Under the pieces are notes generated by a model that searched no databases, was not told the origin of the DNA, and saw nothing but the letters and a program-made list of their open reading frames with translations. Source: Octopus vulgaris (lineage: Eukaryota). Taken from it: 64,000 bases of DNA. Both the position numbers and the translations under genes were made by a program. The stretch is from the NCBI GenBank assembly GCA_951406725.2, contig OX597835.1, positions 34,410,001 to 34,474,000 on the forward strand. Reading direction: 5' to 3'. Positions 1-64,000 of this stretch are shown here, piece by piece; within the stretch, counting starts at the first letter, position 1, and each line of letters opens with the position of its first letter.

Positions 1-900
1 GTGTGTGTGTGTACGTATGCATGCATACATACAAACACACACGCAGACATAGACATATCCATGAGTGTATATAGCTGTATTCGTCTATGTTGTTCATACA
101 CACGCCACCACCCACACTGAGTTATTTCCTTTTTTTTTTTTTTTTCTTTTGTTTAACTAATACAAATTAGTCAGAGTCTAAGTCCATTGACCACTAGAGA
201 TAACGTCGGAGAGCTGTCGTGCTGATGACGGCTATTGAGACAGAAACACGAGCAAACGCTTAATCCTTGAGATTATCTCCCTTTCTCATATTGATTTGAT
301 CCTAATCACCAATTTGTAATTCTATTACATTCTCTAGAGGAGGAAATAATACTGATTTCAAATTTTGGCACGAGGCCAGCAATTTTGGGAGAGGGCTTAA
401 GTCCATTATATCTACCCCACTACTTAACTGGCACATATTTTTATCGACCCCGAAAGGATGAAAAGCAAAGTTGAAATCGGCAGAATTTGAACCCAGAACG
501 TAAAGACGGGTGAAAAACCGCCAAGCATTTTGTCCGGAATGCTAACAATTCTGTCAGCTCGCCATCTTTAAAGAGACGGAAACTATATAAATAAATAAAA
601 AAAACATTACGTTGTTTGGTATTTAATATACCTGTATTTCTTTCTTTTTATGTTAAAGAAAATTTAAGCCTCACAAAATATCAATGACTGAACAATTTTT
701 AATATCGCCATTTTTATGTGTGTGACAGAGGAAAGAGATGATAGAGTTTCAAACAGGATTGTTGGCACCAGTCACCGGGTAATTGTATATATTTACGTGT
801 GTGTATGTAAACTTTCCCTTCTTTCAAGAGTTATACTAATAACACCTTTGTTAAAACTTATATATATATCCAAATATTATGTGCATACGCGCACACATAG

Positions 901-985
<85 letters not shown>

Positions 986-1171
986 AATAAAATATATGCA
1001 TATATATAAACATATATGTACGTACCTACCTCTACATGTACATATACACGCATATATGTGTACAGGACACCAAAAGGACGTCGAACACATAGAGAGACGA
1101 AAAACATAGACACAAACCAAGGAACAAGACAAGCAAAAAAAGGAGATACAGGACAATAAGCACAACGAAAA

Positions 1172-1250
1172 ATCCCCTTCTTCAGTCGCTAAAGTTTCAT
1201 CTACTAAACGTTTCGAAGGATAAAAGCGAGACGTATACTTCGAATGAAAA
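1172..1250 (-). ncRNA. Non-circularly permuted hammerhead-like motif, family A (best-preserved copy)
   Basis: Minus strand reads UUUUCAUUC..ACG-UC|UCGCU-uuu-AUCCUUC-GAAA-CGU..GAUGAAA..AGCGA-CUGAAGA-AGGGGAU. It has a GUC triplet, stem I UCGCU/AGCGA, stem III ACG/CGU and stem II AUCCUUC/AGGGGAU. Confidence 0.7.
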
Positions 1251-1558
1251 ATTCCTTCCTGCGAAAAGCAAATCAATTAAAAAACTGAGATCTTGTCGCA
1301 GAGGGGTAAAAAAAAGCAAGACGGTAACGACAGTACAAACATATAAACAGTAAAAAATATATATATAAACAGTGGAAAAATAAATATATAACAGTGAGAG
1401 ACAGGACAAGGAGAACAAGATAAGAAGGGCTGTTAACGCCAGACGAAAAAAGTATTGCAAACGCTGGATTATAGTGGACGACGAGAGAGGAAGATGTCGA
1501 CCAGTGGCCTTAGAAGGCAGGTGAGAAAAGACGGGATAGCAGTTACGACGGAAGTACG

Positions 1559-1621
<63 letters not shown>

Positions 1622-2039
1622 CATTGATAGTTATATGCATATACAAACACACACATCAGGTATGAGATGTCATTTTAGTCCCAGGAATAATTGGAACGCC
1701 ATACGCTTCTCTATTCATTGAATTCCTTTAAAGGCGGACATTTTATTGAGTATAATAAACGTGTGTGTGTGTGAGTGCATACACTTGACGGTGTGTCAAC
1801 GGCATCAAAAGGGAGGCCTTTTCTTTTTAAGAAGTCGTCTTTTCCACCCTTTGAAAAGAGAAGCGTTGCAATAAATTATAAATGAATACTCACGCCACAC
1901 AAACACGCGCGCGCGCGTGCACACACATACACACACACACTCACATTCACACACACACACACACACATATGCATTCGTTAACATATATATGCACTTAGAA
2001 ATACACATGTGTATACGTTTTAATATACATGCGTAGGTA

Positions 2040-2072
<33 letters not shown>

Positions 2073-2108
2073 TTATATATAAATACATATAAATACATAT
2101 ATATATAC

Positions 2109-2163
<55 letters not shown>

Positions 2164-3094
2164 CATAATATATTATATATAAAAATATATGCATATAAAA
2201 ATGTATATATATATATATATATATATATTTATGTATATATATATTTGTATATATAGATATACATATATATACGTATTTAAATATATATATATACACATAC
2301 ACACACATATGCATACACTCATATTTAAGTATATACACAACCTTTCACATATACACACAGGTGTTAGCACACGTGTGTTTATATTTAGGTGAGCAAAACA
2401 GAAACCACTCCCAAGGCTTGTTTCAAATCCCCCCCTCTCTCTCTATCTATCTATCTCTATCTCTTCACATCTTCCTCTCTCTATCTATCTATCGATCCAG
2501 CTATATATATATATATGTCTGTGCGTCGTGTGCGTGTGATGCAGAATGCGTTTGCCAATAGGCGTAAGTGTGCGAACAGGAGAGTGCCATACATACAAAC
2601 ATACAAACATACATCGACATAAGCATAGATATATATATATATATACGTACATATATACATACATATGGCCTATTTCACGCTTGCCCACGTATGCACGCGA
2701 CCCATACACACGCACGTTGATTAAAAACTTAATAAATGTGATAGGTTTCATCGGGTAATAATAGCAAGACGTTTGGCTTCAACGTGGGACCACAACCGAA
2801 TTTGTAGAGAGCCCCTTTTCTTTTCTTTACAACCAGCTGCTTCGTTATGTTTTCGACTCGGCGCTCGAATTTCACCAATGTCTTTTGAATATATTTATTA
2901 CTCAGAGTTTAGGAGAGACATTATGCAAGGTTTTGGTGACAAGGCGCGGGCGTTGTTGTGTGATAAGACTATTTGGTTCCCAGCCACGTGATCCAGTGTT
3001 CAGTCCCAATGCGTGGCACCTCAAGTTGAGCAGAACCTTGCGAACCAATCTTGAAGAGGCACGCTGAAAGAGGTCCACCGTGTATATATTTATC

Positions 3095-3143
<49 letters not shown>

Positions 3144-4122
3144 TCATCTATCTATCATCTGTCTGTCTGTCTGTCTATCTATCTGTCTATCTATCTATCT
3201 ATCTATTTATTTATCTTTCTATTTAGCTATCTGTCTGTCTATCTATCTATCGGTCTATTTATCTATATACATATACATATACTCTCTTTTACTTGTTTCA
3301 GTCATTTGACTGCGGCCATGCTGGAGCACCGCCTTTAGTCGAGCAACTCGACCCCGGGACTTATTCTTTGTAAGCCTAGTACTTATTCTATCGATCTCTT
3401 TTGCCGAACCGCTAAGTGATGGGGACATAAACACACCAGCATCGGTTGTCAAGCAATGCTAGGGGGACAAACACAGACACACAAACATACACGCACACAC
3501 ATATATATATATATACGACGGGCTTCTTTCAGTTTCCGTCTACCAGATCCACTCACAAGGCATTGGCCGGCCCGCAGGGCTATAGCAGAAGGCACATGCC
3601 CAAGGTGACACGCAATGGAAGTGAACAAACAGACATGTATGCATGCATGTATGTATGTATTATATGTGTGTGTGTGTATATGTGTGTGTGTTTGTATGTA
3701 TGTATGTTATTGGTATTTTGTCTTGATATCATGTGATAGTTGCAAATGAGTGTGTCTTTGTCATGCAAGCGGCGTCCTTAGTTATCAATCTTCTGTAAAA
3801 AAAAACATCATGACCTCATGAAGAAATTGTAGCTGACTTGAAAACAGATGTCGTCTGGTGAAAGAAAGGGCATCCGGTTGTAGAAACCCCGCCTCTACAA
3901 AACTCCGTCCGATCTATGCGTGCATAGAAAAATGGACGTTAAAGCGAAGACGACGATGACGATGATGATGATGATGCAGAACTAAGTATAGTGGTGTCTC
4001 TACATAAGGACACAATCTGTGATTGAGGAGGGCTCACAATGGCCGTGAGTAGGGACACCGCAATACCTAGTTCCGCATCATCATCATTATCTTCGTGGCA
4101 TAAGTGCATGAGTCATTGATAT

Positions 4123-4195
<73 letters not shown>

Positions 4196-4643
4196 GTCGC
4201 CATGATAGATCGTTAGCCACTACAAACATCTTTTTCTCTCCTTGTTTTTTCTGTGTCCCTTTCTGTAGAAGAGCGTAGGCTCGAAACGTAAAAAACTTTT
4301 TCTATTCCTGAGCGTTATACTAATACATCTGTTTGTTTTGTACACCACCTGTCTTCGTCTTGTTTTTTTCGTAAACTCTCTCTCTATATATATATGTATA
4401 TCGTTGCTATTATGTTAAACTGCCGTATATCCAAATTTGGCCAAATTCTTTTTTCTTTTTCAATATTAATTTTTGCTCGCAATAGTTAGTTCTTTTGGTC
4501 AAACTATCGTATCTCCAGCTGCTTCAGATGAAAATTGTCATAGTGCAGTACAACAGTTTAGCCATGGAATGGTGAAACTATTTTTACGTTTTGGACTTAC
4601 GGCACCTTTGCATCATGACAACGATATATATATATATATATAT

Positions 4644-4690
<47 letters not shown>

Positions 4691-5123
4691 GAAAGAGTAT
4701 TTTGGAAATTCCTTGATACAGTTATAATGTTTGGAGAGAAGATTTTTCTCAACGAGTTAAGATTGAGAAAGAAACCTTTTTAGAAAGTCGAAAGACACTA
4801 ACCTTTGGGAAGAGATTTCACATCTCTTCCCAAAGGTTAGTGTCTTTATGTTATTCCTACACATGTTTCAATGATGATTATAAACCCGAATTAATTAATT
4901 TTAGCCTGGTGTACTTATAATATGTGCATCAGAGTTTACCTCAGAATCTGAAATAAATTCTTTGCACGCGATGATATATTCTGTATACCCGGCCAAGTTT
5001 ATGCAGTGTAGCTTTAAGATCATCACTGAAACACGTGTAAGAATGACACAAGAGATAAATGCAGAACCAACGCTCCGGTTTCGCGTATTTTTTTTCTCTG
5101 TGCAGAGAGAATTAAAAGATGTA

Positions 5124-6195
5124 CAGTGATCCCTCGCCACTTCGCGGTTCAACTATCGCGGATTTTTTAAATATAATAGATATTGTTTCCTAGTCTAGGA
5201 GCAACAAAACAAGCGTAAAATAGCAAAAAAGAGCATACACAGGGGTATTTGAACTTAGGACGGGCTGTGATTGGTGCAATGGGGAGAGGCAACGAATCCT
5301 GAGGTGCAATGGAGGGAGTCATGAATCCCTACAGGATGCTCTTTGAACGGAAAAAGAAGCAGCGGCAGCAGTGGAGACGCAATAGCCCAGTGGTTAGGGC
5401 AGCGGACTCACGGTTTCGATTCCCAGACCGGGCGTTGTATGTACTCATTGAGCGAAAACACCTAAAGCTCCACAAGGCTCCGTTGTGGCGACCCCTGTTG
5501 TACTCTTTCGCTCCAACTTTCTCTCACTCTTTCTTCCTGTTTCTTGTCCTCCCCGACTTCCTACGCAACCGCTGAGCCTGGATGCGCATTCATCCATCCG
5601 TCGATGCTCTCGGTGTCGTGGGTTGACCTGCTTTCTCTTCTGCGAGTCTTACGAATAGCAAAGGACCACGTTTCGGACATCTCCCACTACAGACAATCCT
5701 GAGACGCGATCTTGCGAGCTCTGGGACGAAGACCACTGCGCTCAACAAACAAACAGCGCCAGCAACTTCCTATCACAATGTTTTTGCAACCTTGCAAAAA
5801 AAGAGCCAGTTCCTGCTGCTACTACTACGGCTGCACCTTCGGAAGAAGTGAAAGAGGTATCCCAGGAAAGGGCACCGCTGTCAGCCTCATCATCATCATT
5901 TCTACTGCGCAGCAAATTCATCACCATCATCATTCAAATTTTACTTCAACATCTTTCGTGTTGAGTACAGTAACAATCTTTATTTTTTTTTTAATCTAAA
6001 GTGTTATTGCTTAACAGTTGTCCATGTTATTAATAGACTACTGTAATGGGTGGGTTGTTAAGAGTACAGGGAGGGTTTTAAAAGTCCAAATACACGTTAA
6101 ATAAATACTGTAAATATGGTGTCCCTACTTCGCGGAAATTCAGTTATCGCGACCGGTCTCGGAACCAATCTACCACGATAAATGAGGGATCACTG
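5124..6195. mobile_element. Tigger/pogo-like non-autonomous DNA transposon with a nested SINE
   Basis: TA|CAGTGATCCCTC...GAGGGATCACTG|TA: TIRs with TA target duplication. A tRNA-derived SINE is nested from ~5373. Confidence 0.82.
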
Positions 6196-6320
6196 TATTT
6201 ACAGTTGCTTAGTTTCTACATCGTTGGTCTTATAAACACTAATTTCACTTCATGAATTCTTAGATTTTCCTTCTCTGTCGGTCCGTATGCTTGTATCCGC
6301 TCTCTCTCTTTCTCTTTCTT

Positions 6321-6361
<41 letters not shown>

Positions 6362-6422
6362 ATCTTTCTATTTATACAACTTCTACATTATATTCAACAT
6401 CTTTTGCTATCTGTGTTTGCCT

Positions 6423-6465
<43 letters not shown>

Positions 6466-6760
6466 GCTAATGATTGTGTATATTAGTGTCAGTGTTTGAT
6501 TATGTGCGTGTGACATGCATCCGAGTGTGTGCGTCAGTCACTGTACCTATGTGTGTGTGTATGTGTGTTATATGTGGATATGTTTGTGTGATATGTAGTA
6601 GATATGTGGATGTATGTGCACGTGCGTATGCGCCTATGTGTGTGTGTGTGTGTGTGTGTCTGTCTCTGTGTGTATGTGTGTATACGTATATGTGATATGT
6701 GCATATATGTCTGTGCTTCTGTGTGTGTGTTAATGTGCTTCTGAGGTTATGTTGCATATG

Positions 6761-6820
<60 letters not shown>

Positions 6821-7300
6821 TCCCCTCTCTCTCTCCCTGTCACTGTGCCTTTGTGTGTGTGTGTGTGTGTTTGTCGCTGCCTCCGAGTGTGCGTATGTAT
6901 GCGTTTCTGGCTGAGTATCTCGTTACGTATTAGAAGAGAAAGAACGTTCCTATTTTTCCTTAGATCCAACCACTTTTAGGAAATAACGTTGTTACTGACC
7001 TCTTTTTTTTTATCTTTATTTCTCTTCTTCCCCCATTTTTTAAACACAACCGCAACCCGTCCTAATTTTAGCTGTCACCACCACCACCACTATGACCATC
7101 TCAACACCATCACCATTACCACCATCACTTATCATCATCACCCTCTTCCACCTCCACTATCACCATCATCATCATCATCATCATCATCGTCATCACCATC
7201 ATCACCATATAGATAAGCTATTTTTTTCCGCCGCCACCTCTGCTACTACCACCATCACCGCCTACACCTTCTCTGCGGTCGCCACCACTATCGACATCAC

Positions 7301-7335
<35 letters not shown>

Positions 7336-7689
7336 CTATCACCATCTCACCACCAATACCCGTCACATATCGCAACCCCATCCACCCCACCAACCACCTC
7401 GCAATCGCCACTGCCGTCATCGTCGTCGTCGCCTCATCATCATCATCATGATTGCTATTACAATCTGACCATTATTACCAAATCATCATCATCATCGCCA
7501 TCATCATCGTCATCATCATCATCATCATCATCATCATTGTCGTGACCCTCGTTACTACCACCCACCACCACCACCACCACCACCACAACCTCCATCTCTA
7601 GCATCAGTCGCAGCACGCTCTCTTCACCTTCCGTATTTTTCTATTTCTGTCTCTGTTTATCTTAGAATTATTTTGGGGGAAATTGTAAT

Positions 7690-8489
7690 TGGCGAAAGAG
7701 AAAATGAGGTGAAGGGGAGGGTGAATAGTGAGATAGAGAGAGGAGGAGATAGAAGTGAGAGAGAGAGAGAGAGAGAGAAAAGAGTGAGAGACGGGGCGGG
7801 GTCGAGAGAATGTTAGAGTTAGAAAGAATAAGAGTTGTGGACAGAGGTGGAAAGAATAAGGAGAAACGTAGGTCAGAATGAACGGGAGAGAGGTGGGAGA
7901 TAGGACAGAGAGAGTGGGAGGAGAGGGAGAGACTTTAAATGCGCTGAAGACGAGCGCGTGTATGTATAAGTGAATGAGGGAGAGAGGAGAGTGGGGGGTG
8001 ATAGACAGATCTGGAATTGGAGAAGGGAGGAGGAGAGAGAGAGGAAGAGAGCGAGCGTGCTGCCGACGAGTGTGGAAAGTGAGGTGGTTGTATGTGGGGT
8101 GGGAGGAGAGGTTTAAGCGTGCTGGAGAGGAATAGAGAGATAGAGAGAGATAGATAGAGAGACTGAGTGTGGAGTAACGTGTGTGAGAGGGTGACAGAGA
8201 ATAAAGAGGGATACTGAGTGTGGGTGAGAGAGAGAGAGACATGTGTTGCAGACGATCACTGAGATGAAGAGAATAAGTGAGTGGTAGTGAGAGACAGAAA
8301 GACGTAAAGATATACAAAGCGAGAGAGAGTGAGAGAGAAGCATAGAAAAGGAAAGAGAGGGAGGTGACTAAAAAAAGATAGAGAGAATGAACGCAGTGTG
8401 TGTGAGGGAGAAAGAGGAGAAACACTAAGTTAAAAAGAGGGAGACAGTATTGCAGACGACCACGGAGACAAAAGCAAATGAGTGTGAGT

Positions 8490-8533
<44 letters not shown>

Positions 8534-9270
8534 AGTGTGGAGCATGTGTGTGAGAGGGTGAGAGAGAAAAAAGAGGGAGACAGTATTGCAGACGGCCACG
8601 GAGACAAAAACAAATGAGTGTGAGTAAAGAGAGAGAGAGAGATAGAGATGAACAGACAGAGAAACCGAGAGAGATAGTTGAATGAAAGATAGAGAATGAG
8701 TACAGAGGAGTAAGGGAGGAGCCTATGTGTGAGAGATAGAGAAAGAGAGCGAGAGATATTGAGTGAGAATAGAGAGAGAGAGATATTGAGTGAGATGAGA
8801 GGAAGTGGACAGCAAATATAGCAGACGATCAAAGAGATAAAGGTATTAAGTGAGTAGGATTAGAGACAGAGACAGACATAGGAGAAATGAATATAGAGGT
8901 AGAGAGAATAAGTGGAGAGTAGTAAAGAGAGTAAAGAGAAAGTGTATGTGTGTCTGAGAAAGAGAGGCAGAGATGTTTAGTGGGGGGGGAGGGAGAGAGA
9001 CAGTTTTAAGTATTACAGACGACAGAGATAAAGAGGAGTGAGTAGGAGTAAAGAGTGACAAAAAGTGAGAGATTGAGAGAGAGAGAGAGGTGGAGTAGAA
9101 CTATACAAAGATAAGGAGCGTGTGCGCAGATGGGAAAAGAGAGAGAGAGAGAGTAAAGAAGTATATGTGTGAGAAAGAGAGATATTGTGTGGGATGTGGG
9201 GTTGGCGACGGTAAGTATTGCAGACGACCAAAGAGAATGAGTGAGATTAAAGAGACAGATAGACAGACTT
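7690..9270. repeat. ~1.6-kb purine-rich (GA) low-complexity tract with an internal degenerate unit (CAGTATTGCAGACGAC)
   Basis: Strong strand asymmetry. The motif TATTGCAGACGA recurs at ~8245, 8447, 8584, 8818, 9010 and 9216. Confidence 0.75.
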
Positions 9271-9909
9271 TCCTGTATAAATAAATACAGAGCTTTATGA
9301 CACAATATTTAAAAAAATGTTGCGACTCTTGGGGAATAAGTGAAAAGTAGGAGACTTCTGTGAAGGAAATGATGTGTTCTCAGAAGTGTGGAGGTAGGTT
9401 GACGAAAGTAGGTGACCCCAGTAATGTAAGAGAGGTACGCCACTCCCTGTAGTGTAGGTGTGTAAAAAGTCTGGAATGTGCGGAGAAACGAAACTCGGTT
9501 TCAATTGCTTGTGAGAAAGCCATCGAAATAACATCCATTTTCTCTGTTATCACTTGTAGTAGCAAAGACGATATTAGAAATTAATACACATAAAGCAAAG
9601 AATAAATTTAAGTTCCTTTCCGCCCTCTGAGATGTCACTGAAGTCCTGTTTCGCATTCCTTTATATATAACAAGATATTTTCTTATCTTTTGTTTGCCAT
9701 TGGACTGTGGCCATGCTAGGGCACCACCATAAAAGGTCAAACAGGTTGACCCCAGTATTTTACTTTTTTTCTTTTTATTTATTTCTTTTTTATTTTTGTT
9801 TGGTACTTACTTAATCTGTGAAGGCGCGTCACTGTGCCGGCGGCGCGTTATGATTTTGTGCAAGAACTTTATCTGACGTTTCTCCAGTCCTCTTAACTGG
9901 CAGAAATGA

Positions 9910-10500
9910 GTAAAGGCGGCGAGCTGGCAGAATCGTAAGCACGCCAGGCGAAATGCTTAGCGGTATTTCGTCTGCCAATTACGTTCTGAGTTCAAATTTC
10001 GCCCAGGTCGACTTTGCCTGTCATCCTTTCAGGGTCGATAGTTACACACTGGGGTCAATATAATCGACTTAATCCGTTTGTCTGTCCTTGTTTCTCCTCT
10101 CTGTGTGTAGCCCCTTGTGGGTAGTAAAGAAATAGGTATTTCGTCTACCGTTACGTTTTGAGTTCAAATTCCGCCGAGGTCGACTTTGCCTTTCATCCTT
10201 TCGGGGTTGATTAAATAAGTACCAGTTACGCACTGGGGTCGATATAATCGACTTAATCCGTTTGTCTGTCCTTGTTTGTCCCCTCAGTGTCTAGCCCCTT
10301 GTGGGTAGCAAAGAAATAGGTATTTCGTCTGTCTTTACGTTCTGAGTTCAAATTTCGCCGAGGTCGACTTTGCCTGTCATCCTTTCGGGGTCGATAAATT
10401 AAGTACCAGTTACGCACTGGGGTCGATGTAATCGAATTAATCCCTTTGTCTGTCTTTGTTTGTCCCCTCCATGTTTAGCCCCTCGTGGGCAATAAAGAAA
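9910..10500 (+). mobile_element. tRNA-derived SINE family 2, tandem multimer (~185-bp internal unit)
   Basis: AAGGCGGCGAGCTGGCAGAA...GAGTTCAAATTC (B box) plus central GCCTTTCATCCTTTCGGGGTCGATAAATTAAGTACC resembling the Meta-type SINE domain, repeated three times. Confidence 0.82.
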
Positions 10501-11539
10501 TGAGTAACTACCTGCATTTCAAAGTGTCAACCCTATCACATTCTCTATCGTGATGAATCTCCCCAAGAACTACACAAAGGGTACGCGTGTCTATGGAGTA
10601 CTCAGCCACTTGCGCATTAATCTAACGAGCAGGCTATTCTGTTGATTGGATCAGCTAAAAGACTCATCATATCTATATACAAAGTATATATAAATATGTA
10701 TATATATACATGACGGCCTTCTTTTCAATTTGTCAACTAGGTTCACTCCCGTGGAAGACACTTGTGTGTGAGGTGCCATGCAGTGGGATTGAACTCAGAA
10801 CCATGTGATTTAGAAGCAAGCTTCATACCGCCTAAATGTTTCGCTTATTAATAATCTTCGACAACACGGTACACTCAATTCCGAACCATGTCTCGCCTAT
10901 CACGAATTGATCTAAGAAACATGGATCAGCTATCAGTGTAAAATTCTGCTAGGACCGCAAAAATGCACCCCAGCGAACAATCCACAATGCACAGCTACCC
11001 AGAATACACTAATTATCTCTCATATTTGCATGACCGTGCTGTGAGTCAGCACATCTTTGATACGGTTTGACGTTCGTGTACCCATGAACTTACCACCAGC
11101 GAACAAAGAATATAGTTTTTCTATATTCTATCTTGGAACAATGAAGCTCGACACAAATAGAGCTATATGGCATGTCAAAAAACCCTTGGAGAGGAAAAAC
11201 AGATATGAGTGCGAGTGCCATGAGCAGCCTTCAATTTTTTCTATCCCAAAGTTTGTTTTTTTTAACCCCAGTAGTTACAGGCTATATTTATAGCTATGTT
11301 TGCTTCGATCTCCACTGTTCCAATTAAGAACTACCATTATGTGTGTTTGCAGATGTTATTTGGGTAAACTGGGAGACAGCATGGGATCTATTGTTTTCTG
11401 TTTGTTTTATTCGTTCATCAGTGTATCATTCAACACGGTGTTGTTGCTTTTTAGGGGGTGGAACTATGGAACCATATACCCGACATAAACGAAACTAGAT
11501 GTATTATATTAACTAGGTTCATTTCTGTTATATTTTCAG

Positions 11540-11916
11540 TGAAAACAGCAAAGAGACTGGAATCATACACGTACGACCAAACTGTACACAAGGTAACGTC
11601 ACGTGGCGTCATCCATACAATGCAGTCCGTCTAGGATTGAATCCATTGACGAAAGGACTCGAGTTCGAAACGTGCGTGAAAATAAAAGTCGATTTGCTTT
11701 CTGTCATAGTTTATAAGGAAAACTCGGGCGATATCGAAGGAATGGAGCAGTTGTTTGTCATTGAAAGCGGAAAAGAAGCACATTACTGCAATACATCGAC
11801 TTCTCCTATTACTTTATTTATTGAGCCTGTACGTCCACAGCTATACACGGGACCCCCTAAGGTCGTCATCTACTACGAAAGACTCGAATTACGAAGTGAA
11901 ATGGATCCAATGAGAG
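11540..11916 (+). CDS. METRNL: Meteorin-family (METRN/METRNL-like) protein, internal coding exon (equivalent to vertebrate exon 2)
   Basis: Acceptor tattttcag and donor G|gtgagt. Frame from 11541 is open: ENSKETGIIHVRPNCTQGNVTWRHPYNAVRLGL...ETCVKIK...HYCNTSTSPITLFIEP...DPMR. Matches the meteorin pattern C-x-x-G-x-V-x-W-x-x-P-x-x-A-x-R-L ... C ... C ... LFxE. Starts in phase 2, ends in phase 1. Confidence 0.9.
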
Positions 11917-11929
11917 GTGAGTTTATATA

Positions 11930-12132
11930 ACTCTTTTACTCTTTACTCTTTTACTTGTTTCAGTCATTTGACTGCAGCCATGCTGGAGCACCGCCTTTAG
12001 TAGAGCAAATCGACCCCAGGACTTATTCTTTATAAGCCTAGTACTTATTCTATCGGTCTCTTTTGCCGAACCGCTAAGTTACGGGAACGTAAACACACCA
12101 GCATCGGTTGTCAAGCGATGTTGGGGGGAGGA

Positions 12133-12208
<76 letters not shown>

Positions 12209-12378
12209 AATATACGACGGGCTTCTTTCAGTTTCCGTCTACCAAATTCACTCACAAGGCTTTGGTCGGTCCGAGGCTGTAGTAGAAGACACTTGCCCAA
12301 GGTGCCACACAGTGGGACTGAACCCGGAACCATGTGGTTGGTAAGCAAGCTACTTACCACACAGCCACTCCTGCGCCT
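11930..12378 (-). mobile_element. tRNA-derived SINE family 1 (internal (TA)n(TG)n tract)
   Basis: Head GGCGCAGGAGTGGCTGTGTGGTAAG...GGTTCAGTCCC has A/B box-like motifs and the tail ends in (AAAAGAGT)n. Other copies at ~3285-3620, 14570-14912, 31083-31248, 33320-33718, 35480-35628, 53775-54440 (-) and 49061-51580 (+, split). Confidence 0.85.
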
Positions 12379-12960
12379 AAGTCGAATATTTTTAAAGCTT
12401 ATACAGAGTACTGAGGTTGGTAGAGTTGTTAGAGTGAAAATTGGAATTTAAATATTTAGAACATGATCTCAGTATCTTGCGATATCACTGGTAATATTCC
12501 TAGATTTTGTGTCGCTGTCTCTCAGTTACATAAAGTGAGTCTTGTGGAATTAGATGTACTACGCAATTACACGGAGCATTTATAACGGCCAAGCTGTAGC
12601 TACCGACTGTGCTATTCTCTCATCTGTTGAACTTAATAAGAGAAACCAACTAACTATTAATAGTTTAGCTGTCTAGCAACTTTTTAACACATAGGTATGT
12701 ATAACAGACACATATTAATTTATACGGTATATATATAGTTAATAAAAGATCATATATATATATATAGTTAATCCAAACATGAAAGCACAAAAAAACACAA
12801 CAACGCGAGGACGTGGAACAAATATTGTATTATTGGACGCTCAGGAAGGAAGGAGTGTTTAACGTTTCGAGCGAAGCTCTTCGTCGGAAACATAGGAGAA
12901 GGAAAGATCCAGAGAAGGGAAGACAGAGGGAAAAAAATCGCCAACGGTACACACGAGGTC

Positions 12961-13087
<127 letters not shown>

Positions 13088-13462
13088 TACTATATTATAT
13101 ATGTACCAAGTGGATGTGCTATAAAACTATTCCGCACATACAATAACAGCCATGCCAACTATCAAACATAGCCCCATCATCAGCTGCCCCACGAATATCA
13201 ATATGGTTTCGACACCTGAGCAGTACCGTTCAATCCTGCGGTGTTAACAGCTCTAAAATAAGTGTTGTTTGGGAACAAACATACCTTAGATATCACCACA
13301 TTCATTCAATCATAATTCTAGGACGGATTAAACACTGGCAGGGGATTTGGATAACAGTATCCTAGATATCGGGATACTGTTGTAAAAAACCGATGGGGTG
13401 GTAAAAATATGAGCAAAAAAAAGAGAACACCTTATAACATGTTTAATTTGCATTCATTTCAG

Positions 13463-13519
13463 AATGTCGACCTTGTGAAGAGGAAGAGCTTCATAAATTG
13501 TACTGCACCAGTGATTATA
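13463..13519 (+). CDS. METRNL: Meteorin-family protein, short 57-nt exon (CRPC...CTSD)
   Basis: cattcatttcag|AA TGT CGA CCT TGT GAA GAG GAA GAG CTT CAT AAA TTG TAC TGC ACC AGT GAT TAT A|gtaagt = (E)CRPCEEEELHKLYCTSDY(I), matching the meteorin CRPC...CTSDF segment. Phase 1/1 joins both neighbouring exons in frame. Not present in the ORF track. Confidence 0.93.
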
Positions 13520-13727
13520 GTAAGTACTTCTGAAAAGAGTTCATCATACTCCTCATGTGTGTATGGGTGTGTGTGTGTGTGTGTGAGTGAGCGTGTTCAA
13601 AAGATAATTAGGCCATCATCTCTGTGAAGCCCACTATATATGAGCAGAATTTTTCGTTTGATAATTTTGAAATACACACATACAGACACACACACACACA
13701 CATCCTATCCTTCTCTTACGATATATA

Positions 13728-13805
<78 letters not shown>

Positions 13806-13953
13806 ATACATGAATGAGTGTATACATACATACACACATACACATATATATATATATATATCTTTCCTTTCCTGAGCGCCTGCTAATGCATTACATGTAC
13901 CACGTCCTCGCGTTGTTGTTTCTTCTTGCTTGTTCTTTTTGGGAGGGATTTAC

Positions 13954-14023
<70 letters not shown>

Positions 14024-14254
14024 TGTGTGTGTGTATTGAAAAAATTAGAATTATGAGCTTTAACGGTAATTCGATTATAGAAAATAGTCAAATATCAGGA
14101 TATGTAAGTCCCCGTAATGGAAAAGATGGGCATTAGTACGCGTGGGAACCGATGTGTACCCTAATATTAGACTATTCTCTGTAACTAATTTGTGGCGAAG
14201 TTTCATAATTTCTATTTACAAAATTTCACCCGCCGCCGTTTCCTAATTCACACA

Positions 14255-14330
<76 letters not shown>

Positions 14331-14336
14331 TCTCTT

Positions 14337-14375
<39 letters not shown>

Positions 14376-14697
14376 CGTATGATTTTATTCTAGTTTAACT
14401 ACAGTTTGTAAGTCATTGCTGTGGAAAGAAATATATGTGTGAGAATGTGGCCTGTGCGGATATAATATAATGTTTATATTTGTTTTATTGTACAAAATAT
14501 ATATAAGCGCTCAGCATAGCTGTGTATCAGAAGTATGCAAACTGCTCTTTTACTTATTCTTTGGAAGCCTAGTACTTATTCTATCGGTCGCTTTTGCCGA
14601 ACCGCTAAGTTACGGGGACTAAACACACCAGCATCGGTTGTCAAGCGATGTTGGGGGGACAAACACAGACACACAAACACACACACACATATACATA

Positions 14698-14750
<53 letters not shown>

Positions 14751-15430
14751 ACGGGCTTCTTTCAGCTTCTGTCTACCAAATCCACTCACAAGACTTTGGT
14801 CGGCCCGAGGCTATAGTAGAAGATACTTGCCCAAGGTGCCACGCAGTGGGACTGAACCCGGAACCATGTGGTTGGTAAGCAGGCTACTTACCACACAGCC
14901 ACTCCTGCGCCTATATATAAATATTACTATATATAATTCTGCATAATCCTCACAGAGCGTGTGATATATGTCCGTATTCAATATCCATAACAGAATTTGT
15001 TATGTTTGTTTAATAAAGGCGCGTGACTTAATGATGAGGGTGTTGCACTGGCGATCGCATCATTGTGATTTCCATTCCCAGACTGGGTAGTGTATTGTGT
15101 TCTTGAAGAAGATGCTTCATGTCACATTGGTTCCACGTAAAAGCACCCAATGCCGATGCCATGTAGAAGCGATTGGTACGATGTCACGTTAAAGCACCCA
15201 GTACATTCTGTACAGGGATTGGCGGTGTTAGGAAGACCATCCAGCCGTGGAAAGCATGCCAAAACAGACTATTGGAACCCGAGCACTTCTTCAACTTGCA
15301 AGCTCCTGTCAAACCGACCAACCCATGGTAGCATGGGGAACGGACGTTAAAAGATGTTGATGATATGTGCGTGTGTGTGTGATACGTCGTCTGTTTTTTC
15401 GCTCTTAGCTTAGTTTTTCCTTGGGGCTGG

Positions 15431-15506
15431 CCAGATTGGAGCAATCTCAAGTATAATCAGCCGAAATTGCGAAGATAATCTGGAACTTGACTGAGGAAAG
15501 AAAACT
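15431..15506 (+). ncRNA. Non-circularly permuted hammerhead-like motif, family B, in the meteorin intron (sense)
   Basis: CCAGAUU gga GCA-AUC|UCAAGU..UCAGCC-GAAA-UUGC..AAUCUGG a ACUUGA-CUGAGGA. Stem III GCAA/UUGC, stem I UCAAGU/ACUUGA, outer helix CCAGAUU/AAUCUGG. Stem II partner is degenerate. Confidence 0.6.
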
Positions 15507-15616
15507 TCGACTGACCCGTCCTTGTTTTCTTTGTTTCGTCAATCTGGATGTTTCGTTGTCCCATTTTTGTATCACCTAACTGTCCGGATGTTTTGCGTTC
15601 TTGTCCCATTTTGTAT

Positions 15617-15674
<58 letters not shown>

Positions 15675-15985
15675 AATGAGAACATGGAGAAACAAATTCA
15701 TTTCGATCATCAACTTGCGGATGAAATTGTAATATCCGCAAGTTGATGATCGAAATGAATTTGTTCTCCATTTTTTCATTTGTATTATGAATTTACGGTA
15801 AAAATATTTTTACCTTCACCCATTCAATACAATAAATGAATTAATTGCTTTGCAATTAAAAGCATTTATGTATTTAGCATTTGGGTACTTTACCAGCAGT
15901 ATATTGGATAACTGATATCCCATAGTGGGTGACTTTCATAACCCCTATCTTACTTTGTACTATATATATATATAATGTATATGAG

Positions 15986-16045
<60 letters not shown>

Positions 16046-16133
16046 AGGTCATATATTTAATGTTTTTAAATCATTCGCTGTCTTCTTTGTATTCTAAGTT
16101 CTTTAATTTTGTTTTTTTTTTTCTTTTTCGCAG

Positions 16134-16429
16134 TTTTTCACGGCGTAATGGGACCCAAAACTACATCATCTGAAATTGAAATATATCTAACGAAATATAT
16201 ATTTGGAGATAGAAATGCCTTTCATCGTACTTCTAGAAAAGGACCCTTGAAAGCTATGCTTGTGGTCCCAGAAAAATGTAAAATCCAAAGAGGTTCTGGT
16301 GATTTTCTGTTTATTGCGAGAAAGCGATTGGACAAAGCACATTTAACTTGTGCGCCATATTTGAGTCACTGGAAAAAAATCAAGGAAAGAGCTCTTGAAA
16401 CTGGAGCAATGCAATGTGCTTACGATTGA
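16134..16429 (+). CDS. METRNL: Meteorin-family protein, terminal coding exon
   Basis: Long polypyrimidine tract plus cag acceptor. (I)FHGVMG...VVPEKCKIQRGSGDFLFIARKRLDKAHLTCAPYLSHW...MQCAYD* matches the meteorin C-terminus P-x-x-C-x4-G-x-G-x-FLF...CAP...C. Confidence 0.92.
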
Positions 16430-17712
16430 AAGATGAAGAAGGATTGATGAAAGAAATTTTGAAGAGCAGCTAATAACAAGAAAAACATCGTGGAACAAAA
16501 GAAAAGAAAGGAAGATTTTTTTTTTTAATTCCTTCGTGAGTTTCTTCTATGCCTCTCTAGGTCAATGAAGCAGAATTTTGCCGATTATTGGTGGAAAGAA
16601 CCGAAATTCAATGCATTTTTACACCCGATTCCATTCACGAATCATTTTTTGGTTCATCTGTGATCGCTTATTTCGTTCTTCCACAACGAAATGGATGCAA
16701 GATTAAGACAAAAATAGTAAGAAGTGATCAAAGATCGACCTGTAGTGAGGTGTTTAGTTCGTGGAATGAACTGCAAAATTGAAAGTCTAAATATCTACAG
16801 AGTTTGGCAAAATAACTTTTTATATTGACAAGAAACTTTCTAGCCTATGAGTCAGTAAGTGCCATGTGTGTGAATTTTGACAACCGTATCCTACTAACTG
16901 ATAAATTGGCGTTTTGACTAATGACAGATGACAGATGACAGATGATTGACTGCACAGACATTGGCACAGGTTTATGTATTGTTCATGACAGATTACGAAT
17001 CACGTGAGATATTTGTTGCAAACTTGATAGATCGAGAGTGAATCTGAAAGCCCACACAAAACGGACATTTTAATCCAAGTCATGTTATATAATTTGTTCA
17101 TATATGTACGCATGTATTTGTGTATGCGTTTGTGTGTGTGTGTGTGTGTACATGCGATATAGGTTGACAATCTAGCTCAGTATGGTCAAACAAATCTCTG
17201 ATTAACTTACTGTTAAACAAATCCCTGATTTGCTTACCGTGTGTTCACGTAATTTGTTCGAAAGAGATGAAACCTCTCACTCGTTGTGTTATACTTATAT
17301 GTTTCGGACACTAAACTACACTTAAATTAAAAGCTCGGATATAAAATATAGCAACAGAGGACCAAACGTCATAATACTCAGCGTTGAGTGATTACAAATA
17401 TTACATAATCAAAATATCGAGATGACCAAATCGAATGATTACCAATTGAATTCCAGCTCAAAGACAAAACAACAAAACATTGCCAACGTGGGTCTACAAC
17501 CTGCAACTTTTTAATCATTTGTTTTTTTTTTTACTGTATTTTTCAATTAGTTTTTACTATATATTTGTTTATTTTTGTTTTCATTCTCTTTATACTTTTT
17601 TCTAAAACAGTATGTCACACACATACACACACAATTATGAATTTTTTTTCTTCCGATCTCCACACACTACTATATATATATATATACATACATACATACA
17701 TACATACATACA

Positions 17713-17770
<58 letters not shown>

Positions 17771-17830
17771 CATATATTTATGTATATATATATATATATG
17801 TATATATATATACATATATTTATGTATATA

Positions 17831-17861
<31 letters not shown>

Positions 17862-18601
17862 TAGCATTAAGAAGGGCATCCAGCCGTAGAAACCATACCA
17901 AGTCAGAGTGAAGTGTGATGCAGCCCCTCAAGCTTGCCAGCCCTGGTCAAACCGTCCAACCCATGTCAGCATGGACAACGGACGTTAAATGATAATGATG
18001 ATACATATATATATGTATGTATATATATACGCACACACACACACATTTGATATATATATATATACACACCCACACATACATGTTTATATTATGTATGTGT
18101 GCATACATAGCATATCTCCGAAAAAATCGTCGTTTAATGTACATAATGTATATAAGATACACACATACATTAAAAATTATGTATATAGTGTGCGTGCGTG
18201 TATGTGTGTGCGTCTATATGTGTGTATATATGTGAATGCGCGCGCGTGTGTGTGTGTGTGTGTATTGTATTGTATATATGTATCATAATTATAGACATAT
18301 CTATACTGCATTCATATCATTTGAGGGACCAACCAAAAAATTTTCTTTTTAAAAATGGAGGCATTTTGTGTTTAATACTTTCAGAACATTATTTGTGATA
18401 ATTTCTGCCATCGAGCTTTCTCCCTAGTGGTTTTATCTTTTTCTTTTCTTTTCTCTATTATTATTATTTTTTTTTTTTTTTGTATTTTTGTATTTTTATC
18501 TTTGTACTTTAAATTGAAAAAAGATCAGAGACTAATTTTACTATCACCAGACTAGGAAATGACGAGTCAGCCCAGCAAAAATAGAAGTACACCAAATATA
18601 T

Positions 18602-18918
18602 TTAACCCTTGGGTATTTAAACAGGCCCGAATAGTCAACATGTCTCACGTTTGGAACGGCCAGATCCAGCCTCTCACACCAACGCTACAATATCATTGTA
18701 GAAATAAACGATCACATCGTGGAAATCAAGGCTGTATCCAACCCAAATATTCTACCTGTTTTATATTTGAACGGGTCAGAACCCGATTATTTCATCGTAA
18801 AAATAAACAATAACATCATCGAAATCTCGAAGCTACGAGATAACATCTGATTAATTCGAAACAATGTGAATAAATAAGCATTACATTTTACGGAGTAATC
18901 TGAATGTTAAAGGATTTA
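18602..18918. mobile_element. Decayed piggyBac-type MITE
   Basis: TTAACCCTT...TATT left end and AATGTTAAAGGATTTA right end (degenerate TIR/TTAA). Non-coding. Confidence 0.45.
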
Positions 18919-19729
18919 GAGTCCTGTGAATATTTTGTATTCAAAACTTGCTGGGTACAAATGACTCTGCTTTTGCTCCTCTTGGAATTGATAAAATTAG
19001 TACCTGATACATTTGTGGTCGAATTAATCGGCTTTTTACAACTTCCTGTTGTATTTGTACCAAACAAGTATGACTTATATCGACATCAACAGGAAGTGAT
19101 AATTTTTATTCCATTTCAGGACCAACATTTTATTTTTCTGTGTATGTGTTTAAGGGGCAAGGGAAAAAAGGGGAAATTTAATAAAAAAATAAATAAATAA
19201 ATAAAATAACAAAGACTATTTTCAAAGTCAGCATACTGAAAAATTCTTTTAATATCATTTTTAATGGAAATGGGTTCGCCAATTTTTTAGGGTCCACCTG
19301 AAGTTTCTTTGCTCATCTTTTGGGAACAATTATTTACCGTTAATTCTTTAGAATGACTGAATTCTTAATGAATTTTATCAATCATTTTTTTTTTCTTTTC
19401 TTTTTTTGTCTGAGTCAGACCAATATTATATTATTGTCCAACAACCGGTGCTGTTGTGATGATGATGATGACGATGATGATGGTGATGGTGACGATTATC
19501 ATGATGAGTAAGTAATAGGAGGAGGAAGATGAGGGGAAATAAGTAAATATTGGACCAACGGTCGAAAAAAAAACAAATATAGTCTCTAAGAATGAAAGAA
19601 AATCTAAAGTCGATTAGAAATGTCGATTGGAATGCATTTGTACATGTGTGTGTGCGCGCGCGTATGTTCTGCGTGCGCACGTTTACACGTGTGTGTTATC
19701 GATAATTGTGTATATGTGCACTCAATTAC

Positions 19730-19770
<41 letters not shown>

Positions 19771-19773
<3 letters not shown>

Positions 19774-20268
19774 GGTCCCGGGTTGAGTCGGGGTTAACCA
19801 CAGTAAATAAGGTACTCAATACATTGCAGAGTAAATTAATTTATTTTATAGAAGGAGCTTCTACAGGACTAGTACTGTTTCATTCAAATGAAATCATCAG
19901 GAAGTTGGCTGTCAAAATAAGGTTTGGTATTTATACATTTAGGCAGATTTAGTAGGGTGGGGGGACGTTTTTTGGGTAAGCAGGGCACATACTTTCGTTC
20001 TTATGGGAGTGGTCAAAAGAATCAGTGATAAAGTAAATAAATGAATAAATAAATAGAATAATTGAATAGAGTTTTAGGTAAATTAGAAGACTATTGCTTT
20101 TAGTCAGTGTGTTGTTGTTGTTATTAAGTTGAGGGAAGAAGTAGATAAATGAAAAAACATATAAAATAAGTATACATACAAACCCTCATATCCATATATA
20201 TACATATACATATGCCCATGTATATACATACAGACACACACATACTTACATACACGTAAATACACAAG

Positions 20269-20332
<64 letters not shown>

Positions 20333-20482
20333 TACATATATACATACATATATATACCACCACCCACTAAATCTGCCTAAATGTATAAATACCAAACCTT
20401 ATTTTGACAGCCAGCTTCCTGATGATTTCATTTGAATGAAACAGTACTAGTCCTGTAGAAGCTCCTTCTATAAAATAAAATA
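19771..20482. mobile_element. Non-autonomous PLE-like element with ~115-bp inverted repeat; same family at 37868-38055
   Basis: ~19841-19953 is the reverse complement of ~20366-20480 and contains CUGAUGA-UUUC..GAAU-GAAA-CAGUACUA-GUC. 37868-37977 is a shorter fold-back of the same sequence. Confidence 0.65.
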
Positions 20483-20507
20483 ATATATATATATATATAT
20501 ATATATG

Positions 20508-20906
20508 GATCTTTTCGGTTTGAATGGCAGCTTTTTCTAGCGGTGTCATATGAAGTTGTCACCCATAATTATGACCCCAGTATCGATCTATTGCATTTCA
20601 ATCTGTTTTAGGGTTAGGGTAGGGGAAGGATATCTTTTTTTTTTCTTCAGAAATGTAAATAAGCCCAATCTGTTTCTTAAACGAGGGACATATTCATACG
20701 GCATAGAATGTTTTCACTTCAATAGACGTCATTGATTGGTTGAAATTGCAGAAATTGAAGAAAAAAAACAAAATATCTTACAAACTATAGAATTTTGTCA
20801 ATAAAGCCAAGATGAAAAGATGTTTTATAAACACATTCTACCAGTATACAAAGTTTAAAAGTGTTTAGTGACGTGGAAATTATTTTAAAAAACTGCCGTT
20901 CAAACC

Positions 20907-20910
<4 letters not shown>
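20508..20910. mobile_element. MITE with TIR TTCGGTTTGAAYGGCAGYTTTT in (TA)n
   Basis: Left GGATCTTTTCGGTTTGAATGGCAGCTTTT and right AAAACTGCCGTTCAAACCGAA. Confidence 0.6.
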
Positions 20911-20949
<39 letters not shown>

Positions 20950-22307
20950 TGTGTGTGTGTATGTGAAACAATGTCACGGACTTATTTGTAAGACATTTTA
21001 GCGCAGACGTTTTGGTGTTGTCTCGTTTATCTCGGTCTCTCTACCACCTTTCTCTCTCTCTCTCTCTCTCAATATATATATATATATATATATATTTGTA
21101 TGAGCATACTCTCTATGTCTGTGAAGAACGTGTTTGTGACAAATCGTGTTCAATGAATATATTCTAATCTCTCTCTCCTCTTCTCTCTTTCTGTCTCTCT
21201 TACTCTTTCTATCTTTATGTTCATATTTCTATATACTCGCGTGCATGAGTGTGTGTGTGTGTGCGTATTTGCTTCCAGTGTCAAAACCTATTATCACCAA
21301 AACAGGCTGAATGTCAAGTTAGCCATGCCAAATAATCAGCGTCCAAACAGCTGCGCCCAATCCTCCCACTCCATTTATGAATAGCTGCCTGAAAATTATT
21401 CCTTGAATTTGTGGTGGTCGTCCTTGTTGTTTCCAGTCTTCCCCACATTCCATTTTTTTTCTGGAAACATCCTGAAGTTTTTAGAGATGAAGCTAGTATT
21501 AAGAGACATTTGCTTAGAAATAGTAACACAAGATAGGGGAAACCCAATTTAACAACTTGTATGGTTGGTCTGATCACACCTGTGAACGTATGCCTATCTA
21601 TGTGTAGAACTATGTCTGTATATATTTATGTGTGTAACTGTCTACTGTGTATTTGTTTGTTTACGTGTATAACTATCTGCGTCTATCCGTCAATATGTAT
21701 AACAGTCTGTATGTATCTGTCTTATGTATACCTGTGTATGTGTGCATCTACTTGCATATCTGTCTGCGTGTGTCTATGTGTATAGGTGTGGTTGTGTGGT
21801 AAGAACGGAGATCAGTCATACTGTGTGGAACCTTCGGCAAATGTCTTCTACTATAGCCTCGAGTCGACCAAAGCCTTGTCCTCTCCCTCAACTGCTTCTC
21901 ATTCTTGGAGCAGTTTTACCAAGTCTCGGGAGTGGCCAAGGGAACGACGATGGGCCATAACTATGCGAACCTGCTCGTTGGCTCGTTATATCGATGACTG
22001 TATCGGGGCGCGACCACACTCTCCCGCGAACAACTAGACTCCTTCCTCTCACCTATCACCTCACATACCACACTACCCTACCCCTCCACCTCGCACGTCT
22101 TCCCTAACCTACCCCTTCCCTCCTTTAAACGAGCCTATAAACCTGCGTGACCTCCTGCTCCACAGTTTAAATATGTGACCGCGTGTGTATCGTTGGCGAT
22201 TTTCTTTCTCCGTCTTCCCTTCTTTGGACCTTTCCTTTTTTTCTGTTTCTGACAAAGAGCTCCGCTCGAAACGTTAAATCCTCCTTCTTTCTTTCCTTTC
22301 CTGAACG

Positions 22308-22345
<38 letters not shown>

Positions 22346-23649
22346 ATCTGTGTATGATTGTGTGTATGTATAACCATAATTGTCTATGTGTATAACAGTC
22401 TGTGTGTATCAGTCTTTATATATTACTCTCTATGTGTATATGTCTTGTGTATTCTGTGCATGTATATATTATGTATGTATGTATGTATGTATGTATGTAT
22501 GTATGTGTCAATAGACACAGGGATTGATCATTCGGGTTGATGTAGTCGACTTGCCCACCTCCTCTAAAATTGTTGGTTTTGTGGCCAAATTAGACACAAT
22601 CATTATTTTCCTTAAGGCAGTGAGCTGGCAGAACCGTTAGCACGCCGGGCAAATTGCTTAATTGCATTTCGTCCGTCGTTACGTTGTGTTCAAATTCCGC
22701 CGAGGTTCACTTTGCCTTTCTTCTTTTCAGGGTCAATAAAATAATGCCAATTGAGTACTGGGGTCCGTGTGATCGACTTATTTCCTCCCCACAACATTTC
22801 AGGCCTTGTGACTATAATAGAAAGGATTATTATTATTATTATTATTACTATTATTATTATCTGGTGTAGTTGGTTCCTATTTTATTCTTCTTGTAGAACG
22901 TATGGAGACTGGGAAAGGTCTTTTGTTTAACTTCCTTTTTTTTTTTAATGCTGAAATACCTTAATAGGGCTGTAAATATTAAATTATATATTTATAAAAA
23001 AAAAACTCTTTGTCAAATCATTGGTCGTTAAATGTTTTTCTTTGTCATTTTTGTAAAGAAATACAAAGAAAATAGACAAAATTGTAACAGTATTTTGTAA
23101 AATCAACATAAATTGAAACAATTTAAGTTGCCAAAAATAAAATAAACAAATAAAAATGAATACAATGTACTTCTGTGTCTTGTTTTTACTTTTCGATCTG
23201 TTGTATTGTAAATGACGCTTCAAGTTAGGAAACTTTCGACATAAACACATACAACAGGCATAAACACATACAAAAAGACTACGTCGCTTCCTCATCTATT
23301 ATATAAAATCCGTTCTGTCTGTCTGTGTGTGTGTGTCTTCTCGGATCTCGGGCATCCTCCATCCGATTGCGCTCAAATTTGATATGTAGATACCGACGGT
23401 ATCAGGGCTATAATTTGAGGAGTACGACTTTCCATACCTCGTTTGTGAAAAGACCCCAGTTGCAGCTCTGGATCAAGCAAAGACCACAACTGAGTGTCTG
23501 ATACTTGGAACAATGCCAGGTGCCTAGTCCTCTATCAATCGAACAATGCGGCCGGTGAACCTTCCATAATAACAGTTGACAGAACACTGGTGATGAGGAA
23601 GAGGGATGAGATTCTTGAGGAAACACTGTACGTCAACGACAAGGGAACC

Positions 23650-24150
23650 CAAGTCTTTGTTTATCTATTTCGTGTACGGTTTCAATCCATCTATACGTAG
23701 CAGATGGTTTATCTTCAGCCTGGTTTTAACGAGCTCATAAATATAGAATTTCTTACTATGCTTATCAGAGGAACTAACGCAATCACAAAAAGCAACAAAG
23801 AACGCGAGTCTCCTTAAAATATTCCCCTCCGTATTTTCACACATACTAATGTTTCATTTACTCCTATTACTTCTACTTCCTATGATTTCATACCCGCCTT
23901 TTTTTTTTCCCCTAAATAGTTGTTAACCTTTTCATTGACCCCAAGTATTCTCAGGCACCCTAAAAGCCGACTTCGATTTTCGGTAGGTTCTCGCACGCTT
24001 TCTTGAAATCTATTCAACCAACAGTTTATCTTTCTTACTCGTACCTCACTGAAAATCCTGCTCCATTACACAACACATCAACAGCCCCCCTCTTATTTCT
24101 TTTCTGCATTCCCTTTATTCTTCTGCTAATAGATACACCTTCACCAGTGT
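23650..24150 (-). pseudogene. Decayed reverse transcriptase fragment of an RLE-clade (R4/NeSL-like) LINE
   Basis: Minus strand VKIRRGIF*GDSRSLLLFVIALVPL...KINHLL matches the RGIFQGDSLSPLLF and INHLLYMDD motifs. Contains stops and frameshifts. Confidence 0.72.
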
Positions 24151-24851
24151 CCTTTCTTGTCTGACTCATGCTGGTGTTCATTTTCCATACGAGCAAAAGA
24201 ATTAAACGGTGCTATTTAGCTGTGTCCACTTGTGAGATTTAAAACCGAGAATCCAAAAACACCACCGGGTCCAGAAGCTTTCCAATTTGGTACCTTTTAA
24301 AGTACGTTTTCCCCTTTTATTCTGTAATACTTACATTTTCTTGTCTTTACTTATTTTCCATTTCACCTTTACATTTTCTTAACTAGTCTGCTTCCCTGTT
24401 ATGTTGAACCTCATTGCTTCAGAATTGAACCTCATTGCTTCAAAGTTGAACGTCATTGCTCCAAAGCTGCTCTCATTTAAACTTTTGAAATAAGCCTGTT
24501 TGCCTCCTTTGTAACATCCTGTCCTTCCATGAATTCAGATTTGTTTTTAAACTTTACTTTTATTTCTTTCTGATGATTCATGTCCGTTTCTGCTATTCCT
24601 GGTTCACTTTCCATTTCTATGTAGCCTTGTTCTTCATCTTTTTTTCTTCTTTTTATCTTTTTGCTTAGTTTAGTCATTAGGCTGCGCTCATGCTGAAATA
24701 TCGCATTGAGGGGTTTTAGCTGAACCAATCGACCCCAGGACTTATTTTTAAAACCTAGTACTTATTCTATCGGCTTCTTTTGCCGAAACGCCTAAGTTAC
24801 AGCAACACTGGTTGTCCAGCGGTGCCGGAGAACACACACACACACACACAC

Positions 24852-25580
<729 letters not shown>

Positions 25581-25869
25581 ATTGTAGATAGATGAAGTTG
25601 ATCTAACTTGTGCTGTCGAGTGATTTTATTCAGGAATAAAAACGTATGAGAGTCCTGCACAGGGATATAGTTTAGGTAAATAAACAGTACTTGCACTAAA
25701 GCGGTTGACGTAAATATATGCTGACCTCAATCGGCGCGATTACCCTTGCCGCACGCACAAGCAACCGAATGAGTCACCGCCATAAACTGATTAAAGCGGT
25801 TGATGTAAATGTACGCCGAAACATTGTCGTACGTAATTGCTGATCTCAGCCGAGATGATTACCGTCATC

Positions 25870-26330
25870 AAGGCGGCGAGCTGGCAGAATCGTTAGCACG
25901 CCGGGCGAAAATAAGGCGGCGAGCTGGCAGAATCGTTAGCACGCCGGGCGAAGTGCTTAGCGGTATTTCGTCTGCCGCTACGTTCTGAGTTCAAATTCCG
26001 CCGAGGTCGACTTTGCCTTTCATCGTTTCGGGGTCGATTAGATAAGTACAGGTTACGCACTGGGGTCGATGTAATCGACTTAATTCGTTTGTCTGTCCTT
26101 GTTTGTCCCCTCTATGTTTAGCCCCTTGTGCGTAGTAAAGAAATAGGTATTTCATCTGCCGTTACGTTCTGAGTTCAAATTCGGCCGAGGTCGACTTTGC
26201 CTTTCATCCGTTCGGGGTCGATAAATTAAGTACCAGTTACGCACTGGGGTCGATATAATCGACTTAATCCGTTTGTCTGTCCTTGTTTGTCCTATCTGTG
26301 TTTAGCCCCTTGTGGGCAATAAAGAAATAA
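25870..26330 (+). mobile_element. SINE family 2 multimer
   Basis: Same unit as 9910-10500, with a duplicated 5' head. Confidence 0.82.
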
Positions 26331-27099
26331 AAAAAAGAAATATGAGATGATTACCGTCAATGCAACCTAGTTAGAATTTTCTTCAGGTTGGGTAACCCAT
26401 CCCGCTCAACAGGTCCCTGAATAAGGATTGTTTAAGGATGTTGAAAGAACCACCCATGTTTCCAGAGGTGAATTATTCAAACCCCAAAGAATCCCTCTCA
26501 ACACATGGCTATGATGCTCCCCCCACTACTTCTGCTCGTGATCAGAGATGCACATATCGTCAGCCACTAAGGGACATGCTCAACTGGTTAAGATCAAACA
26601 ACTGACAAGCAAATCTGTGGTATTAAGCAGAATATTTGCTGTAGCTCATCTCTTATCATAAAAGACAGATTTTATCTGCCTCCCTTTGTCAGTTATAGAA
26701 ATCTACAATATAGGATTTCTTCAATTACAATTTACCTAGCATTTTTAAGAGTAGAATGCATCGGGTTTTGCCAGGTCCAGTTTTTAAAATTTAAACTCCA
26801 ATTAAGCAAAATTTACAGAAAACTCACATTCTGGTGTGTATGTCAAATGCTTTTCTTAGTCTGGTTTACAGCACACGCAAACGCACACACACAGTGTGCA
26901 ACGAATAAAGTGAAACTAGATGTAATATTTGTTTCTGTCTATCACGCTGATAGATACATGAGTAAAATGTATGGCAAGCTAACAGATAAGAGTGAGTGAA
27001 AATGTTCTTGGAAGAGAGTAAATAGCGAGAGTGATTTGAGGAAGACTAAACTGAAAGTATGAAACAGTGTTTATGTATAAACAGACGACACTTATATAA

Positions 27100-27415
27100 A
27101 CCCTTTCGTTACCAAACCGCCCGAATTTACCTATTCATATTTAAATGAGAATATCAGAGTAAATCTCTTTAGTACATTCGTGAAAACACGTATTATACTT
27201 CGTAAACACTTCAAATACAGTTTTGTACAAAAATCGAAGTGTAATTTTAATTCCGTGAATTATGGGAGATTTTTTTCCGAAATTTGTTCCTATTGTGTTT
27301 TCAAAATTTGTAATTCTGACAAAAAATGGATACGAATTTCATTATATCAAGCAGCGAGTCAGAATTCGAAGGATTTTTTACTGAAGACCTTCATAAATCT
27401 AACTCTATGACTGAA
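27100..27415 (+). mobile_element. piggyBac-like left end
   Basis: Begins CCCTTTCGTTACC after an A/T-rich site and is followed by the acidic N-terminal peptide SSSESEFEGFFTED. Confidence 0.45.
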
Positions 27416-27426
27416 AAAAAAAAGCA

Positions 27427-27821
27427 TCTTTATATAAGAGTGAAGTTGTGTGTCTGTCTCCTACGATTTAGATTCGTAACTACTCCCACATTTTGCGGTG
27501 CAGTTTAACCAAAAGCGGGTATCTTATAGTCGTGATTCATATCGAGCCCTTCTGGGTATTAGCGCGCGTCTACGATGAGTCTACGATTTTTAAAAAATTT
27601 ACCATCATATTTTTCCATTTTAATGCATTTTTTCGCTTTTATATAAGGGAAGTAACTCTCTAAAAATATCTACGATGTGTCAACGATTTAAAAAAAAATT
27701 TACCTTAATTTTTTTTCAATTTTTAATGCATTTTTTTGCTATTTTTTGGCTATAACTCTCTAAAAATGCTTATATAGTTATTTCCCTTACAAATCCGAGC
27801 AACGCCGGGCGATACTGCTAG
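27427..27821 (+). mobile_element. Non-autonomous Helitron
   Basis: A|TC...subterminal hairpin TCCGAGCAACGCCGGG...CTAG|T with no TSD. A similar 5' end starts at 23295. Confidence 0.72.
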
Positions 27822-27909
27822 TCTTTTATAAAAAGACAAATCAACGTACACGATAGCACTTCCAATCAGTTCATTATTATTATCATTATTTATATTATTA
27901 TTATTATTA

Positions 27910-28465
27910 TTGAGTGAGAGAGCAGTTCATGCCATCAAAGTGACACTGGGGTAAAATATACGAAGCCCAATATACCCATCATGACTACCCGTCTGATAAA
28001 GGCACACCAGGCACATGCATCACAACCATATGTGCGCGACATGGTGATCTCATATCAAGATAAACAGCACATGACCTTGCAGGTGGGGCCCAGTTAAAAT
28101 TTTCTTCAGGTTGAGTAGCCCATCCCGCTCAAACGGTCCCTGAATAAGGGTTGTTTAAGGATGTTGAAAGAACCACCCATGTTTCCAGAGGTGAATTATT
28201 CAAACCCCAAAGAATCCCTCTCAACACATGGCTATGATGCTACCCCACTACTTCTGCTCGTGATCAGAGATGCACATATCGTCAGCCACTAAGGGACATG
28301 CTCAACTGGTTAAGGTCAAACAACTGACAAGCAAATCTGTGGTATTGAGCAGAATATTTGCTGTAGCCCATCTTTTATACCAAGACAAAACAATGTACAT
28401 GATAACACTTCCAATCAGTTAAGATCAGAAGCCATGAGAGCCACTGCCTGGTACTGCATCAGGGC

Positions 28466-28468
<3 letters not shown>
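27910..28468. mobile_element. ~560-bp non-coding repeat that occurs in (ATT)n tracts
   Basis: Near-identical copies at ~47192-47750 and ~40920-41445, and partial copies at ~41542-41780, ~45661-45910 and ~26370-26660. Copies that keep the GAGTGAG end abut (ATT)n. Confidence 0.8.
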
Positions 28469-28519
<51 letters not shown>

Positions 28520-28524
<5 letters not shown>

Positions 28525-28675
28525 TATGTTTGACTTTTGCTTTACATTTATACAAGTTGGCTCCAAGTCTCACCCAGAGACCTCAAGAGACAACAGGTTG
28601 GAAGTTCTTGTTGTTGTTATGCCTAGTGTGCCATAAATTTGGTTTTGTATTTAGTGTTGTACTAGTGTTGTACTA

Positions 28676-28711
<36 letters not shown>

Positions 28712-29145
28712 TAGTTTTATTTTTATTTTTATAGCGTGCTTTCACTTCACTACCGAGCGCAGCTCTGTGTGCCTTGGGTATGTGCTGTGATTTGTTGTGA
28801 TGCTCTGATGGTTATTGTATGGAAAGTGTTCTGCGTAGGATGTGTGCAGTGCCTAGTAGTGCAATTTTCTGTATGTTATATGTGTTTGTAAGTCCTGGTG
28901 TTTTTGTTATGTATTTGTCTGAATATTTTTTTATCATGCCTAATGCACCTACTATGATAGGAATTGTTTCTGTTTTCAGATTCCACATTCTAGTTACCTC
29001 TATTTCCAGGTCTTTGTATTTTGAGAGTTTCTCCATTTCTTTTAGAGAAACGTTGTCATCAGCCGGTATTGATACATCAATTAGAAAGCATTTTTTTCTT
29101 CATGGTCTCTGACAACTATATCTGGTCTGTTGGCCTTAATTTCTC

Positions 29146-29146
<1 letters not shown>
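28520..29146 (-). mobile_element. 3' end of an R4/Dong-like RLE non-LTR retrotransposon in an (ATT)n tract
   Basis: ANRPDIVVRD...LIDVSIP...EKLSKYKDL...IPIIVGALG...QKIALLGTAHILRR* is the PD-(D/E)xK restriction-like endonuclease C-terminus. Flanked on both sides by (ATT)n. Confidence 0.88.
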
Positions 29147-29184
<38 letters not shown>

Positions 29185-29907
29185 GATTATCTCTAGTGAA
29201 GTGGCGACGATTACGATGGTACCAGTAGTGAATATGACAGTCAGCAGTGGCTGTGCAGCAGGGGTTACAATGAAACGATGCATTTGAAGGCACAAGAAAC
29301 GCACAAAATGCGAGACGAGTTTGAGTGAGTTTTATGTCAATACAAAAAAAAACAAACAAACAAACAAATAAACAAACAAAGCAAAACAAAAGAACCAGCC
29401 AACAATGTAGTTACAGTAAAGTGTCCTTACATATATTACGTCGCCGGATGTGACATTTAGAAATTAGTAAAACACCGGAAACGATCTAGCTTTGACACAC
29501 GACATTCTGACGTGCGCTTGCTACAGACTGTCGCTTAAGTCAAACATAAGTGTGTATTCTCTTTTTCATTCATTTTCAAACAGTTGAGATTGCTGTTGAC
29601 AATGTTATGTCTGCTAATTGCTTCACATATTTATGTAAACCATGTGTTGTCATAAGCCTGGCTGTCGCTTTGTTTCTGTTATATGTTTTTTTCTGCATAT
29701 AGGCACAAAACCTGAAATTAGGCGGTAATGGGTCAGTCATTTACATTGACCCCAATGCTCGGTTGGTACTTATTTTATCGACCCCTGCAAGAATGAATGG
29801 CAAAGACGACTTCGGAGGTATTCGGACTGAGATCATAAAAAATATTTTCTTTTAAGATTACTTACGTATTTTTATAAATTAATTATTTTATCATTGTAGT
29901 TCATTTT

Positions 29908-30013
29908 TAACCCGATGAGTGGCTATATATATATATCGAAGTGATTTTACTACTACTACTAATTGTTTTACTATAATCATTTCTTAAATATAGCCACGAA
30001 ACACATGTCGTTA
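29908..30013 (+). ncRNA. Type I hammerhead motif (U4 changed to C, probably decayed)
   Basis: UAAC-CCGAUGA-GUGGCUAUAU...AUAUAGCCAC-GAAA-CACAUG-UC|GUUA: 10-bp stem II, 4-bp stem I. Confidence 0.65.
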
Positions 30014-30169
30014 TTCTACCAAATATATACGTCTTAATTATTATTTTGCACATTATATAATCATCGGCATATTATTATTATTTTATATTTAATATTTCTA
30101 TTACATGTAATTTTCTACATGGTGTAATTTAAGTGTTCATTTTGAATGGATAAAGGGTGTTTATTTCTA

Positions 30170-30219
<50 letters not shown>

Positions 30220-30375
30220 TTTTACGCTTTTATATATTCCAGTCATCTGACTGTGGCCAAGCTCGAGCACCGCCTTTAGTTGAACAAATCGACCCCAGTA
30301 CTTATTCTATCGGTTTCTTTTGCCTCGTTTGTAAAGCGATGGTGGGGAGCCGGCAAACATACATACCTACATACA

Positions 30376-30508
<133 letters not shown>

Positions 30509-30956
30509 AGGGAGAATTCAAGAAAAAAACAAAAGACGAAGATAGGTGGTGTAGAAAACAAGCAGATGTATTAGTATAACGCTCGGGGATTTCAAAAGTC
30601 TTTAACGTTTAGAACCTACGCTCTTCCTTTGAAAGAAACACAGAAAGAAGCAAGGAGAGAAAAAAATTGTATGTAGTGGCTAGCGATCCATAATGGCGAA
30701 TGCCAGACAGAAGAGTCACACAGAACTAAGAAGTAGGGGAGATAACAAAGTAGTAGTGATCCCCAAACGAAGGTGCGCGTGTGTGTAAGAGAGTACTATG
30801 TGCGTGTGAAAGAGGGCTGTTGATCTTGATGTGTACGTGTGTGTATGTGTAGGTGTGAAAATGTGGGGATGGAATTGGTCAGTGGCGGTGTGTGCGTGGT
30901 GGTGTATTGTGATGTGATGTGTTGTGAGCTATGGTGAAGTGTGGTGTGGTGTGATG

Positions 30957-31015
<59 letters not shown>

Positions 31016-31245
31016 CATATATATATACATACATACATACATACTTACATACATACACACACACACACACGCACACACACATACGATGGACTTCTTTCAG
31101 TTTCCGTCCACCATATCCACTTAGAAGGCTTTGGTCGGCCGAAGGCGATAGTCGAAGAGACTTGCCCAAGGTGCCACTCAGTGGGACTGAATCCCGGAAC
31201 CATTTGGTTGGTAAGCAAGCTACTTACCACACGCCTACTCCTCCG

Positions 31246-31312
<67 letters not shown>

Positions 31313-31319
31313 TCTATAC

Positions 31320-31630
31320 ACCGTGATACACCGTGACTGACCAGGCTATCAGATATTGCTACACATCGCTGGTCACAATGCGCTTCACATTGTTTTAGCC
31401 TTCAAATGACGCTACCTCGCTAGCTAAGCGAGTAGGCCAATAGAAGAAAGAGTGAGAGAAAGTTGTGGCGAAAGAGTACAGCAGGGATCGCCACCACCCC
31501 CTGCCGGAGACTCGTGGAGCTTTAGGTGTTTTCGCTCAATAAACACTCACAACGCCCGGTCAGGGAACCGATTCCGCGATCCTACAACAGCGAGTCTGCT
31601 GCCCTAACCACTGGGCCATTGCGCCTCCAC
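31320..31630 (-). mobile_element. tRNA-derived SINE family 3
   Basis: Head GGAGGCGCAATGGCCCAGTGGTTAGGGCAGC...GGTTTCGATTC. Copies at ~59336-59635 (-) and ~5373-5530 (+), and diverged relatives at ~48745-48950 and ~58868-59070. Confidence 0.8.
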
Positions 31631-31647
31631 ACACACACACACATATA

Positions 31648-31748
<101 letters not shown>

Positions 31749-31799
31749 AAAGGATGGACTTGGTGCTAACTTAACTATCTATTTTTATTATTTTTTTTT

Positions 31800-31874
<75 letters not shown>

Positions 31875-32211
31875 AGTAATTTTTATTAACTTTTATAGCT
31901 TTAGAATTTTATGAACTGTACCACGGATTTAATTATTATTTTTCATCTCCATATGTGTTAGCCCTTTTTTTTTATATAAAAAAAACTATTAGCCAAATAT
32001 GTATAATATCGGTACTTATTAATATTAATATGTACACTGTTATATATTTTGTTTTATTTTGTTCTGTTTACCTTCCTTTTTGTACAAATGTGTATTATAT
32101 TATATAAGTGTAGCATTATGATGTATAAGTTTTTATATTTTATTTTATATTTTTATATTTATATGTTATATGATTATATAATATTTTTCACTATTATAAC
32201 AAATTTAATTT

Positions 32212-32327
32212 AATTCTCTGAAGAGGCCGTGGGGCATCCTTGTTAATGCCTCATTTATACCTGCCTTTATGGCTTATAGGTTAAATGAGGTATGACTGTC
32301 CTCACTGCCGAAACAGCTGTCAGTTTT
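32212..32327 (+). ncRNA. Type I hammerhead ribozyme with long structured stem II
   Basis: CU-CUGAAGA-GGC(CGUGGGGCA..UGCCUCAUUUA..UAAAUGAGGUA..UGUCCUCACU)GCC-GAAA-CAGCUG-UC|AG. Palindromic stem III ACAGCUGU. Confidence 0.72.
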
Positions 32328-32793
32328 GATTTATTTGCATATTATATTTGAAATTTTTTACTTATATCTCTTTATCTTTTTATTTTTACTTTTACTATTA
32401 CTGTATATCTCATTTCATTCTATATATTGCCTTTACTCATATGTAATGGTGTATTAAAGTATGGATTGAGTATCATCGGATAGTTGATGTTTTACTGATT
32501 TAAGTATGTTTCTCCATTCTCTAATTTTGTAGTATTAATTTACGGTAATATTATTACCTTTACCCATTTAATACAATAGATGAACTGATTGCTTGACAAT
32601 TTTTAACATCTATGTATTAATTTTGTTGGGTACCTATCTAGCAGTATATTGGATATATATTATCCCATGGTGGGTTGAATTTTCAACCCCTATCTCATTT
32701 TATAATATACATTATATATATATATATATATATATATATAGCATAATTATATCTCAGAATGAGATTGAAACAGTAATCGCTCGATAATGTAAA

Positions 32794-33271
32794 GTATAGA
32801 AGCCATCTTATCATGGCTAACTATTGGGGAGGGGGTGTTACTGTAGCTTTATAGCCCCAAGAGATCTTCGTCTCTAGCTGGCTTTAGACACAATATCTGT
32901 GTCCTTGGAGTATTTACAAAGGGAGGCCATCCCTTCCTCGCAAGCCTGAGTGATACGCTCGAACTAGTTTCGGGATTGTTGTCCCTCGTCAACGGGCGGT
33001 AACCACCAGGTAGTGATGAAAGTGAAGGCTCCTTTGCAAATATATATAAGTTTTTGTAATGGCGTCTGCCACTGATGTCGAAAAACGAACAGTAAGCAGT
33101 TCGAGCGTATCACACAGGCTTGCGAGGAAGGGATGGCCTCCCTTTGCAAATACTCCAAGGACACAGATATTGTGTCTAAAGCCAGCTAGAGACGAAGATC
33201 TCTTGGGGCTATAAAGCTACAGTAACACCCCCTCCCCAATGTGGTTAGCCATGATAAGATGGCTTCTATAC
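32794..33271. mobile_element. Fold-back element (~172-bp near-perfect arms) with an HHR, PLE-like
   Basis: 32794-32965 is reverse-complementary to 33098-33271, with a 132-nt spacer. Confidence 0.7.
32956..32998 (-). ncRNA. Compact type I hammerhead variant (U3) at the inner end of a fold-back arm
   Basis: Minus strand: CGCCCG-UUGACGA-GGGA caacaa UCCC-GAAA-CUAG-UU|CGAGCG. Confidence 0.55.
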
Positions 33272-33281
33272 ATTATATATA

Positions 33282-33322
<41 letters not shown>

Positions 33323-33948
33323 ACTCTTTTACTTGTTTCAATCGTTTGACTGCGGCCATGTTGGAGCACCGCCTTTAATCGAGCAACTCGATCCGGGACT
33401 TATTCTTTCGTACGCCCAGTACTTATTCTATCGGTCTCTTTTGCCGAACCGCTAAGTAACGGGGACATAAACACACCAGTATCTGTTGTCAGGCAATGCT
33501 AGGGAGACAAACACAGACACACAAACACACACACATACATATATATACATATATACCACGGGCTTCTTTCAGTTTCCATCTACCAAATCCACTCACAAGG
33601 CTTTGGTTGGCCCGAGGCTATAGTAGAAGACACTTGCCCAAGGTGCAACGCAGCGGGTCTGAACCCGGAACCATGTAGTTGGTAAACAAGCTACTTACCA
33701 CACAGCCACCCCTGCGCCATATATATATATATATATATATATATCACGGAAGGGAGAACTTCGAAATAACTTCAAGAAATCACGAAATGTTGAAGAGGGA
33801 TGCTAGAAAGGGTGTGGACGTTATATGTCCGACAAATGTGAATGACCAAGAATTGAGCTAAGATGCGATGTACTTGGGAAAGTCTGCTTTTGCGTGATGA
33901 CCAATAAGTGGCTTCTATTGTTGTTGTTGTTGTGTGGAGTGGGGGTGA

Positions 33949-34020
<72 letters not shown>

Positions 34021-34557
34021 GTGTGTGTGTGTGTTTATAGATTCAGATTAATATGATACTTTGGTTGAGTCACCAGAATTTAGTATGGTATTATCTATAC
34101 AATTTCAAAATAAGGTGAGTAAAAAGCAACAAGGATATCCAGAGGCAATGCAGTACGATCGTTTTATGCGACTCTAATTAATTGAACAATGCAATCATTT
34201 CATTACATCAATTTAAAATGTAGAGTAATCTTTAGCTACACAAAGATATAGAATTTAACAGAGTTACAACTGTGATGTTGTTGGTAAAACATGTTATTTG
34301 TCTATCTCCTTATCCTCTTGGAGATTTTGGGTAAAAATATACTAATGTGCCCTTCAAATTTAAATAAATATTAATAGTGATTATTTTGTTAAATAATTTG
34401 GTAATTATATATTCGAGTATAACTGAGTTAAAGATATTCGAGAGTTTATTATGTTTTTAAAGCCAAATTATATCTTCAATAAGAAAAATTATTATCTATT
34501 TATTTCTTAAATAAATATTGTTTAACTCTATTTGCTTATTTATTTAACTATTATCAT

Positions 34558-34658
34558 TAACCTGAAGATTGACTATAATTTTAAATCGAATTTATTTCAA
34601 TTGAATTTAAACTTAATTGTAATTCGAATTTAATTGTAGCCATGAAACGTACGTAGTG
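34558..34658 (+). ncRNA. Type I hammerhead motif
   Basis: AAC-CUGAAGA-UUGACUAUAAUU...AAUUGUAGCCAU-GAAA-CGUACG-UA|GUG. Palindromic stem III ACGUACGU. Confidence 0.62.
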
Positions 34659-34829
34659 TTTTTACATATTACATTATATATTTATCATTCATTTTATACT
34701 TTTTGAGATCTAGTTATAAGTTATATTTAAAAAAAAACATTATATATATATATATATATATATTGGTTATTTATGTATTGGTTTATGTCTATCACTGTTT
34801 GAGTTTCATAATAGTGGTTTTATCTCTAA

Positions 34830-34911
<82 letters not shown>

Positions 34912-34913
34912 GC

Positions 34914-34948
<35 letters not shown>

Positions 34949-35627
34949 GACAGACAGACAGACAGACAGAGAGCAATAAGAAAATGAAGGAGATCAGCAG
35001 GTGGTTCATCACCTTCTAGACATTATATTATATTATGTTAACTTATTTATTTACTAAAATGACAATTACAAGAATATGCATACATGTATAACATATTATG
35101 CTTTACTTATAAAACATATTAATATATAAGGATACCAGCAATTATTAAAGTTCACATGTCTAAAAGTTGATGAACCACATATTGATACCCTCAAATTCTT
35201 ATTGCTCTATAAATTAATGGTAAAATATTTCTTTACTTTCACCCATTTAGTACACTAGGCAATGTAATTTCAATGCAATAAAAAACACGTGTATTAATAA
35301 TTGAGTATTCTACCAGCAGTATATTGGACAGATATTATCCCTTAGTTGGTTTGATTCACAACCTATAACTTTCTTGGAGTTATATATATATAAATATATA
35401 TATATATAAATATGTATGTATGTATATATGTATATATATATATAAATATATGTATAAGCATATATATATATATATATATACGATAGGCTTCTTTCAGTTT
35501 CCGTCTACCAAATCCCCTCACAAGACTTACATGCTATAGTAAAAGAAACTTGCCCAAAGTGCCGAGCAGTGGGACTGAACCCGGAGCCATGTGGTTGGTA
35601 AGCAAGCCGCACAGCCACTCCTGCGCC

Positions 35628-35687
<60 letters not shown>

Positions 35688-36548
35688 CACACACATACAT
35701 ACATACATACATACATACATACATACTTACATACATACATACATACACAACATACACACATATATATATGAAACGAAACTGCTTCAAATAGGAGGAATCT
35801 CAAATGTCTGATCGTTTAACTTTTGCCTGATTTGTGTGTCACATGTGATACACCGGTCATGTTTCCTATTTCCCCGGCGTCCACGCATCATTTGTGATAC
35901 ACATTCCCTTTCTTCCTTTTTTTTTTTTTTCTTGCTACCACCAGAATAACATAAGACTTATGGCAGGAAAGAATTATATGACTCAGAACGTACAAAACAA
36001 GGACAGGTCCAGAAATCTGAGAAGAAGCACGCGCGTTCAGGACAAAGTTATGAAAATGATTTGAAATATGCAATTAAATTTTTGTTTTAAATCACTGAGC
36101 AATGTTGCCATAATTCGATTAATTTTGGACACTAGATTTACACCAATATTTTCCAAACATTTTTGAGATGGCACCTCCCTGGACACCTAGGCCACATTCC
36201 TAGTGCCCCGTCACACAACTCACCACCACAAACATGGATCACTTTCTGACGCAAATTCAAAATAATCTCCCCAACCGCATGGTTCCGTTGTCCAAGGTGC
36301 AGGACACCTTGGTCAAGTGTCTTCTGCTATAGCTGAAAGAAGCCTGCCACATATATATATATATACATACATATATACATATGTAAGTGTGTGTGTGTGT
36401 GACCGCGTGTGTATCGTTGGCGATTTTCTTTCTCCGTCTTCCCTTCTTGGACCTTTCTTTTTTCTATGTTTCTGACAAAGAGCTCCGCTCGAAACGTTGA
36501 ATCATCCTTATGCGAATAAGGGGTTCAACGTTGGACATATGTCATTTT

Positions 36549-36630
<82 letters not shown>

Positions 36631-36811
36631 GAGAGAGAGTTAAAATTTATAGAAAGACAATAGACGAAGTCAGGTGTATGAACAACAAGCAAGTGTATTA
36701 GTTTGACGCTCGGGAAAATGTAAAAGTCTTTTATGTTTCGAACCTACGCTCTTCAACAGAAAGGGATAAGAGAAAATAAACAGAAAGACAGTGGAAAAGA
36801 CTTGTAGATTT

Positions 36812-36924
<113 letters not shown>

Positions 36925-37157
36925 CGATTTAGCGTCTGTTTTTCAGTATATTGGCAAAGTAAAGTTTCTTTTCTGTTTGCCCTTCTTTATAATTGTATAA
37001 TTTTCACCTTAAAAGGTATTTTTCATATGTTGGCCACTGATGAAATTTTTAAAGAAAATTTAAAATCCTTATATTAGAAGTATATATACATATATAATAT
37101 AAATAATATACATGCATATATATATATACATATATGAACATACATATATACATACAT

Positions 37158-37194
<37 letters not shown>

Positions 37195-37333
37195 TGCATA
37201 TATGGACACAGGACGTCAGAAAACGTAAACGACATGAAATACGAAAATAAAATTGGGTACGCAAACAATGAGAGAAACAAATGGAAAACAAGACAAGCAA
37301 CATAAAAAATGACCCTTCACCAGTTATATATAT

Positions 37334-37800
37334 ATATATTATAATAAATTAGAGACAAAACCACTATTATGCAAATCAAACAAAGAAAGACTTAAGCCAA
37401 TACATAAAATAATTTATATAAATTAAAATTTAACAAATGAATAACCACTACGATCGTTTCGTGTCAGCACATCTTAGACATTCTTCAGGTGGTTTCTAAA
37501 CCTTCTTAGCGAGTTATAAACTATAGTTATAAGACTATGAAGTTTATAACTCGCTAAGAAGGTTTAGAAACCACCTGAAGAATGTCTAAGATGTGCTGAC
37601 ACGAAACGATCGTAGTGGTTATTCATTTGTTAAATTTTAATTTATATAAATTATTTTATGTATTGGCTTAAGTCTTTCTTTGTTTGATTTGCATAATAGT
37701 GGTTTTGTCTCTAATTTATTATAATATAATATTTTACTATAAAATTGGATTCAATCTTAAATCTGATTTTTCCTTGTAAATTTGGATTTATTCCCTAATA
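37334..37800. mobile_element. Non-autonomous Penelope-like element with a perfect ~190-bp inverted duplication
   Basis: Arms ~37334-37522 and ~37541-37727 are reverse complements, each carrying an HHR. The + arm continues to ~37800. Flanked by (TA)n. Confidence 0.75.
37569..37620 (+). ncRNA. Type I minimal hammerhead ribozyme (PLE-type); exact mirror copy at 37443-37494 on minus
   Basis: AACCAC-CUGAAGA-AUGUC..GACAC-GAAA-CGAUCG-UA|GUGGUU: 6-bp stem I, palindromic stem III ACGAUCGU, GUA triplet. Confidence 0.85.
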
Positions 37801-37801
37801 G

Positions 37802-37871
<70 letters not shown>

Positions 37872-38051
37872 GGAGCTTCTACAGGACTAGAACTGTTTCA
37901 TTCAGATAGAATCTTCAGGAAGCCCTGAAGATTTCATCTGAATGAAACAGTTCTAGTCCTGTAGAAGCTCCTTCTATAAAATAAATTACTTTACTCTGCT
38001 ATGTATTGAGTACCTTATTTACCTTGGTTAACCCCGACTCAACCCGGGACC

Positions 38052-38139
<88 letters not shown>

Positions 38140-38508
38140 TATATATATGCATGTTGCCTTCGTACCTCTTTCTCTCTCTCTCTTTGTTTCCTTTGCCCCC
38201 TTTCTTTTCTCTCTCTTCTCTCACGTGACCGCTGGTCAAACTCAGCCTTTTGGCCTCCGACCACTGCCGTGAGAACATCTTTGTCTTCGTCTGCCGATAA
38301 AGGCATTTTTCCAAATACGCCAGCTAAACTTGTTGTACTGTTTATTAGTCGTAAGACACCCGCTGTTTTTGTCCTGTTTTTACCATTATTGTTTTTTTTT
38401 ATTTTATATTCGTGTGGCATCACTCGTTTTTCTGTCCCTGTTTCGTATACATTCGATCCTTCTTCCAAGAAATCTAATGCTCGTAGCTTAGTTTTTCCTT
38501 GGGGCTGG

Positions 38509-38584
38509 CCGGATCGGAGCGATCTCAAGATTAATCAGCCGAAATTGCTAGGATGATCCGGTTCTTGACTGAAGATTGAAGGCT
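38509..38584 (+). ncRNA. Non-circularly permuted hammerhead-like motif, family B
   Basis: CCGGAUC gga GCG-AUC|UCAAGA uuaa UCAGCC-GAAA-UUGC..GAUCCGG u UCUUGA-CUGAAGA-uugaa-GGCU. AUC triplet at 38522-38524. Confidence 0.7.
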
Positions 38585-39036
38585 TCGAATATCCCGTCCG
38601 TGTTTTTTGTATCGTCTTCTAAATGTTTTACGTTCTTGTCCCAGTTTGTATTTTTCTACATATAATATATATATATTTCACCCTCTTTTACCCTCTTTGG
38701 CTTCCTTCCTCTCTATCTCTCTCTCTCTCTCACTCCTCCTCATCTCTCTCACAGCCAGGTCGACGAACTTCCTTTCCTTGGCGGCCTTCTCCAAGTAAAC
38801 ATGTTTCTTCTTGCGCTCGTGAAAAAAATTTTTTCCTCGTCTAGGCTTATAGGCCCTCATTAATTGTGTTCCTATTCTGTTTCTACCCCTTCTTGTACTG
38901 TATATTTTGTAATTGTATTTTTACTTTGTATTTGTTTTTAATTGTATTATTTTAACATCCTGTTTTTGTCACATTTTTTTTCCTTGTTTTTACCCCTCTG
39001 CAAAGGAATTTTATTTAATTCTTTCGCAGGAAGGAT

Positions 39037-39112
39037 TAGTTCGACGAGACGTGTTCTGTCCTCACCTTCGAAACACGCTGGAGTTGAACTAGGGACGGCT
39101 GATGAAGGGGAT
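39037..39112 (+). ncRNA. Non-circularly permuted hammerhead-like motif, family A
   Basis: UAGUUCGAC gaga CGUG-UU|CUGUCC uca CCUUC-GAAA-CACG cugga GUUGAACUA g GGACGG-CUGAUGA-AGGGG. Same strand order as 1172-1250 but with different, still complementary stems. Confidence 0.68.
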
Positions 39113-39404
39113 TTTTCCTTGTATAGTTGTCTTGTACTCTGTTTTTTCGTTGTTAAAGGAATGGTCCGTTCCATGCTGTTTTTACGTTTTTGTTTCTCGT
39201 TGAGTTCTACGTCTATTTGTGGTGTCCTGTACACACGTATATATAATTATATATGCATGTATATATACATGTAGATGTAGGTACGTACATATATGTTTGT
39301 ATGTATGCATATATTTTCTTTATTACACTATTGTATGACTGAGTGCCTTCGCGTCGATTCGATTCGATTCGTTTGGTTTCGTTTCGTTTCTTCTTCTCTA
39401 AGCT

Positions 39405-39507
<103 letters not shown>

Positions 39508-39955
39508 TTGTATGTATACGTGTATATATATATATGTATGTAAGAGAACAAAGTGTGTATATATATATATATACATATAAATACATATATATAATATAGT
39601 TCCTTGTGCTTTAATGTTTGTTTGTATCAAGAAACGTGTATAGATATGACAGAGAGAGAGAGAGAGAGAGTCAGAGAAAGTGAATGAGATTGAGAAAGAG
39701 AGAGAGTGTGTGCGTTTGTGTGTGTGTGTGTGTGTACTGAATGGGAGAGGTGTTGTGAGCAGGATAAAGAGAAAGATAGACAAAAATGTATGGAATGTAA
39801 GTCAGCAACCTAGAAAGAAACGAGTGACTGCCTCACCTTCTAAATGTAAGAGAAAGGACGAGAGACAGACAGACAGACAGGCAGATATGCAGATAGACAG
39901 AGGACATAATTTGACAAATTACATTAATTTTTTACTGTTCTGTAATAAAGACATC

Positions 39956-39995
<40 letters not shown>

Positions 39996-40097
39996 CTGCG
40001 TGTATGTATGTTTGTATGTATGCATGTATATGAGGGTGTGTATGTGTCCGTGCGTCTATATATGTATACGTACATACACATATACATATATGTATAC

Positions 40098-40131
<34 letters not shown>

Positions 40132-40511
40132 CTGCGTGTATGTATGTTTGTATGTATGCATGTATATGAGGGTGTGTATGTGTCCGTGCGTCTATATATG
40201 TATACGTACATACACTGATGCACAGATCCGTGCGCATGCGCGGACACGTTACTGTGTGTGTGGTGTGTTGTCTGGGAATATTATCAACAGGATTGGTAGC
40301 AGTCGCTTGTCAAATTAAGATCACCCCCAACAAAAGTGTGTGTTTGTGTGCGCACGCGTATAGCTGTTACTGAGAATAATTACATATATGTAAATATCTT
40401 ATTTCAGTTCAAGTATTGACTGATTACTCATATGGGTTTTATTTCTGCATCATAAAATTTCATAAATATATATACATATATTTATGTATGCTATGCGTGT
40501 GTATACATTTA

Positions 40512-40640
40512 CATCATCATCATCATTGTTCGACCGTGGTCGAGACAATGGAATTTACCATGTTGCGCCAGACTTCACGGTCCATCATAGCATTACGGAG
40601 GTCCTGTTGCTGGATGCCTGTATCCCTGGAGATTACATTA
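40512..40640 (-). mobile_element. RTE-like LINE 3' terminus
   Basis: ISRDTGIQQQDLRNAMMDREVWRNMVNSIV...* followed by a (TGA)n tail, typical of the RTE C-terminal A-x-DR-x-x-WR motif. Confidence 0.7.
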
Positions 40641-40871
40641 GTCATTTCTTCCTCAGATTTAATTTTCCAATCATCTTTAGGAGTATTTATAGTAAAATTA
40701 GAGTTATCCCGCAGAGAAAATATGGAATCAATTTTCAGTGTCATAGGATTTTCATCCTCTTTCTGACAGATGGATTTTAAATTCCCCAGATCTGATGTAT
40801 ATATCATTATTTTTATCCTTTGCCCTGGTGGCAAATAAATGAAATCATTATTGTTGTTGTTGTTATTGTTG

Positions 40872-40921
<50 letters not shown>

Positions 40922-41446
40922 GAGTGAGAGAGCAGTTCATGCCATCAAAGTGACACTGAGGTAAAATATACGAAGCCCAATATACCCATCATGACTACCC
41001 GTCTGATAAAGGTGCACCAGGCACATGCATCACAACCATATGTGCGCGACATGGTGATCTCATATCAAGATAAACAGCACATGACCTTGCAGGTGGGGCC
41101 CAGTTAGAATTTTCTTCAGGTTGAGTAGCCCATCCCGCTCAAACGGTCCCTGAATAAGGGTTGCTTAAGGATGTTGAAAGAACCACCCATGTTTCCAGAG
41201 GTGAACTATTCAAACCCCAAAGAATCCCTCTCAACACATGGCTATGATGCTCCCCAACTACTTCTGCTCGTGATCAGAGATGCACATATCGTCAGTCACT
41301 AAGGGACATGCTCAACTGGTTAAGGTCAAACAACTGACAAGCAAATCTGTGGTATTGAGCAGAATATTTCCTGTAGCCCATCTTTTATACCAAGACAAAA
41401 CAATGTACATGATAACACTTCCAATCAGTTAAGATCAGAAGCCATA

Positions 41447-41543
<97 letters not shown>

Positions 41544-41940
41544 GAGTGAGCTGTGTATGCCATCAAAGTGACACGGGGGTAAAGTATTCGAAGCCCAGTA
41601 TAACCATCTTTGATAAGGGTACACCAGGCACATGCATCACAACCATATGTGCGCGACATGGTAATTTCATATCAAGATAAACAGCGCATAACCTTGCAGG
41701 TGGGGCTCAGTTAGGATTTTCTTAAGGTTGGGTAGCCCATCCCGCCCAAAAGATCCCTGAATATGGGTTGTTTAAGGTTGATGATATGCATGTATATATA
41801 CATGCATATATGGATGCAGGACATCCAAAAAAAACGCTGAACACAATGAGAAATGAAAACATAAAAACAAAAACATAGAAACGAACTCTTTTTCAAGCAA
41901 CGAAAAAAACAGAGAAACGAGACATACAACCTAAAAAAAA

Positions 41941-42016
41941 TCCCCCTTTTCAGATGTCACTGTTTCATCTATTCCGCTATTCAAAGGTAAGGACAAGACG
42001 CGACTTCGTTGAAACA
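41941..42016 (-). ncRNA. Degenerate permuted hammerhead-like motif, family A
   Basis: Minus strand: UGUUUCA..CGC-GUC|UUGUC..CCUUU-GAAU..AUGAAACA..GACA u CUGAAAA-GGGGG. Core is mutated, stems partly retained. Confidence 0.45.
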
Positions 42017-42855
42017 ATCTTTCCCGCAATGCAAATTAAATAAAATTTGGGATTTTTTGCGGAGGGTGAAAGTGGTAACAAGAACAAGACAGGGAGAGCA
42101 AAACAGTAAAAGCAAACGATGAGGGTTGTTAAGCCAAGACGATGGAAAATTATTCTGAACGTTTAAGGAGACGAGCTTATGAAGAGACAGGATAAGCCCG
42201 TTTAGTCTTTGTGAAGGTAGTAGTCGGATCAACTGGAACTCTCGTCGTCGTAACCGACGGAGTGCCGCTATCATGTATATATATATAAACAAATATATAT
42301 TTATATACATATACTTATATACATGCCACGTGCGCATGCGTTGCCTACGACTCCCAAGTAAGAGGAGGTCAGTTGAACATGTCATTTATTATGGACGCAA
42401 GTTTATGTGCATGCACATTCGCATACACTTCCATGCATGCACCTCTTACACGTAATCCTATACACGTATAGACAGACGTATATACGCACACGGATATATA
42501 TATATATATATACATACACACATATGCACATATATACATACACACATATGCACATATACACACATATGTACATACACACACATATATATAATTATGTGTG
42601 AACTCTGCCACAAACATGTCAGTGAATATAGATTCTATATGTTAAGAAATGTAAACGACATTGTATGATAGTAAATGTTGTTCCATGTCGTCACCGGATA
42701 TCCTGTTTGCTCCTAACGTTGAATAGCTTACGGAATTGTGCAATCAGAGAAAAAGAAATAAACGGGTTTAATATATTAACAATTCACTGACTACCGAGAG
42801 CTGACACCCACGTTTGTTGACTATGCACAAATACAAACATATACAGTTGTGTATA

Positions 42856-42909
<54 letters not shown>

Positions 42910-42962
42910 TATATATATATACATACATATGTATATATATATATATATATATCCACAAAAAC

Positions 42963-43035
<73 letters not shown>

Positions 43036-43056
43036 TAGATAGATAGATAGACAGAC

Positions 43057-43147
<91 letters not shown>

Positions 43148-43214
43148 GTGACCGCGTGTGTACCGTTAGCGATTTTTTTCCTCTGTCTTCCCTTCTCTGG
43201 ATCTTTCCTTCTCC

Positions 43215-43286
43215 TATGTTTCCGACGAAGAGCTCCGCTCGAAACGTTAAACCCTCCTTCTTTCCTTCTTTCCTTAGCGTCCAATA
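43215..43286 (+). ncRNA. Type I hammerhead motif with an extra A after the core (CYGACGA-A-GAGC..GCUC-GAAA); related copies at 22243-22314 (+), 12831-12894 (-) and 36465-36500 (+, truncated)
   Basis: CCGACGA A GAGC ucc GCUC GAAA CGUUAA [pyrimidine loop] UUAGCG-UC|CAAUA. The 22243 copy has CGUU/AACG in stem III, consistent with pairing. Confidence 0.55.
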
Positions 43287-43632
43287 ATACTATATTTGTT
43301 CCACGTCCTCGCGTTGTTGTGTTTTTTTGTGCTTTCTTGTTTGGATTAACTTTATATATATATCTGTAAAAATAATATGTGGCAATTACTCGGTAGCCAA
43401 GATAAAACTCTGAGTTTCGGATGCCGAGGTGGAAATCCTTTGAGTTCAAATTCCGCCGAGGTCGACTTTGACTTTCATCCTTATGGGGTCGATAAACTAA
43501 ATACCAGTTGCGTACTGGGGTTGATCTAATCGACTAGCCCTCTCCCACAAAATTTCGGGCCTTGTGCCCAGAGTAGAAAAGAATGTAAGAACAGAAAATG
43601 TCTGGTGGTTCTCAAAACAACCACAGAATAGT

Positions 43633-43678
<46 letters not shown>

Positions 43679-43684
43679 AATAAA

Positions 43685-43735
43685 TAAGAAGAATAATAAG
43701 AAGAAGCAGAAGAAGAAGAAGAAGAAGAAGAAGAA

Positions 43736-43767
<32 letters not shown>

Positions 43768-43896
43768 CGAAGAAGAAGAAGAAGAAGAAGAAGAAGAAGA
43801 AGAAGAAGAAGAAGAAGAAGAAGAAGAAGAAGAAGAAGAAGAAGAAGAAGAAGAAGAAGAAGAAGAAGAAGAAGAAGAAGAAGAAGAAGAAGAAGA
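43685..43896. repeat. (GAA)n microsatellite
   Basis: About 70 units with few interruptions. Confidence 0.95.
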
Positions 43897-44289
43897 ATTG
43901 AGAATGAAAAGTAAAGAAAAAAGAGGCAGAAAAGAAAGCAAAAACAGAAAGGGAAAATTTATAAGCATATGACGAGAAAAAGGGCGAGCAAGATTTCGTG
44001 TAAGTTTCTTAAATTTAAGATGCAGCGTCGAAGTCCAACTCTTAGTTGTACGCTGAAAGGAAACGCGTATGAAATTGGGGGCGCTATGTTTTGAAAATAC
44101 ATAACAGCGTTGTAATTGGCAGATTGTAGGTAGATTAGTGTAGAAAGATAGATGCTGGCGTGGTAAATGGGAAGTTCAGATTGCAGATATAAATATATAT
44201 ATAAAGGCAAAATGAAGAAATCTAAAGTAAGCTTTAAAATAAATTGTTTTCGTTTCTGTGGTTGTTTTGAGAACCACCAGACATTTTCG

Positions 44290-45115
44290 GTTCTTTCATT
44301 CTTTTCTACTCTAGGCACAAGGCCCGAAATTTTGTGGGAGAGGGCCAGTCGATTACATGGAACCGAGTACGCAACTGGTATTTAATTTATCGACCCCATA
44401 AGGATAAAAAGCAAAGTCGACCTCGGCGGAATTTGAACTCAGAACGTGGCGGCAGACGAAATACCTATTTCTTTACTACCCACAAGGGGCTCAACACAGA
44501 GAGGACAAACAAGGACAGACAAAAGGATTAAGTCGATTACATGGACCCCAGTGCGTAACGGGTACTTAATTTATCGACCCCGAAAGGATGAAAGTCAAAG
44601 TCGAACATGGCGGACTTTCAACTCAGAACGTGGCGGCAGACGAAATACCGCTAAGCATTTCGCCCGGCGTGCTAACGTTTCTGCCAGCTCGCCGCCTTAG
44701 GTGTAATTAAATAATCGTTTCTACTCTAGACACAAGGCCCGACATTTTGGGGGAGGGGATTAAGTCGATTAAATCAATCCCCAGTACGCGACTGGTACTT
44801 ATTTATCGACCCCGAAAGGATGAAAGGCAAAGTCGACCTCGGCGGAATTTGAACTCAGAACGTAGCGGCAGACGAAATACCTATTTCTTTACTACCCACA
44901 AGGGGCTAAACACAGAAAGGACAAACAAGGACAGACAAACAGATTAAGTCGATTATATCGACCCCAGTGCGTAACTGGTACTTATTTAATCGACCCCGAA
45001 AGGATGAAAGTCAAAGTCGACCTCGGCGGAATTTAAACTCAGAACGCAGCGGCAGACGAAATACCGCTAAGCATTTCGCCCGGCGTGCTAACGTTTCTGC
45101 CAGCTCGCCGCTTTA
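44290..45115 (-). mobile_element. Two adjacent SINE family 2 dimers
   Basis: Reverse complement of the family 2 unit, four units in total. Confidence 0.82.
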
Positions 45116-46534
45116 GAAGTAATTAAATAATGACATGAGCGGCAAGGTACGAGCTGAAAGGTTAACACATCGTCCAAAAAGCTTAGCGGTATTTCTTTCA
45201 CCTCTTAACGTTCTAAGTTCAAATTCTGCTAAGGTCGACTTTGCCTTCCATTTCTTTGGTGGTCGATAAAATAGACTGTAGATACTTTGTATAAAAAGGC
45301 AAAATGGGGTGAACTAAAATAAACTTGAAAATAAAGTGTTGTTTTCGTTTTGAGATCCACCAGACATTTTTGGTTCTTACATTACCGCATGGCCGCATAC
45401 TCAGTTAGGTGGAGTAATTAAATAACGACATATTTGTAAGGAAGAACGTTGGGCAAAATAATTTGCGCCATTTCTTGCAGCTTTTTACATTCTGAGTTCA
45501 AATTCTGCTGAGGTCGACTTTGCCCTTCATCATTTCACGGTCGATTGAATAAAATAAATACCAGTTGAGCACTGGGGTCGATGTAATTGACGTAGCTCAA
45601 CCCCCGAAAGTGCTGGTCTTCTGCCAAAATTTGAAACCATTATCATTATTATTATTATTATTGAGTGAGAGAGCAGTACATGCCATCGAAGTGACACTGG
45701 GGTACAAATATACGAAGCCCAATACACCCATCATGACAACTCGTCTGATAAGAGTACGCTAGGCACATGCATCACAACCATGTGTGCGCGACATGGTGAT
45801 CTCATATCAAGATAAACAGCACATTACCTTGCAGGTGGGGCCCAGTTAGAATTTTCTTAAGGTTGGGTAGCCCATCCCGCTCAAAAGGTCCCTGAATAAG
45901 GATTGTTTAAGGAAGTACCAGTCAAGTATTGGGATAGATGTAATCGATTATACTCTCCTCTCAAAAATTGCTGGCATTTTGCCAAAATTTGAAATTATTT
46001 AAAAGGTGGCGAAACCCTTCCAGGGGTCGATAAAATAAAGTTGCAGTCAAGTACTGGAGTCGATGTAATAACTTCACATCAAAATTTCTGGCCTTAAACC
46101 CTGCAATGGACTGGCCTCCCAACGGACTTTGTCACTTATAAGTCATTGAAATCATGTAACCGGCTTTCTGGGACTCGAGAGAAAAAAATTGTTTGTGGTA
46201 ATTTGATTGAGCCGACCTGGGTATATGTTAGTTGCCTATTCTATTTACGTTTTTTTCTTGAGCCCTAAGGCACATAAAGCCGGTTACCCGGTTCCCACGA
46301 CGTATAAGTGTAGAAGTGGCCGAGATCACACTACTCTCCTTGAAGAGGGCACAAAGTCGATGCAGGGTTCAATGCCAGTAGTATTTGAGGATAAGAAGTA
46401 AGACGGTTACATCGACCCCAATACTTGATCGGTACATTGTTTAATCGGGTACGAAGGGATGAAATGAAAGGCAAAGTTGACTTCGGTGAGATTTGAACTC
46501 AGAAAGTAAAGAGGCAGAAGAAATGTCGTGTCTT

Positions 46535-46599
<65 letters not shown>

Positions 46600-46602
<3 letters not shown>

Positions 46603-46804
46603 GAGACAAAGCTCATGTTTGGTCCTTATTCCTGGTGGGATTTATGTGGATAGCGTGTTACTACCTTTAACTTTTGGTACCCACAAGTTTTCAGCAATCT
46701 TTCAAGTCCTTAGAACCTTCCTGATAATCCTTGCTGTTCCTACGAAGCAAACTTTCTGTTGGAGCTCTACCGGATATTCTTTCAATTTCCTTCAGCCATT
46801 TGTC

Positions 46805-46805
<1 letters not shown>
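46600..46805 (-). mobile_element. Short 3' fragment of an R4/Dong-like element
   Basis: Minus strand encodes VELQQKVCFVGTARIIRKVLRT*, homologous to the QK.ALLGTAHILRR terminus. Lies between (ATT)n tracts. Confidence 0.65.
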
Positions 46806-48425
<1,620 letters not shown>

Positions 48426-48993
48426 TAGCTCTGAGGAAATGAAACCCTACTGAGATTTGTACCCATAACTTTAGACAGACGTAACCAAATCTCCAAATGT
48501 AGCTCGATCACGTGCTCGACAATTTCTAGCATTCCACGCTTTAAAAAAAATTCAATTTAAATCAACAAGAGAAAGAGACACTGCTTAGTAGGTCGATATG
48601 CTGTAAATACCAGCTAAACTTCCTCGTTTTACACGTGACCATCGTAACAAAACAAGAAATTCGACAACATACCCACATAAAAAAGTACATACAAATATAC
48701 ATAGATACATACATACATACATGTATACATGCATACATACATGCGGAGGCGCGTGGCTTAGTGGTTAGGGTGTTGGACACATGATTGTAAGATTGTGGTT
48801 TCAGTTCTTGGACAGGGCGTTGCGTTGTGTTCTTTAACAAAAAACTTCCTTTCCCGTACCTCCAGCTACTCAGCTGGCACAAACGAGTAATCCTGTGAAG
48901 GACTAGCGTCCCTTCCAGGTGGGGGAATATATACGTCATAGACACAGGAAAACCGACACTTCTGAGTCGACAGGTGTTGAGGAGGTAACTTTG

Positions 48994-49025
<32 letters not shown>

Positions 49026-49099
49026 CATACATACATACATACATACATACATACATACATAGGCGCAGGAGTGGCTGTGTGGTAAGTAGCTTCTTACCA

Positions 49100-51137
49100 G
49101 ACAGACGTGCTGTTTTTTGCTCCGGCAAATGTCACGTGTTAACGTGAATTATTGAACATTTTACGGCAACAGGTAGGACATTTTGGATATTTTTGGAAGC
49201 ATAGTGAGGTTTATTGCTTGCCGTTAATACTTTTTTGGCATTAATGTTAATTAGTGTTAACACTTTTCTGCGCGTAATAAGCTTCACTTTGCTTCGGATG
49301 TATTTGTTCTGCCTGTTGGCGTATTTATTGTCTCACCTTTAGTGAGAATTGTGTATTTTGAAGAGGCATAGCCCCTCCTCAAAAATTAATTTGTTCGCTT
49401 GGATTTACCACGGAGAACCAATTGTGCTTGGATTTACCACGGAGAACCAAGTGTGCTGCAACTAGGAGTACCCTGTTTCGTGAGGATTACCAGTTGCCAT
49501 TATTTGAACTGTCTTCCTTCGTCCTTTTCTCTGTTCTGTCTTTCTGTTCTGTCATTGTATTTTTTTCTTATTGGACTTTGAACTTTTAGTTGAACTTTTT
49601 TTCAAAATCATGGCAACAAAAGAAACCACTGCTTTGGAATGGGAGGTTGTCCCACCCAAGCAGTGGATTGAAAGTCTTGAGAAAAGGACGGTGGTCCTAC
49701 GAACCTATTCTAGGTCGCGTGGAGCTATCGCCCTCTTCGACAGGAGCACCATAGAGAAAGAGTTGGGGGACCACCTACCAACGATAAAGTTTATTTCTCG
49801 GGGGAGTAAATTTGCAACGGTGTGGTTGCTGTTTGGTACCCCCGAGGAAGCTAGCAGATTTGCTAGCGAGCCACTGGAGGGAGAGGAAATTTTGTTCCTC
49901 CCCTCGTATTGTGGCAGAAAAGTAAAAAGAGCCTGGGTTTGTGGGCTGCCCCCGGGCACGGAGGCGGAATGGATCGAGAAGACCATCCGGCGAGGCCTGG
50001 GGGATAGCGGACCCAGGCTACTGAGTGTGAAAATGGCTCCCGCGGTCGCCTGGGAGGGGTCAAAGGCAACTTTGACCCTGTGGACACCGGTGGCCGTGGG
50101 AGAAATGAAATTCCCGGACTTCCTGAGAATGGCTGGGCACAGGTACCCGGTGATACTCGAGGGACGCCCCCCCCAAGTGTCACCTGTGCCTGAAGCCCGG
50201 ACATATCAAGAGGAATTGTCCCGGGGGCTGTGGTGGTGCCCCGGAGCATGAAGGGGAAAAGGCGCCCGCTGCCCCCTCATTGGAGGGGGAGACGGTGGAA
50301 GTCGTGGAGGAGGTTGCCTCCACGAAAAGAAAGAGACAGGCGAGCAACAATGGCTGCTCGCCAAAGAACGCTCAGGTGGCGGAGGGGGATAGCGATCCCC
50401 CGTGTCTGGTGACGGAGTCCCCTGGGTCAGCAGTCTCCCCCAAAAGAAGGAGGAGAAAAAGAAAGAAAGGTCGGGCGGTTGATATCCATGAGCCGCAGAC
50501 GTTGGCGGGAACTGTGCCGCCAACGAAAGAACTGAACGTATTGGTCCTCTTCTATAGAGGAGGAGAAATTGAAAAAAAATGATGGAAGAGTACCACAAGG
50601 GAGCTCCTTTAGCCTTCACACAGGACCCCGAATGGCCTCCGCAGATAGCTGTGGAGGCCGTGGCGTTCGACGTGACGCTTGGGCTAAAGGAGCTCAATGA
50701 AGATTATAGCTTGGTCCCGGGCGACGCGAACTCGGAACTTGATTACGTTCTGAGGGAGGCGTGTATGATGGTGGAGGGCGCGGGCACAAGCTATTTCGAG
50801 GACGATATGTAATTATTGAACTGTTAGTATTAATAATGGACTGCTAAGTCCAAAAATTGGAAAATTGAAAGAGGTTTAATACCTCGTTTTGCATTTTTAT
50901 TAATAATGGACTGCTAAGTCCAAAAATTGGAAAAAATTGTAAGAGGTTTAATACCTCGTTTTGTGTTTATCTTTAAAAAGAACAATGTTTTAGAGAAGCG
51001 AAAGTCGGCGGGCGCTTTTTGTCTTCTCCCATCCTTATCATCTGTCTTTCATTATCATTCACTTCATTAATGTCCTCGTCCAGCCCGCAAAGCTAACTTA
51101 ATCTGTGTACTGCCTTTATGGCAAATGTTTTGAAATA
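49100..51137 (+). mobile_element. ORF1-only L1/Tx1-like non-LTR element inserted in a tRNA-derived SINE head
   Basis: 5' UTR, gag-like ORF1 and 3' UTR ending in AATAAA (51134-51139). Imperfect TSD AAGTAGCT(T/AG)CTTACCA at 49084-49099 and 51138-51154. SINE sequence resumes exactly after the insertion. Confidence 0.78.
49610..50812 (+). pseudogene. Gag-like ORF1 with CCHC zinc knuckle, interrupted by homopolymer frameshifts
   Basis: MATKETTALEWEVV...RYPVILEGRPP, then after a one-base shift in the 8-C run KCHLCLKPGHIKRNC (C-x2-C-x4-H-x4-C, 50178-50219). Downstream basic stretch PKRRRRKRKK. GC-rich relative to flanks. Confidence 0.8.
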
Positions 51138-51269
51138 AAGTAGCTAGCTTACCAACCACATGGTTCCGGGTTCTGTCCCACTGCGTGGCAACTGTCTTCT
51201 ACTGGAGCCTCGGACCGACCAAAGCCTTGTGAGTGGATTTGGTAGACGGAAACTGAAAGAAGCCCGTCG

Positions 51270-51369
<100 letters not shown>

Positions 51370-51605
51370 TGTGTGTCTGTGTTTGTGTGTCTGTGTTTGT
51401 CACCCCACCATCGCTCGACTGGTGTGTTTACGTTCCAGTAACTTAGCGGTTCGGAAAAAAAGAGACCGATAGAATAAGTACTGGCTTACAAAGAATAAGT
51501 CCTGGGGTCAATTTGCTCGACTAAAGGCGGTGCTCCAGCAAGGCCGCAGTCAGATGACTGACACAAGAAAAATAGTAAAAGAGTATATATGCATACATGT
51601 AAACG

Positions 51606-51638
<33 letters not shown>

Positions 51639-51779
51639 ATGAATGTGTGTGTGTGTGTATATATATGCATATATAATTCAGGGTGAGTACTTGATAATTG
51701 TAAGCACCTGTATATACCGTTTGGTGGTGTAGGTGGTGGAGTAAATTAATCAAAATAAAAACATGATGCGAAGGATTCA

Positions 51780-51857
51780 GCGGTACATATGTTTCGGGCC
51801 TTTATTAGACGGATTTATAACAATGCATAATGTGTGTCTATGGCCTTCTTCAGCCGC
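51780..51857 (-). ncRNA. Type I hammerhead ribozyme (PLE-type)
   Basis: Near-identical reverse complement of 60746-60823 with intact CUGAAGA, GAAA and GUA. Confidence 0.78.
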
Positions 51858-54026
51858 GCACAACTACTACCTCAAGGACATGTATTACATCAAAAATTCT
51901 ACGTTGGGGATGCAAATCCTCTCATTCGCGTACGACATAATGCGGCAACAGCTTAAAAATGAGGCGTCCATCTCGTCCTTCTCTCAATGTAGAATGAGGA
52001 AGTTTGGATGTTGAGGTAATATAAATAAATGAATAAATAAATATATACATATAAATACAGACAGACGTGAAGGAACCTGGTAATAAGAGCAAATAGGGAT
52101 AAAGATGGAGGGGCGAGAATTCAGGACGAAGGATAAAAAAAATATATATAAAAAGTTTAAGTATAGAAAAATATAAAAATGTAGAGTATAAAGATATAAC
52201 GAGATATAGAAAGATATAAAAAATATAAAAACATATAAATGAATGTAGAGGTATAAAGTTATAAAAAAATTTTTTAATTTTAAAAAATTATAAAAATTTA
52301 AAAAATTTTAAAATTTATCAGAAGTATAAGGGATATAAGAGTGTAGGAATGTAAAAGAATATAAGGATAAGGGATATATAGCATTTACGGACCAAACATG
52401 GTGGTCAGGAAAATGACAAATTCTGGTTGTAGAAGCCTTGGGTGTCATAAATCAACCGGGGCGTCTGGGGACCTGGTGTATTGTAAATTAGAGTTGTTGA
52501 GCCGCTTATCTAGTTCTTCGTAACGTATTAAGTGGTCATCATGTACACACGTACACACATGGATACATACACCCATATACACACGCACATATACGCACGC
52601 ATACGCAACTACACGCATACAAGCATACATACGTACTCTCGTGTAAACATATACAGATATATATGGAAAAAGGCGCATGTAGTTGGTACACGAACCGACG
52701 CGCACACGTACGTACATACATACACTCACATGCGTTCTTATAGGCACACTCGCACTTACACGCATGTACAGGATGAAGTGAATCTCTATGCGTGTGGGCA
52801 GGAATATGTATACACCTGCACTCGCGTCCACCCTCACGCACATGGGGGAGTAGATCCCTATGCCTGTACACAAAGGTATGCATATGCACAGACACAGGTA
52901 TAACAAAGGGATCCGTTCTTGCACACGGGTAAGATATGGAGTCATAGTGGGTACATTAGGTTGACATGAACGTAAGAAACTTGCGGGCAAAAGATTTTAA
53001 CAGAATATGCATATATATACACGGACAATATACATATACATATATATATACACACACACACACATACGCATATATATATAACCATATATGTATATATATA
53101 CACATACACATATACACACATATACATACACACACATACACACACCCATACCCGCACACGCACATATATGTATGTGTGCATATATACACACCCACGTGTA
53201 CATACATACACGCATATATACATACCCACGGACCCACGCACACGTATCCACACGCACACACACACACATCTGTGTGTCTATACGTGCGTGTGCACATACA
53301 CTTACATACACATACACAGACACACACACATATATGTATAGATATAAGATATTAAAAGATGTATAAAAAAATGTATATAAGAAATCTACAAACGCATGTA
53401 AAAAAACGGACCCACGCACACGTATCCACACGCACACACACACACATCTGTGTGTCTATACGTGCGTGTACACATACACTTACATACACATACACAGACA
53501 CACACACATATAGGTATAGATATAAGATATTAAAAGATGTATAAAAAAATGTATATAAGAAATCTACAAAAGCATGTAAAAAAATTATACAATGGGCTTC
53601 TTTCAGTTTCTGTCTACGAAATCCATTCACAAGGCTTTGGTCGGCCCAGGGCTTGTTGTAGAAGGCACTTGTCCAAGGTGCAACGCAGTGGGATTGAACC
53701 GGGAACCATGTGGTCGTTCAGGAAGCAAACTTCCTACCACACAACTACTAAATAAATAAATGAACAAATGAATACTCTTTACTCTTTTGCTCTTTTACTT
53801 GTTTCAGTCATTTGACTGCGGCGATGCTGGAGCACCGCCTTTAGTCGAGCAAATCGACCCCAAGACTTATTCTTCGTAAGCCTAGTACTTATTCTATCGG
53901 TCACTTTTGCCAACCCGCTAGATTACGGAGATGTAAACACACCACCATCGGTTATCAAGCGATGTTGGGGGGAGACAAACACACACACACACACACATAC
54001 ACACACACATACACACACACACACAT

Positions 54027-54123
<97 letters not shown>

Positions 54124-54215
54124 TAAATGAAAGAATGGAGTCAAACGAAGATTTTAACAAAATTCCTTTACTCTCGACAGGATAATTCATTCACCTACTT
54201 ATATATATATGTATA

Positions 54216-54275
<60 letters not shown>

Positions 54276-54865
54276 TACGACAGGTTTCTTTCAGTTTCCG
54301 TCTATCAAATCCACTCACAAGGCTTTGGTCGGCCCGAGGCTGAAGTAGAAGACACTTGCCCAAGACGCAGTGGGACTGAACCCGGGACTACGTGGTTCGT
54401 AAGCAATCTACTTACCACACAGCCTCTCCTACGCCTATAGATAGATACATAAATATACTTTTACAATCCACATGAAATATGCCTTGTAATTACTTCCAAA
54501 TATGTCTTGTAATTACTTCCTAGTTTTTAACATTGTAAGCTATAACAAGTGTTATGATGTAAGACAAAAGCTATCGGGTTTATGAAACGAGGATTTGGTT
54601 ACAATGAAATTCTGTCATTCCACTTAAATTTGATGGTAAGGACGTTGGCACGAAGGCTATGAATATGTTACGTCTACATTTCTTTAAAATATAGGTCTCA
54701 AGATCTAACCTAGCCGACGTTTGTTATACATTAAAAAATGGGATAGTGGTTTTAATTTTTGGCACACGACCAGCAGTTTAAAATCTTGGGTTAAGCCGAT
54801 TACATTAATCCCAGTGCTCAACTGGTAAATTATTTTATCGATGCTGAAAGACAAAGTATATACAT

Positions 54866-54935
<70 letters not shown>

Positions 54936-55850
54936 TCCGTAGATTTTTATAGTGAAAACATATATACCGACAGAGAATTGAATCCGGAATCTGTCGAAGT
55001 CAAGCCAGTCCTTACGGAATTTGACCGTTCAGTATACAGAATTCTCGATTGGTGTTTTCGGATGACTATAGTCCCTATCTCTTACAAAGTGAAACCGGTC
55101 AAGTGAATAAAAATCTTTAAAATTGCATTTTCAAAGATATATATATATAGCTTGGAATGGTTTTATAGCTCTTTTGTGCTTTTATGCATGTAACGTATGG
55201 TATAATTATAAGCAGGTCAAATCTTAGGCATATCTCCGCAGACTCATAAAGTATGTTACTCATTTCCATGGCGACATCAGGCAGTTGCAGAGCCCATGGC
55301 CAGCAATTCTGAATGGGGGGAGGGGGTCAAGTTGATTACATCGACCCCAGTACTTGACTGGTGTTTTATTTTAATCGACCTCGAAGAGATGAAAGACGAA
55401 GTTGACTTCAGAGGATTCGAACACAATGTAAAAACCTAGAAGAAATGACGCTAAGCATTTTGTTCGACGCGCTAACAATTCTGCCATTTAGTCGCCTTTC
55501 TCTAGTCCTTTACTCGTAAATACTTAATCGAACCACCACCACCACTATCACCACCCAAAAAACGAAGGGTTCGTCACCCTTCAAAAATCAAAGGCGAAAT
55601 TTTCTCCTAAGAGATTGAACTCAAAACCTAATGAACAGCAACTAAGTCCATTGCCTGTACAGTAATGGTAACGTTACAGTTACTAATCCTGCGGCCACTG
55701 CCAATCCCACCGCCACCACTATCTTCGGTATCATACAACCAAACTACAAAGTCGACATTTGGTAGAGCTTAAACATGACAACCAGCTGTTTGCTCTCGAG
55801 TGTCACCTTACGCAGCACATGCACACATACACGCACACATATATGTATAC

Positions 55851-55905
<55 letters not shown>

Positions 55906-55918
55906 CATATATATATAT

Positions 55919-55950
<32 letters not shown>

Positions 55951-56098
55951 TTATATATGTATATATATAAATGTATGTATATGTATATATATATATATAT
56001 GTATGTATATATATGTATATATATGTATGTATATACACATACATATGCAAATATTTATGTATATATATATGTCCCAGTTTTTGCATTCTTTATGTATG

Positions 56099-56130
<32 letters not shown>

Positions 56131-56727
56131 CATACATACATATATTTATATATACACATACATACATTCACACTTACATACATGCATACATACATACAAA
56201 AATCCTTACGTATGTTTATATATACAAAGACTTATATATACAAAAAATGTACATGTATGTGTATGCACTCTTACACACATACATACACATGTATGCATAT
56301 AACCACGCTTTATGTGCACATTGCCACACATATATATAATTATACATACATACATCTTGCACATATGATTGGCCAGTTGTTGATGACGTAATACAGTGCA
56401 CGCTAGACGGGCACAATCGATATTTACTATCATAGCATAAAGGGTGAAAGGAGTTCTTATCTTCCTTATTGATCGTGTATATCTCTCTTATTGATCGCCA
56501 GTTGATGAATAGCAAAGCAGTGACCCTCTCGCGGGATGTGTACCTATACATGACTATCTGCCTGTATGATGAGTATATCTCTTCTAAGCTTCTGTTTAAG
56601 TTTCCGTTTAAATCCAGTTACTTTTGTTTCACATGGTAGTTTGTACACTGGTAGTTCCTATTCTAGAAACGTTCACCTAATCTCTCACGGTGTTATCAAT
56701 TTCGCTATTGAATATACACGTGATGTA

Positions 56728-57340
56728 AGGCGGCGAGCTGGCAGAAACGTTAGCACGCCGGGCAAAATGCTTCGCTGTATTTCGTCTGCCGCTACGTTCT
56801 GAGTTCAAATTCCGCCGATATCGACTTTGCCTTTCATCGTTTCGGGGTCGATTAAATAAGTACCACTTACGCACTGGGGTCGATATAATCGACTTAATCC
56901 GTTTGTCTGTCCTTGTTTGTCCTCTCTGTGTTTAGCCCCTTGTGGGTAGTAAAGAAATAGGTATTTCGTCTGTTTTTACGTTGTGAGTTCAAATTCCGCC
57001 GAGGTCGACTTTGCCTTTCATCCTTTCGGGGTTGATAAATTAAATACCAGTTACGCACTGGGGTCGATGTAATCGACTTAATCCATTTTTCTGTTCTTGT
57101 TTGTCCCCTCTGTGTTTAGCCCCTTGTGGGCAATAAAGAAATAAGCGTTAGCACGCCAGTTGAAATGCTTAGCTGTATTTCGTCTGCCGTTACGTTCTGA
57201 GTTCAAATTCCGCCGAGGTCGACTTTGCCTTTCATCCTTTCGGGGATCGATAAATTAAGTACCTGTTGCGTCCTGGGATCGATCTAATCGACTGGCACCC
57301 TCCCAAATATTTCGAGCCTTGTACCTAGAGTAGAAAAGAA
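56728..57340 (+). mobile_element. SINE family 2 trimer with TSD
   Basis: Three units, flanked by the direct repeat GAATATACACGTGATGTA (~56710-56727 and ~57338-57356). Confidence 0.82.
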
Positions 57341-57529
57341 TATACACGTGATGTATTTATTTCTTATCTTTTAATTAATCATTAAGTATGATTTAAGTGA
57401 TACGACGCAGCTCTCCAAAGATCGTCCGGACTGATCTTACGCCTCCGCCTCCGTTCCATCGTTTAGCATTGGTCGTCTTCAGCATCATGTGTTGATGTGA
57501 AGGAACTACATTGAGAGTGTACATGTACA

Positions 57530-57760
57530 TGCGATGACGATGATGATGATGATGCCGACGACGACGACGACGAGGATAATGATGATGATGTCCTTGTAGT
57601 CTCGTCTGCTTTCATTTCTATTGTTGCATCAGATGAATTTGTTCATGTTGATGTCGATAAAACGAAAAAAAAAGATGGTGGTGGTAGTGGTGGTGGTGGT
57701 GGTGGTGGCGGTCTCGGTGCTGGTACTACAGGTTCTTCTGATGCAGTTCTTTAGTTCTGG

Positions 57761-57840
<80 letters not shown>

Positions 57841-57880
57841 GTGATGATGATGGTGATGATGATGGTGATGATGGTGATGA

Positions 57881-57914
<34 letters not shown>

Positions 57915-57973
57915 GGTGGTGATGATGATGTTGATGATGATGATGATGGTGGTGGATGTGGTGATGATGGTGG

Positions 57974-58004
<31 letters not shown>

Positions 58005-58120
58005 GGTGGTGGTGATGATGGTGGTGGTGATGGTGGTGGTGATGATGATGATGATGATGATGATGACGGACAATAACGACGACGACAACAACAACAACAA
58101 CAACAAAAACAACAACAGCA
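57530..58120. repeat. Compound (GAT)/(GGT)/(GCT)/(CAA) microsatellite
   Basis: Direct observation. Confidence 0.9.
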
Positions 58121-58281
58121 GTCGAAAATGGAAGTCAAAGACTTGCAGAAGCTGTAAGCGATGTTTTGGCGAAGTTTAAAAACCAAAACTGAAGAAATTT
58201 CCCACGGTGTCACACTATACTACATTTCTATATTTCCTTCTCTCTCTCTCTCCATCTCTCTCTCCCTCTCTCCCTCTCTCC

Positions 58282-58323
<42 letters not shown>

Positions 58324-59237
58324 CTCTCACTACCGTTTAACCATCTTTCACTCCTACTCTTCTAAGTTTACCATTCTTTGTCAGATGGTTTCCCTGCCTC
58401 CCTCATTGTATATCACACACACACACAAACACTCTCTCACTCTCCCTCACTCTCTCTCTCTCTCTCTCTTTGTCTTTCTTCTAGTCTTATATCACATTCC
58501 TTCTCTTTCTAACCCTCCACCGTTCCTCTTCCCCTCGTCAACATTTCTACTCTCACTATTCCCCCCCCACACACCCTTTCAGAAGGTAACCCCTCTTCGT
58601 TTAATCTACGATTCCAATTCCATTCTTCATTACTCATTCTCATTCTCCTCCCCTTCCTCTTATCTCTTCAACTTCTTTACCTACTTCTTTCTCTCACTTT
58701 CTCTCTCTCCTCCCCCTCTCTCACTCACTCACTCACTCTCTCTTTCCCCCTTCCCTTCCCTGTCCCATTGTCTGTTCGTCAGCCTATTTATCTCTCTCTT
58801 CTACCGTTTCACATGGACCAATTCCCTATATATTTTCAATTCTTCCTAAATCTATTCCCTTCGTGAAGGAGCGTGGCCCTGCAGTCAAGGGTGTTACACT
58901 CACAACCGTAACATCGCGGTTTCGATTCCCGGACCGGATGGTGCGTTGCGTTTCTGAGAGCAAAACACTTCATTTCACATTATTCAAATCCAACCAGCTG
59001 TAAATGAGTAACCCCATACGACGGACTAGCGTCCTATCCAGGGGGAATTTTGTGATCTCGGTCACTTACATGCCTAAGGGGCCAAGGGCTACACATTGCA
59101 ATGTCTAGGGGTTTCACTTTACTTCTCTACTAACCTCTCCATCTCACTCTAACCTTCCACTATGCCTCTCAAACTTCCTCCTTAATCTTTCTCTCTCTCT
59201 CACTCTCGCTTCTTTCTCTCTTTCTCTGTGTGTGTGT

Positions 59238-59340
<103 letters not shown>

Positions 59341-59632
59341 CGTGACCGACCAGGCTATTAGATGTTGCTATACATCGCTGGTCACAATGCGCTTCGCATT
59401 GTTTTAGCCTTCAAATGACGCCACCCGCTAAGTGAGCTGGCCAACAGAAGAAACAGTGAGAGAAAGTTGTGGCGAAAGAGTACAGCAGGGATCGCCACCC
59501 ACCCCCTGCCGGAGCCTTGTAGAGCTTTTAGGTGTTTTCGCTCAATAAACACTCACAACGCCCGGTCTGAGAATCGAAACCGCGATCCTACGAGCGCAAG
59601 TCCTCTGCTCTAACCACTGGGCCATTGCGCCT

Positions 59633-59675
<43 letters not shown>

Positions 59676-59687
59676 TATATATAGAGA

Positions 59688-60930
59688 TAAATTAATCAAA
59701 ATAAAAACATGATGCGAAGGATTCAGCGGTACATATGTTTCGGGCCTTTATTAGACGGATTTATAACAATGCATAATGTGTGTCTATGGCCTTCTTCATC
59801 CGCGCACAATTACTACCTCAAGGACATGTATTACATCAAAAATTCTACGTTGGGGATGCAAATCCTCTCATTCGCGTACGATTAACTTCGTCTTGTGCAT
59901 GCGTGTAAGTGCGAGTGTGCCTATATGAACGCATGTGCGTGTATGTATATACGTACGTATGCGTGTCGGTTCGTGTACCCAACTACATGCGCCTTTTTCC
60001 GTATATATCTGTATATGTTTACACGAGAGTACGTATGTATGCTTGTATGCGTGTGGTTGTGTATGCGTGCGTATATGTACGCGTATATATGTGTGTATGT
60101 ATCCATGCGTGTACGTATGTACATGTTGACCACTAGACACGTAACGAGGAACTAGATAAGCGGTTTAACCAGACAACTCTAATTTACAATACACTATTTA
60201 TGACACTCATGGCTTCTTCAACCAGAATATGTCATTTTCCTGACCACCATGTTGGTCCGTAACAACTTTATATCCCTTATCCTTATATCCTTTTACATTT
60301 TTATATTCTTATATCCTTTATATTTCTGATCATTTTTTATATTTTTTTATAACTTTATATCTTTATATTCATTTATACATTTTTATATTTCTTTATATTT
60401 TTATACTTTATATTTTTATATTTCTAAACTTATATTCTTTTATCTTTCACAGTTTTATATTTTTTTATCTTTCGTCCTGAATTCTCGCCCCTCCATCTTT
60501 ATCCCTATTTACTCTTATTACCAGGTTCCTTCACGTCTGTCTGTATTTATATATGTATATATTTATTTATTCATTTATTTATATTACCTCAACATCCAAG
60601 CTTCCTCATTCTACATTGAGAGAAAGACAGGATGGAAGCTTCATTTTTAAGCTGTTGCCGCATTATGTCGTACGCGAATGAGAGGATTTGCATCCCCAAC
60701 GTAGAATTTTTGATGTAATACATGTCCTTGAGGTAGTAATTGTGCGCGGCTGAAGAAGGCCATAGGCACACATTATGCATTGTTATAAATCCGTCTAATA
60801 AAGGCCCGAAACATATGTACCGCTGAATCCTTCGCATCATGTTTTTATTTTGATTAATTTACTCCACCACCTACACCACCAAATGGTATATACAGGTGCT
60901 TACAATTATCAAGTACTCACCTTGAATTTC
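59688..60930 (+). mobile_element. Non-autonomous PLE-like element with 5' inverted pLTR-like duplication; homologue at ~51675-52760 on minus
   Basis: 59688-59880 is the reverse complement of ~60668-60860. Identical spurious ORFs MMRRIQRY... at 51763 (+) and 60589 (-) mark the shared unit. Carries an HHR. Confidence 0.7.
60746..60823 (+). ncRNA. Type I hammerhead ribozyme (PLE-type)
   Basis: GCGG-CUGAAGA-AGGCC...GGCCC-GAAA-CAUAUG-UA|CCGC. Homologues lie on minus at 51780-51857 (core intact) and 59726-59803 (C3 changed to A). Confidence 0.8.
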
Positions 60931-60937
60931 TATATAC

Positions 60938-60995
<58 letters not shown>

Positions 60996-61038
60996 GTAGA
61001 TAGATAGATAGATACACACACACACACACACATATATC

Positions 61039-61835
61039 TTTAAGGCCGCAGCCCCCTATTACAACGAGGCCCTGGCCCGCAGTGGCTTTAAAGATAAGAT
61101 TACCTATACTAGTATAGCCCCACACCAACCCAGGAAAAATAGACGAAGACACATTAGCTGGTACAACCCCCCTTCAACCGTGAGGTCGCTACACCTGTAG
61201 CTAAAACCTTCTTCACTCTCCTACAGAAACACTTCCCCACCCAACATAAGTACTACACTATCCTAAATAAGAACACTATTAGACTCTCCTACTCTACCAC
61301 GCCCAATCTAGCCAGGAACCTAGCCAACAACAATGTGAAAAAACTTAACATATCTACTTTTTCCGAGGCCCATCCAACGTCCGATAGCAATTGCAACTGC
61401 CCTGATAAAACCACCTGCCCCCTCAACAACAACTGCCTACAGAGGGACCTAGTATATACATGCGAGGTAAGATCAGGCCCTGACGATAAAAGAAAATCCT
61501 ACATCGGAATGACGTCAAACAGCTTTAAGACCCGTTGGTACGCACACACACACTCGTTCCGGCGACAGGATAAATCCAACCAAACTACCCTCGCCGCCCA
61601 CATCTGGTACCTTAAAAGGAACTCCATCCCCTTCACGACCAAGTGGAAACTACTACAGAAGGCGCGCTCGTACACAGGAGGCCATACCTGCTGTGACCTC
61701 TGCATATCGGAGAGCCTAGAGATCTTGTTCGCCAAAGGCCCTCTCCTTAACAAAATCTCAGAACACTCTCCAAATTGCATGCATAAGAAGTATGCGAACT
61801 ACAAGAACTATAGACCTACCCGGCAACCAGATTGA
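61039..61835 (+). mobile_element. 5'-truncated Penelope-like retroelement: RT thumb/linker and GIY-YIG endonuclease (Nematis-like)
   Basis: FKAAAPYYNEALARSGF...RRHISWYNPP, then one frameshift in a C-run, then FNREV...LNKNTIRLSYS...CNCPDKTTCPLNNNCLQRDLVY...YIGMTSNSFKTRW...CDLCISE...LLNK. Confidence 0.88.
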
Positions 61836-62024
61836 TGACACCCCACCCACAAAACCCCGCCAATCCCACCGTTCCCCTAGCACCCCCGATTACCTTTTCT
61901 CCTAAGACCTTTCACATATTGTATGTGCACGCTTGTATATGTGTATCGTATATATGTATAGAAATGTATGGGTATAGTAGGAATATACGCATGTATTATG
62001 TGTGTGTGTGTGTGTATGTATGTA

Positions 62025-62071
<47 letters not shown>

Positions 62072-62484
62072 GCGTGTGTGTGTGTGTGTGTGTATATATG
62101 TATATATGTATATTTGTATATATGTATATATGTGTGTATGCATATGTATGTGTATATGTATGTGTGTATGTATGTGTATGTATGTATAAAATATTATATA
62201 ATTAGGGCTTAGTAAAATAAATTACTTTGCCACATACTGAACTTTCTAGAAATAGCAGCCAAAAAAGTTTTTTAGCCTCTTCCACTACTTAGAGAATATT
62301 TTCCCCTCAGACATTATTTACTCAAAAAAATAATGGTCCTTTTACATACTGAATACTTGGTGAAATTGATTAATAACTAATTAACCTTACCCTCAATTGT
62401 TGATATATGTATGTGTGTGTATATATATATGTGTATATGTGTGTTTGTATATATATATGTACATGTATGTATATGTGTGTGTAT

Positions 62485-62524
<40 letters not shown>

Positions 62525-63033
62525 GTGTGTATATGTGTATTGTGTATATATTTATATATATATATATATATATATGTATATGTATATGTATGTGTGTGTG
62601 TATATGTATATATGTGTATATATATGAGTGTACGCGAGTATGTCGATGTATATGTAGGTATGTAGAGTTATGTGTATGTGCATGTATGTGAGTGTAGATA
62701 CAAATTGTAGATGTGTATATGTATGTGTGTGTATATATACATGTATATAGGTATATGTATGTGTGTGTATATATATATATATATATGTATATACGAGTAT
62801 GTAGAGATATAAGTATGTGCATGTGTATATATGTGTGTATATATATGTATAGGTATGTGTATGTGTATGTATGTATATATATATGTGTGTGTGTATGTAT
62901 GCATATATGTATGTATGTATGTATGTATATGTGTATGTATATATATGTGTGTAAGTGTGTGTATATATGTATATGTAAGTGTGTGTGCGTGTATGAGTAT
63001 GTATGTATGTTTGCACACATGTATATGTGTGTG

Positions 63034-63114
<81 letters not shown>

Positions 63115-63357
63115 GTGCGTATGTGTATGTATGTATGTATATATATGCGTGTGTATGTGTATGTGTATATGTACATATACGTGTACGCTCGTGTGTTTAT
63201 GTATATGTAGGTACGTAGAGTTATCTATGTGTGTATGTATTTGTACATGTGTGTAAGTATGTATATATATATATGTGTGTATATATGTGTGTGTGTATAT
63301 ATATATGTATATGTATATGTATATATATGTGTGTATATATGTATGTATTACTACGAT

Positions 63358-63390
63358 GATCCGGTTCTTGACTGAAGACTGAGGGTTTCG
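63358..63390 (+). ncRNA. 3' half of a family B permuted hammerhead-like motif
   Basis: GAUCCGG u UCUUGA-CUGAAGA-cugag-GGUU, nearly identical to 38555-38584. The 5' half is replaced by (TA/TG)n. Confidence 0.5.
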
Positions 63391-64000
63391 AATGTCCTGT
63401 CCGTGTTTATTGTATCGTCTTCTAAGAGTTATACGTTCTTGTCCATGTTGTATTTTTCTACATACCTTAACATATATTCCAGGCGCCACGTACCCTCTTA
63501 ACATTAATGTGAGCACATATTCTTAATAACTGGTACGACTCTTTGTTTGTCTCTCTCTCTCTCTCACTTTTACTTGATCTGTCCCCTTCTCTCTCTACTC
63601 ATCCTCTTTTTCTCTTCTCTTTCCTCTGATTCTTTGGTCTAATCTTCCACTACCCTCCTATTTCTTTGTCTCGCTCTGCACTCACAGGTCAATCTTCGAC
63701 ACCCATCCCTTCTCCTCTCTGATTCCTTCTTTCTCTCTCTTCTCTCTCTTTGTTGCGTTTGTCCCTCCTCTCTCTCTCTCCTCTCTCTCTCTCTCTTCCG
63801 TTGTTTCTCTTTCTTTTCTTTTCTCTCTTCTCTGTCACGTGACTGCTGGCCGAAATCTGCCTTTCAGCTTCTGACCAGCGTCGTGTTAACATCGTTGTTT
63901 TTCGTCCGCCGCTATAGGCATCGCCGATAAGGCTCCTTTCCTTGCGCCAGAGAAAAAATTTGTTTGCTTGTTATCAGTCGTAAGACACTTGTTGTTTTCA

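Follow-up and report, generated by a model that had tools for sequence, protein, structure and literature searches.

Does the repeat near the start of this stretch of Octopus vulgaris DNA encode a hammerhead ribozyme whose strands follow an order that circular permutation cannot produce and, if so, what would such a ribozyme do in an animal genome? The window analyzed here, i.e., the whole stretch, comprises 64,000 nucleotides of contig OX597835.1 (assembly GCA_951406725.2, positions 34,410,001 to 34,474,000). An earlier note, made from its letters, had proposed a hammerhead with the strand order C-B-A (cleavage site, GAAA, CUGANGA). This order has been named type SGC and is a non-circular permutation of which five examples were validated, with rates of 0.007-0.19 per minute and co-transcriptional cleavage (Eckert et al., 2023; PMC10085705). 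According to the accessible text of that paper, the non-circular permutations came from metatranscriptomes, and a single GCS candidate was the only one found in any known organism's genome. Essentially, this is the one paper on these RNAs, which are anonymous environmental molecules whose evolution and job are left open in that text. In the literature searched, with most subscription journals outside its coverage, the term type-SGC appeared in one paper only, one 2026 paper cited the SGC work merely in passing as far as its accessible text goes, and no animal genome was described as containing an SGC hammerhead.

An SGC Hammerhead Motif in the Window

On the minus strand, the cleavage site (block S), GAAA (block G), and CUGANGA (block C) follow one another in this order from 5' to 3' (Table 1), and the core elements CUGANGA, GAAA, and NUH (H not being G) all adjoin their stems. 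Stem I is formed by 1229-1225 with 1190-1186 (five Watson-Crick pairs) and stem III by 1234-1231 with 1211-1208. The short linker that the earlier note had placed between stems I and II measures 6 nt in this copy and 3-6 nt over the alignment A2 described below, and the connector between stems III and I has 17 nt. A general descriptor for the SGC order gave two matches in the window, with H17 at 1230 (minus) and 39055 (plus), against none in 200 dinucleotide-shuffled windows. The core and its order are present here and absent from the shuffles, which confirms that the motif is real and bears out both the hammerhead reading and the C-B-A order. An Rfam scan of the whole window yielded no match, and the type I-III patterns and the published SGC patterns miss the family, as had been foreseen for standard searches.

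The two further copies in which the earlier note had seen compensating stem changes fared differently. The copy at 39037 is intact, although its triplet is GUU and not GUC, whereas the homologous copy at 41941-42016 carries a catalytically broken core (G8 to A, A15.1 to U) and fails the SGC descriptor; the core is kept in most other copies of its subfamily.

Table 1. Coordinates of the features described in the window
Feature	Position	Strand	Basis or remark
Type-SGC hammerhead motif with peripheral helices	1166..1260	-	Descriptor match and covariation
Block S: stem III strand, GUC (1232-1230), stem I strand	1225..1234	-	Predicted cut 1230/1229
Block G: stem II strand (1218-1215), GAAA (1214-1211), stem III strand (1211-1208)	1208..1218	-	
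Block C: stem I strand (1190-1186), CUGAAGA (1185-1179), extra A (1178), stem II strand (1177-1174)	1174..1190	-	
Outer helix (P3b), past internal loop on stem III	1249-1244 with 1200-1195	-	Covarying
Possible enclosing helix (P0), weaker support	1260-1253 with ~1173-1166	-	85.6% of cells paired, without two-sided change
5'-truncated copy, 587 bp, of ~834-bp non-coding unit	974..1560	-	(TA)n on both sides, family 3' end near 974
Second subfamily copy, 785-bp unit type	38684..39418	+	Intact SGC motif, H17 at 39055 (GUU)
Third, older subfamily copy	41789..42071	-	Motif with broken core; 5' limit approximate
C-terminal part of Penelope-type RT + GIY-YIG ORF	61158-61835	+	Also G000 loci L256-L259

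The earlier note had left undecided whether this arrangement is among the known permutations. Its topology is that of type SGC and is thus already known, but the family, with the SGC order in a host genome, is not among the published reports as far as the accessible text of PMC10085705 goes. Compared with the HRIMA-1/SGC variants of that paper, a comparison made on three constructs, the family shares the block order, the short stem I-II linker (typically 3 nt in the published ribozymes), the pair G10.1-C11.1, the covariation of both stem I and stem III, and a single additional nucleotide separating A9 from G10.1. This nucleotide is A here and U in the constructs SGC-1, -2, and -3, as read off the published oligonucleotides and the pattern CUGAUGAUG. 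The published ribozymes come from metatranscriptomes, whereas the family described here has thousands of chromosomal copies, and it differs from them in an N7 that is often A, in the 17-nt connector, in the core CUGANGA-A-G, and in an invariant stem II of 4 bp with two G.U pairs. The published search patterns (CUGAUGAG or CUGAUGAUG, with a connector of <=15 nt), compared by eye, fail because of this core and this connector, and thus the family would not be filed in those families. A direct helix between stems I and II is needed in the published SGC ribozymes (PMC10085705), but no conserved one was seen by eye in A2. It seems to be replaced here by pairing of the 5' leader on both sides of block C; pairing before stem I (the outer helix) and after stem II (P0) could bridge the same two ends.

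Covariation and Conservation of the Core

Alignment A2 contains 20 representatives, i.e., 19 of the 30 clusters obtained from 119 distinct motifs plus L088; the 11 rows left out were truncated, deleted, or degenerate (L052, L099, L160, L221, L073, L062, L054, L086, L084, L138, and L156). In A2, 86.9% of the cells are paired, against only 51-60% in slid registers, and changes on both sides were found at 5/6 pairs of stem I, 3/5 of stem III, and 7/7 of the outer helix. The covariation score was not reached by any of 500 shuffles. Since this shuffle ignores relatedness, the changes were also counted on a tree built from the flanks only, which gave 6 changes from one Watson-Crick pair to another in stem I, 4 in stem III, and 8 in the outer helix (some of these depending on how one subfamily group is aligned), i.e., 18 over the three helices, with none in stem II or P0. 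The covariation of stems I and III, previously claimed from three copies, thus holds across 20 subfamily representatives, and the predicted cut position and the outer helix also hold on the wider sample.

The catalytic core was followed in copies chosen in two ways. GAAA and CUGANGA are intact in 25 of the 30 copies picked by an anchor upstream of, and outside, the motif, and in these copies N7 varies (A/U), as does H17 (C/U/A), by eye. Among the 95 copies chosen on blocks G and C, 45 passed the full descriptor, which rejects G at H17, and their triplets are GUC (21), GUU (14), and GUA (10). The catalytic positions are kept too in a young subfamily whose copies are 98-100% identical.

Stem II and the Extra A

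The earlier claim that all three stems are present stands for stems I and III and has to be qualified for stem II, which is weak and invariant and shows the pair G10.1-C11.1 only if an extra A is left unpaired. In the window copy, CUGAAGA is directly followed by one A and then GGGG. A stem II starting directly after CUGAAGA opens with an A.C mismatch, while leaving the A after A9 unpaired gives the canonical G10.1-C11.1 and four pairs, two of them G.U. The A10.1.C11.1 register, whose core-side position is unpaired in 19 of the 20 representatives, was set aside in favor of the extra-A register, in which stem II pairing is possible in 96% of the cells. Stem II never varies across subfamilies, hence its lack of covariation and of changes on the tree.

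An extra A at this same core position, between A9 and G10.1, also occurs in the CChMVd (+) viroid hammerhead. That ribozyme is an ordinary circular permutation in a plant viroid, whereas the family described here is SGC; the precedent was not found in the literature searched for it.

The earlier note passed over the fact that stem II faces an inactive competitor, as well as the mobile-element context described below. As isolated duplexes, the active register has an energy of 0.0 kcal/mol, the A.C register -1.3 kcal/mol, and a GAAGG/CCUUC register, which would bury G8 and A9, -4.6 kcal/mol, the last being ~4.6 kcal/mol more stable than the active one. The upstream GAAGG is an equal competitor for CCUUC (-4.6 kcal/mol). 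Given the weak stem II and the competing register, cleavage is probably slow or partial. It is also observed that GAAGG lies on the minus strand both ahead of the motif (1260-1254) and within its catalytic strand (1181-1175) and that, in nearly all subfamilies, both copies are perfect complements of the invariant CCUUC, a duplication that is a possible folding switch.

Pseudoknot-free folding of seven sense-strand representatives was no better than that of shuffles (z from -0.71 to 1.03), and the start of stem I paired with the CGA of block G in five of the seven. In this nested folding, stem III together with the outer helix makes a local hairpin of blocks S and G.

The Repeat That Carries the Motif

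The genome searched (2.8 Gb, 227 contigs) is rich in (TA)n and (CA)n. It contains 2628 + 2604 exact matches to the G+C-block pattern, against 0 for the reversed control, and 1552 + 1599 to the exact S+G pattern. The copy of the window is 99.3% identical over 587 bp to the unit of locus L002, and the 30 best genomic matches mostly have one 3' end in common, with (TA)n after it, and extend to different lengths on the 5' side. The 28 distinct tandem periods range from 785 to 898 bp, except for two, of which one contains an insertion and the other a deletion. Each unit has one SGC motif and a fixed 3' end ~235 nt downstream of block G, its GC content is 0.38-0.40, and the ribozyme strand is two-thirds pyrimidine. 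The longest ATG ORF has 62 aa in the subfamily of the window and 114-252 aa in three others. The unit is non-coding, as it lacks a credible ORF, and the one of up to 252 aa in another subfamily is low-complexity.

The units sit in (TA)n singly or as 2-4 tandems, with ragged 5' ends and head-to-head inversions. In 82 arrays of one chromosome, there were 67 with one anchored unit, 13 with two, one with three, and one with four. All the hallmarks of Penelope-type elements are therefore present: a fixed 3' end, 5' truncation, tandem or inverted copies, and microsatellite targets. The loci with head-to-head inverted copies are L073, L132, L197, L204, L004, and L046, several of their junctions falling inside the ribozyme; in L073 and L197, the junction falls on the stem I complement, as would be expected of a cDNA folding back on it.

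Some further observations concern the unit. In most subfamilies, a conserved word that contains TTTACCCC is found ~75 nt upstream from block G (~1296-1284, minus strand, in the window; 1275 + 1203 matches). At L136:1200-2335, a tandem unit carries in its AT-rich 3' end an inserted tRNA-like SINE of ~300 bp, recognized by eye. Beyond this genome, at least 120 metagenome stretches, with flanks for 80, and 3 viral ones matched the G+C pattern; none of these 123 matches passed the SGC descriptor, and they thus look like chance. Sequencing runs labelled as two other organisms contain 0.37-0.49 of the words of the unit, which is only a lead.

The same helices and the same cut could also be formed between two RNA segments, block C pairing with the S+G hairpin of a different molecule or of the following unit in a tandem, which would make this a dimeric or CSG-order hammerhead instead of a monomeric SGC fold. 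Covariation is blind to whether pairing takes place in cis or in trans, and the local S+G hairpin leaves block C free. In the L145-type subfamily, moreover, the connector between stems III and I has only ~10 nt, mostly paired in A2, which looks tight for a monomer. The minimal hammerheads of Penelope elements and amphibians are dimeric or of the CSG order. The two-segment arrangement nevertheless leaves aside the fact that the short stem I-II linker and the extra core nucleotide match those of validated SGC ribozymes (PMC10085705), and that the great majority of the arrays have a single anchored unit. Axolotl retrozyme hammerheads do work far better as dimers (PMC7229834). We regard this arrangement as improbable but as the most serious competitor of the monomeric fold.

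Relation to Retrozymes and Penelope-Like Elements

The animal non-LTR retrozymes are defined by type I hammerheads (PMC7229834; 10.64898/2026.07.22.740005). They consist of non-coding tandem units, give rise to RNA circles, and are described as probable derivatives of Penelope pseudo-LTRs (PMC7229834; 10.64898/2026.07.22.740005). The family described here resembles them (Cervera and de la Pena, 2020; Li et al., 2026) in being non-coding, with a GC content of 38-40%, in having one hammerhead per tandem unit, and in its thousands of copies dispersed through a genome that also has autonomous Penelope-like elements. Its unit of 785-898 bp exceeds the 150-450 bp given in the 2020 paper (PMC7229834) and falls inside the 51-972 bp of the 2026 preprint (10.64898/2026.07.22.740005). 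Circular RNAs are known for the animal retrozymes and putative for this family. As its block order is SGC and not type I, we consider it retrozyme-like in its working and not a canonical member. Type I hammerheads had been the rule for animal retrozymes, and this family departs from it.

Penelope-like elements show 5' truncation, partial tandems, adjacent inverted copies, and a bias for (TA)n (Craig et al., 2021; 10.1101/2021.04.23.441226), all of which are common to the family, but the unit, unlike them, has no reverse transcriptase (RT) or endonuclease ORF. The genome holds a high-copy, young family with RT and GIY-YIG domains (at least 150 genomic matches at 95-100% identity, ORFs of up to 722 aa), and its ORF is preceded by a minimal type-I hammerhead of its own, ~150-200 nt upstream. 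We take this ORF to be Penelope-type from its motifs (YRDD, a GIY-YIG-like YIG, and a Cys linker); Pfam did not recognize it and returned one weak, unrelated match. This autonomous family is the candidate trans-acting enzyme; the other Penelope families in the genome are known only as fragments. Four long Penelope copies had no sequence in common with the unit beyond low-complexity similarity. A tblastn search of 305 loci with three Penelope-type queries detected no Penelope ORF joined to the unit and found fragments in five loci (L172, L178, L426, L221, and L014). (TA)n separates the fragments of L172 and L178 from the unit, and those of L426 and L221 are on the opposite strand. The fragments of L172 and L178 are probably independent insertions at shared targets; by their GIY-YIG and RT motifs, recognized by eye, L172:1965-2444 (-) and L178:1713-2246 (+) represent a second Penelope-type family beside copies of the element.

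Insert 5' Ends at the Predicted Cut

The 5' ends of the inserts offer a way to look for traces of cleavage in the genome. Copies tend to end at the predicted cut, which suggests that the RNA is cleaved there. On the forward strand, genome-wide, (TA)4 junctions fall in the 11-nt window just 3' of the cut in 251 of ~2604 cases (9.6%), in the 11-nt window just 5' of the triplet in 29 of 1581 (1.8%), and at a site ~150 nt downstream in 5 of 707 (Fisher p = 2e-26 for 3' against 5' of the cut and 4e-21 against the downstream site); the denominators come from different patterns, and the ratios of ~5 and ~14 are thus approximate. The reverse-strand counts were left out because one locus was counted several times, and 18 forward matches further upstream (control, 3) were kept out of the test as they have no matched denominator.

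Two smaller samples agree. Among the same 95 copies chosen on blocks G and C, inspected by eye, 32 are truncated or inverted <=75 nt upstream, with 22 ends in the ~11 nt between the cut and block G and 10 in the next 65 nt (p = 4e-10). With an anchor ~150 nt downstream, the 82 arrays, an independent sample, gave 7 ends within the 11 nt 3' of the cut and 6 in the next 65 nt upstream (p = 0.002). On a scale in which 0 is the start of the block G strand and the cut lies at about -10, these arrays have 11 ends at +61 to +140, 10 at +21 to +60, 7 at +1 to +20, 7 at -10 to 0, 6 at -11 to -75, and 41 spread to -717, one of the 82 (L209) having been placed by eye. The pile-up lies mostly 5-10 nt inside the cut, and ends are also raised 20-60 nt further 3'. 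Several subfamilies have TA microhomology on both sides of the cut, and thus the drop across it is not obviously explained by microhomology. Most inserts read through the predicted site, so that many templates would have been uncut or religated. The pile-up is likely a footprint of cleavage.

It could instead come from an RT stalling at a stable fold. The conserved structure would then be dead or nearly dead as a ribozyme, or mainly in the GAAGG/CCUUC register, serving the Penelope RT as a signal for recognition or for stopping, and the ends would record stalling or template switching. The stability of the inactive register, invariant in all subfamilies, fits this explanation, as do the clustering of the ends inside the cut rather than at it and the inversions of L073 and L197, which use stem I complementarity at the junction; besides, of nine predicted Xenopus retrozymes, eight showed no cleavage in vitro (10.64898/2026.07.22.740005). 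It would, however, leave unexplained why the catalytic positions are kept while N7 and H17 vary and the stems co-vary, also in the young subfamily, and why the junction rate falls about five-fold right across the scissile bond. We consider it unlikely, slightly more so than pairing between two segments. That the motif is a set of chance hammerhead-like words in an ordinary repeat is hardly credible, as the missing Rfam match and a nested fold no better than random speak for it but the empty shuffled windows, the 18 Watson-Crick changes on the flank-only tree, and the end pile-up at the predicted site speak against it.

Proposed Function of the SGC Hammerhead

The reading that we favor, with a probability of about 0.7, is that the SGC hammerhead processes the RNA of a non-autonomous, retrozyme-like retroelement. 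The transcript would very probably fold into an SGC pseudoknot held by the 3-6 nt stem I-II linker and the outer helix. It would then, with good likelihood, cleave after NUH, so that the resulting RNAs start with the stem I strand. The RNA would be copied in trans by an RT/GIY-YIG protein of the Penelope type, beginning at the fixed 3' site, where a (TA)n target is available. On linear templates that have been cleaved, copying would come to an end at the cut, and the joint with the target would lie 0-10 nt inside it. Uncleaved monomers, or monomers religated into circles, would allow the RT to read through, yielding longer and tandem inserts, although the odds for this circle route are only about even.

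Taken together, these steps may describe the first chromosomally encoded non-circularly permuted ribozyme working in a living animal. It would cut the RNA of a retrozyme of 800-900 nt that Penelope enzymes mobilize, the cut being recorded genome-wide in the 5' ends of the inserts; its 5' leader would clamp both sides of the catalytic strand, and its invariant two-register stem II would be an on/off switch keeping some RNA uncut or circular for reverse transcription. It would have originated from a Penelope type-I hammerhead independently or by capture of a viroid-like RNA. To this combined picture we would give one chance in two.

Thousands of copies, many subfamilies, and close relatives within one animal lineage provide the SGC order with a host, a likely job, and a substitution history, making its origin and function testable, and they indicate that neither the type I-III patterns nor the published SGC ones detect ribozymes that are abundant in genomes. 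What hammerheads do in Penelope-type elements is called unclear in 10.1101/2021.04.23.441226, and the pile-up of insert ends gives a sequence-level handle on this question that is applicable to other families.

Other Repeats in the Window

The window contains other retroelement-like features. At 49508-50703, a 247-aa ORF (plus strand) is followed by a CCHC-like stretch; by eye it resembles a gag-like ORF1 of a retroelement, and Pfam gave no match. Minimal type-I hammerhead-like motifs (CUGANGA, a short stem II, and GAAAC) occur as inverted pairs at 37925(+)/37918(-), 20419(+)/19900(-), and 37575(+)/37488(-). Such inverted pairs are typical of Penelope pseudo-LTR inversions, and the motifs of the first two pairs are similar to that of the autonomous family. 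Finally, several repeats have a conserved CUGANGA without a plain GAAA partner in the standard order: 15491(+), 38569(+), and 63372(+); 51853(-) and 60750(+); 222(+); and, all on the minus strand, 26563, 28285, 41295, and 47567 together with 26386, 28109, 41119, and 47391. These may be other hammerhead variants or permutations.
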